A stretch of DNA of 64,000 nucleotides from NCBI GenBank assembly GCA_964552555.1, contig CAZKGK010000001.1, positions 78,851 through 142,850 of the forward strand, read 5' to 3'. The notes beneath the pieces are model-generated. The model had not been told where the DNA came from. It did not search any database and saw only the letters and a program-made list of their open reading frames with translations. This document shows, one piece after another, positions 1 to 64,000 of this stretch. Position 1 is the stretch's first letter; each line of letters begins with the position of its first letter. Both the position numbers and the translations under genes were made by a program. The stretch is from an uncultured Candidatus Saccharibacteria bacterium. GTDB lineage: Bacteria; Patescibacteriota; Saccharimonadia; Saccharimonadales; UBA4665.

Positions 1-2
1 AT

Positions 3-236
3 GTATACATTACCGAAGATTGGGATGGCGAGCCCCACGAGACCGAAGAAATGCGACCGAAGTGGTTCAAGCGTAATGCGCTACCATATGATGCTATGTG
101 GGGCGACGACAAAGTATGGTTACCAGAGATGCTAGCAGGCAAGCGTTTTCGCGGTACGTTCACCCTAGACAACAAAGACGATATTTTGCACTCAAAGATG
201 GTGTTCATTACTAACCAGGAGGAATTTACTACATGA
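3..236 (+). CDS. NUDIX hydrolase, MTH1/8-oxo-dGTPase-like (3' part only; runs off window start)
   Basis: Frame is open from nt 3: VYITEDWDGEPHETEEMRPKWF...LPYDAMWGDDKVWLP. This W-x-G-x-P-x-E-T-E-E-M-x-P-x-W-F / MWxDD pattern is typical of MTH1-like NUDIX C-termini. Confidence 0.75.
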   Translation, partial: VYITEDWDGEPHETEEMRPKWFKRNALPYDAMWGDDKVWLPEMLAGKRFRGTFTLDNKDDILHSKMVFITNQEEFTT

Positions 237-1171
237 CCCCAGACAAAGATACTATCCAAGAGTTATTTCTACCCGTCGGTAATGACCATCGCCTCTACGT
301 ACAAGAGTGGGGCAACCCCAAAGCAAATACGTCGCCCATCATTTTTCTGCATGGCGGACCCGGTGCTGGCTGCAACGACAAGCAAAAAGGCTTATTTAAT
401 CCTGCTAATCAACATGTTATCTTCTTCGACCAGCGCGGCAGCGGCCACAGTCAGCCATATGGCAGGCTGGAGCACAACACTACCGACGATCTCGTCAGCG
501 ACATCACAAAGATTGCTAATCACTTCGCATTTGATATGTTCACCATCACAGGCGGCTCCTGGGGCTCCTGCCTGGCGCTCACCTACGCAATACGACACCC
601 GAAGCGCGTCCACGCCATGGCACTACGCGGCATTTTTACGGGTGCCCAGGAAGAGCAAGACTACATCGATCAGGGAGGCTTTCGGACGTTCTTTCCCGAA
701 GTCTGGGAACGATTCGTGGAAGCGACGCCTAAAGAGCATCGCAAAAATCCAGCAGCCTATCATCATGCACAGATGCAGGGTGAAAATGTGGCTGCCGCCC
801 GTCGTTCGGCCTGCGCCTACTCCAACCTCGAGGGTGCTCTCATGAAACTTGATGACCGCTTCCGACCCACAGAACCAGAAGACCCACACTTTGATCCTGT
901 TTGCGCAACCATAGAATCACACTATCTATCTGCAGGATGTTTCTTACCGGATGACCGTTACATCCTTAAGAATGCACATAAGCTCACCATGCCTATCTGG
1001 CTCGTGCAGGGCCGCTACGACATGGTCTGTCCGCCAAAGACTGCATATGCGCTCCACAAACTACTACCAAACAGCCATCTTCTCTTTGCCATAGGGGGAC
1101 ACAGCGGCGGAGAACATGAAATTGAAAATATCCTGCGAACCATCCTACAGTCCCAAATTGGAACAATCTAG
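233..1171 (+). CDS. pip: Prolyl aminopeptidase (proline iminopeptidase, S33 family)
   Basis: Motifs FLHGGPG, DQRGSGHS, GGSWGS (nucleophile), GRYDMVCP and a GGH His motif. Confidence 0.92.
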   Translation: MTPDKDTIQELFLPVGNDHRLYVQEWGNPKANTSPIIFLHGGPGAGCNDKQKGLFNPANQHVIFFDQRGSGHSQPYGRLEHNTTDDLVSDITKIANHFAFDMFTITGGSWGSCLALTYAIRHPKRVHAMALRGIFTGAQEEQDYIDQGGFRTFFPEVWERFVEATPKEHRKNPAAYHHAQMQGENVAAARRSACAYSNLEGALMKLDDRFRPTEPEDPHFDPVCATIESHYLSAGCFLPDDRYILKNAHKLTMPIWLVQGRYDMVCPPKTAYALHKLLPNSHLLFAIGGHSGGEHEIENILRTILQSQIGTI

Positions 1172-1719
1172 TGTCAACTTCGGTCTGCATTATCTATGGA
1201 TTCTGTGAAGGCCCTCATATGGCAGGCACTATGCTGCATGCTCTGAAGCATGCTGGGTACACCATTATCAACGACCCGTACAAAGCAGACGTGGTTATTG
1301 CTCACTCCGGTGGCTGTTTCTTGGTGCCCAAAGATTTACCCGCAAAGCAAATCATCATGATCGGCCTAACCTACTGGCCGCATAAATCAATTCTTAGGGC
1401 GCTATTCGAAAAAAACTGGAACGACTTTCACTTTCACCGTCGATCTCGCAATGCGCGCCATTGGCTGCGTAAATTCATCTGGAACACGATTTATTTTTGG
1501 AATTGGCCCCACAATATCCGCATGCTGCGTGCTCGCAAGCGTGGTGAATTCTGGCACCTGAAACGGCTCACGCTCATCCGAAACGAAGAAGATAGCTTTT
1601 GTACACCAGACATAGCCAACATTCCATTCACGCACAAACCCGACTTTATTGAACTACCCGACCAACACGACGATTGTTGGCTACACCCTAAACACTACAT
1701 CGCTGTTATACAATACTAG
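1171..1719 (+). CDS. Hypothetical protein, possibly a truncated alpha/beta-hydrolase fold
   Basis: GTG start overlaps the pip stop; AHSGG nucleophile-elbow-like motif and a C-terminal D..HDD. Confidence 0.6.
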   Translation: MSTSVCIIYGFCEGPHMAGTMLHALKHAGYTIINDPYKADVVIAHSGGCFLVPKDLPAKQIIMIGLTYWPHKSILRALFEKNWNDFHFHRRSRNARHWLRKFIWNTIYFWNWPHNIRMLRARKRGEFWHLKRLTLIRNEEDSFCTPDIANIPFTHKPDFIELPDQHDDCWLHPKHYIAVIQY

Positions 1720-1723
1720 AGCT

Positions 1724-2515
1724 ATGGAACGAGAATACTGGCAACGCCAAGATGCACAAAAGCCGTTATTTCCGGATATGGCCTGGAGTCGACCCGAAAA
1801 TCGGATGCAGGCAGGCAAGTTACTCGTTGCGGGAGGCAACCTGCACGGTTTTGCTGCGCCTGCAGAAGCATATACCGAAGCAGTCAAGGCGGGTATTGGT
1901 ACGGCCCGGGTGCTACTCCCCAATGCAATACAAAAGATTGTGGGTCGAGTACTGGAAAACGGCGAGTTTGCCCCAAGCACACCAAGCGGGAGCTTCAGCC
2001 AGAAGGCCTTGGAAGAATTTCTATTTTCTGCTCACTGGGCAGATGCTGTACTACTCGCCGGGGATCTTGGGCGCAATAGCGAAACTGCCATCCTGCTTGA
2101 AAAATTTCTACACAAATACTCTCAGGCGGTCACTCTAACGAAAGATGCTGTAGATTATGCCGTCAGTGCACCACAAACGGTGCTACAGCGCGAGCACACC
2201 GCTCTAGTACTCAGCTTTAGCCAGTTGCAACGCCTCGGTACGGCAGCCAAGGTAGCAACCCCGATAGCGTTTAGCATGGACTTGTTACGTCTCGTGGAAT
2301 GGCTGCATGAATTTACTCTTACGCACCAGCCATATATTGTTGTAAAACATTTAGATACTATGCTTGTCGCCGTACGTGGGCGGGTGAGCACTACAAGACT
2401 CACTGACGAGCTCCCCATCTGGCGAATAGCTACCAGCGCCCACATAGCAGTATGGTGGCTACAAAATCCCGCAAAACCGTTTGAAGCGCTCACTGCAGCA
2501 CTCGCTACAAAGTAA
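1724..2515 (+). CDS. nnrD: NAD(P)H-hydrate dehydratase-like protein (YjeF C-terminal/NnrD family), degenerate
   Basis: GKLLVAGG...AVKAGIGTARVLLP and LAGDLGRNSET match the family. The start is taken at ATG 1724 (MEREYW). The C-terminal GSGD motif is not seen. Confidence 0.7.
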   Translation: MEREYWQRQDAQKPLFPDMAWSRPENRMQAGKLLVAGGNLHGFAAPAEAYTEAVKAGIGTARVLLPNAIQKIVGRVLENGEFAPSTPSGSFSQKALEEFLFSAHWADAVLLAGDLGRNSETAILLEKFLHKYSQAVTLTKDAVDYAVSAPQTVLQREHTALVLSFSQLQRLGTAAKVATPIAFSMDLLRLVEWLHEFTLTHQPYIVVKHLDTMLVAVRGRVSTTRLTDELPIWRIATSAHIAVWWLQNPAKPFEALTAALATK

Positions 2516-2546
2516 AAAGGTCTCGCAATTGAGACCTTTTTACTTT
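2509..2546. terminator. Bidirectional intrinsic terminator between nnrD and tRNA-Leu
   Basis: Perfect 16-bp inverted repeat AAAGTAAAAAGGTCTC / GAGACCTTTTTACTTT with a 6-nt loop and A/T tracts on both sides. Confidence 0.85.
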
Positions 2547-2632
2547 GGTGGGCGAGGAGGGAATCGAACCCTCACGAGTATAAGCTCACAGGATTTTGAG
2601 TCCAGCGCGTCTACCAATTCCGCCACCCGCCC
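2546..2632 (-). tRNA. tRNA-Leu (anticodon CAA), CCA encoded
   Basis: Reverse complement GGGCGGGTGGCGGAATTGGTAGACGCGCTGGACTCAAAATCCTG...GGGTTCGATTCCCTCCTCGCCCACCA has a D-arm, CT-CAA-AA loop, long variable arm and TTCGA T-loop. Confidence 0.97.
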
Positions 2633-2715
2633 GAATTCCGTACATATTACTTGGTAGGCTTACAGCAACCGATTGTACTATACTTGAGAGGATAAGGCGA
2701 GCATAAGCCACATAC

Positions 2716-4068
2716 ATGAACGGACTATTCCCAGACGAATCAAATCAAACCAAGCGCGATGACGCCAGTTATGTGCTACCCCGAGCCGAACGACGCATTG
2801 AGCCAGTAAGCAAAGATAGTGCTAATCCGGCAGCAGATCTCATCCGTCGCAAGATAGAAGACCTCTATGCAGCGGAACCCAGCGCGAAAGAAGAGCTAAA
2901 AGAGGTTCAATCCGGGCCACAAACCAAACACCAAGCCTTCATGCACGAGTTGAGTACCTCTGGAAAATCGCTTGCCGAGATCCAATCTGCCTGGCACGGC
3001 TATTACGCTAACCTACCCGACGATGAAAAACGTGCAGTATGGCAAGAATTCTATGCCGCCAACGCCAGCGCCCCTGCGCATACATCACCCACGCCACGCA
3101 CCAGGATCATACAACAGCGAAGCAGCGCACTCACAAAGCCTCGTATTATGGGCAAATCCCTGCCCGCAGTCGCTGCGCCATCCCATTCGCAAACACTACC
3201 TCAGCAAGTAGCGGAACGACCAAAGCCACGTGTCGTTGTACTAGAGCCAGAACCAATTCCACACCGGCCCACCGACCGTCGCAGTGTCGCCACCATACGC
3301 AGGCAAGTACTCAAAAAAGTACGCGATCAAGGTATGGCGAACGTCAAGGCCAAGCATCATGTCCAATCGCTTGCTTTTGGACTTGGCCTCGGCGCTTTAG
3401 TGGTACTCATCTTTCTGTTTAGTTTCTTTAACGAGGTTATTATTGCGCCTTTCATCCAGCCTAATAACCACGCCGAAGCTACACCAATTATTCTCAGCCA
3501 AGGCAGTCTCGCTCCGAGCAGCACACCTGAAGTCATTATTCCCAAAATCAATGTAGAACTACCCGTTATTTATGGCACATCCACAAATGAAAATGATGTC
3601 GAAAACTCTCTTGAAGACGGCGTCGTACACTACGGCAGCACGTCAGTGCCTGGGCAGCAAGGAAATACTGCCTTCTTTGGCCATTCTAGTAATAATATCT
3701 TTAATCCTGGTAAATATAAGTTTGCCTTCGTGCTACTGCACGAAATAGTGCCAGGCGACATCTTCTATCTCACCTATAATGGCAAGGTCTTTACCTATCG
3801 TGTGTTCCAAAAGCAAGTTGTAGAGCCTACCGACGTCTGGGTACTCAACCCAGTACAAGGCAAAACAGCCACTGCAGCACTTATTACGTGCGACCCGCCG
3901 GGCACAAGCCTACATCGGCTCGTAGTGTGGGGCGAACAGATAGATCCAGACCCAGTCGCCAATACCGGCGCACCTGCAGTCGCACAGACCACATCACACC
4001 CCACTGAGCTCGCCTCAAATGGTCCAACACTTTGGAGTCGAGTATGGCACTGGGCGACCCCTTGGTAA
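2716..4068 (+). CDS. Sortase family protein with a long cytoplasmic N-terminal extension
   Basis: One TM helix (LAFGLGLGALVVLIFLFSFF) precedes a sortase domain with catalytic H (FGHSS), LITCDP and R (HRLVV). Confidence 0.88.
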   Translation: MNGLFPDESNQTKRDDASYVLPRAERRIEPVSKDSANPAADLIRRKIEDLYAAEPSAKEELKEVQSGPQTKHQAFMHELSTSGKSLAEIQSAWHGYYANLPDDEKRAVWQEFYAANASAPAHTSPTPRTRIIQQRSSALTKPRIMGKSLPAVAAPSHSQTLPQQVAERPKPRVVVLEPEPIPHRPTDRRSVATIRRQVLKKVRDQGMANVKAKHHVQSLAFGLGLGALVVLIFLFSFFNEVIIAPFIQPNNHAEATPIILSQGSLAPSSTPEVIIPKINVELPVIYGTSTNENDVENSLEDGVVHYGSTSVPGQQGNTAFFGHSSNNIFNPGKYKFAFVLLHEIVPGDIFYLTYNGKVFTYRVFQKQVVEPTDVWVLNPVQGKTATAALITCDPPGTSLHRLVVWGEQIDPDPVANTGAPAVAQTTSHPTELASNGPTLWSRVWHWATPW

Positions 4069-4074
4069 TTCTAT

Positions 4075-5556
4075 CTACTTGTCTTCTGGCGTCAAAAACG
4101 TCGTACTAGTCAGCGCATTCTGGGCGCTCATGGTGTACATAAATGTATAGTTATCATTAAAGAGTGGCAAGTAACTCGGGCTCGCGGCAGACAGGCCTTG
4201 AACATTTGCACCATCAAAGTCGAATACTTGTACCTTGCCACCGCTCACTAGATCGAGGTGGTAGCCATCCATCCAGGCAGCATGTGTCTGTGGCGCATCA
4301 AGTGGCGTCTTTACCTGATAGGCGTATCCCTTGTCCGTCTGGGCGTCATAAACCGCGAAATGATCGGCGTTCTCAGCCATAACAAAGCGAGCGTTATCGG
4401 AGAATACTAAATATGTAGGATTCGTTACTTTTAAAATTTGCACTGGCGCTACGACGCTAGAAGGAGCATCCTTGAGCTCAGCAATAGGATCCTCGTAAAC
4501 GTACACCTTATTTTCACTCTGCGCACCGGCAGCGACATATGGCGTTCCGTCGTAGGTCGCCAGATCGAGCAAGTATGTATTGCCAGCCGACACCGTGCGC
4601 AAGGTATGAGCTGGATCAGCATTCTGTCGCAAACGGATCAGCACCTTGCCAGTAGTGGCGTCTTGAGACGTTGCATAAAGCACGGTATTTTTATCCGCGG
4701 TGAAGTTCAGCACTTTCTCTAGGTACAGCTGCGGCGTTGGCTTTTTCAGCGTGGCAGTAAAAACTGTGCCATTAGGTTGATCATAGGCATAGTATTGATC
4801 ATAGGCATTATTGCGTAGCTCGATAGTTGTCGGCGTAAAACCAAGTAGTTGGCTAAGATTCTTAGACTGCGTCGGGTCTTGTGTATCAAGCAATATATAT
4901 TCACTGCCGGCGCTGCCGTCTTTCTGATTTTGGTAATTGCGGCGAAGCAGGGCATGTCGATTATCTCCAGCCCACTTCACAAGCTGCCAATTTTGGGTAT
5001 CCGTACTGGCGGTGAGCACTTCTGCTGGTATGGTCAATGTCTTAGAGATTGGCTTTGTGGCATTACCAAGATCGAAAAGATCGAAATCATTCGTGCCGGG
5101 AGGGGTCACTAGTAACCAGCGACGGTCATTACTTTCAACGGCCAGAGCTGGGGCAGCACTATACTGCTTCACGGCAGTCGTTACGAGCTTCTTCGGGAAG
5201 AGCACAGAATAGTCAAACCGCTCTACACTGCCACCATCCACCGTGATCACACGCTTCCAGTCACGGTACCCGCTACGCGTAATCCGTACGGTGTATTGAC
5301 CCGCAGGGACGGTCATGCGTGTATTAGTCTGCGACTTATACTTCTGGTTATTCACATATATATCAGCACTTTTGGGCTGTGACGAAAGAAATACCAATCC
5401 GTTCTGAATAACTTGGCCATTTTTATCAATGCCAAATCCATAGGCCTGATATACCAAAATGGTAGTAGCCAGTACTAGGGCTAGTCCGATAAGTGCATAT
5501 CCGACGCCCAAACGAATTGCGTGCGATTTTTGTTTTTTGGGATCAAAGAAATCCAT
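4075..5556 (-). CDS. PEGA domain-containing membrane-anchored protein with a probable beta-propeller C-terminus
   Basis: N-terminal TM, then LSSQPKSADIYVN...VPAGQYTVRITRSGYRDW (PEGA signature), then beta-rich repeats. Confidence 0.8.
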   Translation of the reverse strand: MDFFDPKKQKSHAIRLGVGYALIGLALVLATTILVYQAYGFGIDKNGQVIQNGLVFLSSQPKSADIYVNNQKYKSQTNTRMTVPAGQYTVRITRSGYRDWKRVITVDGGSVERFDYSVLFPKKLVTTAVKQYSAAPALAVESNDRRWLLVTPPGTNDFDLFDLGNATKPISKTLTIPAEVLTASTDTQNWQLVKWAGDNRHALLRRNYQNQKDGSAGSEYILLDTQDPTQSKNLSQLLGFTPTTIELRNNAYDQYYAYDQPNGTVFTATLKKPTPQLYLEKVLNFTADKNTVLYATSQDATTGKVLIRLRQNADPAHTLRTVSAGNTYLLDLATYDGTPYVAAGAQSENKVYVYEDPIAELKDAPSSVVAPVQILKVTNPTYLVFSDNARFVMAENADHFAVYDAQTDKGYAYQVKTPLDAPQTHAAWMDGYHLDLVSGGKVQVFDFDGANVQGLSAASPSYLPLFNDNYTFMYTMSAQNALTSTTFLTPEDK

Positions 5557-5619
5557 AACAGGTCACTCTATTATATGTCACACCCCACCCCATATTGCAA
5601 CTACTTTTACGGGGATCGG

Positions 5620-6444
5620 CTACTCGAGCATATTTCGACTGTCGAGTGGTTCCATGAGCATGTGCGTCCATTCCTCAAAGCTTGGCGGGCAGTCCAAACG
5701 CGTCGAAGGCTCAAACTGAACTTGCAAATCGCGAGCAAATGCGCCGCTCTGCAAGGAGTCAACAATAAATTGTTCGGGCACCGCATCATCGTCTGTCACC
5801 ATCCACTCGCCGCTCCCTTGCGTATAGCCGGTCCTTATCTGACCCCTGGCACCTTGCTCGTAGCGAACCGACTGAAAAAAAGTCATAGAGTCATAAAAAC
5901 GCAGGAGTCGTAGGTCTACAATAGTCGTAGGCCCACTCTCCAAATGATTCTTCTGCGTAAAGTCAAATTCCACCACTGCAGGATTTGTATCTTCTTCGGC
6001 ACCAAATCGCTTCACATAGCCTCGTGCTCGCTCACCAAGCAACACACCCTCGCCAAGCGTATGAGCTAGTTCCTCGTACCTCGCCACTCCTTCGCCAAAA
6101 AACTGCCCATGGGGAGAGACAGTAATGTCGGCTGCCTGGGTAACGGGCGGTACGCCTGTGCTTCTTTCCAACATATATCGATTATCCTCAAAAGATTCAC
6201 GCTGCAAGTCTATACGCTCAGAGACATCACCGTCTAGCCTGCGCACCACGACAGTCTCAGCTGCGTGCATAGGATAGGCAGCATCCCAAAATTGGTCACC
6301 ATGAGGATCGTCGCCACGATAGGTGAATGTGCAAAGTGAGTCAACGGCATACTTGGCCGCCTCTAGCACAATATGAGCCCTCTGGATCTCGCCATATTCC
6401 ACAGGCCGGAGTTCCGACGGGCTAGGAAAGTGACCATTTATCAT
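5620..6444 (-). CDS. Hypothetical protein (274 aa)
   Basis: Long ORF with natural composition filling the gap; no family recognised. Confidence 0.65.
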   Translation of the reverse strand: MINGHFPSPSELRPVEYGEIQRAHIVLEAAKYAVDSLCTFTYRGDDPHGDQFWDAAYPMHAAETVVVRRLDGDVSERIDLQRESFEDNRYMLERSTGVPPVTQAADITVSPHGQFFGEGVARYEELAHTLGEGVLLGERARGYVKRFGAEEDTNPAVVEFDFTQKNHLESGPTTIVDLRLLRFYDSMTFFQSVRYEQGARGQIRTGYTQGSGEWMVTDDDAVPEQFIVDSLQSGAFARDLQVQFEPSTRLDCPPSFEEWTHMLMEPLDSRNMLE

Positions 6445-6603
6445 TATTATATAATGACATAAATATTAATAAAATACAATCAGCATGCTGGTCTAGGCTT
6501 GCCTGATAAAAGCATCATCGAACCGTTTTTCTCGCTTGCCATAAGCGGTTCAGACGCGTTAAGATACTTATAATGTACGCTTAGGCGACGAGGGTAACAA
6601 TAG

Positions 6604-7785
6604 GTGAGTCAAAACGTTATTGAGCTAAACGGTAAACGTTATGACGCCATTACAGGCGCATATCTCGGTAAGAGTACCGCAAAAACAGTGCTCCATGCCC
6701 AACAAAAAATGCAGGGTAAAGTAATTGATGGCTTTATTCGGCAAAGTGTCAGGCCGACACTACACACTGTACCAATCACACCAGTAAAGCAGGCCACAAA
6801 AAAGAAGCTACCCATTTCGGCAGCGGCTGCCAAGAAAGAAAAAGAAGCGGTACCGACAGCGGTTATCGCTACACCCAAACAACGTGCCGAGCACAAACAC
6901 ACGACCGGCGTCTCAGTGGCGCATCACCGACCAGAACACGCCAAGACGCTCATGCGACACACCGTTCAAAAGCCGGAGATGAACCTCAAACCAGCAATTA
7001 AAACTCAGGCTCCTGCTGAAATCGCGGCAAAGCCCGCATCAGCAATAGCTCGCAAGCCCTCGGCCACACGAGTCGACCCTACGAGACTAGAACGAGCCAA
7101 GCACGCCATAAAGCACGTGGCAGTACGCCGTTTTCCTTCAGAAAAAAAGGGAATTGAATCAATTGACTACACCTCGACTGTAGCCCTGAAACATGTTCCG
7201 ATCATACCGGTGCGTGCACATCCTGTAGCTGTCGAGCGGGCCACGCCGGTCACGGCAAAACGGCCAGACATGTTTGAAGCCGCTATCAAACATGCCAAAA
7301 GTCATGAGGAGCCACTCCACAAACGGCGCCGAGCACATCGCAGACTCGTAAATACCGTTGCCATAGTGTCCACCTTCTTGATACTTGGTGGCTTCGTAAC
7401 ATATCTTAATTTGCCCAATATTCAGTTACACATCGCTTCAGTCCAGGCTGGCTTTCACGCAACAATTCCGGACTATACGCCAACTGGCTACGCGCTACAG
7501 GGTGGCGTCAATCATACTGGGGGCACGATCAGCATGCGATTCACCTCTGGCGACAGCAGCTATCAGGTCACCGAGCAGTCTTCTAATTGGAACAGCCAGA
7601 CATTGCTCGATAACACATTGGCGCTCTCTGGCCAGCACGAAACTATCGAACGCGGTGGTCGCACTATTTATATCTACGCGAACGGCGCCAACGCATCATG
7701 GGTAACGGGAAGTGTCCGCTATGACATCACCGGCACGGCCAGTTTAAGCCCGGATGAGCTAGCCAATATCGCCTCAAGTATGTAG
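6604..7785 (+). CDS. Membrane-anchored protein with basic N-terminus and DUF4367-like C-terminal domain
   Basis: Starts with NVIELNGKRYDAITG; one TM helix; C-terminal IPDYTPTGY...YIYANGANASWVTGSVRYDITG...LSPDELANIASSM. Confidence 0.72.
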   Translation: MSQNVIELNGKRYDAITGAYLGKSTAKTVLHAQQKMQGKVIDGFIRQSVRPTLHTVPITPVKQATKKKLPISAAAAKKEKEAVPTAVIATPKQRAEHKHTTGVSVAHHRPEHAKTLMRHTVQKPEMNLKPAIKTQAPAEIAAKPASAIARKPSATRVDPTRLERAKHAIKHVAVRRFPSEKKGIESIDYTSTVALKHVPIIPVRAHPVAVERATPVTAKRPDMFEAAIKHAKSHEEPLHKRRRAHRRLVNTVAIVSTFLILGGFVTYLNLPNIQLHIASVQAGFHATIPDYTPTGYALQGGVNHTGGTISMRFTSGDSSYQVTEQSSNWNSQTLLDNTLALSGQHETIERGGRTIYIYANGANASWVTGSVRYDITGTASLSPDELANIASSM

Positions 7786-7828
7786 TAGCAACTTGTCAGA
7801 CGAGGGAAGATTGCTCAATAATACAACT

Positions 7829-8596
7829 ATGAGCAAGATCCAGCAGCCTTTTTCAGTTATCTTTTGGAATGTCTGGGTTGAGAGTCAACTCGCTACCGAT
7901 AAACTCCGCGCACTCTGTCGTCGCTTCGACGAACTTATTGCTAAATACGATCCTGATGCCTTTGGCCTAAACGAAGTACTCAGTCACAGCCGCGGGCTGC
8001 CGCCATTACTAAAACACCTAGAAAGCAGGGGATACCGTGTATTCTTTGCACCTTTCAGCCCCGAAAAGAATGGATACTACGGAGGATCAGCGTTCGTGAG
8101 CAAGGTTGATCCACTAGGCATTGATATACACGAGCTAGGGCCAGATAAGCACGGTGAGCGGCACGGATACCCAGGCCACACCATTAAAATAATCCGTGCA
8201 AGTATGCTGCATGCCGGCATGCCGGTGAATGTAGTCGTAAGCTACCTCGCACACCTCGTGCCATATAACTGGGCAGCACATACAAAACAATATCGGAATT
8301 TCAGGGCGCTCATGCGTATGCCAGATCTGCAAACGGGCACAATTATAGGCGGTGATTTCAATCGGTTTAAGTTCCTTCCACCACTGCGCGGCGGCACGCG
8401 CCGCTACGGACGTGCAACCGGCACCTTACTACATCCCACATGGAAGCTAATCGGCAAGATTCCCCTCATTCAGGCCAACTACGACAATATCCTCTGGACT
8501 ACCTGTGGCAAATTGCTGTTACGCGACTTTCGTGTACTAGATCGCCATCCTTCCGACCATGCGCCTCTCTATGCGAGCTTCATGGTGGAACCTTAG
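7829..8596 (+). CDS. Endonuclease/exonuclease/phosphatase (EEP) family protein
   Basis: Motifs FWNV, LNEV, GGDFN, YDNI and SDHAP. Start taken at ATG 7829. Confidence 0.85.
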   Translation: MSKIQQPFSVIFWNVWVESQLATDKLRALCRRFDELIAKYDPDAFGLNEVLSHSRGLPPLLKHLESRGYRVFFAPFSPEKNGYYGGSAFVSKVDPLGIDIHELGPDKHGERHGYPGHTIKIIRASMLHAGMPVNVVVSYLAHLVPYNWAAHTKQYRNFRALMRMPDLQTGTIIGGDFNRFKFLPPLRGGTRRYGRATGTLLHPTWKLIGKIPLIQANYDNILWTTCGKLLLRDFRVLDRHPSDHAPLYASFMVEP

Positions 8597-8639
8597 GCAA
8601 CAGATAGACTTCGCCTCTGTTTACGGCTATAATTACTGC

Positions 8640-10070
8640 ATGAATCAACCTGCTCGTACTCGTTTTGCGCCCAGCCCAACTGGGTATATGCACGTCGGTG
8701 GCGTTCGTACTGCACTATTCGCTTGGCTTGTCGCACGACAAACGGGGGGACAATTTATTTTGCGTCTTGAAGATACCGACAAGGTTCGAGAGGTTGCTGG
8801 CTCTGCCGAGCACATCATGGAATCATTACGCTGGCTAGGCCTAAATTGGGACGAGGGCATTGACGTTGGTGGCCCGTATGCACCATACAAACAAAGTGAA
8901 CGCTTAGATACCTACAAACAGTGGGCGCATACACTTATCGAGAAAGGACGGGCCTATGCTGATCCGTATACGCCCGCAGAAGTAGAGTCTTTCCGCGACG
9001 AAGCCAAGGCAACAAAAAAACCCTTCCTATTCCGTGATCATCGACCTGAAAATCCCCCCACATGGGATGGTACGCAACCGCTGCGTTTTAAAAGTGATCC
9101 AAAAGAATATACCTGGCAGGATGCTTGCCTAGGAGAACTCCATGCTGGAGCCGAAGCGATAGACGACTTTATTCTCATAAAGAGTGATGGCTACCCAACG
9201 TATAACTTCTGCCACATTATTGACGACTTACTTATGAAATGTACGCATATCATTCGTTCACAAGAGTTCATCGCCAGCGTGCCGAAATACCTTAACCTGT
9301 ATGAAGCTCTAGAGATACAGCCACCAGTACTTGCCACTGTGCCATACGTCATGGGCCCCGACGGCAAAAAGAAACTCAGTAAGCGCGACGGTGCCAAGGA
9401 TATTTTAGACTACGCACGCGAAGGCTATCTACCTGAGACACTGGTTAACTTTATGGCTACCCTCGGATGGAACGACGGCACCGAGAAAGAAATCTTTACG
9501 GTGCCTGAGCTTATAGATGCATTTAAACTCGACCGAGTCCAGCGCGGCGGAGCCAAGTTCGATGAACAACGCCTGCTATGGATGAATGGAGCACATATTC
9601 GCGAGCTGGCGCTCGATGATCTCTATACCAAAGTAGAAACATTCTGGTCAGAAGCAGCCCGGGCATATGATGCAGACTACAAAAAACGAGTCTTGTCCCT
9701 GGTGCAAGAGCGGTTGAAGTATTTCGCGGAGCTTCCGAATCTCACGCAATTCTTTTTTACGGATTTACCCGTGCAACCCTCGCTTTGGACCAACCATAAA
9801 CAGCTCAAAAAACTTGATACCAGCGAGCTAAGGCAATTATTAGAGAAGAGCAGGGCGACGCTCGCAGACAGTGATTTCACACTACCTGATATTACTACCA
9901 GGTTGAATAACTTATTAGAACAGACAAGCCAAAAACCGGCAGTACTTTTTAGCCTGATTCGCATTGCCAGCACGCAGGCCCCAGCTAGCCCCAGCCTGGC
10001 CGAGACCCTTGAGGTAATCGGCAAAGAAGTCAGCCTCGCTCGTATCGACACCATGCTTGCTACCTTATAA
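8640..10070 (+). CDS. gltX: Glutamate--tRNA ligase
   Basis: RTRFAPSPTGYMHVGG (HIGH), LRLEDTD and KLSKRDG (KMSKS). Start taken at ATG 8640. Confidence 0.97.
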   Translation: MNQPARTRFAPSPTGYMHVGGVRTALFAWLVARQTGGQFILRLEDTDKVREVAGSAEHIMESLRWLGLNWDEGIDVGGPYAPYKQSERLDTYKQWAHTLIEKGRAYADPYTPAEVESFRDEAKATKKPFLFRDHRPENPPTWDGTQPLRFKSDPKEYTWQDACLGELHAGAEAIDDFILIKSDGYPTYNFCHIIDDLLMKCTHIIRSQEFIASVPKYLNLYEALEIQPPVLATVPYVMGPDGKKKLSKRDGAKDILDYAREGYLPETLVNFMATLGWNDGTEKEIFTVPELIDAFKLDRVQRGGAKFDEQRLLWMNGAHIRELALDDLYTKVETFWSEAARAYDADYKKRVLSLVQERLKYFAELPNLTQFFFTDLPVQPSLWTNHKQLKKLDTSELRQLLEKSRATLADSDFTLPDITTRLNNLLEQTSQKPAVLFSLIRIASTQAPASPSLAETLEVIGKEVSLARIDTMLATL

Positions 10071-10112
10071 AAGCGGGCGCGTAAGCAACCATAAGCTGTT
10101 ACAATGAAAACC

Positions 10113-11348
10113 ATGCAAAATGATATAGGGCGCCCTCAAAAAACACAAAGAGATAATCAGCCAGGCGATATCTTTCGACCCCCGGAAGTAGTTGCCGAGC
10201 AAGAACAAAATCAGGATCAACCAATCGAGCATATCGACATGAATCCACAGCAAAGCGACAGACCGAAAAAACAACGTCGCTCTTTCAAGGAATGGTTAAA
10301 AAGTTTAAGCAAGAAGCAGTGGATCATTATTGGCATCGTTGCTGTCCTTCTGCTTGGTGGGGGTGGATACGGAGTCTACGCACTCGTCTTCAACAAAAAA
10401 ACGCCAGTAAAAACAGTGGTCATCAAGAAAAAACCCGCGGTCATCAAACCAGCAACTATTGCTTCGTCGTTGACTGGATTGCAAGTTGATCCTGCGCTGA
10501 ATCAGCGCCCAACAACTGCAGTCATGATTGAAAACAGCACCTTCGCTCGTCCACAGTCCGGGCTAGATAAGGCTGGTGTGGTTTTCGAGGCAGTCGCGGA
10601 AGGTGGCATCACCCGCTTTGAAGCCATATTCCAAGATACGACCCCGACCTACGTAGGGCCAGTTCGCTCCGTACGACCTTACTACATACAATGGGCGCTC
10701 GGTTTTGACGCAGCCATTGCACACGTCGGTGGTAGTCCGGAAGCACTCACTGACATGAAGACGTGGAATGCTAAAGACCTCGATCAATTCTACAATGCAC
10801 CCTCGTACCAGCGTATCGCGACGCGCGACGCGCCGCACAACGTCTATACCGGCATCGACCAGCTCAACGCTCTAGAAGCCAAAAAAGGTTTTGGGGCACC
10901 AAAATTCACCGGCTTTGCTCGCAAAGTCGCCAAACCCGCTAAGGCACCGACAGCAAGCAGTATAGACATAGCCATTTCTAGCGCCGACTACAACTCCCAC
11001 TACGACTACGATCCCGCTACGAACGCATACAAGCGCAGTGAAGGCGGTCAGCCCCATATGGAAATGGATCAGAATGGTGCACAAACACAAATCACTGCAG
11101 ACACGGTTATTGCACTGACTATGCCGCAGGGCATTGAGCCTGACGACAAGCACACAAGTTACGGGACTATTGGTACTGGTCATGCCACTATCTTCCAAGA
11201 TGGCACCGCAACTGATGGAACTTGGCATAAAGCGAGCAACAACGAGAATCTCACCTTTACCGATGCCGCCGGCAAAGTCATCACGTTAAATCCAGGCAGA
11301 ACCTGGATCACGGTCGTAGGAAATGCAACCTTCGTAACATTCCACTAA
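10113..11348 (+). CDS. DUF3048 domain-containing membrane-anchored protein
   Basis: TM helix, then SSLTG...RPTAVMIEN...ARPQSGL...EGGITRF...GPVRSVR and APHNVY. An alternative start exists at 10104. Confidence 0.88.
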   Translation: MQNDIGRPQKTQRDNQPGDIFRPPEVVAEQEQNQDQPIEHIDMNPQQSDRPKKQRRSFKEWLKSLSKKQWIIIGIVAVLLLGGGGYGVYALVFNKKTPVKTVVIKKKPAVIKPATIASSLTGLQVDPALNQRPTTAVMIENSTFARPQSGLDKAGVVFEAVAEGGITRFEAIFQDTTPTYVGPVRSVRPYYIQWALGFDAAIAHVGGSPEALTDMKTWNAKDLDQFYNAPSYQRIATRDAPHNVYTGIDQLNALEAKKGFGAPKFTGFARKVAKPAKAPTASSIDIAISSADYNSHYDYDPATNAYKRSEGGQPHMEMDQNGAQTQITADTVIALTMPQGIEPDDKHTSYGTIGTGHATIFQDGTATDGTWHKASNNENLTFTDAAGKVITLNPGRTWITVVGNATFVTFH

Positions 11349-11349
11349 T

Positions 11350-12891
11350 ATGGACAATCTACAACGATTTGCTTCTGAGGTTCGCAATCGGCTCGTCACC
11401 GTCCTGTTCATCAACAACCTCCTTATCTTTGCGGACTGGTGGTTCATGGAGCACGTTATCGGGCTCGACACAACGAAACTCATCATTACCCTGGGCATTA
11501 CTTCTGTATTGAGTTTAACCATACTGCCCTGGCTGAGCGCTCGTTATCTTGTCCAACCAACAAAACTAATCTGGCAGGCAATCTTGCATATTGCGCCCGA
11601 GACCGTCAATGTACCGGCGCCTGACCTTAAGAAGCGCTTCATGGGGCATGAGCTGGTCACTAACCTTGTCAGCCACATCTACCAGCTCGCAAGCGTCGTA
11701 GATACGCTGGAGAAAAACGAGGCCAGGAAACCCATTGATCTTAAGAGTGATTTCGTTGCCAATTCTATACCACTACCGCTCCTAGTGTTAGATAAAAACC
11801 AGAATATCTTATTCGCAAATCATGAGGCGGGGAAGTACATGCAGCGAACGCCCTCAGACATAGTAGGGCAAAGCGTTTACTCAGCATTAGACATGTCATT
11901 TAATACTGAAGAAACATTCGATAAATGGCTCGATACCGCTAAACACCATGCCGCAGTTGCCACTAAAACCTGGGAGCGGGTCCGCTTGCGCGTGCAAGAC
12001 GAAAAGACCCAGCAACGCCAATTTGACCTGGCTGCCTACTTCAATAACGAAAACCCCAATGGTTTCGAAACCATGCTCGTACTCTTCGACCACACTGAAA
12101 GCTACAGCCGAGATGATCAAGAGCTAGGCTTTATTGCATTAGCCGTACATGAACTGCGTACCCCGATCACACTGCTACGAGGATACATTGATATTTTTGA
12201 AGAAGAACTTGAGGGAAAGATCACCCCTGAGCTGAGTGACTATCTACACAAAATGAATGCTACAGCAGCGAGCCTCACCACCTTCATTAATAATATGCTA
12301 AACGTTTCACGCGTCGAAAATGATCAACTCACGCTCAAATTACATGAAGAGAATTGGCCCGAAATAATTGGAACGGTCACCAGTGACCTTGGACTACGTG
12401 CCCGCATTCAGGGCGTTACTATCGAAACAGACATCGCTAATAACCTGCCAACCGTTGGCGTTGATCGTGTCGGTATTTACGAAGTACTCGGCAATCTCAT
12501 AGACAATGCCATTAAGTACAGTGGCACCGACAAAAAAATCAGTATCAAGACAACCCTCAATAAGGCAGGACTCGTCGAAACAACAGTAAAAGATCTTGGG
12601 GCAGGAATACCCGAGGGTGTCCTTGGCAATCTATTCGATAAATACTACCGCTCGCACCGCTCTCGAGGTGAAGTCGGGGGCACGGGGCTCGGTCTATACC
12701 TCAGCAAGGCCATTGTCGATGCACATGGCGGCCAAATTTGGGTACGTAGCAAAGAAGGGCAGGGCAGCACATTTGGATTCACTATTCTGCCCTATGCGAA
12801 ACTTGCCGACGAGCAAAAAAACGGTGATAATAATGACATTGTCCGTGGCGCACACGGGTGGATAAAAAATCACTCCTTATACAGTAGGTAA
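11350..12891 (+). CDS. PAS-containing sensor histidine kinase
   Basis: Two N-terminal TMs, a PAS-like segment, H-box VHELRTP, N-box NLIDNAIKY, and G-boxes DLGAGIP and GGTGLGL. Confidence 0.93.
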   Translation: MDNLQRFASEVRNRLVTVLFINNLLIFADWWFMEHVIGLDTTKLIITLGITSVLSLTILPWLSARYLVQPTKLIWQAILHIAPETVNVPAPDLKKRFMGHELVTNLVSHIYQLASVVDTLEKNEARKPIDLKSDFVANSIPLPLLVLDKNQNILFANHEAGKYMQRTPSDIVGQSVYSALDMSFNTEETFDKWLDTAKHHAAVATKTWERVRLRVQDEKTQQRQFDLAAYFNNENPNGFETMLVLFDHTESYSRDDQELGFIALAVHELRTPITLLRGYIDIFEEELEGKITPELSDYLHKMNATAASLTTFINNMLNVSRVENDQLTLKLHEENWPEIIGTVTSDLGLRARIQGVTIETDIANNLPTVGVDRVGIYEVLGNLIDNAIKYSGTDKKISIKTTLNKAGLVETTVKDLGAGIPEGVLGNLFDKYYRSHRSRGEVGGTGLGLYLSKAIVDAHGGQIWVRSKEGQGSTFGFTILPYAKLADEQKNGDNNDIVRGAHGWIKNHSLYSR

Positions 12892-12893
12892 TT

Positions 12894-13289
12894 ATGGAAC
12901 CAACAGCTGCACCCACACAACCCCAGCGAAAAGTACTCATTATCGAAGATGAGCAATTTATTAGCGAGCTCTACGTACGGGCCCTAACGCGCGCCGGCTA
13001 CAGCGCAACCGTTGAAGTTGATGGACAGCGCGGCCTCGTCCTGGCTCAGAGCAACACCTTTGATATCATTCTATTAGACCTCATGGTACCAACCATTACG
13101 GGTATCGACATACTCCACCGATTGCGAGGCCCAGGCACGCCACCGCTGAAGGCAAAAATTGTAATTACGACCAACCTCGAACAACGAGAAGGGGTGCATA
13201 CCGAAATAGAAAAGCAGGCTGACGCATATCTGGTAAAAGCCGAGATCACCCCCCGAGAGCTCGTTGATTTTTTGAATACCATTAAGTAG
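12894..13289 (+). CDS. Single-domain response regulator
   Basis: LIIEDE, phospho-Asp in LLDLMVP, ITTN and YLVKA; no output domain. Confidence 0.92.
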   Translation: MEPTAAPTQPQRKVLIIEDEQFISELYVRALTRAGYSATVEVDGQRGLVLAQSNTFDIILLDLMVPTITGIDILHRLRGPGTPPLKAKIVITTNLEQREGVHTEIEKQADAYLVKAEITPRELVDFLNTIK

Positions 13290-13357
13290 CCTTACTCTCC
13301 AGCGGGGGCACATCTTACAGAAATGCTCTCCGTGCTATGCTGAAGTAGTTAGAGGCC

Positions 13358-14242
13358 ATGAGAGACATTGCATTTAATCGCCCACCCCACCCGCATCATG
13401 ATGCGGAAGCTTTGCTATGTGGCCCGAAACGGCTACCCACAGACGTAGCCGAGGGCCTGCTTCTACGCCTAGACGCAGGCCTATCACTCGATACGAATGG
13501 TGTCATGAACGAACTCATAGCGTGCTTCACAACACCCGGGACTATCGACCCCTACGCGGTGGTGCACATGATTAGCGCGAACTCGTTGGATCTCGGTCAA
13601 CTACTAGGCGCAGCGGTAGGTGTCAAAGAAGGCTATCGCTTGCACGAGCATACCCAAGCGGTTATGAGTGGATTTGAAGCCGATTACGCTCCTTATTTTC
13701 CTGATCCGCATGAGCGCAAACTCATCCGCACCACTTTGCTGTTCCAAGATATGGCGAAATCTCTACTACACAGCACCGATGGAAGTAGTGCGCAACAAGC
13801 CGCGTGCAATACAAGAATGGCCATTAATCTACTCAAAACAGTGAGTCCTAACGTTCTGGATGAGGATGAAAAAATCGCTATTCCTCTTCTTGTGGGGCAC
13901 GATATATTTGGAAAAGCTATACGAGGAGCCACCTACACTAACCCCACTCGGAACTGTATTACTATGGAAGAGGCGGCAGATCAACTCGCTACACTCAAGG
14001 CAAACTGCCCGGAAGCCGTCCAGAAAAAATTACCCGAACTCATGCCGGCAATTTATCTTGCCGATATAACCGCCTATAGCTCGTTCCGTTCATATAGGGA
14101 ACCAGGAGCAACAGCCACAACTCCCTGTATAGGTACACTTGATGCCCTTTTCGAGCGAGACCAGCATGACGCAATCAAATTTGCCCCAGTGGTGCACCAA
14201 CAAGCGCTCGAGCGCTTAGTGTACCTTGTCAGTGCCGCTTAG
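13358..14242 (+). CDS. Hypothetical protein, HD-superfamily-like with HD changed to QD
   Basis: EGYRLHEHTQAV...LLFQDMAKS...GHDIFG...LADIT follows HD-domain helix spacing. GAGG lies upstream of the ATG. Confidence 0.5.
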   Translation: MRDIAFNRPPHPHHDAEALLCGPKRLPTDVAEGLLLRLDAGLSLDTNGVMNELIACFTTPGTIDPYAVVHMISANSLDLGQLLGAAVGVKEGYRLHEHTQAVMSGFEADYAPYFPDPHERKLIRTTLLFQDMAKSLLHSTDGSSAQQAACNTRMAINLLKTVSPNVLDEDEKIAIPLLVGHDIFGKAIRGATYTNPTRNCITMEEAADQLATLKANCPEAVQKKLPELMPAIYLADITAYSSFRSYREPGATATTPCIGTLDALFERDQHDAIKFAPVVHQQALERLVYLVSAA

Positions 14243-14943
14243 CTTCGTTTTGTTATAACCGCGTGGGTATCGATCTTGTCGGGATTGCCACGATGCGCCA
14301 TAGAAATAATTCTAATAGTGGCGACATCCTGCCGAGTATCCAACCCAGCACATAGCGTCCTAAAGCGCGCGGGGGGCTGTGCAAGCGGGCGAGGTACCTG
14401 TGCGAATAACAATCCATTAGGCCGCGTCCTATCCAAAAGTAAATGAGCGGCACCAGAATAGGTTGTTGCCGGCAGATCCTGTAAAGAACCAACTGGTCGA
14501 TGCATAACAATAGCAAATCCTTTTGGCGCATACTCTTCCTGCCAATCAAGAAGAGTATGCCAGGTTTCAGCGAGAACAAGATTACCAGCGATGTGATGTA
14601 AACGCGCATCTCCTCGCACCGCATCAGAGCGGTGATCCTCAAAATTCGTCATAAGTCCGGTGATAATTAGACCCTCGTCAAGCAAATTTCGCAAAGCTTC
14701 ACCATTAGACCCGGCGGCGAGATCTAGACCGACATTATTATTCTCCGCGCCAATCTGCTCCCCAATTAGACCTACAAGCCCATTAGGATGGCCCATACCA
14801 CCAGCCCTAGCGGAATATGCCTCAATTGAAGAGTTGTTCACTCTCCAATTTCCAGCTTCGAGATGTGTGAGTCGCGGGACGGGGATATCACTCTCAGCCG
14901 CGCCCTCGAGGAATGAAAGATCGCGCCTGAATGTCTCACTCAT
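14239..14943 (-). CDS. Hypothetical protein, possible class I SAM-dependent methyltransferase fold
   Basis: VGLDLAAGSNG resembles motif I; a -10 TATAAT lies 6 nt upstream of the ATG. Confidence 0.5.
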   Translation of the reverse strand: MSETFRRDLSFLEGAAESDIPVPRLTHLEAGNWRVNNSSIEAYSARAGGMGHPNGLVGLIGEQIGAENNNVGLDLAAGSNGEALRNLLDEGLIITGLMTNFEDHRSDAVRGDARLHHIAGNLVLAETWHTLLDWQEEYAPKGFAIVMHRPVGSLQDLPATTYSGAAHLLLDRTRPNGLLFAQVPRPLAQPPARFRTLCAGLDTRQDVATIRIISMAHRGNPDKIDTHAVITKRS

Positions 14944-15006
14944 AGAATTATTATATTTGCATAAACTATTAAACTTAGCAATACTAAAGAAATTGAGGTA
15001 TTAGAT

Positions 15007-15348
15007 TTGGAACTCCCGCGCTGCCCCCTGGGCTACGATTGCATAAATCCTGCAGCCTGCTTTCAAGCAAGCATAGGCATTGATCCTGCTGCCGCAATAA
15101 AGCTTCGAGCAACTGAACTGATTATTGATGACCGCTACGACAACGCCCCTCTCCTGAGAGTATGCAGCGGCCTTGTTCGTTACGGACCAATCACGCCCGA
15201 GGCACAACTGGTCATGAGACTACCTACTAAAAATACTGAAAATCCGGTGATTGCCATCGGAAATGCTGGTTTAGAAGCAGCTGTGAGCCGCCGACGAATT
15301 ACGACCATAGCCTTTTGTCCTAAACTAAAACATTTATTTACGGATTAG
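15007..15348 (+). CDS. Hypothetical protein (113 aa, Cys-containing)
   Basis: TTG start; C-x5-C-x5-C near the N-terminus; fills the gap divergently from 14943. Confidence 0.5.
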   Translation: MELPRCPLGYDCINPAACFQASIGIDPAAAIKLRATELIIDDRYDNAPLLRVCSGLVRYGPITPEAQLVMRLPTKNTENPVIAIGNAGLEAAVSRRRITTIAFCPKLKHLFTD

Positions 15349-15381
15349 GACTACTCTAGTTACTTACGCTGGATCACTTGT

Positions 15382-16308
15382 ATGGGAAAAGTCTTTACAC
15401 CACAAGAGCTGATGGAGAATAGGGTACCCGAACGGGGGGTACATGCGAAGGCCGCGACCTTTGTAATGGAAGAACTTTTCGGCGCACAAGACACAGACCC
15501 AAGCCCCCATCCGTACATTGAATCCGGCCTTGCCTACGGATCAGTACAGCTCGGCAACCCTGGGCCACGAAGCGATCTAGATATGCTTATTAACTACCAA
15601 GAGGAAGAAGCCGCTACGGCCCTGCAGGTGATCGGAAAGGTGAGTACGGAAGCCTCTGTAAAATTCAATGTGCCTATTGGTATCAAACCCCTGTACGTAG
15701 GCGCCCTAGCTGACCCCCTTGAGCACGATATCGACAGAGACTTTGCAGGCCACCTGCTAACCGTAGCCCGAAACGGACGCCCGGAATGGATACGAGGCAA
15801 TCCCATACCGAACGACCTCGTTGAAAATTGTGCCACCCAATCGTTACTGGAATTCGCGCTCATTTACTGCGGCATCAAAGTTCGCGCTATCGCCAAAGCC
15901 ATTGCAAATCCTGACCCGAATGACGTCAAAACATTGCAACAAGTATTTGAGCTGCCCGATGCCATCTGCCGAAAGGCGTTCCCAGCATTAAGGGATCCCG
16001 AAATAGACGCATTCTCCTATGAACAAAGTAAGCGAGAAATCCTAAACAGTACCATTTGCTGGGCAAGAAGAATGGGTAGGGAGGATCTCATCTGGGGCCT
16101 TATGAAACTTGTCGATAAAAATCTTGACTACACACATGTGCTCGATGCAGTCATAGAAGGCGAACTAAGCAATGAGGAGTATGCCGGATGGCTAGACGAA
16201 AATCGTAGGCCATCCCTTATACACGGCCATACGCTTGCTTTAGAGTGGATCACCCTACTACGGGAAGAACTCCATCAGCGGATCACTAACAAACGACTCC
16301 TTGTTTGA
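15382..16308 (+). CDS. Pol-beta-superfamily nucleotidyltransferase-domain protein with a helical C-terminus
   Basis: YGSVQLGNPGPRSDLDMLI fits the GS-x(n)-SDxD catalytic motif. Confidence 0.7.
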   Translation: MGKVFTPQELMENRVPERGVHAKAATFVMEELFGAQDTDPSPHPYIESGLAYGSVQLGNPGPRSDLDMLINYQEEEAATALQVIGKVSTEASVKFNVPIGIKPLYVGALADPLEHDIDRDFAGHLLTVARNGRPEWIRGNPIPNDLVENCATQSLLEFALIYCGIKVRAIAKAIANPDPNDVKTLQQVFELPDAICRKAFPALRDPEIDAFSYEQSKREILNSTICWARRMGREDLIWGLMKLVDKNLDYTHVLDAVIEGELSNEEYAGWLDENRRPSLIHGHTLALEWITLLREELHQRITNKRLLV

Positions 16309-17238
16309 GACCGATGTCAGATGAGCCGGCAGGCCATCGACGGTGAGCACTTCACGGATAATATTTGAAAGCTCTTCACAATGGCTATCGCCGGTTGCAG
16401 CTGTATATAGTACTAAGCCCGTAAGTTTTATAAGAGCCTCTGTTCGGCGGCAAGACACGTCAATATTCTGCCCGTCCATGACTGTCTCTACCAATGCTCC
16501 AGGAGCAAGATAAGTTGGATCGAAACTACCATACTGCAAACAGTCTCGAAAAGGAATATTCCCCTGAGCTCTACCAAAATCTAGGAGCGTACTATGACCT
16601 TCAAGAATAATCGTATGAGCAGCCTTAGGATCTCCGTGACAGAGTACTGGAGTAACAACTTGATCAGCACTTTGTCGCACAACTTCTAAGGCAGCAGCAA
16701 CTTCGTGATCGGTCAGTCCGCCCGCCCGCAATAAGTCCTTTCGGTCGAGGCGACTATCTGCCATCCCGTTCACATACGCACCCCACGTCGGATATTTAGG
16801 CGCCGCTTCATGCAGTAAGCCAAAGCCCTCGACCGGAATAGTGTGCAGACGGCTAAGACTGACAGCCCCAATAGCCGACAATTGATACTGTTCGTCAGGG
16901 TCTGCATGTTGCAGCAGTGCATCGAGTGGTTCCCCCGGCACTTCTTTGGTCACGATCGCATTGGCGAATGGGGGCGCATCGTCCAATCCCTCAAAGACAC
17001 GACCAGGTGCGACAAAATCCAAGCCCGGAGCATAGCCTTCTAAAAATGCAATTTCAGGAAACTGCCCACTATCGGAAGCCTCAAAAAGCTTCACGTAATA
17101 ATTTGCTTCGTCCCCTGTACAGCGCCAGGTCTCCCGCCGATGCATACCATTACCACCAGCGCTGAATCGAACCTGCTCAGCGGCAACAACTTGATCATTA
17201 AATAGTCCACCGACAACCTTTTCGCATACTTGGATCAT
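16258..17238 (-). CDS. Aminoglycoside-phosphotransferase (APH)/choline-kinase-like protein
   Basis: YYVKLF, LSRLHTIP, LCHGDPK (Brenner-like) and LLDFGRA. The start is taken at ATG 17238, 1 nt after the upstream stop. Confidence 0.8.
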   Translation of the reverse strand: MIQVCEKVVGGLFNDQVVAAEQVRFSAGGNGMHRRETWRCTGDEANYYVKLFEASDSGQFPEIAFLEGYAPGLDFVAPGRVFEGLDDAPPFANAIVTKEVPGEPLDALLQHADPDEQYQLSAIGAVSLSRLHTIPVEGFGLLHEAAPKYPTWGAYVNGMADSRLDRKDLLRAGGLTDHEVAAALEVVRQSADQVVTPVLCHGDPKAAHTIILEGHSTLLDFGRAQGNIPFRDCLQYGSFDPTYLAPGALVETVMDGQNIDVSCRRTEALIKLTGLVLYTAATGDSHCEELSNIIREVLTVDGLPAHLTSVSNKESFVSDPLMEFFP

Positions 17239-17239
17239 C

Positions 17240-18748
17240 TCATCTCTTTCTTTTTGTATCGGCCCGACTAGCGGCAGCAAGCAGCGCATGCGACTCCGCC
17301 GTATAGCCAGCTATAAGTACTGGCACCTCATCGGCCACAAAGGGCAGGTCGGAGGCCCCACCAAGCACGTCGAATAGTCGGGTCCACGTCTGTGTGTACC
17401 TCGTCGTAACGGGGTCTAGTTGATCCTCTCCTTCAGTTACCCGCGGGGCAAAGGCCAGGGTACAACCTCGCTTACCCGTACGAGCCACGATAGCCGCCGG
17501 TAGAGTAGCAGGATCAACACCTTGCTCATGTATCTTTCGCTTCACCTCAGCAAAATAGGGAGTATGTAGTTCATGTGCCCTAGTATTAAGGTCAACGAAA
17601 CCCTGTGCGAGAAGTGGCCTTCCGTCTATGTTCTCGACAGCGCCCGGATAACGAGCGCCCGCTAGCGTTGCCACACCCGCCATAAAATTCAATGCCGCGA
17701 TTCGCGCCAATGCCGTGACCATATTATGCTCAGCAAGCCAGGTTATCGCCTCCGGGCCAGTTGCTTTGCCGGGAATATATGAATTTGTCAAAAACGCGAG
17801 ACTTGAGGCCGTAGTGATATTGCCTTCTTGCTCACTGCCGATGACACCTTGCTCCACCGGCCGAATCGGGGCATCGCCCCCAGCAATGTTATAGGCTCGC
17901 ATCGTCTTGGAGCCATAAAATTCAGCGTTAGCGGCGGTCGTAGCCCGCGCATCGGCATTGTGCGCAACGTCATACTTGATAAAATGAGCAGCAAGCCAAG
18001 CGGTTGCCGCTATTCTTTTGGCGAATGCAAGATCATAGTCACCAACAGGTACGCGTATGTTGGCAATCCCTAAAGAATCAAGCGCAACATTGGCCGCGAC
18101 CACAAACGATTTAGAGCGCCCAGGCATATCCTCAAATAGCGCTAGCGTGCCATCTTTCAATGCCGAAGGGAATATACGCCGGTCTTTCACGCACATATCC
18201 GCAGCGTTAACCCAAAGGTTGTCAGGCCCGGAACGTCTTTGTGCAGCCTCATCGACTGCCTGATAAGCACGCCACTCTTCCGGACTGATCATATCAGTCC
18301 CCCTCACCTTAAGTGTATGGGTAAGCTTCTTGCGCATAGACCCCGTGATGACGCGCTGCTGAAGCTCAGGCCATGATCCGTAGTTACTATACGGCGTGTC
18401 CGCAGGCTTTGGTGTAATACCGGTCCGTGCACAGTATCGGGCTACGTGTTCTGGCCAGTAGCTATCCATATGCGCATCGACTGCCGCTTCGCTCGTGAGG
18501 GGAACCGGCAGGCCGTCTGAGCCACAGTCGTCAAACAGGTCAGGGAAGTAGGCCGCCACGCTATAATCTATAGCATCGGTCACGCATAGATTGCCTGCGG
18601 CACGCAATTCCTCAGGGTGGTGACCAATTGCCACGTCAACTCGATTTGCCCACGCATCCATGGGAGCAGTAAGGTCATTCTGAAATTCCTCACGTACTGG
18701 TTGACCATACGTATGCAATAATCTTGCATCACTTACTTGTTCTGCCAT
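17240..18748 (-). CDS. Hypothetical protein (502 aa)
   Basis: Long ORF; extended -10 TGgTATGAT 8 nt upstream of the ATG; no family recognised. Confidence 0.7.
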   Translation of the reverse strand: MAEQVSDARLLHTYGQPVREEFQNDLTAPMDAWANRVDVAIGHHPEELRAAGNLCVTDAIDYSVAAYFPDLFDDCGSDGLPVPLTSEAAVDAHMDSYWPEHVARYCARTGITPKPADTPYSNYGSWPELQQRVITGSMRKKLTHTLKVRGTDMISPEEWRAYQAVDEAAQRRSGPDNLWVNAADMCVKDRRIFPSALKDGTLALFEDMPGRSKSFVVAANVALDSLGIANIRVPVGDYDLAFAKRIAATAWLAAHFIKYDVAHNADARATTAANAEFYGSKTMRAYNIAGGDAPIRPVEQGVIGSEQEGNITTASSLAFLTNSYIPGKATGPEAITWLAEHNMVTALARIAALNFMAGVATLAGARYPGAVENIDGRPLLAQGFVDLNTRAHELHTPYFAEVKRKIHEQGVDPATLPAAIVARTGKRGCTLAFAPRVTEGEDQLDPVTTRYTQTWTRLFDVLGGASDLPFVADEVPVLIAGYTAESHALLAAASRADTKRKR

Positions 18749-18835
18749 AAATAGCCATCATACCATGACACTCTTGGGAAAATCCAAAAGAGCCATCCTA
18801 GTGAGACGATAAGAGAAACTGTACAATAGTCTCAC

Positions 18836-19216
18836 ATGGAAGAGAGCGACACGCCAACTGGTGTCAGTGTGCATACCGGATTCCCTAATCCGGCACTGGA
18901 CAAAAATACGCATGGGCTTGATCTTAATAAGCTCCTCATTCACCACGCTACAAGCACATATTTATTCCGTGTGCGTGGTGCTACATGGGAAAACAGCGGC
19001 GTATTCGATGGTGACGTCGCCATCATAGACCGAGCGCTTGATGCTCGGAATAATGATGTTGTTCTTTGGTGGGACGAAGCACGTAACGAATTCGCCATCA
19101 CAATCTACAGCGCCATGATGCCCGGAGCAACGCTCTGGGGTGTTATTACGTCTACTATCCACGAGCTACGAAAAGGGGCCGTGCACACAGATGCTAGAGA
19201 AGAGGCGAAGCACTAA
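18836..19216 (+). CDS. umuD: UmuD-like (S24 family) protein lacking catalytic Ser/Lys
   Basis: TGFPNPA...LDLNKLLI...TYLFRVRG...GVFDGDVAIIDRA...LWGVI aligns by eye to UmuD and lies directly upstream of umuC. Confidence 0.82.
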   Translation: MEESDTPTGVSVHTGFPNPALDKNTHGLDLNKLLIHHATSTYLFRVRGATWENSGVFDGDVAIIDRALDARNNDVVLWWDEARNEFAITIYSAMMPGATLWGVITSTIHELRKGAVHTDAREEAKH

Positions 19217-19217
19217 T

Positions 19218-20501
19218 ATGAAAACTTTTGCACTCATAGATTGCAATAACTTCTTCGCAAGCTGCGAGAGACTCTTCCGGCCAGAGCTAGAAGGGGAACC
19301 AGTGGTCGTACTGAGCAGCAATGATGGCTGCGTCGTAGCGCGGAGCAACGAAGCAAAAGAGCTAGGCATCCCGATGGGAGCACCAGCATTCCAGTGGCGC
19401 GAGACTTTCAAACGCCACAAGGTAACTACCTTCTCGGCAAACTTTGCTATTTACGGCGATATCAGTAGACGCATCACTGCGTTGCTCGCGACGGTAACAC
19501 CGCGCATCGAGGTATATTCAGTAGATGAGTCATTCTTAGATCTATCCACACTACCAATCACTCATTATGCAGAGTGGGGCAGGGTCGTACGTGCTAGTGT
19601 CGAAAAAAATATCGGGGTCCCGGTGAGCATCGGTATTGCATCGAGCAAAACACTTGCGAAGCTGGCAAGCGATATCGCTAAAAAGCAGAGACAATATAAC
19701 GGCGTATTCGACTTCACAAGACTAAACGAACAGGAGTGGCAAGCAGCGTTGCAGGGAATACCCATTGGCGATGTATGGGGCGTAGGCTGGAGGCTAACGC
19801 CAAAGCTAAAAGCCGAGGGCATCAGTACCGCCCTAGCGCTCGCTAGATTGCGCCCCCAACGAGCACAGCAGTTGATGGGGATCCACGGGCGTCAATTAGT
19901 CGCCGAACTCAACGGAACCTCCTGCTACCCGCTCACCCGCGAACACGAGACAGCCAAAAGCATTATGCGTAGCCGTACTTTTGGGGAGGATGTGTCCGAG
20001 GCACACATACTTGAATCAGCGATAGCTACTCTTGGCGCACAGGCCGCGTTCAAGCTACGTAATGAAGCGCTCCTTGCCAGACGCATCGGCTTCTTTACGA
20101 ATACAAACCGCCATAAACCGGGCTATCGTCGTTGGGTCGAAGAACTCGTTTTACCCCAGCCCACCAGTGATAGCGGCGAAATAATCTCATTACTCGTACA
20201 ACAACTGGGGGAAATCTTTAATAGTCAACAGAAGTACCACCGCCTAGGCGTATTCTTATATGATCTCGTACCGGCGAAAGCCCTACAGACAGACATCCTA
20301 CAGACGATCAGCGCAGACAGACATGATCGCCAAACGGCTCGCATGCAAGCATTGGACTCTATCGCCGCAAAATATGGCAAAGGGAAGCTCTACTATGCGG
20401 CAGAAGATCTAGGGAAAAGCTGGCAGCCCAAACATCAAATCCGCTCTCCTCGCTACTTGTCTAACTGGGATGAATTACCAGAGGCGTACATCCATGGATA
20501 A
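19218..20501 (+). CDS. umuC: Y-family DNA polymerase (UmuC/Pol V catalytic subunit)
   Basis: FALIDCNNFFASCERLFRP, VVVLSSNDGCVVARS, YSVDESFLD and a C-terminal SPRYLSNWDELP. Confidence 0.95.
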   Translation: MKTFALIDCNNFFASCERLFRPELEGEPVVVLSSNDGCVVARSNEAKELGIPMGAPAFQWRETFKRHKVTTFSANFAIYGDISRRITALLATVTPRIEVYSVDESFLDLSTLPITHYAEWGRVVRASVEKNIGVPVSIGIASSKTLAKLASDIAKKQRQYNGVFDFTRLNEQEWQAALQGIPIGDVWGVGWRLTPKLKAEGISTALALARLRPQRAQQLMGIHGRQLVAELNGTSCYPLTREHETAKSIMRSRTFGEDVSEAHILESAIATLGAQAAFKLRNEALLARRIGFFTNTNRHKPGYRRWVEELVLPQPTSDSGEIISLLVQQLGEIFNSQQKYHRLGVFLYDLVPAKALQTDILQTISADRHDRQTARMQALDSIAAKYGKGKLYYAAEDLGKSWQPKHQIRSPRYLSNWDELPEAYIHG

Positions 20502-21162
20502 TGCAGATTCCTACACGTTTCACCGTGTTCCCAATACGAGCGCCAATCGATTTCATGGGGAACCACTCATCTCGGATCAAGTCTCAAAAGCCGACATTAA
20601 CCTCATCTGGCGAGAACTAGAACAAGTACTAGCCGATAACATAACAGGGGCCGTCGTGGAATTCGGGTGCTACGTCGGTACAACCAGTTTATTCATTAGG
20701 CGTCTCCTCAATAAAGCAAACGAACAGACAAGACCGTTCCATGTATACGACTCATTCGAGGGCCTTCCTCAAAAAGCCACTGGGGATGCTAGTGCCGCAG
20801 GGGTAGATTTCCAAGCTGGCAAGTTAGCAGTCAGTAAAAAAGAGTTCCTGCGTCAATTCCATATCGCCAGATTACAGCCCCCCATCATACATAAAGGCTG
20901 GTTTAGCGCGCTGGACGATGATGCCGTGCCCAATCCTATTGCGTTCGCATTCTTAGATGGAGATTTTTATACCTCCATCCTCGATTCGCTGAAACTTGTC
21001 TGGCCAAACATGGCCCCGAAGGGAACTATCCTTATAGATGACTATCAGCGCCCTGAGCTACCAGGTGTCGAGCAAGCCGTTCATGAGTTCTTTCAAGATA
21101 AGGCTATGCCGATAATACGAGTCGAGCACAATATAGCAATATTGCGTATGGGTAAAAGCTAG
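20494..21162 (+). CDS. TylF/MycF-family O-methyltransferase
   Basis: GAVVEFGCYVG, YDSFEGLP, HKGWF, AFLDGDFYTS and IDDY; overlaps the umuC stop. Confidence 0.88.
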   Translation: MDNADSYTFHRVPNTSANRFHGEPLISDQVSKADINLIWRELEQVLADNITGAVVEFGCYVGTTSLFIRRLLNKANEQTRPFHVYDSFEGLPQKATGDASAAGVDFQAGKLAVSKKEFLRQFHIARLQPPIIHKGWFSALDDDAVPNPIAFAFLDGDFYTSILDSLKLVWPNMAPKGTILIDDYQRPELPGVEQAVHEFFQDKAMPIIRVEHNIAILRMGKS

Positions 21163-21385
21163 GGCACGAATTTTCAGGAACCCTAGGCTCAGTCCACGCA
21201 CCGCAAAATCTTGCCGTGACGTACTAATCCCGTTCGGTAGGCCCTTCTGCGGATATCTCATCTTGAGATCCGGTCATTTTTACTTCAACGTAAAATTTTT
21301 ACGCGATGCCACTATAACTCTATCTGCCATAGGAGCCAAACTTTATTAACTCAATATCCGACATACTCAGTGATACACTAGCACT

Positions 21386-21823
21386 ATGACTACGCCCATA
21401 TTAAAAGCGCTAAACTTTGCATATCATGAGCTTATCGCAAAACGTAGTCGTCAGATACCTTTCTGGATACTTTGCGGATTTCTTCCAACATTCCTTATCG
21501 CCCGTTTCATAGTAGACACCTCCCCAGGTCTTTTTCTTGCGGTTCACGGAACTCATGTCCATCACTTTACCTATGGCATTATCGTACTGGCTGCTACAGG
21601 GTTTGCGTCACTAGTATGGGAAAAGGCGTCGCGAACGGCTCTCGCTATCGTATATGGAATCGGACTTGCACTATCATTTGACGAATTTGGCATGTGGCTC
21701 CACCTGACGGACAACTACAATATCGATCAGTCTGAGTTCGTCATGGTTGGTATATTGGTTTTCCTCGTAATTATCGTCTACGGTGTCGGTATTGCTAGAC
21801 GCGCAATTCGTTTCATTCGCTAA
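21386..21823 (+). CDS. Integral membrane protein (about 4 TM)
   Basis: Hydrophobic helices with HVHHFTYGI and GLALSFDEFGMWLHL, a recurrent membrane-protein motif. Confidence 0.75.
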   Translation: MTTPILKALNFAYHELIAKRSRQIPFWILCGFLPTFLIARFIVDTSPGLFLAVHGTHVHHFTYGIIVLAATGFASLVWEKASRTALAIVYGIGLALSFDEFGMWLHLTDNYNIDQSEFVMVGILVFLVIIVYGVGIARRAIRFIR

Positions 21824-21824
21824 G

Positions 21825-22478
21825 CTAGAACCATTGCACAACACCACCATGATGTGAACAAGTGCCCCTGCGTGACTGGCTAAAGCTATATGTACCATCC
21901 GCGCAGTGGGCTGTTGCGCCAGCTGGAGCACTAGGACTGACCTCGGGACTGCAGACCGTATTACCGACAGAGTTTACGTAACTGCCATTTGTGCAGCTTG
22001 GAGTTGGAGCAGGGACGGGGGTAGGAACAGGTGCGGGTGGCACAACAACAGGATTAGGAGTGGGGACAGGCATCACTTGGGATGTCGCATTTGGATTACC
22101 GGCAAGGAAGCTAACTTTATCGTTGGCTACAGTATAGAAACGTACGTAATTTATCGGGCGCTGTTGCGGTCTATGGTTCGTGGTCTTCACTTCTCTTGCA
22201 AAAGATACCTTACCACTGCCCGTAAGCACTACTCGATGGAAGGTTGCCCAATTCTTACTATTAACCGTTGCATCGGTAGGGCTCTTGTCGTTCACATAGA
22301 GCACTAGCTTCGTGCCAGATGCGTCCTTCACCACAACGTCAAACGTATTATTGCCCTTAGCATAACCAGCAGCAATGCCAATACCTACTGGGCTCGCAGA
22401 GACTTGCGCTACAGACAAAAGAGTGATGAAGGCAAAAACTGAAAGTATGCTGAGTATTTTCTTAATCATAGTTTGCAT
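21825..22478 (-). CDS. Secreted DUF3761 domain-containing protein
   Basis: Signal peptide, Pro-rich linker, and C-terminal GATAHCADGTYSFSQSRRGTCSHHGGVVQW. Confidence 0.88.
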   Translation of the reverse strand: MQTMIKKILSILSVFAFITLLSVAQVSASPVGIGIAAGYAKGNNTFDVVVKDASGTKLVLYVNDKSPTDATVNSKNWATFHRVVLTGSGKVSFAREVKTTNHRPQQRPINYVRFYTVANDKVSFLAGNPNATSQVMPVPTPNPVVVPPAPVPTPVPAPTPSCTNGSYVNSVGNTVCSPEVSPSAPAGATAHCADGTYSFSQSRRGTCSHHGGVVQWF

Positions 22479-22597
22479 TTAATACTCTTGTTGCAAAATA
22501 TGCAACAAAAATGAATAAAACATTAAAACCAATTCGCTTGTGCCAGGAGACGGATGATGTTGACTATATCAAATTTAAAGTAGATAGTAGATATACT

Positions 22598-24700
22598 ATG
22601 GCATCTGGAGAAATTCCTCTTCACTCTCCACTCGACAGAGAAGACATTCTGCCGCCTGGTGTAGATTGTATTGTCGAGGCGCCTGAAGTATTCAAACAGA
22701 TAGAGCAAGGTGAGCAAAGGCAATGGTTCTTGAATAAGGCCGCACGGGTATGCGGAGACTGCGCCTTACAAGGAGATAATTGTCCCAAAGAAGCAATCAA
22801 CTTTATGGGCGCCGAAATTGCCGTGTTTGATGGAATGGTTGTTAGGTCGGAGGCTGAAGCCGTCGAGGCAGCGCGCACCCAAGAGCCAACTTTCGTATTC
22901 CCCATGGGACAGCTGCCGAATGATGAAAAGGCGGCGCTGCGGTTTATTCGCGTACATAACCGCGCAGGCACTTTAGAGGCAGCGCCAGGAAAAGCAGGGA
23001 GAACAGTTGCGGATATATTCATCGGTCGAGCAATGGCAAATCTGACAGATACTGCTCCCTCCCTAGACTCCTCTGAGCTTGCACACCTATGCCATCAGCT
23101 ATACGGCATGATCACTAACGAGGACGTAACCGACGGAGTCCCCGTAACCCTCTTTTCGACACTATGTGAACAGGTGGCGCACGATGCTGCAAGGCTAAAG
23201 GCCGCGGGGCATGTCAACCCTGTTGACCTAGCCCTACGCCACCGCCCGGAAATATTTGAAGAACTCGGCATGCCCCCCGCAGAAAAACTAGAGGCACTAC
23301 GACAAACGCTCCGAGCCAACCCTAATATGCTCAATAGGTCTCCTCCATCCAATTTCGAAGATTTTATAGCAGCCCTCGAACCCAAAGTGCCGTTCACAGA
23401 CACGCAACGATTGGCGCTTCGACGCTTAAGTATAATGATCCGTTACAGGTGGCCACAGGATCTCAGGATAGAAGCAGAGCAACAGCTCTTCAACGAATTA
23501 GCACCGACACTACTCGCAGATATTACCGCCGTTGAGTATCTTGGTGTTCTTGGACCCCGCTTTGCGATCTCGTATAGTCCCGCCTACCTAGACGGACTTC
23601 TGGCTGAATTTATGCCTGTCAAAGAAATTACAAAGAAAGACCTCCTTTGGGCGTGCGAGAAAATGGGACAAACCACTCCACGAGAAGCATTGTACGCATT
23701 CATGATCACCCTAGACACACTGCGGCAAGGGGAATGGCCACAACCCATGAAAGACTTGAAGCCACTTAAGACTGCGGCACGTTCGTCCAATCCTGTTGCC
23801 GCCATGGAAACCATGCAATCAAGCCTAAAGCGGTTCAAGGAAAAATATCCAAATCATCGCTTTTTGAAAAAAGCCGACTTTTATCGTCTATGCTTCGAAA
23901 CGCCCGGCTCGGCTATGAATCGGGCGGCTACCTTTATTCGTACCTGTGAAGAGGTCGCTCCCGATTTTGCAGACGATCCAGACTTGACCGACGTAGGTCT
24001 TCGTAGGATTGCCATAAGGCATATAGCATCTCCTAAAATAGTTCGTAGCCGAATCGCCGAGTTCAAGGCTAGCGTGAAACGAGTACGGAATATGTATAGC
24101 GACCCTGAGGGGCTCGACGAAGAATCCCTGATTATCATCGCGAATGCACAACCATTTAACGTAGAAGGATCTGCCAAAACGTGGCTCTTCAGATATAAGA
24201 CTCTCACGAATAGATTTGACGGCATAGATACGTGGATACTAAAAAATTGTCTAGCGCACAATGTACATGTCAAAGAGCGGGAATTAATAACTCGTTTACA
24301 TTTGTATAACAGCTTTTTTCGCTCAAGCCTCAACATTGTGGCCTCCCGGAATGGTAAAGACATAGATGATTCAAGAGATAAACGACTTGAGGACAAAAAA
24401 TCTCTAGGTATAAATCCGGCACAGGTCCTGGAGGAGAAGGAGGCTGCCGTAGCGCAACTGAAACATATTTTCACTTTAGTACAAACTCTAGGGCCAGAAG
24501 AAAGGATGGCGGTAATGGAAGCGTATCAGATAGACTGGTACACCAAAGAAGCCTCCACTATGACCACGGAAGAGCTACAAGTTCATTTCGATACAGAAAA
24601 TCTAAAAGTATATGTCGATACGCATATCATGCCCCGACTGCAACAGGCAGTCGCCAGCCAGCAGCAAAGCAGCTCTGCTTGCGTACCGCCAAATAGCTAG
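22598..24700 (+). CDS. Large hypothetical protein: N-terminal WhiB-like 4-Cys cluster, central helical repeats, C-terminal sigma70-region-4-like segment
   Basis: ORF 22511-24700; probable start ATG 22598. Contains DCIVEAPEVF...KAARVCGDC...NC...AVFDG. Confidence 0.6.
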   Translation: MASGEIPLHSPLDREDILPPGVDCIVEAPEVFKQIEQGEQRQWFLNKAARVCGDCALQGDNCPKEAINFMGAEIAVFDGMVVRSEAEAVEAARTQEPTFVFPMGQLPNDEKAALRFIRVHNRAGTLEAAPGKAGRTVADIFIGRAMANLTDTAPSLDSSELAHLCHQLYGMITNEDVTDGVPVTLFSTLCEQVAHDAARLKAAGHVNPVDLALRHRPEIFEELGMPPAEKLEALRQTLRANPNMLNRSPPSNFEDFIAALEPKVPFTDTQRLALRRLSIMIRYRWPQDLRIEAEQQLFNELAPTLLADITAVEYLGVLGPRFAISYSPAYLDGLLAEFMPVKEITKKDLLWACEKMGQTTPREALYAFMITLDTLRQGEWPQPMKDLKPLKTAARSSNPVAAMETMQSSLKRFKEKYPNHRFLKKADFYRLCFETPGSAMNRAATFIRTCEEVAPDFADDPDLTDVGLRRIAIRHIASPKIVRSRIAEFKASVKRVRNMYSDPEGLDEESLIIIANAQPFNVEGSAKTWLFRYKTLTNRFDGIDTWILKNCLAHNVHVKERELITRLHLYNSFFRSSLNIVASRNGKDIDDSRDKRLEDKKSLGINPAQVLEEKEAAVAQLKHIFTLVQTLGPEERMAVMEAYQIDWYTKEASTMTTEELQVHFDTENLKVYVDTHIMPRLQQAVASQQQSSSACVPPNS

Positions 24701-24714
24701 CATACTATGGCTTT

Positions 24715-25326
24715 ATGAATACCTACGATTATCTCATCGTATTATGTCCAGGCATCGTCAATGATAAAGGGCAGTTTGACGAAATCGACTCGAACGGTCT
24801 CTATCTTGGCGGGCAAGTACGGATGCAGGCTGCTGCGGCACTCCATACAGATCCCACAGTTGAAATCGGTAAGTATATCATCGTAGGTGGGGGTATGGAA
24901 AAGACGAACATAACAAAAAGGCAAGAGAAAGTCGATTGCATGTGCAGCTTCCTCAAGAATAAGGGCGTGCCAAAAGAAACTATTGTTCGTGTCGTTTCTG
25001 GTGCAGATACATCTGGCAATTTTCGAGCACTATGGAAAGTGTTCAGGTCCGAGCTGCAACAAAAACGTATCGGCATCCTGACTAATTTCTACCACATGCC
25101 GCGTGTAATGCGTATTGCCCAGGATGCACAGTTTGACTGGCAGGTGTCGTTTGTTCCTATCTGCGCCGAAGCAATACGTCCGGCTGAACCTCCGCTGGAT
25201 CACATACCCGGATTGAGTGCCCGGATTGCTACAGAAATCAAAGGGCTGGGGGACTGGGAACGAGGAGAATACAGAGACCAGCATAAGCCAGTAATCGAAT
25301 GGGAAGGTGAGCTACTCCCGGACTAA
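24715..25326 (+). CDS. YdcF/DUF218 (SanA-like) family protein
   Basis: IIVGGG, ADTSGNF and IGILTNFYHMPRV match the DUF218 T-x-x-Y-H-x-x-R motif. Confidence 0.8.
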   Translation: MNTYDYLIVLCPGIVNDKGQFDEIDSNGLYLGGQVRMQAAAALHTDPTVEIGKYIIVGGGMEKTNITKRQEKVDCMCSFLKNKGVPKETIVRVVSGADTSGNFRALWKVFRSELQQKRIGILTNFYHMPRVMRIAQDAQFDWQVSFVPICAEAIRPAEPPLDHIPGLSARIATEIKGLGDWERGEYRDQHKPVIEWEGELLPD

Positions 25327-25351
25327 GAGATATAGCTCCCACTCCTACTTG

Positions 25352-26860
25352 CTAGTAAGGGTCGTTGGTGCCGCCAGGTAGGTTGACTGGCTTAGTCTTG
25401 TAATAGCGCACATAATCGACTTCAGAGGTGGGCATAGTGCCAATAGCAGGATCGTTGTCTGTACTGTGATTAGGAGAGCCGGCTCCTACAAATTTAGGAT
25501 CCATCGTGTAGTTCATGCGAATACCCAGATCAGCGTTCCGATACCAGGCAGCATCGTTACCAGTAAGGGTACCAATAGTAGCTCCGTCTCGGGCATAAGT
25601 AATTTTATCTGCGGTCCATTCTATAGAATAGCGATGCCAGTTAGATGTATCGGTATTAAGTGTTGCTACGTTCTGTCCTTCTTTGTTCACGCCGCCAACA
25701 GATCTATTTGGATTGAAGTGGACACCGGCATACCAGGGCGATCCAGTCCTACTGCCGAAGATCTCGATCATGTCCAGCTCCGCACCTTCGTAACCGTTAT
25801 GCTTGTCTGCTATGTTATTGAATAGCCACAGGGTGGGGAACATGCCTCGTACGGGGTTAGGATTACGCATACGCCACTCAAAATACCCATAGCGCCAGGT
25901 AAGATTTGTGACATTATTTGATACAAGGTATGGCCCGACCCACTTGTTGCCTACACCAGGGATACCCGGATTACGCATAGCCTTCATAGAGAGGACGCCG
26001 TTGGCAACATTAGCCAGTCCGTATTGCTGGAGTTGAGACTGAGTAGCATTCCAGTTCTCAGCGACAAAATCACCATAGCCGTTGTTCAGTGAGCCGCCGG
26101 CTTCATATCCCTTGGTTCGCCAGGTGCCGCCACCGTTATCTGTAGCGTAGGACAGAGAATTGCCATTAAATTCATCGCTCCAGGTGGGTCGCTGCAGGCC
26201 TGAAGTCGGAGGAGTAGGAGTAGGGGTCGGGGTCGGTGATGGTGTGGGTGGCGTAGGTACCGGGGTGGGGGTAGGAGTTACGGGTGGGGTAGAACCTTGT
26301 TGCGGGTGCCACTTTTGCGCATTCGTTGCGTTACAGTCCCAAATCCATATTTGGGTACCATCGGCTTGGCCCGAGTACTGGACATCCAGACAGCGCCCAG
26401 ATTGAGGATTAACTATTGCGTTATTGGCGCCAAGTTTCCAAATTTGCGCAGCAGTGCCATTACACTCGTAGAGCTGCACGAGAGTCCCTGCTACTCGTTT
26501 GCCGCTTTTTACGTCAAGGCACCAGTTATCTGTATTATTAGCATGGATGGTGCCGTTCTCACGAATTGTCCACTTTTGCGCAGTACTATTATTACACTTG
26601 TACAACTGTATTTTTGCCTCGTTGACATGTCTGTCAGCTTGCAGGTCTAAACATTTGCCGTTAAAAGCAGAATTAATAGGTGCCGGTACGGTTGCAGCAT
26701 GTGTCACATATAAAGCAATTATTCCACCGACTACTGCGAAAGAGACGACAAAGACAGCAAGCTTCGAGTTACGCTTGAAAAATTGAGATAAAGACGACAT
26801 CTTTTTAGGTGACGCCACTGGGGTGTCGGCGTCGGTAGGGTTATCCGAGGAGGATTGCAT
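25352..26860 (-). CDS. Membrane-anchored ricin-B lectin + GH16 glycoside hydrolase
   Basis: N-terminal TM; three QxW lectin repeats (KCLDL...AQKW); P/T linker; WSDEFNG, GYFEWR and the catalytic ELDMIE motif. Confidence 0.88.
   Translation of the reverse strand: MQSSSDNPTDADTPVASPKKMSSLSQFFKRNSKLAVFVVSFAVVGGIIALYVTHAATVPAPINSAFNGKCLDLQADRHVNEAKIQLYKCNNSTAQKWTIRENGTIHANNTDNWCLDVKSGKRVAGTLVQLYECNGTAAQIWKLGANNAIVNPQSGRCLDVQYSGQADGTQIWIWDCNATNAQKWHPQQGSTPPVTPTPTPVPTPPTPSPTPTPTPTPPTSGLQRPTWSDEFNGNSLSYATDNGGGTWRTKGYEAGGSLNNGYGDFVAENWNATQSQLQQYGLANVANGVLSMKAMRNPGIPGVGNKWVGPYLVSNNVTNLTWRYGYFEWRMRNPNPVRGMFPTLWLFNNIADKHNGYEGAELDMIEIFGSRTGSPWYAGVHFNPNRSVGGVNKEGQNVATLNTDTSNWHRYSIEWTADKITYARDGATIGTLTGNDAAWYRNADLGIRMNYTMDPKFVGAGSPNHSTDNDPAIGTMPTSEVDYVRYYKTKPVNLPGGTNDPY
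26207..26282 (-). repeat. Pro/Thr low-complexity linker (PTPTP repeats)
   Basis: TPPVTPTPTPVPTPPTPSPTPTPTPTPP between the lectin and GH16 domains. Confidence 0.85.
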
Positions 26861-26960
26861 ATGTTTTCCTTTTTCATTTTTTGTATGTTTGTATGCTCAT
26901 TTTTAGTATAGAATTCTTTCTAGAATTTCTCAAGAAAACTACAGCTAAGCAAAAAATCAC

Positions 26961-28040
26961 TTAGCCCTCTTTAGCGAGCGGCTGTTTTTCTTCTTGAGCC
27001 GCAAGATACATCTGAATAGTAGAAACAATAAGAATCATGAGCACCGGCCCCACAACAATGCCCAAAAATCCGAACATACCAACCCCAGCGAAAACCGATA
27101 ATAACGTCAGTGCTGAATTGAGATGCGCGCTGCGAGGCACGAGTCGAGGACGAATAAGGTTATCTATATTCGTTACTATCAGGAAATGTCCTAGTAGTAC
27201 AAGCAGCCCTTGCCAAATATGGCCGGTCAACAATAGAACCACGCCGATAGGTATAGCCACAATGCCACCACCAAGTGGTATTATCGACAGCAAACTGAGT
27301 AGCATGAACATAAAGAAGAAGAGGTACTGGAATCCAACAAACGCTAAAATGATTGCCCCGACAAGACCCTGCACAATAGCCACGATAAACTGACCACGCA
27401 CCATGGCCGTAGTCATCTTTCCCATTTTCGTCAAATATTCATTGCTCGCTTTGATGCCGAGTGGGTTCAATCGACGCAGCGCACCAAGTAGGGTGCCCTG
27501 GAATATGAGCATATTCATAAATAGATAAATATATAGAATCACCGTGACAAATAAGCTGGCCACATTACCTGCAGAACCGCTCAAGAAACTCAGTACTTTT
27601 TGCGCAATCGTCCCGACAGCACTCTCAGCATGCGAGGTAATCATTGCCTGGGTTATATGGTGGTCACCAGGAAAATGTGCGAGCAAACGGTTCGTGTCAT
27701 CTAGTAACTTTTGGCCGAACTTTCCAACAGTAGTAATATCTAGCGTGCCGTTCTGGACACTATGCACAATATTCTGCACCTGAAAAAAGGTAAGGAAACC
27801 AACGAGGACAAGCGGGATAATAATGATGGCTACGCACGCCAAAAGAGTGAGCGAAGCAGCACTACTTTTACGCTTCAGCTTACGACTCAGCCACGAATAG
27901 AGTGGGTTCAATAAGTAAGCCGTGATGGCAGCAAAAGCAATAACAGTGAAAAAGTTACGCAAAAAATAAACGCCAAATCCAACAGCAACAAAGGCAGCAA
28001 CTGCCAGCGTTCCTTTGCGATTTTGTGGTAGTACTGCCAT
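26961..28040 (-). CDS. AI-2E family transporter
   Basis: Multi-TM protein with AYLLNPLY, IDNLIRPRLV and GFLGIVVGP. Confidence 0.92.
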   Translation of the reverse strand: MAVLPQNRKGTLAVAAFVAVGFGVYFLRNFFTVIAFAAITAYLLNPLYSWLSRKLKRKSSAASLTLLACVAIIIIPLVLVGFLTFFQVQNIVHSVQNGTLDITTVGKFGQKLLDDTNRLLAHFPGDHHITQAMITSHAESAVGTIAQKVLSFLSGSAGNVASLFVTVILYIYLFMNMLIFQGTLLGALRRLNPLGIKASNEYLTKMGKMTTAMVRGQFIVAIVQGLVGAIILAFVGFQYLFFFMFMLLSLLSIIPLGGGIVAIPIGVVLLLTGHIWQGLLVLLGHFLIVTNIDNLIRPRLVPRSAHLNSALTLLSVFAGVGMFGFLGIVVGPVLMILIVSTIQMYLAAQEEKQPLAKEG

Positions 28041-28078
28041 AGCCTATTCAGTGTATATGCTTCCTCTCGTCGGTGCAA

Positions 28079-28801
28079 TTAGAGAGGGCGGGGGGCATAG
28101 CCATGCCGTGCGGATTCAACTACCTCATAATAAGGCAAATCTGGACCATATGAGCTAACCCTGGCCTGAACGCTACCCACACTATACGCCTCTAACCGCC
28201 ATTGATCTACAGGCGCAGCACCTTCACCAAAATAGGTATATTTTGGAGTGGCCACCTCTGGGCGCGGGCGAAAGCCACGGTGCGTCCACCAATCAAGCCC
28301 TTCTTTATTTTCGTCAAATACATATGCCGTGGGCCTCTGGTTGGGATCGAAAGGCCGTAGCACTTCTTCAAGCATAATAGACCCTACGCCTTGACCTTGA
28401 TACTTGGGAAGCGTATTGAGCTGAGCAACGCTGGCATATGGCCGCTTACCTAGTGCTTCATAAGCAGCTCTTTTTGCATACTGACGAGGAACGCTCAGCG
28501 TGCCCACATCATCCGTAGCCCATGCGTAGCCGATCATCTGATTTCGGAGGACTGCCACCACACCCACAAAAGTGCCAATCTTTCCCCTCATTTTGCTATA
28601 CAGTCTTTCGGTATTATGATAACCATCATTCGGATCAAACATATGTCGTATTTCTGTATCAGTCCGTTCGCCATTGCCTCGACTCAAGCTTACTGTCCAC
28701 GCTTCGTAACCAATTGGCTGTGCTAACTGTGCGAACGTTCTCGTCGCAACCCTCGTCCGCGCTATGCGCAGATCATCACCTATCTCGTATTGCTTAGACA
28801 T
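28079..28801 (-). CDS. GNAT family N-acetyltransferase
   Basis: Acetyl-CoA motif A LNTLPKYQGQGVGSIML and N..GLDWWTHRGF; SD-like GGTGAGG upstream. Confidence 0.8.
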   Translation of the reverse strand: MSKQYEIGDDLRIARTRVATRTFAQLAQPIGYEAWTVSLSRGNGERTDTEIRHMFDPNDGYHNTERLYSKMRGKIGTFVGVVAVLRNQMIGYAWATDDVGTLSVPRQYAKRAAYEALGKRPYASVAQLNTLPKYQGQGVGSIMLEEVLRPFDPNQRPTAYVFDENKEGLDWWTHRGFRPRPEVATPKYTYFGEGAAPVDQWRLEAYSVGSVQARVSSYGPDLPYYEVVESARHGYAPRPL

Positions 28802-28965
28802 AGCCTCACCATTAAGGACACAAAAAGTAATCAGCTTCTGAGATCTATATTATACCATAAAATGCTGCTCCCGGCATAACTCTCCTGAATCAATCAGTTC
28901 TTTACCGCAGCTCAAAAAAACCTTCTTGCAGTTGATTTACTGGCCGCTCTAGGTATTCTTATGTC

Positions 28966-31731
28966 ATGGACCCGTATCAGGCAATAATCGCTTTCTGGCG
29001 TGACTGTATTAAATCCGAAAGCGCTCTTGAACAAAGTTTTGTCGTGCATACTTCCAAATTTAGCCTGGCCTCAAGAGTCAGAACGGAATTATTTGAAGGG
29101 CCCCAAGACCCCTTTATCTTTGCCGAAAGCGATTTCACCTATACCCTACAGAACGGCAAAACCTATGATCTGGTTACTCGATCAAAACTAAAAGGCCAAG
29201 AGGTGTACTTCGGTTATCCCATGCTGATGTTTACCGAAAACAAAAAGAACAAAATCGCCCCACTATTCGTAATGAGGCTTGATGTTGAGGTAGGGGAGAG
29301 TGAAACGGTTCTTGCGAGAGGAGAGTCCACGCCGACGCTAGGGGCCAACGCATTTGAAAAACTAGGCCTAAAGCAAGAAGAAATCATTGCCCTCAATACG
29401 GCTGTTGGCGAAATATTTGAAGCTAACAAAAAACCAAAGCTGGAAACAATTCTGTATCTGCTTAAAAAAGAGACTCAGCTAACATTCGTCGAAGGAATTG
29501 ATCCACAAAACCTATCAACGACCGACAACATCCATCCATATAGTGGCACCGTCATATATAACAAGGCCGTACTATATGCGAGCGAGGCTTCAGCCTACAA
29601 TCTCCATATCCTAAATGACTTAGAAAAACTGGTCAAAAGGACCGATCTAGCAAGCAGTTCGCTGCGTTATATTGGTACACCAACCGCAAACGGATATAGC
29701 GACTTTACGCCCGTATTACCGTTCCAGTTCGACGAGTACCAGCTCCGAGCCATTCAACATATCCTTGGTAGCGAGCTGACTGTGGTCACCGGCCCACCCG
29801 GGACAGGGAAGAGCCAATTCATAGCCAACCTCATCATCAATCTTTTTCTCTTGAAGAAAAAAGTACTTTTTGTCAGCCATACCGGTGAAGCGGTACGCGT
29901 AGTGAACGAACGTATCAACGATAATTTCGCGAACCTTATGATGCAGACCGGAAAAAAGGAAATCCGCCAAGATCTCGGGCGACGTCTTGAAGAAATGGTC
30001 AGTCAATACAATGATCAGCAGACCGCACCAATATCAGATTTTTCTCTCAGGGATATAACAAAGAATTGGCATGACATTCAAGAAGACGCCAACTACGTTC
30101 GACATAACAATACAATGTATAGGCTGCTATCGCGCGCACTACAAAGCCAGCAAAATCAAAAACGCAGAACAGGCATGCTCTCTTGGGTAGCCGCTTTCGT
30201 AGTCGGCATACAGGTAGCCGCCTTGTCGCAGGGCATACGTAAAAGGCGAGCAACCCACACAGTATTAGAAACTATTGAACAAGCGAAGCAATTTCATGTA
30301 GAGATAAGTCGCTCTTATGTGGAGGCGAACTACTTATCACTCATACTTGAGAACGGACTCTATGGACAATTATTGTCCTATATCGACGCCGTACAAAATA
30401 AAAAATCTAATGGATACCAATCAGGTAGAAGCGATAAATACGTCAGTGCGGCACTCAAGGCCATGAATATATGGTCATGCACGCTTAAATCGCTAGCGGC
30501 CACATTCCCGCTACAGGCAGACTTGTTCGACTACGTCATCTTTGACGAAGCTTCTCAGATTGACCTGCCATCAGCAGCACCAGCTCTTTACCGCGCCCAT
30601 AACATGGTCGTGGTCGGTGATGAAAACCAGTTGAATCATATCGCCAAGATCAATCAGAAGCTGGAGGATGAACTTGCCGAAAAATATGGGCTTCCGGGCC
30701 ACGACTTTTACCCAGCACTCACTCGGTATAGTGACGTCTCTCTATTTAATTCAGCAAAGAAAGCGCTGACCGAACCAGAGCAAGAACTCAAAAATCACTA
30801 TCGTTCCAATACCCTGATCGCAAATCTATTTAGTGATGTCTTTTACGGTGGTAAATTACGCATTTATGAACCCGCCTCCAAACTGCCAGAAAGCATGGAG
30901 CCAGGCGTCAAGTGGATCGACGTAAAAGGGGCAGCATACAAATATAAATCAGGCAGTCGGTACAATAGACAAGAAATTGCATATATCGTAAAAATATTGG
31001 AACGGCTGTTGCCCATTGCCAACCAACGCGATCTCACCGTTGGCATCACCACGCCATATGCAAAACAGCGAAATCTTATCGCCGATGAGTTAGCCAAAAA
31101 ATTCGAACCGGAGGCGCTCAACAGCGTACGCGTACTGACCGTACATCAATTTCAAGGATCAGAAGTCGATGTGTTACTCTTCTCACCCGTCTTAGCTCAA
31201 AAGGGAGATGGCAACTCAGACTATTGGTATATCAGCAACAAACAGATACTCAATGTGGCGATCTCTCGCGCAAAACACCTGCTACTCATTCTTGGAGACT
31301 TAGAGTATGCATTGCATGGTCAATCTAAACTCAAAGATATTGCAGAATATTGTAATGCACTCGGCCAACAGGAGGAACGGCCCGTACCCAATAGGCCGAT
31401 GAACATCTTCGAACAAAAACTCCTGGGCATCCTTAAGAAAGCCGTGCCGAAGAGCTACACTATTGAACCGCAGTATGTTACTGGCAATCGATTCACACTC
31501 GACTTTGCCCTCATCTCAAAAAAGGAAACAATCGCAGTCGAATTGGATGGTAGGCAACACGAAATTATCGGGGGCATCCCAGTGTTTGAAGATAAGCAAC
31601 GCGACGCCTATCTGCTGGCTCATGGATGGTTTATCATTAGAATAACGGTTTATGACTTGTTGCAGAATCCGACACGAATTGCAAAACTATTCGAAGAAAT
31701 CGAAACCAGGCAAGCCCGGTCCTTCTCTTGA
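28966..31731 (+). CDS. Superfamily-1 (UPF1/DNA2-like) helicase fused to a C-terminal DUF559/Vsr-like endonuclease
   Basis: GPPGTGKS, IFDEASQ, VGDENQL, NHYRS, TVHQFQGSE and NVAISRAK; C-terminal LDFA...AVELDGRQH...DKQRDAYL...GWFIIRI. Confidence 0.88.
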   Translation: MDPYQAIIAFWRDCIKSESALEQSFVVHTSKFSLASRVRTELFEGPQDPFIFAESDFTYTLQNGKTYDLVTRSKLKGQEVYFGYPMLMFTENKKNKIAPLFVMRLDVEVGESETVLARGESTPTLGANAFEKLGLKQEEIIALNTAVGEIFEANKKPKLETILYLLKKETQLTFVEGIDPQNLSTTDNIHPYSGTVIYNKAVLYASEASAYNLHILNDLEKLVKRTDLASSSLRYIGTPTANGYSDFTPVLPFQFDEYQLRAIQHILGSELTVVTGPPGTGKSQFIANLIINLFLLKKKVLFVSHTGEAVRVVNERINDNFANLMMQTGKKEIRQDLGRRLEEMVSQYNDQQTAPISDFSLRDITKNWHDIQEDANYVRHNNTMYRLLSRALQSQQNQKRRTGMLSWVAAFVVGIQVAALSQGIRKRRATHTVLETIEQAKQFHVEISRSYVEANYLSLILENGLYGQLLSYIDAVQNKKSNGYQSGRSDKYVSAALKAMNIWSCTLKSLAATFPLQADLFDYVIFDEASQIDLPSAAPALYRAHNMVVVGDENQLNHIAKINQKLEDELAEKYGLPGHDFYPALTRYSDVSLFNSAKKALTEPEQELKNHYRSNTLIANLFSDVFYGGKLRIYEPASKLPESMEPGVKWIDVKGAAYKYKSGSRYNRQEIAYIVKILERLLPIANQRDLTVGITTPYAKQRNLIADELAKKFEPEALNSVRVLTVHQFQGSEVDVLLFSPVLAQKGDGNSDYWYISNKQILNVAISRAKHLLLILGDLEYALHGQSKLKDIAEYCNALGQQEERPVPNRPMNIFEQKLLGILKKAVPKSYTIEPQYVTGNRFTLDFALISKKETIAVELDGRQHEIIGGIPVFEDKQRDAYLLAHGWFIIRITVYDLLQNPTRIAKLFEEIETRQARSFS

Positions 31732-31744
31732 CACTGACTTGTCC

Positions 31745-32986
31745 CTAGACACCGACAAAGGCAGTAACTTCCTGCAATACCTGAGTTCTCAGCGTTTCAG
31801 TAACTACAGACATGTCATGATGCATATCCGTTCTAAGATGAGCAACGGTGTCATCAGGATGAGCCTCGGTACGCCCACCTACTAGTGAGGCGCCAATAAT
31901 AACCGTGCCGCTAGCTACTAAACGCTCCGAGGCTGGGTATATAGGTACGCTCCCTTGAGAAAGGCCGGCAGTATCGGTGTTGTACAGTAAATGGGTAAAG
32001 TCTTGGCTCATGTCCCCCCGCATTGAGGCCACACTCGCTTCAAAAGTTAATCCAGGAGTAGTAGCTTCTTCCTTCAAGTTCATAATTCCTACTCTACGAG
32101 ACCCTTTATGCCGCGCTTGCTCTGCGAATGCCTCCTGAGCCCCAGTAGGCTTCAATGCGGGCGCAATGGATGTCCTCTGACTCCCAGGGCCGATCACGAC
32201 AACGTGTGCGTTCATAATCACCGCAGCAGCCTCCGTGCTAATGGTAGGTGCGGGGCGATCTTCAATGCTCGCAAGATACTCGGCCACCTCATGTGGGTCA
32301 TCGATAATTTTATCCCGTATCTCCCCGGCCTCAAGCCAAATATTCGTACCAGTTGGGTGAGCACGCATGACATAGTCATCAATACGACCTTCTCCAATAA
32401 CAACCTGGTTGAGCCATGGATCATACATGACGACGTTATGGGGCGTAGCAGTAACGGGCACGACATCCACTCTCGTGTCCAACAAGCCATTTGCTTCTCT
32501 TACGGCAGCCATACTATCGTCCCCATGATCGAGTCGTAACGCTGTCAGTATAAGATTGCCATACCTCAGGCTACGGAGGCCACGACGTCGCGCAATCAAT
32601 TCATCACTCAACGCAGCCACATCATCAAGCAGTCTACTAGCCCTATCGGTATCTTTACCGGTCGTCACCAGATTGCCAAGCATGCGTTCGTTCAGCTCGC
32701 GTATATCCTCTGTCGTTGTAGCTTCACTAAAACGCTGATTAGCAAATAAATCACCTGCAGCTTCGTTGGCGGCCGTCTCTCCCACAATTTTGCTTACATC
32801 ACCAAACGCCGGGCCACCAAACTCTTTGCAAATAATTTTAGTTCCACCACCACCGTCACCCATAGGCACGACGATCGATACGTTCGCGTCAGGGAAGCCA
32901 TTAGCAAGGCCTACGCCCAGCACTGAGCCGCCGCTGCCGCCGCCGAAGCCGCAAATGTTCAATCTATTTGTCTGTTCTATAGCCAT
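31745..32986 (-). CDS. YvcK/GlmR (CofD-like, UPF0052) family protein
   Basis: GFGGGSGG, VPMGDGGGG, GEGRID and VVIGPGSQRTSI. Start taken at ATG 32986. Confidence 0.8.
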   Translation of the reverse strand: MAIEQTNRLNICGFGGGSGGSVLGVGLANGFPDANVSIVVPMGDGGGGTKIICKEFGGPAFGDVSKIVGETAANEAAGDLFANQRFSEATTTEDIRELNERMLGNLVTTGKDTDRASRLLDDVAALSDELIARRRGLRSLRYGNLILTALRLDHGDDSMAAVREANGLLDTRVDVVPVTATPHNVVMYDPWLNQVVIGEGRIDDYVMRAHPTGTNIWLEAGEIRDKIIDDPHEVAEYLASIEDRPAPTISTEAAAVIMNAHVVVIGPGSQRTSIAPALKPTGAQEAFAEQARHKGSRRVGIMNLKEEATTPGLTFEASVASMRGDMSQDFTHLLYNTDTAGLSQGSVPIYPASERLVASGTVIIGASLVGGRTEAHPDDTVAHLRTDMHHDMSVVTETLRTQVLQEVTAFVGV

Positions 32987-33091
32987 ATGTAGTTGCAGTA
33001 CTGTTTTATACCAAAGGGCACGCAAGCCTACAAGAGTAATTGGCAACAATAAAATGACAATTTTTTATCTGTTAATGATACAATTGTAGAA

Positions 33092-33850
33092 ATGGAAAGT
33101 GACAATAAATTAGTTGAACTGCTAACCGACCTCAAATTAGCTCCCGCAGATGCGGCCACCTATGTCACGCTGCTGCAAAATAACAGTCTTTCGATTCGTA
33201 AAATTGCCGCTCGTACCGGTATCAATCGTGGCACTACGCATGAGGCTCTCAAGCGCTTGCTTGTCACGGGGCTAGTCAGCGTTGTGCAACGCGGGCAACG
33301 CGAATACTATACCGCCGAATCACCGGAAAAAATATACGATCTCATTCGTGACAAACGTCGCGATTTACTAGATGTCTCCGAAGCAGCCAAAGCCATCATA
33401 CCTAGCATCCTAGCCAAGCACACTCGTCCCACCGGACGCCCCGTCGTTCGCTATTACGATGGGGACGATGGCGTTGCAACTATTCTCAAAGACGTCCTTG
33501 AGACCTGTCGCGGGCTAGAAGACCCACTCTATTATTGCTATTCTTCAAGCCGCATTCGCCAATACCTCTATCGTGAATTTCCACAATTTACCCAGCGACG
33601 TATTGCAGCAGAAATCATGGTAAAAGTCATTGGCATGAGTCAGGGCGGGGAAGTAGCTCATAAATCCGAGCGCAAATGGCTTTCCAACTCCTCAAGCGTC
33701 GATGCTTCTAGCTATACATTAATCTATGGTAATAAGGTGGCCGTTATCTCTATTTCAAGCGACCTTACGCCGTATGGCGTAGTGGTCGAGGATCCAGCAG
33801 CGGCAGCCATGCAACGCCTCATCTTTGAACAGCTCTGGCAATACCTATAG
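33092..33850 (+). CDS. TrmB-family transcriptional regulator
   Basis: N-terminal wHTH (IAARTGINRGTTHEALKRL...YYTAESPEKI) and C-terminal IYGNKVAVIS sensor domain. Confidence 0.88.
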   Translation: MESDNKLVELLTDLKLAPADAATYVTLLQNNSLSIRKIAARTGINRGTTHEALKRLLVTGLVSVVQRGQREYYTAESPEKIYDLIRDKRRDLLDVSEAAKAIIPSILAKHTRPTGRPVVRYYDGDDGVATILKDVLETCRGLEDPLYYCYSSSRIRQYLYREFPQFTQRRIAAEIMVKVIGMSQGGEVAHKSERKWLSNSSSVDASSYTLIYGNKVAVISISSDLTPYGVVVEDPAAAAMQRLIFEQLWQYL

Positions 33851-33904
33851 ATCCCCCCACGTGTAATGCCAAAAATGGCGCTCAAAGAAGACTAGCGTAC
33901 GGGC

Positions 33905-35443
33905 TTAGGGTTGCGGGATCGGAGTCCCGTTATGGTCAAGATTATTGCTCCAGCTCGCGATAATAAAGCCGGGCTCTCTTTCAACATCCGTATAGAACGG
34001 CACGCCAAAAACATTATCCTGTATGACTGCACCGGTTGCAGGTTCTTCTAGGCGCATAGTAATCGAACCGCCAAACAGATTATTGCCAATAATCTCAGGA
34101 TTCGTTGCAGTACTGCCACCGGCTGGCTGGATAAAAATAGAACCATTTTGATGCACACCGTCACAGGGCAGCCCATTAGAGCTAATATCTATACGGTTAT
34201 AACGAATTGCTAACCCACTGCCACCATAATATTGTATGCCGTCATTATGCGTCTCGTTTGGAGACACACCGAGTAGGGCAGGGCCGTGAATATAGTTTTG
34301 CTCAATGAGCGAACTATCGAATATGCCTATCCCATCAGGGTAGCCCGAAATGTCGCAACGAGTAATGACCGTTGCAGTACCTTGGTCCGAACCGATAGCA
34401 CTATTACCCCAGTTAGGTGTAGGAGGGGGGTCACCCGTCTTGTACGTTATAGTCGTATCCGTAATAGTACCCGTGCCATTACGGATAAGTATGGCCGAGA
34501 ACGAAAATTGATTTCCCTCAACCATACAATTACGAACAGTCAGATTGGCGCCATAGCAGTCGATGCCGCCCTTCACAGAATAGCCGCTCAGTTCTACATC
34601 ATCGGCATTAACCCGCAGGTACCCATTCTCCCAAACGGTTCCGACGGGAGTAGGGGCCGTGCCATCAATAATAGTGAGGGCATTCACCTTGCCTAGGTAC
34701 CCAACTTGCCCCGGATTGGGAACTGTATTCGGCGCAAGCGTGAATACTTCTGGAATGATCTGCACGTTGAAAAAAGATGCAAATGCCGAATGCGAGGGTG
34801 GATTGCTCGTGCTGGTACCGAGCGGAGATATAGCCAGTGAAACAGCAGCGTAGTTATTATTAGAGCTGCTGCTTGCTGTCGCCGTCCTCGTACCCGTGCT
34901 GCCTGCCGCACCCAGCACCTCACTGTCTACCGAGCCAAAGACAAAAGCAGAAGTAATATCACCTTGCTCGATCATCCCACCCGCCGGGGTATATGAAAGG
35001 GCGAAGTCACTTGTTGACGACCACGCGCAAAGCAGCAAACAGCCGCTCGCCGTAGTAGTCACATCGGGAGCAACATGAGCAAGCTGAGCAGAACCTCCGT
35101 CAAACCAAACCGGGCCAACGTTCACTGGAACCGTTACATCCTGGCCACTGATTGCTACCACAACAACTACGGAGGTATCATCTTGTCCGAATATGTATGA
35201 GGCAGGCTCAGATCCACCGGCGACCTTGTACCAAACCTTACCAAAAGGGTTACCACTAGCACCGGTATGCGTACCAACAAGCGCCCAACCCGCCGGCGCT
35301 GTCATAGCAGCCAGTGAGCCAAAGGGATCTTCGAAGTGTAAGGCCACTAATAAGTCACCGCTAACTACGCCCGCTGGCCTTGTAACTATTACACTCCCAG
35401 AATTTGCAAGAGCACTGGAGGCAGATCGAACAGCAATTGCCAT
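33905..35443 (-). CDS. Two-domain protein: beta-sandwich N-terminus plus right-handed parallel beta-helix
   Basis: N-terminal RPAGVVSGDLLVAL...APAGWALV...VWYKVA; C-terminal IEQNYIH...HNDGIQYYGG...IRYNRI beta-helix turns. Start taken at ATG 35443. Confidence 0.7.
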   Translation of the reverse strand: MAIAVRSASSALANSGSVIVTRPAGVVSGDLLVALHFEDPFGSLAAMTAPAGWALVGTHTGASGNPFGKVWYKVAGGSEPASYIFGQDDTSVVVVVAISGQDVTVPVNVGPVWFDGGSAQLAHVAPDVTTTASGCLLLCAWSSTSDFALSYTPAGGMIEQGDITSAFVFGSVDSEVLGAAGSTGTRTATASSSSNNNYAAVSLAISPLGTSTSNPPSHSAFASFFNVQIIPEVFTLAPNTVPNPGQVGYLGKVNALTIIDGTAPTPVGTVWENGYLRVNADDVELSGYSVKGGIDCYGANLTVRNCMVEGNQFSFSAILIRNGTGTITDTTITYKTGDPPPTPNWGNSAIGSDQGTATVITRCDISGYPDGIGIFDSSLIEQNYIHGPALLGVSPNETHNDGIQYYGGSGLAIRYNRIDISSNGLPCDGVHQNGSIFIQPAGGSTATNPEIIGNNLFGGSITMRLEEPATGAVIQDNVFGVPFYTDVEREPGFIIASWSNNLDHNGTPIPQP

Positions 35444-35445
35444 AG

Positions 35446-36186
35446 CTAGTAGCCCTTGATAAAGGCTATGACATACCACTTACTACTAATCGAGTTATAT
35501 ATGGCACCCATAAAGTCCCTCTTGCCGCCAATAGTAGTAAGAGTTACTGAACTAATATCCGTACCGATTGCAAAAGCCGAACCAAGGGTGATAACCCGCG
35601 TGCCTGTAGCATCCTGAATAAATTCCCACATTACCTTTTGTCCATCAGAAGGATTCGTTGGATTCGCTAGCGTACGATTTCCGCCAAGCGTTACTCTAAA
35701 ATGCGTCCCCAAGCTCGCATCAGTAGCGATGGTTGCAGCATCAGTTAGAACGACCGGTGCAGGTGCCGCAGGCAAGTCTGTTGCTTTAAATTTAACCGCC
35801 GAAGCCGACCATGTGATGACCTGTGCGTTGGTCGGAGGCGTGGTATTATCGTAGTCGCTCAGATTCGTTATAGCGTGATTGTGATTACCCAACGCAACCT
35901 GCGATGCGCCCACGCCGGTAGGCAACTGCAGGACTGGGACTTGCGTGCCACTATCCAGTGAAGCTACACCGTTGGCTGCGCCTCGTGCAGCGCTGCTTAA
36001 CTTGCCCGCAAGATCAGTTGACAGATTCTGAATTTTGGCCTGCGGTATAGTGCCATCAACAATTTGGGCTGGCCCTACGGAGCCGGCTTTCAAATTACCC
36101 GAGCTATCAAGGGCCTGAGAGAGATATTCATTTAGAACAGCTCCCCAAGTATTATTGTCGGAACCAGGGACTGGCAATCGTGGCAT
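35446..36186 (-). CDS. Tail-fibre-like protein
   Basis: N-terminal MPRLPVPGSDNNTWGAVLNEYL, then GAANGVASLD, then C-terminal LTDAATIATDASLG..FRVTLGGNRTLANPTN...QDATGTR; these motifs are familiar from phage tail/fibre proteins. Confidence 0.6.
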   Translation of the reverse strand: MPRLPVPGSDNNTWGAVLNEYLSQALDSSGNLKAGSVGPAQIVDGTIPQAKIQNLSTDLAGKLSSAARGAANGVASLDSGTQVPVLQLPTGVGASQVALGNHNHAITNLSDYDNTTPPTNAQVITWSASAVKFKATDLPAAPAPVVLTDAATIATDASLGTHFRVTLGGNRTLANPTNPSDGQKVMWEFIQDATGTRVITLGSAFAIGTDISSVTLTTIGGKRDFMGAIYNSISSKWYVIAFIKGY

Positions 36187-36567
36187 ATGACCTCTCGGTA
36201 GATTGTAACATATGCATTATAGCGCAGACCCCAGGGATCTGCGCGGTCTACTTAGTGCAATATGATGGGCAAAAGTACAAACAGTCTAAACAAATTACAC
36301 CAGCGAGAAACGCCCAGCGTAACAATAACGTGAGGCCTGTTCAGACGCCGCATGCTAGGATCTACGATACCCGTATAGCTGCACGTACTAGGACAAGCAA
36401 GTAATCGAACTGAACTAGTAGGAAAGTTAAGCTCAATATTTTGAAGTTCTTTGCTTTTATGTAGCAGCCTGCGGGATGGTCAAACCAAAAAAAGATTAAG
36501 CAATCTTTGAATAAAAATCCTTGAAAGTGATGTGGTATATAATCGACTCATAAACAAGGAGCAATCG

Positions 36568-36717
36568 ATGGGCGAGATATTTCCTGAAACAATCAAGCTA
36601 GGATCAACCGAACAGTTTGATCCACGCTGCAGCATGGCACTGAGCAAAAAAATAACCCCAGTGGCGATGGCATCATTGACGACGCCAGGGAACACGGTCT
36701 TTCTCCTACATGCATGA
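36568..36717 (+). CDS. Small protein (49 aa) or frameshifted 5' fragment
   Basis: TATAAT at 36538-36543 and AAGGAG at 36556-36561 precede ATG 36568; its stop overlaps the next start by 8 nt. Confidence 0.45.
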   Translation: MGEIFPETIKLGSTEQFDPRCSMALSKKITPVAMASLTTPGNTVFLLHA

Positions 36718-37234
36718 ACAAGAAGCTAGAGCTCCACAACTTACTATTCGCGAAGAGCTAAAAAACACCTTGTATGGACTTGCCACGGCAACCTTGGGGT
36801 GGGCTGGTGAATGTGTCAACGATAATGTCCACAGCTTTCGCGGTGGACCACTTGGCAATTGGAATCCGGCAGAGCATATAGGCAACGTGGGCTGGAGTGT
36901 AATTATCGGAATGACAGCCTATGCAGCCACTCAAACCCTAGAAACATCTAATAACATTCGTACGGCAAGTCTTGCACTAGCTCTAGGTGGTGGCTTGGCC
37001 TGCGGCTTTGTAGTTAATGCGGCTTGGGAAACGGATAGTGGTTCGGCCGTCACAGCCCATATTCCAGAGCGGGCGCCATTAATTGGCCAACTTAACAGCA
37101 AACGACACACTGCAGACCCTCTCGATCTTTGGATCGGGACAATTGTAAGCGGTCTTACGGCCGTCGATATGGCAAGGCGTCGTCATAGCTATTTACAAAA
37201 GAGAAAACCGCCAATATATCACACAAACACTTAA
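36710..37234 (+). CDS. Hypothetical membrane protein
   Basis: Several hydrophobic helices; EHIGNVGWS and DPLDLWIG motifs. Confidence 0.65.
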   Translation: MHEQEARAPQLTIREELKNTLYGLATATLGWAGECVNDNVHSFRGGPLGNWNPAEHIGNVGWSVIIGMTAYAATQTLETSNNIRTASLALALGGGLACGFVVNAAWETDSGSAVTAHIPERAPLIGQLNSKRHTADPLDLWIGTIVSGLTAVDMARRRHSYLQKRKPPIYHTNT

Positions 37235-37246
37235 AAGGAGTAGTCA

Positions 37247-37897
37247 ATGATCCAGCCACATCCTGAAAGAATCGAGCCAGAACCAACCGAACAATTTAGT
37301 CCCGTTAGTCTCGGCGAAGTCGCGCAAGAGGGGCAGATCGACCCCAACGTGTTCGAACAATTTAGTCCGCACGAACCGAACCCAGCCAAAAGCGAGTGGC
37401 TGCGAAGAACCGCAGCACGATGGGGGCCGCCCGTTCTCGCCACTGCCATTGCACTCACCGGCGCAGGCGCAAAGGGAGGTTGGGGCAGTGACAGCGGTAG
37501 CACCTCCGCAACCCGCAGCTGCACCCCACACTCCCGAAGTGAAGCTCGAGGTAGCGCCGTTAAGGCCGTTAAAGGCGGTGGTTTCACGCCACAACGAAAA
37601 ACAACAGGTATCGAACTACTGAGTTGCCGCGAATCAAAAGGCGACCCAGTTTCATATAGGACCGCTGGATTTGTAGCGAGCATAGGCGGAACGGCTTCTT
37701 GTGTCGTGTCTATTAGAGCCACTATGAAAGAGAACAACGCTCCAAGTTGGACGGTATATGGGCTAGGGAACAAATATACCAACGAAAAAAATGCTGGACT
37801 ATTTAATAAAATGGGCAGTCCCACAGGAGAAGAAGTACTCAATGCCGCAAAAAAGAGCTATCTCGCCAAGTTTATAGTCCAGAAGTGCGCGAGCTAA
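37247..37897 (+). CDS. Hypothetical membrane-anchored/exported protein
   Basis: AAGGAG upstream; acidic N-terminus, TM segment and a domain with four Cys. Confidence 0.6.
   Translation: MIQPHPERIEPEPTEQFSPVSLGEVAQEGQIDPNVFEQFSPHEPNPAKSEWLRRTAARWGPPVLATAIALTGAGAKGGWGSDSGSTSATRSCTPHSRSEARGSAVKAVKGGGFTPQRKTTGIELLSCRESKGDPVSYRTAGFVASIGGTASCVVSIRATMKENNAPSWTVYGLGNKYTNEKNAGLFNKMGSPTGEEVLNAAKKSYLAKFIVQKCAS
37288..37368 (+). repeat. 15-bp direct repeat CGAACAATTTAGTCC x2 (66-bp period)
   Basis: Copies at 37288-37302 and 37354-37368 each encode EQFSP. Confidence 0.9.
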
Positions 37898-37982
37898 GCT
37901 CTACCTACCAAACGTGGAACGCTTTGTAGCCAAAATGAGCTGAAGCGCTGTCAACGCTCTACAGTACTAACCTTGCGCTGCC

Positions 37983-38161
37983 CTAGATTTTCTTCCATTT
38001 CTTGTCCTGCAGGACAGAGAAAATGATGCCAGCAACAATCAGCACGAATGTAGCAGCATTTAAAGCGTTATTTTGCTTGTTACCGAGTATCAGAAAGAAC
38101 ATAGTTACACTCGCCAAGCCCCACGATATGCTTTTGCTAGTTGTAGCTTTTTTGCATTCAT
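37983..38161 (-). pseudogene. Small 2-TM membrane protein gene interrupted by a -1 frameshift at an A6 run
   Basis: ATG 38161 (TACAAT 7 nt upstream) reads MNAKK and soon stops. The -1 frame encodes ...SISWGLASVTMFFLILG...FVLIVAGIIFSVLQDKKWKKI to 37983. Confidence 0.5.
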
Positions 38162-38271
38162 GACAGTTATTGTAGCCAACTAGGAGTTGAATAATGTCAT
38201 GGTGACCGCGCGGGGCTCTACATGGAAACAATTTTGGGGGAGCATAGAGAATGAGTCAAAAACTCGAGAAA

Positions 38272-38604
38272 CTAGAGGTCTAGATATTTTCTCAACGAAG
38301 TTTGCAACGCCCGAATCTCTTCTACACTTAGAACACCGAGATCGGCAATTAAATCCGCCTGCAGCATAGTGGTCAGTCTGTGCACTCGAGCAACAGACGG
38401 CTTGAGTAAGCCAGCCTTACTCCATTCAGTAATGGCTACATCTACTTCTTCCCTTGTCAGTCTTGAGGAAACCGGCACGATTGCAATTATTTTGTGCGAA
38501 CCTTGCGGCTTGCTAACCACAACCACCGGACGAATCTTTGTTTCTCCAGAATCTAAAAAAGGAAATCGTGCAGTGTATATACCGAAGGCTTTCGGCGTAC
38601 TCAC
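38272..38604 (-). CDS. PemK/MazF-family toxin (endoribonuclease)
   Basis: FPFLDSGETKIRPVVVVS and AGLLKPSVARVHRLTT match PemK/MazF motifs. Confidence 0.88.
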   Translation of the reverse strand: MSTPKAFGIYTARFPFLDSGETKIRPVVVVSKPQGSHKIIAIVPVSSRLTREEVDVAITEWSKAGLLKPSVARVHRLTTMLQADLIADLGVLSVEEIRALQTSLRKYLDL

Positions 38605-47783: not shown

Positions 47784-48062
47784 CTAGAACTGCCCTATAG
47801 CCATATTACCGGTAGCGTGAGCGACGGTCATAGGAGCAACCACGCCGCGTTCAGCACCGACAGGAACTGATGCTACTTCCCACTGGATAGGTGGACGTTC
47901 TGCGCGCGCTCGAGCGACTGCAGCCATCCCGGCGGCATATTCACCAACACTAACTCCGAGAGCCTCAGCCTTTCTCGTCACTACTTCCGCAGCCGTTGGC
48001 CCTGTAAGCCCAACTTGTTCATTAGGAACCCCGAAGCCATACCGCTCTTGAAATCCGCTCAT
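47784..48062 (-). CDS. Hypothetical protein (92 aa)
   Basis: AAGGAG 5 nt upstream of the ATG; natural composition. Confidence 0.65.
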   Translation of the reverse strand: MSGFQERYGFGVPNEQVGLTGPTAAEVVTRKAEALGVSVGEYAAGMAAVARARAERPPIQWEVASVPVGAERGVVAPMTVAHATGNMAIGQF

Positions 48063-48099
48063 AATTCTCCTTTACTTTATATAGGCAAAAACCCAAAAT

Positions 48100-48130
48100 A
48101 AAAAAACCACCACCGTTTTGCTGGTAGCGG
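48100..48130 (-). terminator. Terminator-like hairpin upstream of 47784..48062
   Basis: Minus strand CCGCTACC-AGCAAAAC-GGTGGTGG-TTTTTTT (8 bp, two G-U pairs). Confidence 0.6.
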
Positions 48131-48257
48131 CCGTTCAATTCAGCGTCTTGCCAATTTAATTAACTTTACCTATACGTTTTACCCCTTGACCCATAACATG
48201 TCAAGCTGGTTACGACTCACGAGAACAGAGAGAAACTTCGAGAGTCAGTATAAAAAG

Positions 48258-48286
48258 TTGCGTTTTAACCAACACTTGCGTACTAT
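48258..48286 (+). promoter_or_regulatory. Probable topA promoter TTGCGT-17-TACTAT
   Basis: -35 at 48258-48263 and -10 at 48281-48286. Confidence 0.6.
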
Positions 48287-48317
48287 GAGCGCTTACGTAT
48301 AAGATACACGAATAAAC

Positions 48318-50603
48318 ATGAGTAAAAACCTAGTAATCGTTGAGAGTCCGGCGAAAGCCAAGACCATTGAAAAATACTTAGGCAAAGACTACACCGTAAA
48401 AAGTAGTTTTGGCCATATTCGTGATTTGCCAAAGAAAGGTCTCAATATAGATATTGAGCACGACTTTGCACCAACCTATGAAGTGAACCCAGATAAGAAA
48501 AAAGTTGTTGCGGAGCTGCGTGCCGCAGCCAAGGGCGCCGACATCTGGCTCGCAAGCGATGAAGACCGTGAAGGGGAGGCGATTGCCTGGCATTTGGCGC
48601 AGGCGCTCAAATTAGATCTTTCTAAAACGAAGCGCATTGTCTTCCATGAAATTACGAAGACAGCTATTGAAGAGGCTATTAAGCATCCAAGAATCGTGGA
48701 CTTGAAGCTCGTTGACGCCCAGCAGGCGAGAAGGGTACTCGACCGTCTCGTTGGTTACGAACTATCGCCAGTGCTCTGGAAAAAGGTTCGCACTGGCTTA
48801 AGCGCCGGACGCGTTCAATCCGTTGCGGTGCGCATTATCGTGGAGCGGGAGCGGGAAATCCGCGAGCACCAAGCCAAGAGTAGCTACAAGATAGTCGCCA
48901 TTTTTACCGTTGACGGGGAAGAGCTAAAGGCCGAACTCGCCGACAAGCTGAGTACTATTGATAACGCTCGAACCTTTCTTCGAGATGCCATTGGCGCCAC
49001 CTTCACCATTACGAATATTGAACAAAAGCCCGGCAGTCGAAACCCAAGCGCACCATTTACCACCAGCACCTTGCAGCAGGAAGCAGCTCGCCGCCTTGGC
49101 TTTAGCGTGAAACAAACCATGACCTTAGCTCAACGCTTATACGAAGAAGGTAACATCACCTACATGCGTACTGACAGCACCATCATGAGCAGTCTAGCTC
49201 TTGGTACGGCTGAGGAGTACATAAAAAAAACCTTTGGGGATGACTACCATGTCCGTCGACAATACAAAACAAAGAACGCGAGCGCTCAAGAGGCGCACGA
49301 AGCAATTCGTCCTACTGAATTTAAACGACTAGAGGCTGGCACTGAAACGGGGCAGCAAAAGCTCTATCAGCTCATCTGGCAACGCGCATTAGCCAGTCAA
49401 ATGGCATCAGCTAAAACCGAACGTACAGAAGTAACTATTACCGTCTCAACTCGTCCCGAAAAGCTTATATCGAAGGGCGAGATCCTCCAATTTGATGGGT
49501 TCTTAAAAGTCTACGGCGGCGGCAAGGACGACACACTGCTACCACCAGTCAAACAAGGCCAAGAATTACCGCTCGCTTCTATGACGGCTACTGAAACCTT
49601 CAGTCGTGCAGCAGCACGATACAGCGAGGCAGCGCTCGTCAAGAAGCTTGAAGAGCTTGGCATTGGTCGTCCGAGCACCTATGCGCCGACTATTAGTACC
49701 ATTCAGACCCGCGAATATGTCGAGAAAAAAGATTTGGAAGGTACCGAGCGTAAAGTACAGACATTAACTCTCCTCAATGGTGCTATCGCCGAAGAGACTA
49801 CTACCGAGATTACTGGCGCTGATCGTGCAAAACTGGTGCCAACAGCAGTCGCTGAGGTGACTACTGATTTCCTGGTAAAATACTTCCCAAGTATCGTCGA
49901 CTATGATTTTACCGCAACCGTAGAAAAAGGCTTTGACCTCGTAGAAGAAGGTGAAGAAACCTGGCAAAAAATGATTGCCACCTTCTATAAAGATTTTCAT
50001 CCACTTATCATAAAATCCGCTGAAGCCTCTCGTGAAGAAGTATCTCAGGCCCGAGAGCTTGGCACCGACCCAAAGACCGGTAAGCCTATTCTTGCTCGAT
50101 TTGGCCGATATGGCCCAATGCTGCAGCGCGGCGAGACGGAAAGTGAAGAGAAGCCAGCCTTTGCGCCCCTACCAGAGGGTGCCACCCTCGAAGAGGTCAC
50201 CCTTGAACAGGCGCTTAAGATGTTTGAGCTACCGCGTACTGTAGGGACCACGCCTGGCGGCGAGACAATTACGGCTAATATTGGTCGGTTTGGCCCTTAT
50301 ATCCAAGTAGGGAAGATCTTTGTAAGCATTAAGCCCCAAAGCCCCTTCGATATTACCGAAGCACAAGCCCGAGAGGCATACGCCGAAAAAGAAGCAAAAG
50401 AAGCAAACAAATATATCCAGAAGTTCGATAGTGGCATCCAAGTAGTGAATGGCATGTACGGGCCCTACATAACCGATGGCAAGAAGAACGCCAAAATTCC
50501 CAAGGACGTCGAACCCGAGAAACTCACCGAAGCCGAATGCAAGAAGTTACTTGATGAAGCGCCAGCCAAGAAGCGACGCTTTACTCGCCGTAAGACAAAA
50601 TAG
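48318..50603 (+). CDS. topA: DNA topoisomerase I (type IA) with C-terminal Toprim_C-type repeats, no Zn fingers
   Basis: LVIVESPAKAKTI, SSFGHIRDL, ASDEDREGEAI, catalytic ITYMRTD, GIGRPSTY, and C-terminal GRFGPY/GRYGPM repeats. Confidence 0.98.
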   Translation: MSKNLVIVESPAKAKTIEKYLGKDYTVKSSFGHIRDLPKKGLNIDIEHDFAPTYEVNPDKKKVVAELRAAAKGADIWLASDEDREGEAIAWHLAQALKLDLSKTKRIVFHEITKTAIEEAIKHPRIVDLKLVDAQQARRVLDRLVGYELSPVLWKKVRTGLSAGRVQSVAVRIIVEREREIREHQAKSSYKIVAIFTVDGEELKAELADKLSTIDNARTFLRDAIGATFTITNIEQKPGSRNPSAPFTTSTLQQEAARRLGFSVKQTMTLAQRLYEEGNITYMRTDSTIMSSLALGTAEEYIKKTFGDDYHVRRQYKTKNASAQEAHEAIRPTEFKRLEAGTETGQQKLYQLIWQRALASQMASAKTERTEVTITVSTRPEKLISKGEILQFDGFLKVYGGGKDDTLLPPVKQGQELPLASMTATETFSRAAARYSEAALVKKLEELGIGRPSTYAPTISTIQTREYVEKKDLEGTERKVQTLTLLNGAIAEETTTEITGADRAKLVPTAVAEVTTDFLVKYFPSIVDYDFTATVEKGFDLVEEGEETWQKMIATFYKDFHPLIIKSAEASREEVSQARELGTDPKTGKPILARFGRYGPMLQRGETESEEKPAFAPLPEGATLEEVTLEQALKMFELPRTVGTTPGGETITANIGRFGPYIQVGKIFVSIKPQSPFDITEAQAREAYAEKEAKEANKYIQKFDSGIQVVNGMYGPYITDGKKNAKIPKDVEPEKLTEAECKKLLDEAPAKKRRFTRRKTK

Positions 50604-50606
50604 CCC

Positions 50607-51215
50607 ATGAAGAGAGCTTCGAAGGCCGAGCTCAATAGACGTGTTGACATAGGCATTGCAATATTCTCAGGCGTAGCAGCCATCGCTATAGGGCCTATCA
50701 CTCTAGAATGTATTCTTCACCCAAAGCAAGTTATGCGGACAGAAAAGGTTATAACTGCAGAACAAAACATCGAAAAACTGCGCAAACGTGCGGCGAGTTA
50801 CCCTGAGCCTCAGACTGCAGATACGCTCGCCTTTGAGGAACTCAAAATCGCTAAACTTAAAGGAGAGGGTTATAAACCCCCTGAGATAGAAAATTTCTTA
50901 GAAAGAGGTCTCATCTTTGGGGTAGTAACTGAAGGACTAATAGTCATACGAAAACGCAGAAGAGGCAATGCCATAGATCCTCACCCCATAACGTCTCCTG
51001 CATCAGATACAGGGTCTCTTACGGATGTTAAATCCGTCGGGCAAGCGCCTGCCATTACTATATCGCTCCGAACCTCGCATCTTCTTACGGGAGTAGAGCC
51101 CTTAGCATTTCCTAGGAGTCTACAGCCCCATACTCCACCCTCAACGACCGTGGCCATAGCCGGTGCGGCAACTCAGCATACCACCATAGCCCACAGTCCT
51201 GTGACGCCAGAGTAG
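50607..51215 (+). CDS. Hypothetical membrane protein
   Basis: Starts 3 nt after topA; two hydrophobic segments. Confidence 0.5.
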   Translation: MKRASKAELNRRVDIGIAIFSGVAAIAIGPITLECILHPKQVMRTEKVITAEQNIEKLRKRAASYPEPQTADTLAFEELKIAKLKGEGYKPPEIENFLERGLIFGVVTEGLIVIRKRRRGNAIDPHPITSPASDTGSLTDVKSVGQAPAITISLRTSHLLTGVEPLAFPRSLQPHTPPSTTVAIAGAATQHTTIAHSPVTPE

Positions 51216-51316
51216 TTGTATGCAAGAACAACTTATTTTCTAGTGATATTTCTACAACACATTACAAACCATCATGTCCATTTCGTGATACAATAAGTTT
51301 GATTGAAAAAGAGGGC

Positions 51317-51345
51317 TTGACTTTTACCCCCATTAGTTTTATAGT
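51317..51345 (+). promoter_or_regulatory. Sigma70-type promoter TTGACT-17-TATAGT
   Basis: -35 at 51317-51322 and -10 at 51340-51345. Confidence 0.7.
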
Positions 51346-51385
51346 TAACCTCAGTGAACTATTCTAAGAAGTAGGAAAACAAGAT

Positions 51386-52435
51386 ATGACAGAAGCTGGA
51401 ACAGGGCAAACACCCATACTCAACACTGAAACATTCGTCCAAGATATCTTGAGCAATATTGAGCGTGAGCGTGAGCGTGAAATCGTTGCACGACGCTTTG
51501 GGCTCTTTGATCGCCGCGAAACTCTAGAACAGATCGGTGAGCTATTAGGCATCACCCGCGAGCGCGTACGCCAGTTAGAAAAATCAGTTATTGCACGTTT
51601 TAAAACCATGGCAGAGCAGGGTCAACTTCCGCATGTCAAGGAAGTTGAAACCAGCTTGACACGACAACTACAGCAAATGGGTGATGCTGCACGCATCAGT
51701 AATTTGACTGCCGTAGTGACTGCCGAGAACTCCAAAACCGACCAGTCTCGTATCGTGTTCCTTGCAACCTTGTGCCCGCACTTGAGTGTTATTGATGAAG
51801 ATGATCACTTTTACCAAGCAGTCGGCATCACAAGCACTCGTGACGTCGCCGGCATGAAAGCCGACATTGCTAAGCTAACCGAAGCTATTAAAAAGGCTGG
51901 GGAGCCCATAGCTATCGCCGATGCTTCCAAAGCTGCAGACCTAGAAGACGCCCGACAAGCCGCAGCGCTTGCTAGCATCTCTAAGAGCCTTGCGACATTA
52001 AACGGTCGCTGGGGCCTTGTTAAATGGCCAATGGTCAACCCTAAAAACATCCGCGACAAGATCTATGTCATCCTCAAAGAAAATGGCCACCACATGCACT
52101 TCAATGAAATTGCCGGTGCCATTAAGGACAGTGACTTTAAGCGCAAGGATGTTACCACACAGGCAATCCACAATGAACTCATCAAGGACAAACGCTTCGT
52201 ACTTATTGGCCGTGGTATCTACGCCCTAAAAGAGTGGGGTTACAGTAAAGGTACTGTTGCCGATATCATTTCAAAGGTGCTCAAAGAAGCAGGGGAGCCC
52301 CTACACCGAGACGAGATTGTTAAGCGCGTGCTAAAAAGTCGCTTCGTAAAAGAAACAACTATCCTCCTGAATCTTCAGGGGAAGACACAGTTCAAACGCG
52401 TCGCCAAAGCTACCTACGAGCTCGACGAAGCTTAA
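51386..52435 (+). CDS. Sigma70 region-4 domain protein with C-terminal winged HTH (RpoE-delta/HARE-HTH-like)
   Basis: REREIVARRFGL...TLEQIGELLGITRERVRQLE; C-terminal MHFNEIA...QAIHNELIKDKRFVLIGRGIYALKEWG. Confidence 0.85.
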   Translation: MTEAGTGQTPILNTETFVQDILSNIEREREREIVARRFGLFDRRETLEQIGELLGITRERVRQLEKSVIARFKTMAEQGQLPHVKEVETSLTRQLQQMGDAARISNLTAVVTAENSKTDQSRIVFLATLCPHLSVIDEDDHFYQAVGITSTRDVAGMKADIAKLTEAIKKAGEPIAIADASKAADLEDARQAAALASISKSLATLNGRWGLVKWPMVNPKNIRDKIYVILKENGHHMHFNEIAGAIKDSDFKRKDVTTQAIHNELIKDKRFVLIGRGIYALKEWGYSKGTVADIISKVLKEAGEPLHRDEIVKRVLKSRFVKETTILLNLQGKTQFKRVAKATYELDEA

Positions 52436-52479
52436 GATAGGGCACGAGACACTACCGTCCCCGCTGAGAAATAGATCAA

Positions 52480-52514
52480 AAATAGCCCCAGTCCAATCGA
52501 CTGGGGCTATTTGT
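52480..52514 (+). terminator. Intrinsic terminator
   Basis: Perfect 14-bp inverted repeat AAATAGCCCCAGTC / GACTGGGGCTATTT. Confidence 0.85.
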
Positions 52515-52578
52515 CTCTCAAACCATGCAAACGCGAATGACAGCACTTGAGAAGCTATAATCATGCTATTATACCGAT

Positions 52579-53205
52579 ATGTCTATGCTGCTCCGTGCTG
52601 AGCTTGCTACGCACGCGTCTAATCTAGATTTGGTCGCCCACGCTGCTGCGACGACTCTCGGCCTAGAGCCCAATAATTTTGCGTGGATTGAAGGTCAATA
52701 TCGTGAGCCGAAGAATAAATTAGTAACAGATCCTGCCATTCCTCAGGAAACTCACTATTTCCTGAGTAGTGCCGCCTATTATGGAAACCACGATACTGAA
52801 CGTAGTTCTGGTGACATTTTAGCCCACATCATGGAGCCGACACCTAGTGGCGTAATCAATTTGCGCGGCGACACGCCGCAAGTGCCATACATCGGCCGGA
52901 CACTTATTGCGAGCGAAGGAGTCGTCACCGTCAAAACGCTCCCACCACCTCATCGAGAAAAGCGACCACCCCAAGCCTCCTCCATACAGGCAATCGAATA
53001 CAACAGGCGCACAAGCGAGGTAGCCGTGTGGACAGAAGAATCGATGAACACCTGTGCCTCGCCCGAGCAAAACCTATCTGAATTACCGGCTGAATTGCAG
53101 GCGAGATATCTGGCCGCAGCGGTATATACGGTGAAGGCGACAGCCGCTATGTTTGAGTGGATTGTCAGAGGCGATGCACGGCAATTTGCATGGCATGTCT
53201 ACTGA
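52579..53205 (+). CDS. Hypothetical protein (208 aa)
   Basis: Extended -10 TGcTATTAT 6 nt before the ATG; no family recognised. Confidence 0.65.
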   Translation: MSMLLRAELATHASNLDLVAHAAATTLGLEPNNFAWIEGQYREPKNKLVTDPAIPQETHYFLSSAAYYGNHDTERSSGDILAHIMEPTPSGVINLRGDTPQVPYIGRTLIASEGVVTVKTLPPPHREKRPPQASSIQAIEYNRRTSEVAVWTEESMNTCASPEQNLSELPAELQARYLAAAVYTVKATAAMFEWIVRGDARQFAWHVY

Positions 53206-53911
53206 GCCGCTAGGTGAGCCCTATATGCTTCAGCAACGGGTTTCAGTAGCGCCTCGGGGTTAGTTAGTAGCGTATCATGATCACCTAGCCTCAAAGAGAA
53301 TGAGTCTGGGTCTACAGACGCATCGGGGAAAAACACGTCAGTCTTACCCAGAGTCATTCCGACCCATACACCCACTTCACGCAATCGCTGGGCTGCAATA
53401 ACAGTTTCAGTCTGAGCTACTTTTTCTAAATGGCTTAGATAATCAGGGCCATGCCTAACAAATTCCGAGGCAGTGTCCCTCGCAACATCCCAGTGAGTGC
53501 CCCTATCGGGGCCCGTAATACTGCGTCCGAGATGTCGAACTTCTCTTGAATTCCGCCAACACCCAACTTAGCTTCTCGCCAAAAAAGGGAACCAGTTTGA
53601 CCACCGGGTCCGCTTGCACTCACTACTACATCAGGGCGATAATCTCTTCCTGTAGACTGCCTCACTTCGGCAATATCTGCTATGGTAGGCGGGATGATAT
53701 TATTGGCTGAATGCGACACCAAGGTACCATTCTGCGCCGCTTCAGCAACTCTATCAGGATGTTCAGTCGCTTCACGAAAATCAAAAATAATCTTTTCGCC
53801 TTCGCCAAGTCCCAATTCCTGAACAACATCTGCAACATGTTCTAGAAGACTTGGGTCAGTCTCAAAGCCTTTTGAAGTAAAAAAGCCACCGCCAATAACT
53901 GTATTGCCCAT
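53199..53911 (-). pseudogene. Hypothetical protein apparently split by a single-base frameshift near 53500
   Basis: The 5' part starts at ATG 53911 (MGNTVIGGGFF). The -1 frame is open from about 53565 to 53199 and reads THWDVARDTASEFVRHGPDYLSHLEKVAQ...; a G4 run at 53500-53503 sits at the junction. Confidence 0.45.
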
Positions 53912-54560
53912 ATCAACAGATATGGTAGCACAACAATTGCTAGATATATAGTTTACCCCTGTTGAACAGGGGTAGGGGGTGAGATGTGAAGATTTATCAC
54001 ACAAAATCAGGTATTAATCCAGACTTAGTTTTTACGATGAACACCAAATAAAGCCATAAAATGTAGATAAATACAAAATACGAACAGAGTAGTGAACGTC
54101 TCAGGGTAAAAGCCATCGTGGCAAGGAAAGTTTAAATATTGCGTAATAGTCAAAGAAGTATGAGGCAAATGATAGTGGGCACATAAGGCAGAGCAATGCA
54201 CAAAATAAAGATGAGCCGGGTGGTAACAAAGGCGAGAGTAAGGAGGAGTTAGGACCGGTCAACGGCCAAGCAAAAGGCATTGACCATACGTCGCACAATG
54301 TATATTTTACGACTCACTATATAGAATTACAGTTGTAAACGAATACCCCTACAATAGGGGAATATTACTGGGGCGTGGCCTGTTTTGACCACACAGTCTC
54401 GAACTATGCATTCCAAATCCTTTTATATAATACTGACATACGTACTGTGCAAGCTGTATCCCCCCTGGGCGTATCCCACTTTAAAAGCCTCCTAGCGTGT
54501 CGTGCATTTTCTGCACGCTATGGTGCTATTATCATTTGTTGTAATTATCTTGGATTTGAC

Positions 54561-54569
54561 TTATCCACA
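54561..54569 (+). promoter_or_regulatory. Perfect DnaA box TTATCCACA
   Basis: Exact consensus match in the AT-rich gap downstream of the dcw operon. Confidence 0.45.
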
Positions 54570-54755
54570 GTTACGTCGTGAAATTATTGCTTTTTGTCCT
54601 ATTTCATTTCGTATATACCTTCCCCTCTCCTACTCCTGTTTTATATAAACATTTGACAAACAACTATTTTGATATGTTTATATATATTTCACAGAAGAAC
54701 AACATAAAAACAGACAACTGAACAAAAGACGAACTGTAAGGGCAGCGGGGTTCCG

Positions 54756-55712
54756 CTATTTGTAGTAAGCTCGTCCGTCTACCCTTACGTCTACATAGGT
54801 ACTCGGAACTGTACGTTTAGCATCTAGCTGCCGCTTTACTGCCAAAAATGTACCAGCCTCTGCCCTTCCGTCCCCACGTATGTTATATCTCCCGTAATAC
54901 CCCACTCCGCTGAGCCGCACATCAAGTTCGCTAGTTCCTTTGGGCAAGGTCAAACTTGCCACAGAGAGGTGTGCGCCCTGCATCTGACCTGCTACCTGGC
55001 TAATAAACGCGACTGTACTACTTGGCAGCACTATATGCCCCGGGACTACAGAGAGTCCACTTTGATCAGTAACCACGGGAAGGCTCAACTTGCTTACCTC
55101 AGGCGCCTGTGCGGGCGTCAGTAGCGCCCGTCCAGTTGTGTCGAGCACATAGGACTGACCGCTATTGGAGCTCAAGATAAGCATGGGTGTTGGCGCTTGA
55201 ATATGTACCACGGGGTGTTGACCAAAGACCGGAAGTGTCACCGTAACATGAGCCAATTCTGGAAACTGACTCTGTAGCTTTTGGGCTATAGTATTTACAT
55301 TAATAGTTATTTTTGTCCGGTTCAGTAGCGAGTCATCAAGTAAATCTGCGGCGGCCTGTTGGTAGGAGCCTTCGCTACGCAAAAAAAGTGTACTATGACT
55401 ATCTCCGATAGACACAATACGCGGCTGCGTACTAAGGAGCACACTATTAAGCAACAACAGGATCAACAAGCCCACGCCAATAATGGTGGGGGCACGCTTC
55501 AGCCAGTTAATTTTTGTCTGCCGACGTTCGGCGGCTGGACCCTTTTCGGCCTCTTTCTGTTGTGCCTTTAAGTCACGACCCGTATTTCCGGTGCCGACTC
55601 GTGCCGTACGATTGTTGGCGTGATATGAAAATACTGCGGAATTACGCCGCTCAGGTAGGACTTGGGGTCGTTGACGACCTTGGATAGGTGGTTGCTTCTT
55701 CTTGCCAAACAT
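54756..55712 (-). CDS. FtsQ/DivIB-like cell division protein
   Basis: Basic N-terminus, one TM, a POTRA-like region and C-terminal YVDVRVDGRAYYK; position after murG. Confidence 0.7.
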   Translation of the reverse strand: MFGKKKQPPIQGRQRPQVLPERRNSAVFSYHANNRTARVGTGNTGRDLKAQQKEAEKGPAAERRQTKINWLKRAPTIIGVGLLILLLLNSVLLSTQPRIVSIGDSHSTLFLRSEGSYQQAAADLLDDSLLNRTKITINVNTIAQKLQSQFPELAHVTVTLPVFGQHPVVHIQAPTPMLILSSNSGQSYVLDTTGRALLTPAQAPEVSKLSLPVVTDQSGLSVVPGHIVLPSSTVAFISQVAGQMQGAHLSVASLTLPKGTSELDVRLSGVGYYGRYNIRGDGRAEAGTFLAVKRQLDAKRTVPSTYVDVRVDGRAYYK

Positions 55713-55749
55713 ACTTTTTTTATTTTTCAGTGTATTTTCGACTGCCGAT

Positions 55750-56931
55750 TTATGTGAGAGCAGGTTTGCCTTCTACTACTTCTAATAATAACATTGCGAG
55801 GAGATGAGCGGCATTGGGTTGCGCTAACTTGGCTAACTTCCTACCAAGCAGTTGACGCTTCTCGGGGTGATCGAATAGCTCCGTCAATGGCGGCATTAGT
55901 GCGTGCAAATCTTCTTGCAGTGTTGCTTCGTTCACTAAACGGACTGCCTTACGATCGGATAATACTTGCGCATTCTTAAGCTGATGACCACCGCTCAAGT
56001 GTGGTGCCGGGATGACTATGCACGCCTTGGCCTGGGCGGCAAATTCAGCAATACTATTACCTCCAGCACGCGAGACGATTATGTCGGCAGCGCCGCTATA
56101 TTGATACATATTCGTAACAAAACCTTTTATAAGAATGCGTTGCCGTTCTTTGGGTGGCAATTCTTGATGATACTGGCGCCGGACTACTGCTTCTTCCAGA
56201 CGACCAGCAATATGCACGATCCACAAATCAGGATATCGAGCCAGTAACTCAGGTACAGAAGCAACTGTTGCCATATTAATACGCTGCGCGCCTAAGCCGC
56301 CACCAGTAACTAATAGCACTTTATCGGCAGCGCCTAGTTGCAGCTGCTCACGAATAGTTTTAATCTCTGTTGTTGTTAGTGGATGGAACTTGTCCGAAAT
56401 CGGTACACCTACAGTGATTGTCTTATTTGGAGGATAGCTGTAGAGCTCTTTAGGCAGCGCAACGGCGTGTAGACGTGCCCACGGTGCGATAAGACGGTTC
56501 GCGAGGCTGGGGATAGCATCCGAATCATGCGTGATATACGGTATGCCACGCAATTTCGCCGCAAGACATACGGGTACACTCACAAAACTACCCCGAGTAA
56601 AAATAATATCTGGCCGTAACCTTCCTAGCAACCAAAAACTCTGCCAAATACCAACAACTACGAATATGACATCTCGTAGATTTTTATACAACGTTGCCGC
56701 ATCAAAGATTTGCTTCCACCCTTCTCCATGATAACGACGAAACTTCCCTGCCCGCACACTATAACTACGATCGATATTCTTGTCTTGCTCAGGAATGTCA
56801 CCCAAAGAGTCGCCAGTCTGGCCAATATACTCAATGATCACCTCTGGTCTGAGCTTTTTTAGCTCATGCGCGACTGCTAGCACCGGGGTGATATGCCCCC
56901 CGGACCCGCCGCCGGTCACCACTATTTTCAT
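55750..56931 (-). CDS. murG: UDP-GlcNAc:lipid I N-acetylglucosaminyltransferase MurG
   Basis: MKIVVTGGGSGGHITP, GKFRRYH, SLANR, TGGGLGAQRIN, SRAGG and HQLKNA. Confidence 0.96.
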   Translation of the reverse strand: MKIVVTGGGSGGHITPVLAVAHELKKLRPEVIIEYIGQTGDSLGDIPEQDKNIDRSYSVRAGKFRRYHGEGWKQIFDAATLYKNLRDVIFVVVGIWQSFWLLGRLRPDIIFTRGSFVSVPVCLAAKLRGIPYITHDSDAIPSLANRLIAPWARLHAVALPKELYSYPPNKTITVGVPISDKFHPLTTTEIKTIREQLQLGAADKVLLVTGGGLGAQRINMATVASVPELLARYPDLWIVHIAGRLEEAVVRRQYHQELPPKERQRILIKGFVTNMYQYSGAADIIVSRAGGNSIAEFAAQAKACIVIPAPHLSGGHQLKNAQVLSDRKAVRLVNEATLQEDLHALMPPLTELFDHPEKRQLLGRKLAKLAQPNAAHLLAMLLLEVVEGKPALT

Positions 56932-58123
56932 GGTCTGTCCTTCCATTAGCTGCATCTGATTGTCGTGGAACGCTGTACAAAGTATAGCGCGAAAGATTAA
57001 AAAGCAAGCCCACTGCTGCCATTACGAATAACACGCTCGTCCCTCCGTAGCTGATAAATGGTAGCGTAATCCCCTTTAACGGCAGAACACCCAACATGGC
57101 ACCCACGTTGATGAGCGTTTGCACTGTCAGCCACGTAAATATCCCCGTTGCCAGAAGACGAGTGAAGTCGTCAGGCGCCAGCTCCATAACCCGCTTGATG
57201 CGAGCAAAAAATCCCAATAACAGACCAAGCAAAACACTCACTCCAATAAAACCAAACTTTTCAGCGAAGATAGCAAAAATAGAGTCATTCTCCGCCTCCG
57301 GCAGATAACCAAATGCCTGCACGCTCTTCCCTAACCCAAGACCGATCAACCCACCAGAGCCAACAGCGATTAAGGCTTGGCATGCCTGATAACTCGTCGT
57401 CAAACAATTCGCCTCAGGGTTAAGAAATGAAGTAAGACGTGCACGTCGATACGGCGTAGTTGAGATTGCCAGTATCGTACCAATAACAATGATGCCACCG
57501 AAAAGCAAAATACGCTTCATAGGCATCCCTGCAACAAACACCATGGCAGCCATCATGGCGACTATAACGCCCGTAGAGCCAAGATCACTCTGCACGCCGG
57601 CTACCACGCCCCCAATAACCAATAAAGCGATTAACAACGGCTTAAGAGTCTGCTTCACATTAGTGATAGTCCCCTCCCCAATTCGTTGCGCCAGGAATGA
57701 AGACATGGCAATCAGCAAGGCAAACTTTAGTAGCTCGACTGACTGGAACGACAATCCTCCAACACGAATCCACCTATGCGCAGGATATTGCACATTCACG
57801 GGCAACAGCAATGCAAAGAGCGTCATGGCAGCAGCGAAACCGAGCAATGGGATGCCTGCTTTACGCCACATTTCTATAGGAACGCGTGAGGTAATCGCAA
57901 AAATAATAAGCCCCAGGCTAATGGCAAGCAGCTGTCTGGTGACAAAAAAACTACCATTAACATGCTTCTCGACGGCAAGTCCCGGGCTAATGGCATACAC
58001 CACGATTAAACCGATAGCAAGCAGCATGGCCGCGAGCATAAGCAACCAATAATCGGGCTTGTGCCGTCTGGCACCTTCAGGGCGTACGATGGAAGACGGA
58101 CTGCGGCGCGTTACCGCCCCCAT
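56864..58123 (-). CDS. ftsW: SEDS peptidoglycan glycosyltransferase FtsW
   Basis: HRWIRVGGLSFQSVELLK, QSDLG, YQACQALIAVGSGG, LPEAENDSIFAI and LPFISYGGTS. Confidence 0.95.
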   Translation of the reverse strand: MGAVTRRSPSSIVRPEGARRHKPDYWLLMLAAMLLAIGLIVVYAISPGLAVEKHVNGSFFVTRQLLAISLGLIIFAITSRVPIEMWRKAGIPLLGFAAAMTLFALLLPVNVQYPAHRWIRVGGLSFQSVELLKFALLIAMSSFLAQRIGEGTITNVKQTLKPLLIALLVIGGVVAGVQSDLGSTGVIVAMMAAMVFVAGMPMKRILLFGGIIVIGTILAISTTPYRRARLTSFLNPEANCLTTSYQACQALIAVGSGGLIGLGLGKSVQAFGYLPEAENDSIFAIFAEKFGFIGVSVLLGLLLGFFARIKRVMELAPDDFTRLLATGIFTWLTVQTLINVGAMLGVLPLKGITLPFISYGGTSVLFVMAAVGLLFNLSRYTLYSVPRQSDAANGRTDHENSGDRRRVRGAYHPGASSRA

Positions 58124-59170
58124 CTACACGTATCTCCCTATGAGGAAAATTGTCAGACCTAATACGGCAGCGACTTGACCGATAACCCAAAAACGCATTG
58201 TCACCTTTGTCTCAGGCCAGCCCAAGGCTTCAAAGTGATGATGAATCGGAGCAATCTTAAAGACCTTTTTACCATGACGTAACTTCTTGGAAGCAATCTG
58301 AATCGCACTGGAACCCGCCTCAGCTACAAAGACGATACCAATAATCGGCAACAGCAATACCGTGTCGGTGATCATAGCGACCACGCCGAGGGCCGTTCCC
58401 AATGCAAATGAGCCAATATCGCCCATGAAGAAACGTGCCGGGAAAATATTGAACCATGTGTAGCTCAATAATGCGCCCACCATCGTCAAACAAAAACCAG
58501 CAACAGCGAAACGACCTTCGAGCATAGCGATTACCGCGTAGGCGCCAAAGGCCGTAGAAGTTAACCCTCCGGCCAATCCATCCTCCCCATCGCTGATATT
58601 AACGGCGTTAGCCATTGATACAACAACTGCAATAAATAGAGGAACGATCCACCAACCAATATGTAATTGACTGTGCATCAACGGAATATGGATACTCGTA
58701 ACATCCAGCTTAAAGTAAAAATAAAAACCGCCAATTGTTGCCACTACCGTGGTCAGCAACAGCTTAATTTTAGTTCGCAAGCCAGCAACCCCTGTACCGT
58801 CGCCACGAATATTAATGACATCATCCAGCAAGCCTACGCAAGCAGCGCCGACAAAAGCAGCCAATGGCAGCCAAGTCTGCGAACGGCTCAAGTTGAATAT
58901 CAATGTTACAAATGTTACTGCGGCCACAAAGATAAGACCGGCCATCGTAGGGATTAGTCGCTTATGTTTTGCTCCATGTAACTTCATAAATACGGTTGCT
59001 TTTTCACCCGTCGTAGCTGCGGTACGTGGCTTTTTCCACCACTGCCACTTATACGCCATCGTAGTGTATACCGGCGTAATGAGCATACTCACCAAAAACC
59101 CGAGGAAACCAAGTAACAATACGCGAATGAGTGTGTCGGTTTGAACCGATATAACGAACGTTGTGTGCAT
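58124..59170 (-). CDS. mraY: Phospho-N-acetylmuramoyl-pentapeptide transferase
   Basis: PTMAG, GLLDD, NAVNISDGEDGLA, FMGDIGS and APIHHHFE. Confidence 0.97.
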   Translation of the reverse strand: MHTTFVISVQTDTLIRVLLLGFLGFLVSMLITPVYTTMAYKWQWWKKPRTAATTGEKATVFMKLHGAKHKRLIPTMAGLIFVAAVTFVTLIFNLSRSQTWLPLAAFVGAACVGLLDDVINIRGDGTGVAGLRTKIKLLLTTVVATIGGFYFYFKLDVTSIHIPLMHSQLHIGWWIVPLFIAVVVSMANAVNISDGEDGLAGGLTSTAFGAYAVIAMLEGRFAVAGFCLTMVGALLSYTWFNIFPARFFMGDIGSFALGTALGVVAMITDTVLLLPIIGIVFVAEAGSSAIQIASKKLRHGKKVFKIAPIHHHFEALGWPETKVTMRFWVIGQVAAVLGLTIFLIGRYV

Positions 59171-59200
59171 GAGATCCGTGTATCCTTTTAGTTACCTGGT

Positions 59201-59209
59201 ATTATATCA
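59201..59209 (-). promoter_or_regulatory. Extended -10 TGaTATAAT, possible internal promoter for mraY-ftsW-murG-ftsQ
   Basis: Located in the 41-nt ftsI-mraY gap. Confidence 0.5.
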
Positions 59210-59211
59210 CT

Positions 59212-60984
59212 TCAATGTGTCTTCGGCGTGACGCCAAAATTATCGATTAACATGTGAGCAAGCGAAGTAAAAATTGGCTGGGCGGCGGCAGTGCCAGCAT
59301 AGCCTCCATTGTGTGGTTGGATGGCAGTTACCATCACAACATACTGAGGCGTGTCCCCGCCGACAAAACCTATATACGTACCGTTAAATTCGTGGTCGTA
59401 GTAACCACCGCCCGGCTTCGCAATCTGTGCCGTACCCGTCTTACCTCCGACCATATACTGACTCTGATTAAACGGTGGTGAAATAAAGTGGTGCTGTACT
59501 ACGTACTCCAGCATGGTAATCATTTCTTGACTCACCTGCGGTGAAACTGTGTTCTTCTCTATCGGATTAGGTTTATTGTGAGTCATTGTACCGTCGGCCT
59601 TGATCGTCTCATCGATCAGTGTAGGCTGATAGTAAGTTCCTCCGTTAATCATCGCCGAAAACGCAGCAGCCATTTGGATTGGAGTGACAGTCATTCCCTG
59701 TCCAAATGTCGTATTTGCATATGTTAAGTCCCGAGCATAACCATCATTAGGATCTGGAATCGTTCCTGGCGCCTCGTAGCCCTGCTCAATGCCCGTTGCT
59801 CGGCCAAAGCGATAATGATTCACCATATAGTTATGCCACGCCTCACGGCCCTTCTGCGTGATCTGCGTACCTCCCGGATTGCTCATCTGCATTAATTCCC
59901 ACGTAGCGCCGGTATTTAGCGAAAGGTTGAGCAAGTCAGCGACACTTTTTACACCCGCCCCGCCATCTTCTTCAATATTCGTAATTGTAAAGTCATCCAC
60001 TACCCAATGCGCGGGATCATTGTATGTCTGATTCGCTTTAATAGCACCTTGATCAAGCGCTGCTGCTGTGGTTAAACCTTTCATTATCGACCCGACTTCA
60101 ATGGGCGAGCTAACGCTCGCATTATTGAAAGCGTTTGGGTCACTCACATTCCCATAATTACCCGGGTCATATGTTGGCCAGTTGGCCATAGCCTTGATCG
60201 CTCCGGTGCTCGGATCCATAATAATCGCGCTGCCAGATCCAGACTTGGCAGTCTGAAGACCTTTTTGCAGAATAGTTTCAAGCTGCTTCTGCATAGCCAT
60301 ATTAACGGTCAGCACCATGTTATCTCCGTTTACGGGTGCGTCTTCTATATTCTTCGTATCTGCTGCAAGTGGGACGCCGTTAATATCAGTTACGGCCTTC
60401 AGCCGCCCTGCCTTACCCGACAATTCTTTATTTAACGCCTGCTCGAGTCCATACACACCTTTGCCATCGTTGTTTACGAAGCCCAGAAGCTGCGAAGCCA
60501 ATGAGCCATTTGGATAGGTACGTGAGGTGGTCGCTTGAGCACCGATGCCGGGGTATTTATGCTTCAAAATGGCAGTCTTTATCTCGGGCGCAACTTTTTT
60601 TCCGAGTATTACATAACGTGTATTTGGCGTTTTTAGTTGCTTCTGGTAATTTTCAGCGCTACCACCTAGATTTGCAGCCAAGGCGTCAGCCACCTTACCC
60701 GCATCTTTGACGAGGCTAGGATCAGCATACACCGTATACAGCATCTGATTGAGTACGATTGGCACGACACCATCCCCGTTATGCGCCTCGATAAGTCCGC
60801 GAGTTGAAGGAATCTCATATTCTTTGAGTTGGTCAGCCTGTGCTGCTTTGCGGTAATAATCATGCCGAATAACCTGCAGATAAAATGCGCGTACTAAAAA
60901 AATACCGATAACACATGCTATCAGTGTATAAAAAATTCGCACCCGCCGAACCGCTTGGCTAGACCCCTGCTGCATACCGGTCAT
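59212..60984 (-). CDS. ftsI: Class B penicillin-binding protein (FtsI/PBP2B)
   Basis: N-terminal TM; RTYPNG; SxxK (GSIMK), SxN (SLN) and KTG (GKTGTAQ). Confidence 0.93.
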   Translation of the reverse strand: MTGMQQGSSQAVRRVRIFYTLIACVIGIFLVRAFYLQVIRHDYYRKAAQADQLKEYEIPSTRGLIEAHNGDGVVPIVLNQMLYTVYADPSLVKDAGKVADALAANLGGSAENYQKQLKTPNTRYVILGKKVAPEIKTAILKHKYPGIGAQATTSRTYPNGSLASQLLGFVNNDGKGVYGLEQALNKELSGKAGRLKAVTDINGVPLAADTKNIEDAPVNGDNMVLTVNMAMQKQLETILQKGLQTAKSGSGSAIIMDPSTGAIKAMANWPTYDPGNYGNVSDPNAFNNASVSSPIEVGSIMKGLTTAAALDQGAIKANQTYNDPAHWVVDDFTITNIEEDGGAGVKSVADLLNLSLNTGATWELMQMSNPGGTQITQKGREAWHNYMVNHYRFGRATGIEQGYEAPGTIPDPNDGYARDLTYANTTFGQGMTVTPIQMAAAFSAMINGGTYYQPTLIDETIKADGTMTHNKPNPIEKNTVSPQVSQEMITMLEYVVQHHFISPPFNQSQYMVGGKTGTAQIAKPGGGYYDHEFNGTYIGFVGGDTPQYVVMVTAIQPHNGGYAGTAAAQPIFTSLAHMLIDNFGVTPKTH

Positions 60985-60993
60985 TATAGACTA

Positions 60994-61341
60994 CTATTGA
61001 ACCGTTGCCGAAGGCGCAACAGATACCAAGGCTTTTGCCTGATCACTGCCTTGAACTCGATCGACACCTTGTGCGCGAGCCGCAGCCACCTCGAGATCCT
61101 CGTGCTGCGAGTTCAATTGCGCTTGTTGCTGTTGCAAGCTATTAATCGTATACCCATATGCATTTGTTTTTGTTACCTGTGCTAAGTAGAACAGGCCCAA
61201 TAGGCATGCGAGTACGATAAGAATAATGGTATTACTCACTGGCCCCAACGCTCGTGTTTGGGTACGGAATGCTACACCATTTTGATTGCGGCCTGCAAAG
61301 GCACTTTTACGCCCTACGGCGATAGAACTTGAATATGTCAT
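60994..61341 (-). CDS. FtsL-like bitopic coiled-coil protein
   Basis: One TM followed by a heptad coiled coil; position between rsmH and ftsI. Confidence 0.7.
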   Translation of the reverse strand: MTYSSSIAVGRKSAFAGRNQNGVAFRTQTRALGPVSNTIILIVLACLLGLFYLAQVTKTNAYGYTINSLQQQQAQLNSQHEDLEVAAARAQGVDRVQGSDQAKALVSVAPSATVQ

Positions 61342-61380
61342 ATTTTTGTTTTTGTTTTTCTAAGTTTTAATTGAGGACCC

Positions 61381-61408
61381 GTGACTGGCGGTTTTACCCG
61401 CCAGTCAC
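61381..61408. repeat. Perfect 11-bp GC-rich hairpin
   Basis: GTGACTGGCGG-ttttac-CCGCCAGTCAC; no U tract on the sense (minus) strand. Confidence 0.85.
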
Positions 61409-61416
61409 AACGGCTA

Positions 61417-61506
61417 CTAGTCGTCCATGCTGTCTAGTTCGGCGTGCCGAACTGTAACATGAATTTTTGTAGCACGGGGGCTTAAGTCTTTTACCACTAC
61501 AGGCAT
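61417..61506 (-). CDS. Candidate small ORF (29 aa) between rsmH and the ftsL-like gene
   Basis: MPVVVKDLSPRATKIHVTVRHAELDSMDD followed by TAG TAG; purine-rich leader (AAAGGGGAA). Confidence 0.35.
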   Translation of the reverse strand: MPVVVKDLSPRATKIHVTVRHAELDSMDD

Positions 61507-61531
61507 GAGCTTATTCCCCTTTCTTTTTTTG

Positions 61532-62440
61532 TTATTTTTGTTTCGCTGCGGCGCGGAGTTTTGCACTCCTTGCACGCGGATTAAAAACTATTTCATGCTC
61601 GTCGCCGGATACTGGATGCTTGGTCAGTAAAGTTAAAATTGCATCGTACCTGTCGCCTGTCACTTCCTGAAATGCCTGTTTAACCAATCGGTCTTCAAGG
61701 CTGTGGAAGCTAATGACAGCTATCCGTCCACCTGGCGCTAAGAGTTGCTCGATCCAAATCGGCAAACTCAGGCGCAGGAGCTCCAGCTCATTGTTCACCG
61801 CGACGCGAAGCGCTTGAAACGTTCGCGTCGCAGGATGAACTTTGCTGTGCCCTGGCCAGGCTTTGGCAACGAGAGTGGCGAGTTCATGCGTAGACTCTAT
61901 GGGGCGCTCCCGCACTATGAGTGTCGCAATTGCCCGAGCTTTTGGCTCCTCTCCATACGTTTTGAATATTCTCACTAGTTCTTCCTGCGAATAGCTATTG
62001 ATCACCATTTCTGCAGTTAGTTCTTGCGTTGTATCCATGCGCATGTCGAGCGGACCATCTTTTTGGATGGAAAACCCACGACTCGCCTGATTAAGGTGCG
62101 GTGATGAAACGCCCAAGTCGGCCAATATAAGGTCAAACTGTTTCCCGTCTGCTGCAAGCTTTTGGCTTGCCGAGAGAAAATCTTTTTGGATTATCTCTAC
62201 ACCCTTCTTATTAAATCGCTCCTGTAGGCTTTTTACGGCTGCCGGGTCACGGTCTACTAAGATGGCTGCTTCTGGATTTTTTGTCATTTCGATAATTGCA
62301 CTCGCATGGCCACCGTATCCTCCTGTTAGGTCGAGGTAGCGGTCCCCTTCCCTTGGGTCTAAATACTGTAGCGTTTGCTTGAGCAATACCGGAATGTGTT
62401 CGTCTTGTAGTTGGTTTTCTTGGTGCATCCTTGCATACAA
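61532..62440 (-). CDS. rsmH: 16S rRNA m4C1402 methyltransferase RsmH
   Basis: HIPVLL, DLTGGYGGH, DLGVSSPHL...RGFS, PLDMRMD, TRTFQALR, ISFHSLEDRLVK and NPRARSAKLR. Confidence 0.97.
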   Translation of the reverse strand: MYARMHQENQLQDEHIPVLLKQTLQYLDPREGDRYLDLTGGYGGHASAIIEMTKNPEAAILVDRDPAAVKSLQERFNKKGVEIIQKDFLSASQKLAADGKQFDLILADLGVSSPHLNQASRGFSIQKDGPLDMRMDTTQELTAEMVINSYSQEELVRIFKTYGEEPKARAIATLIVRERPIESTHELATLVAKAWPGHSKVHPATRTFQALRVAVNNELELLRLSLPIWIEQLLAPGGRIAVISFHSLEDRLVKQAFQEVTGDRYDAILTLLTKHPVSGDEHEIVFNPRARSAKLRAAAKQK

Positions 62441-62477
62441 TCTACCACTTTTTTGTTTTGGTTTTTTGTTTTTTGCA

Positions 62478-62715
62478 AGATCACCTAATCAGCAGTCAAC
62501 TTTTTGTTTTGTACGTTTTTGTTTTTGTTGGTGATCAAACACTTGGTATGTATGGGAAGTTATTGAGGTAACTTCCTGACTTCGGTGTCTGATCAAAAGT
62601 TTGAGAGACTTATGTGTGAGGTGGAGTTTTGGGAGGTGTTCGTTAGAACAAAGGTGCAAAGGTTTTTAGAAAGTGGTGCCTTATGGCCACTTGCTGACTG
62701 CCGAATAGCTGATCT
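62478..62715 (-). ncRNA. Candidate structured cis-RNA element in the mraZ-rsmH spacer
   Basis: A 23-position closing helix (21 pairs) encloses nested 11-bp and 8-bp helices; the G-U pairs all fit the sense strand. Confidence 0.6.
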
Positions 62716-62774
62716 CGAGTTCGTGATTTTTCTTGCTCTGCCAAATTGTTAATGTGCCGTAGTACCCTGCTCAT
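62643..62774 (-). CDS. Candidate small ORF (43 aa) immediately after mraZ
   Basis: MSRVLRHINNLAEQEKSRTRDQLFGSQQVAIRHHFLKTFAPLF; the ATG is 5 nt after the mraZ stop. Confidence 0.35.
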   Translation of the reverse strand: MSRVLRHINNLAEQEKSRTRDQLFGSQQVAIRHHFLKTFAPLF

Positions 62775-62779
62775 GTTGT

Positions 62780-63142
62780 CTAACTGCCAGCCATAAGCCT
62801 CCAGTACTTGCCAACCCGCACCGCCACAACTTCCTTCTCGATCCCAGCATAGTCCAACAAGTGTTGCTCTAAGGTGATGCGACCCTGTTTGTCGTCAATC
62901 TCCCCATCGCTCTTCCCCATTCGGAATTGGACATTCAGATCAGCCGTGTGCTCATCCAGGATATTTCCCTTCAAGAGAGGCTCAACGTCGTCGTCCCATA
63001 CCGCCTTGGGGTACAAGTGCAGGTACTTCTGGAACCCTCGGGTAATGATCACTCCGCCTGCAAACTCCGCACGTAATTCGGTCGGTATTGTTAACCGCCG
63101 CTTGTCGTCGAGTTTACGCTGAAAGTAATCTACCGTGGCCAT
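62780..63142 (-). CDS. mraZ: Division/cell-wall cluster transcriptional repressor MraZ
   Basis: YFQRKLDDKRRLTIPTELR, ITRGFQKYLHLYP, IDDKQGRITL and LLDYAGI. The start is taken at ATG 63142, not GTG 63211. Confidence 0.92.
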   Translation of the reverse strand: MATVDYFQRKLDDKRRLTIPTELRAEFAGGVIITRGFQKYLHLYPKAVWDDDVEPLLKGNILDEHTADLNVQFRMGKSDGEIDDKQGRITLEQHLLDYAGIEKEVVAVRVGKYWRLMAGS

Positions 63143-63204
63143 TGATACTTTCGTTAATTTACTAGTGGTGTTTTTTGTTTTTGCTTGGGTAGTCTTTTTT
63201 GGCT

Positions 63205-63258
63205 TACCCACGATTACCCACTCAGCTGATAATACTACCCACCACTACCCACATACAA
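63205..63258 (-). promoter_or_regulatory. mraZ promoter with four GTGGGTA MraZ boxes
   Basis: TACCCAC (plus strand) at 63205, 63215, 63236 and 63246 (spacing 10/21/10); -35 TTGTAT, 18-nt spacer, -10 TATTAT. Confidence 0.75.
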
Positions 63259-63295
63259 GTAGTTTTTATTAAAATGTGGGTGTTTGCTACAGCAC

Positions 63296-63333
63296 TTATC
63301 CACAGTTTTGCAGCGTAAAGCCACTTATCCACA
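63296..63333 (+). promoter_or_regulatory. Two perfect DnaA boxes (TTATCCACA) upstream of mraZ
   Basis: Exact matches at 63296-63304 and 63325-63333, same orientation. Confidence 0.75.
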
Positions 63334-63369
63334 ACATGTGGTGGTTCAACATAATTTACAGGCGCTAGA

Positions 63370-63633
63370 CTATTTTCCGGACATTGTTGGTAGCTTCGCG
63401 GCAATCTCAAAACTTATCGGTACTCTTGTTGTTTCTTCTCGCATATACTGCCCTACCATACCGAACCCCTGGGCATAGGCCTGGCGAACAAGGCCGATGA
63501 CCCGAGCATCGGTTTTTATCATGGCAATCGCCATTAGAGCCAACACGAGGCCCACACAATACTGTTTGCGAAAGAAGTACTCCATATGGAGATGGAATGG
63601 TCGATTGGCATGATTTTTATTTTTTGTTTTCAT
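63370..63633 (-). CDS. Small hypothetical membrane protein upstream of mraZ
   Basis: Start taken at ATG 63633 (MKTKNKNH...) behind promoter TTGACA(63675-63670)-17-TATTGT; one TM segment. Confidence 0.65.
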   Translation of the reverse strand: MKTKNKNHANRPFHLHMEYFFRKQYCVGLVLALMAIAMIKTDARVIGLVRQAYAQGFGMVGQYMREETTRVPISFEIAAKLPTMSGK

Positions 63634-63703
63634 GATGTACAAACATACAATAACAAAACATAAGCATTTTGTCAATTATATGACGTACTACTTTGTTGCA
63701 TAT

Positions 63704-64000
63704 CTACACCTGTGCTGCCTGCGCCCAATCAGAAGGCGTCTGGCCTTCGTGAATTAATAGCTCAGTTTTCCAAGTGCGCTTATGTACAAGCTTAGCACTG
63801 GTCACTCCGCGCATTTGCACATATGGGGTGCCAAAATTGGCATCATACTTATCGAGCAGGTCGGCAAAAACAATAAGCCCCTTATCAATCGATGTATACT
63901 CCTGCGCAAATCGCACTCGCTCCCCACGCCTGTTTATGTTGCCCATAGTAATGATGCCTTCTTCTACTAGTCGCTTCGCATGAGGGTTGTTCTCCGCGAA
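63704..64000 (-). CDS. Hypothetical protein, 3' part only (runs off window end)
   Basis: Frame is open from 64000: FAENNPHAKRLVEEGIITMGNINRRGERV...AAQV. Confidence 0.6.
   Translation of the reverse strand, partial: FAENNPHAKRLVEEGIITMGNINRRGERVRFAQEYTSIDKGLIVFADLLDKYDANFGTPYVQMRGVTSAKLVHKRTWKTELLIHEGQTPSDWAQAAQV

Follow-up and report, generated by a model that had tools for sequence, protein, structure and literature searches.

A diverged WhiB-like domain and a sigma-70 region-4-like tail in one protein chain of an uncultured Saccharimonadales bacterium

The literature confines WhiB-like (Wbl) proteins to Actinobacteria and actinobacterial phages, and their defining property is to attach to the primary sigma factor, at its region 4, in a cluster-dependent manner; their G[V/I]WGG motif is universally conserved, and one of their kind, WblP, is a fusion of a Wbl domain with an ECF sigma factor (Bush 2018, PMC6282962). 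Here we describe a protein of the phylum Patescibacteria (hereafter P0001) that begins with a very divergent Wbl-like domain and ends in a sigma region-4-like domain. It is encoded in a 64,000-nucleotide window of contig CAZKGK010000001.1 (assembly GCA_964552555.1), from an uncultured Candidatus Saccharibacteria bacterium.

The likeness of its N-terminal domain, or head, to actinobacterial Wbl proteins lies in a shared C-Xn-C-X2-C-X5(6)-C arrangement, an acidic residue and 'LF' after the first cysteine, an alanine four residues before the second and a glycine-containing turn after the fourth. In contrast to these 81–139-aa proteins from Actinobacteria, however, the patescibacterial head opens a 700-aa protein, and it lacks the basic C-terminal DNA-binding helix. 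Similarly, P0001 resembles the known Wbl-sigma fusion in that a domain of Wbl type and a stretch derived from a sigma factor stand in a single chain, but unlike this fusion from a different phylum it lacks sigma region 2 (Sigma70_r2 is absent by Pfam) and has only a degenerate region-4-like tail.

The gene, its promoter and its surroundings

P0001 is encoded by an open frame of 729 codons, native in composition, at 22511–24700 on the forward strand, as taken from the ORF list and its translation, and residue numbers are counted from the start of this longest frame (nt 22511), which makes the ATG at 22598 Met30. The features of the locus are collected in Table 1. The original prediction had placed the start at 22598, and this ATG is probably the true one, because of the position of a conserved sigma-70-type promoter just upstream and because the closest homologue (P0002) begins with MDTGEIP at an equivalent position. 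The promoter block shows 31 identities over 33 nt with the P0002 locus, and similarity is lost upstream of the -35 element. Since the promoter stops 9 nt before the ATG, its placement implies a predicted leaderless or near-leaderless mRNA.

Table 1. Features of the P0001 locus (nucleotide positions in the window; residues counted from nt 22511)
Feature	Position (nt)	Residues (aa)	Strand	Basis or detail
Sigma-70-type promoter, TTGACT-17 nt-GATAGT	22560..22588		+	Consensus scan; end 9-10 nt before ATG 22598
CDS of P0001, probable start	22598..24700		+	700 aa from Met30, stop codon included
Divergent WhiB-like (Wbl) four-Cys domain	22652..22864	48-118	+	Profile and hhalign comparison
Head Cys53	22667-22669	53	+	Translation
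Head Cys81	22751-22753	81	+	Translation
Head Cys84	22760-22762	84	+	Translation
Head Cys91	22781-22783	91	+	Translation
Post-Wbl linear motif EPTFVFPMGQLPNDEKAALRFIR	22883..22951	125-147	+	Alignments, N-terminal segments
Helical body	22952..23848	148-446	+	No Pfam match
Three tandem ~43-residue helical-hairpin repeats	23849..24226		+	AF2, hhalign, repeat HMM
Acidic disordered linker	24338..24412	610-634	+	AF2 pLDDT <50, module residues 186-210
Sigma-70 region-4-like four-helix domain	24416..24676	636-722	+	AF2, hhalign

P0001 is a real gene, supported by its native composition, by the 64%-identical homologue with its conserved promoter, by ~25 distant relatives and by a confident AF2 model of its C-terminal part. 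P0002 is the only close homologue: word-indexed searches with the single sequence, with the alignment and with the C-terminal region each returned it alone. An orthologue was found in 0 of 22 species of the same genus, and a search for loci related to P0001 found nothing. The neighbours of P0002 differ from those of P0001, for which no conserved neighbourhood was seen; the DUF218 gene downstream of P0001 is also unique within the genus. No sigma gene lies beside P0001, and its genome encodes its own RpoD together with two ECF-like sigma factors. Searches of the whole protein against Pfam, NCBIfam and PHROGs gave zero matches, as did those of both ends, even at E<=10, and a phmmer search of the PDB with the full-length protein returned noise only.

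The two ends of the protein

Among known proteins, the head is closest to actinobacterial Wbl proteins such as WhiB1 and WhiB3 of M. tuberculosis and WhiB of S. venezuelae (PDB 6ONO, 8CWR, 8DY9; PF02467). The original prediction had read a WhiB pattern, C53-x27-C81-x2-C84-x6-C91, from the letters alone, along with PEVF (aa 58–61), KAARVC (aa 76–81) and AVFDG (aa 104–108), all of which are present in the translation of 22511–24700. The four family cysteines align with the four of WhiB3 and WhiB1. Conservation among homologues, which had been proposed as a check, holds: Cys2 to Cys4 are invariant in all 20 aligned family N-termini, at least 90% of which also retain Cys1 and the Phe of 'LF'. The head also departs from the Wbl pattern in spacing and turn, as had been noted. 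The last cysteines of P0001 follow C-X2-C-X6-C (CGDCALQGDNC) and not the usual C-X2-C-X5-C, to which P0002 and nearly all other relatives conform in their X5 spacing, and the G[V/I]WGG turn is degenerate, with AVFDG at the aligned position. Across the family the turn has the consensus V-[IV]-[AG]-G, in which one glycine alone is well conserved.

Profile comparisons supported the proposed WhiB assignment. A search of 177,635 PDB sequences with the family N-terminal profile gave six matches at E<10, all of them Wbl proteins (WhiB3, E 9.8e-4), and hhalign of the family N-termini against four canonical WhiB proteins of the same class reached a probability of 84.5% (P 6.9e-6) with all four cysteines and the GG turn in register, while reversed or column-shuffled controls stayed at <=1.6%. 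In P0001 itself PF02467 matched nothing at E<=10, and the whole genome was likewise without a match; the relatives score 14–20.7 bits, under the Pfam gathering threshold of 23.6 bits, and a sub-threshold Whib model is the top match in P0002, P0007, P0011 and L058. At the level of structure, the AF2 model of the head is of low confidence (pLDDT 62.7), with helices flanking each cysteine and a hairpin at the turn. As to the anticipated structural match to WhiB, Foldseek of this low-confidence model against the PDB yielded neither a Wbl protein nor any other match, and in BFVD phage WhiB proteins made up six of the top seven, weakly (E 1.5–4.9, TM 0.37–0.54). The four conserved cysteines are expected to hold a predicted [4Fe-4S] cluster.

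The tail (PAQVLEEKE...LVQTLGPEERMAVMEAYQIDW...MTTEELQVHF...HIMPRLQ, at about nt 24416–24670) follows a flexible acidic linker in a position analogous to sigma region 3.2. AF2 modelled the last 305 aa of P0001, referred to as the module, with confidence (pLDDT 81), and there the tail is predicted to form four helices (212–234, 238–247, 262–268 and 274–298 in module numbering), of lengths that would fit sigma-70 region 4 and related LuxR/GerE-type HTH domains. Its resemblance to a region-3.2/4-like sigma-70 segment had been predicted, and profile comparison bore this out: a profile of 21 tails aligned with 15 diverse true region-4 sequences over 61 columns spanning both 4.1 and 4.2, at an hhalign probability of 82.1% (P 1e-5), with controls at <=0.2%. 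Of region 4 the tail retains the pattern 'DPE...L..L..EER.AV..Y' (4.1; in short 'L..L..EER.AV..Y'), a helix with 'T.EEL' and, at the end of 4.2, a final helix that closes with 'PKLR' ('...I.PKLR'). Unlike true region 4, however, the tail has its second and third helices joined by a longer loop and is acidic, with a net charge of -7 in P0001 and -2 to -11 across the family, compared to ~0 to +5 in true sigma-4 domains. In the hhalign alignment, 'TRERIRQIEAKAL' of RpoD stands opposite 'TENLKVYVDTHIM' of the tail, and the conserved R/E/R/Q DNA-contact positions of 4.2 are replaced by N-L-K-V-Y-V-D-T.

The best PDB sequence matches of the tail are sigma factors, weak (E 0.03–0.3) and covering region 4.1 alone. 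Among 10 family tails examined with Pfam, one matches Sigma70_r4 (E 0.0053) and one r4_2 (E 0.07); the P0001 tail matches neither sigma model (PF04545/PF08281). Foldseek of the C-terminal module against the PDB returned nothing significant (best match BurrH, E 0.31); ~30 of the top 50 weak matches of the whole module are sigmaA chains, at E>=0.4. An extension of the homology into region 3 was rejected: a full-length hhalign comparison, its alignment running through the linker, gave 56% through sigma-3, which fell to 0.1% once region 4 was removed. Because both ends lie under Pfam thresholds and the Foldseek evidence is weak, we call them homologues and not canonical members. Judged by profile and alignment, the head is a strongly diverged homologue of WhiB-like domains, and the tail a degenerate homologue of region 4 in which the residues for reading the -35 element are no longer present.

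A repeat family with exchangeable heads

Between head and tail lie ~500 helical residues, repeats included, which the original prediction had passed over. The linear motif that follows the head takes the form x-F-x-F/D-x5-P-x-D/E-P-x2-AL in relatives, and the body behind it (aa 148–446) has no detectable relatives outside the family. The three repeat units (aa 447–490, 488–531 and 531–572; consensus PDDPDLTDEVLRRIARHSPKSPEAAIERYLERYAELREEFADDP) match each other at hhalign probabilities of 94–96.5% and are also recognised by a repeat HMM; AF2 models them at pLDDT ~87–98 as alternating short and long helices. No relatives of the repeat were found in the PDB or Pfam. A marginal single PDB match to UPF0102 (E 0.016) was of no evident relevance and was discarded, and a reading of the repeats as sigma region 2 was dismissed, as hhalign against sigma factors without region 4 gave 0.1–0.2%. 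An internal sigma-4-like copy that sits in the body of P0002 and of long family members is absent from P0001; the alignment shows it as a 143-aa segment with 'LSEGEREALLAAYSVDELVYG' in P0002 that P0001 lacks.

Of 310 genomes belonging to this Saccharimonadales family, 22 carry the protein family, which is patchy and fast-evolving. By domain content its heads are exchangeable, being Wbl-like, 3xGntR or true sigma-4: P0003 carries 3xGntR where the Wbl head would stand, and in L044 that place is taken by a true Sigma70_r4 (E 3.9e-14). No Wbl head accompanies the tail and repeats in P0003, P0004, L044, L047, L054 and L056, with P0004 and L047 being stand-alone tails. The tail thus need not be paired with a Wbl domain, and it is retained in ~18 of 21 Wbl-headed members. 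Long family members have two sigma-4-like copies. In two species, P0010 (1373 aa) and L045 (1343 aa) combine a Wbl-like head and the family body with a full sigma-70 (Sigma70_r2, E 1e-16). A sigma gene is adjacent at 1 of ~20 other family loci; in G442, the family gene overlaps a sigma-like gene upstream. P0007 is located in a core chromosomal context near mraZ-rsmH. This family, with its 43-residue repeat and exchangeable heads, is uncovered by Pfam, NCBIfam and PHROGs.

The family HMM also retrieved bona fide WhiB proteins of the same class, both stand-alone ones and sigma-WhiB fusions (L059, L060, L061 and L103), whose Wbl domains are canonical (54–90 bits in Pfam) and which, in contrast to P0001, lack the family repeats and tail. 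In L103, sigma region 4 is joined directly to the Wbl domain, an independent fusion. Long proteins of the class with canonical Wbl domains (L103–L107) were considered as family members and found not to belong. Within the class, 175 of 401 genomes and 107 of 187 genera contain canonical WhiB.

A possible role in transcription

We lean, with moderate confidence, towards a reading in which P0001, domain assignments included, is an Fe-S-gated, sigma-associated regulator of the cell's own sigma/RNAP machinery; as part of the same explanation it would be a protein of the cytoplasm, built in three parts and tied to transcription, in a soil bacterium of the Saccharimonadales, with 43-residue hairpin repeats of a kind not yet catalogued. 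By analogy with actinobacterial Wbl proteins, the head would bind sigma region 4 while its cluster is intact. The tail would then serve as a protein-binding surface and not as a DNA reader, either acting as a decoy in cis for the head or giving a grip on a partner of sigma-4, for instance the RNAP beta-flap. Speaking against this reading are the empty curated-model searches at both ends of P0001, the degenerate turn and the X6 spacing, the low-confidence head model, the weak PDB and Foldseek results, the scarcity of neighbouring sigma genes and the relatives whose tail lacks a Wbl head. An endogenous role is favoured by the many class genomes with canonical WhiB, by the RpoD and two ECF-like sigmas of the genome itself and by the relatives fused to sigma-70 of the lineage's own type; given these native proteins and fusions, a Wbl-sigma link need not imply mimicry of a host.

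The helical body and the acidic tail might instead be the essential parts of a sigma-4 mimic, or anti-sigma-like competitor, whose tail competes with real sigmas for the RNAP beta-flap tip, an activator or a free Wbl protein, with the exchangeable head (Wbl-like, GntR or true sigma-4) merely setting when or where it acts. The members with tail and repeats and no Wbl head fit this, as do the acidity of the tails, the replacement of their DNA-reading residues and the paired sigma-4-like copies of the long members. We nevertheless consider it rather unlikely, since the homology of the tail hangs on a single profile-profile comparison at 82% probability, and since most Wbl-headed members keep the tail, so that the two ends may still cooperate. 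Scepticism could go further and hold the resemblance at both ends to be superficial, with the cysteines forming a zinc or other structural metal site, the tail a generic helical bundle and the whole a lineage-specific helical-repeat protein of unrelated function. Such a view can point to the lack of any curated-model match, the non-significant Foldseek results for both models and the degenerate GVWGG motif, but it has to contend with two independent profile-profile matches with clean shuffled controls, with a PDB search that yielded Wbl proteins only, and with domain swaps and fusions that all involve transcription-factor modules; we hold it to be improbable.

Cultured Saccharibacteria are epibionts of Actinobacteria, and P0001 could, as the second option of the original prediction had it, be imagined as an inter-bacterial effector delivered into an actinobacterial host, where the head would capture region 4 of host SigA or the tail would soak up host Wbl proteins. 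The gene is strain-specific within its genus and sits in a variable region beside the equally unique DUF218 gene, and the family is patchy and fast-evolving, all of which would suit an effector. Against this, P0001 showed neither a signal peptide nor a neighbour linked to secretion, its composition is native, P0007 occupies core chromosomal context, relatives form fusions with entire sigma-70 factors of the lineage's own type, and the commonness of canonical WhiB in the class points to an endogenous Wbl-sigma system. Delivery into a host thus seems to us quite doubtful, and the bolder version, in which the exchangeable heads would form a diversifying arsenal for hijacking host transcription, even more so. 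Less exotic than that version, though still new, would be a switch within a single chain, Wbl:sigma-4, whose tail would act as a cis decoy and be let go once the Fe-S cluster changes state.

P0001 brings a strongly divergent Wbl-like domain together with a domain like region 4 in a single patescibacterial polypeptide, and some of its family are joined to entire sigma factors. Such arrangements give natural 'Rosetta-stone' evidence, at the level of domain architecture, for the Wbl-sigma-4 partnership, apparently rebuilt several ways outside Actinobacteria. The finding that canonical WhiB is common in Saccharimonadia runs against the view in the literature that Wbl proteins are exclusive to Actinobacteria. 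As an experimental subject the family is tractable, having two small domains expressible in E. coli, and with it one can ask how a Wbl domain recognises region 4 once GVWGG is lost. Transcription control in these ultra-small epibionts may be more elaborate than their genome size suggests.

Divergent Wbl head and sigma-4-like tail

The protein under study, P0001, is encoded by a single ORF of 729 codons, with a GC content similar to that of the remaining window (0.49). All residues on which the original prediction of a WhiB-like Fe-S domain was based were found in the translation, namely C53, C81, C84, C91, PEVF (58–61), KAARVC (76–81) and AVFDG (104–108), as was the C-terminal string likened there to sigma region 4 (PAQVLEEKE...LGPEERMAVMEAYQIDW...TTEELQVHF...HIMPRLQ). 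Neither the whole protein nor its ends matched Pfam, NCBIfam or PHROGs.

An alignment of 20 family N-termini showed that the cysteines are conserved in homologues: Cys2, Cys3 and Cys4 never vary, at least 90% of the sequences retain Cys1 and the Phe of '(E/D)xLF', and the Ala four residues ahead of Cys2 and the Gly of the post-Cys4 turn are also conserved. Searched against 177,635 distinct PDB sequences, the profile of these N-termini returned six at E<10, all of them Wbl proteins (WhiB3 9.8e-4, WhiB1 0.04, Streptomyces WhiB 0.08), with the four Cys in register. For four relatives the best Pfam match, though below threshold, was Whib (E 6e-4 to 0.07), and the family HMM recovered genuine stand-alone WhiB proteins from same-family genomes (L059, L060 and L061; Pfam Whib 54–90 bits). 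In hhalign, the family head aligned to four canonical WhiB with a probability of 84.5% (P 6.9e-6), placing 'VIaGe' over 'GIWGG', while reversed and column-shuffled controls reached at most 1.6%; with the exclusively Wbl matches in the PDB, this supports the WhiB-like assignment. Structure prediction contributed little: the AF2 model of the head had a pLDDT of 62.7, a value commonly seen when an Fe-S domain is modelled in its apo form from a shallow alignment. Comparison of this model with PDB structures found no Wbl; among predicted viral structures, phage WhiB made up six of the top seven matches, at weak scores (E 1.5–4.9, TM 0.37–0.54).

Wbl proteins are defined by four Cys and G[V/I]WGG within 81–139 aa (Bush 2018, PMC6282962). 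Judged by sequence, the P0001 head is best described as a diverged Wbl homologue and not as a canonical member, because it retains the four Cys, yet has X6 instead of X5 ahead of the last one, carries AVFDG where Wbl have GVWGG, and lacks the basic C-terminal helix.

For the C-terminus, AF2 modelling of the last 305 residues from a 16-sequence family alignment (pLDDT 81) yielded nine alternately short and long helices, a segment with pLDDT <50 (aa 610–634) and four helices at aa 636–722. Foldseek with this whole model gave no significant match; sigmaA chains of RNAP holoenzymes accounted for about 30 of its 50 best, weak matches. Most of the best PDB matches to a 10-sequence tail profile were sigma factors (SigA1 0.031, SigA 0.064, ECF sigma 0.15), with only region 4.1 covered; a 21-sequence profile performed more weakly, its top match still being a sigma factor (E 0.28), and one family tail matched Pfam Sigma70_r4 (E 0.0053). 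Against true region 4, represented by 15 diverse sequences drawn from these genomes, hhalign gave a probability of 82.1% (P 1e-5) over 61 columns spanning 4.1 and 4.2, with controls at or below 0.2%, in agreement with the predicted sigma-4-like tail. Homology reaching into sigma region 3 (probability 56%) is not claimed, because the signal vanished once region 4 was removed.

The tail carries a net charge of -7 (-2 to -11 in the family, with one exception), compared with roughly 0 to +5 in true region 4. It appears to be a degenerate sigma region 4, and a role in protein binding is suggested over a -35 reading, because the tail is acidic and the RpoD contact segment TRERIRQIEAKAL faces TENLKVYVDTHIM in the alignment.

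Translation start, locus and distribution

Only 32 nt separate ATG 22511 from the start (22478) of the upstream divergent gene. P0002, the sole close homologue, comes from a soil metagenome contig, has 64% identity and begins with MDTGEIP, equivalent to ATG 22598, and a promoter block in the window, TGTTGACTATATCAAATTTAAAGTAGATAGTA, is identical to the P0002 locus at 31 of 33 nt, with similarity lost upstream of it. Because the promoter ends just ahead of ATG 22598, P0002 starts equivalently and the block is conserved, ATG 22598 is the most probable translation start, giving 700 aa and an mRNA that is most likely leaderless or nearly so. Conservation of the block exceeds that of the coding sequence, and an imperfect dyad, ACTAT...ATAGT, surrounds an AT-rich centre inside it; the block may be an operator for autoregulation.

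The source is a Saccharibacterium from soil whose genome measures 1.4 Mb. When 1.84 billion representatives were searched exhaustively with phmmer, only seven proteins came up at E<1e-3, one of which (P0006) was set aside as a low-complexity repeat protein. In whole genomes, the family profile matched 22 of 310 from the same GTDB family (11 of 102 genera) and 3 of 401 in a class-wide sample. The 22 other species of the genus contain neither an orthologue of P0001 nor a counterpart of the adjacent DUF218 gene, so this stretch is a strain-specific variable region. Genes for a ricin-GH16 and a helicase-DUF559 protein lie nearby. Other family members do occur in the genus: two 425-aa paralogues in genome G013, and proteins of 982 aa (G003) and 662 aa (G017).

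Repeats, fusions and exchanged heads

The three helical hairpins of the P0001 body align with one another at probabilities of 94–96.5% (consensus PDDPDLTDEVLRRIARHSPKSPEAAIERYLERYAELREEFADDP); relatives hold one to five copies, and the repeat has no relative in PDB or Pfam. Many long family members contain a second, internal tail copy, which in P0002 sits in a 143-aa segment missing from P0001. In layout, the long members resemble a duplicated unit that comprises helical body and sigma-4-like domain.

In two species of genus g57, a single protein joins a Wbl-like head through the family body to a full sigma-70 (Sigma70_r1_2, r2 (E 1e-16), r3, r4), and each genome encodes a separate RpoD besides. 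At locus L010, a sigma-like gene overlaps the start of a family gene, the two probably forming one operon. Elsewhere the head is a true Sigma70_r4 (L044, E 3.9e-14) or three GntR winged helices (P0003). The family is therefore linked to transcription modules by several independent routes.

Positions of features in the window, in P0001 and at related loci
Feature	Position	Strand	Description
P0001 ORF	window 22511-24700	+	
Promoter TTGACT-17-GATAGT	within first 29 codons of P0001 ORF; ends 9 nt before ATG 22598	+	sequence scan
Promoter block	window 22558-22590		
Post-Wbl conserved short motif	follows Wbl domain of P0001		EPTFVFPMGQLPNDEKAALRFIR
Three tandem 43-residue helical hairpins	P0001 aa 447-572		found by mutual alignment
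DUF218 gene	window 24715-25326	+	begins 15 nt past P0001 stop codon
Sigma70_r4/HARE-HTH protein	window 51386-52435	+	349 aa
Sigma-70 fusion	L011:4312-8433 (G398)		1373 aa; internal sigma-4-like copy in body
Sigma-70 fusion	L045:4073-8104 (G464)		1343 aa; internal sigma-4-like copy in body
Sigma-like gene	L010:10240-11724 (G442)		494 aa; weak Sigma70_r3, clear region 4; upstream of family gene
Family gene	L010:7596-10295		
Two-Wbl family member	L050:4060-6822 (G463)		divergent N-terminal Wbl; canonical C-terminal Wbl aa 819-886, Pfam Whib E 4.8e-18
Canonical WhiB examples	L059:3655-3966; L060:3375-3689; L061:2945-3430		
Sigma-Wbl fusion	L103:3315-5324 (G335)		669 aa; sigma region 4 aa 464-527, then directly canonical Wbl aa 537-608

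Possible sigma partners and proposed role

According to the standard review, Wbl proteins occur exclusively in Actinobacteria (Bush 2018, PMC6282962), and our literature searches turned up no publication on Wbl in Saccharibacteria or Patescibacteria. Of 401 Saccharimonadia genomes sampled, 175, from 107 of 187 genera, carry canonical Whib domains above the Pfam threshold; the window's own genome has none. The fusion at L103 is an independent sigma–Wbl fusion outside the P0001 family.

The sigma set of the window's genome comprises RpoD and two ECF-like sigmas. Second RpoD-like sigmas were observed at L092 (G006, same genus; 454-aa open frame) and L094 (G008; 737-aa open frame), with region-4 tails 'LRHPSRSQGLRDYL' and 'LCHPSPSSGLVDY', the window's own RpoD having 'LRKHKDARKLHDYIK'. 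The L092/L094 motif is of the actinobacterial type, which includes the SigA residue R515, needed for WhiB3 and WhiB7 binding (Bush 2018, PMC6282962). The window also encodes a protein with an N-terminal Sigma70_r4 (E 5.6e-11), a C-terminal HARE-HTH and no sigma region 2, whose orthologues in the genomes searched from the same genus measure ~350–370 aa.

Wbl domains carry a [4Fe-4S] cluster and, as long as it is intact, bind sigma region 4 (Bush 2018, PMC6282962). Overall, we lean slightly towards P0001 being an endogenous, Fe-S-gated, sigma-associated regulator. Its head would dock onto region 4 of a cellular sigma factor (RpoD or ECF-like), and its acidic region-4-like tail would be a protein-binding surface. 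This surface would either act on the head as a cis decoy, or compete for, or provide a handle on, a partner of region 4, for instance the beta-flap. We consider it rather unlikely that body and tail instead constitute a sigma-4 mimic to which the head is merely a regulatory add-on. In its favour, stand-alone 'repeats plus tail' proteins of 300 aa exist (P0004, L047); against it, about 18 of 21 Wbl-headed members retain at least one sigma-4-like domain.

An effector aimed at the host, also raised in the original prediction, seems very improbable to us: relatives are fused to sigma-70 of the lineage's own type, native WhiB is abundant in the class, the family protein P0007 lies in a core chromosomal context, and secretion signals were not found for P0001. 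That the resemblance of its ends to Wbl and sigma-4 is coincidental is likewise hard to credit; both ends scored above their hhalign controls.

Wbl–sigma fusions are already known, in the form of WblP, a Wbl–ECF sigma fusion (Bush 2018, PMC6282962). What is new in the P0001 family is a Wbl domain diverged beyond Pfam detection, an uncatalogued body of 43-residue repeats, a degenerate region-4 tail and exchangeable heads.
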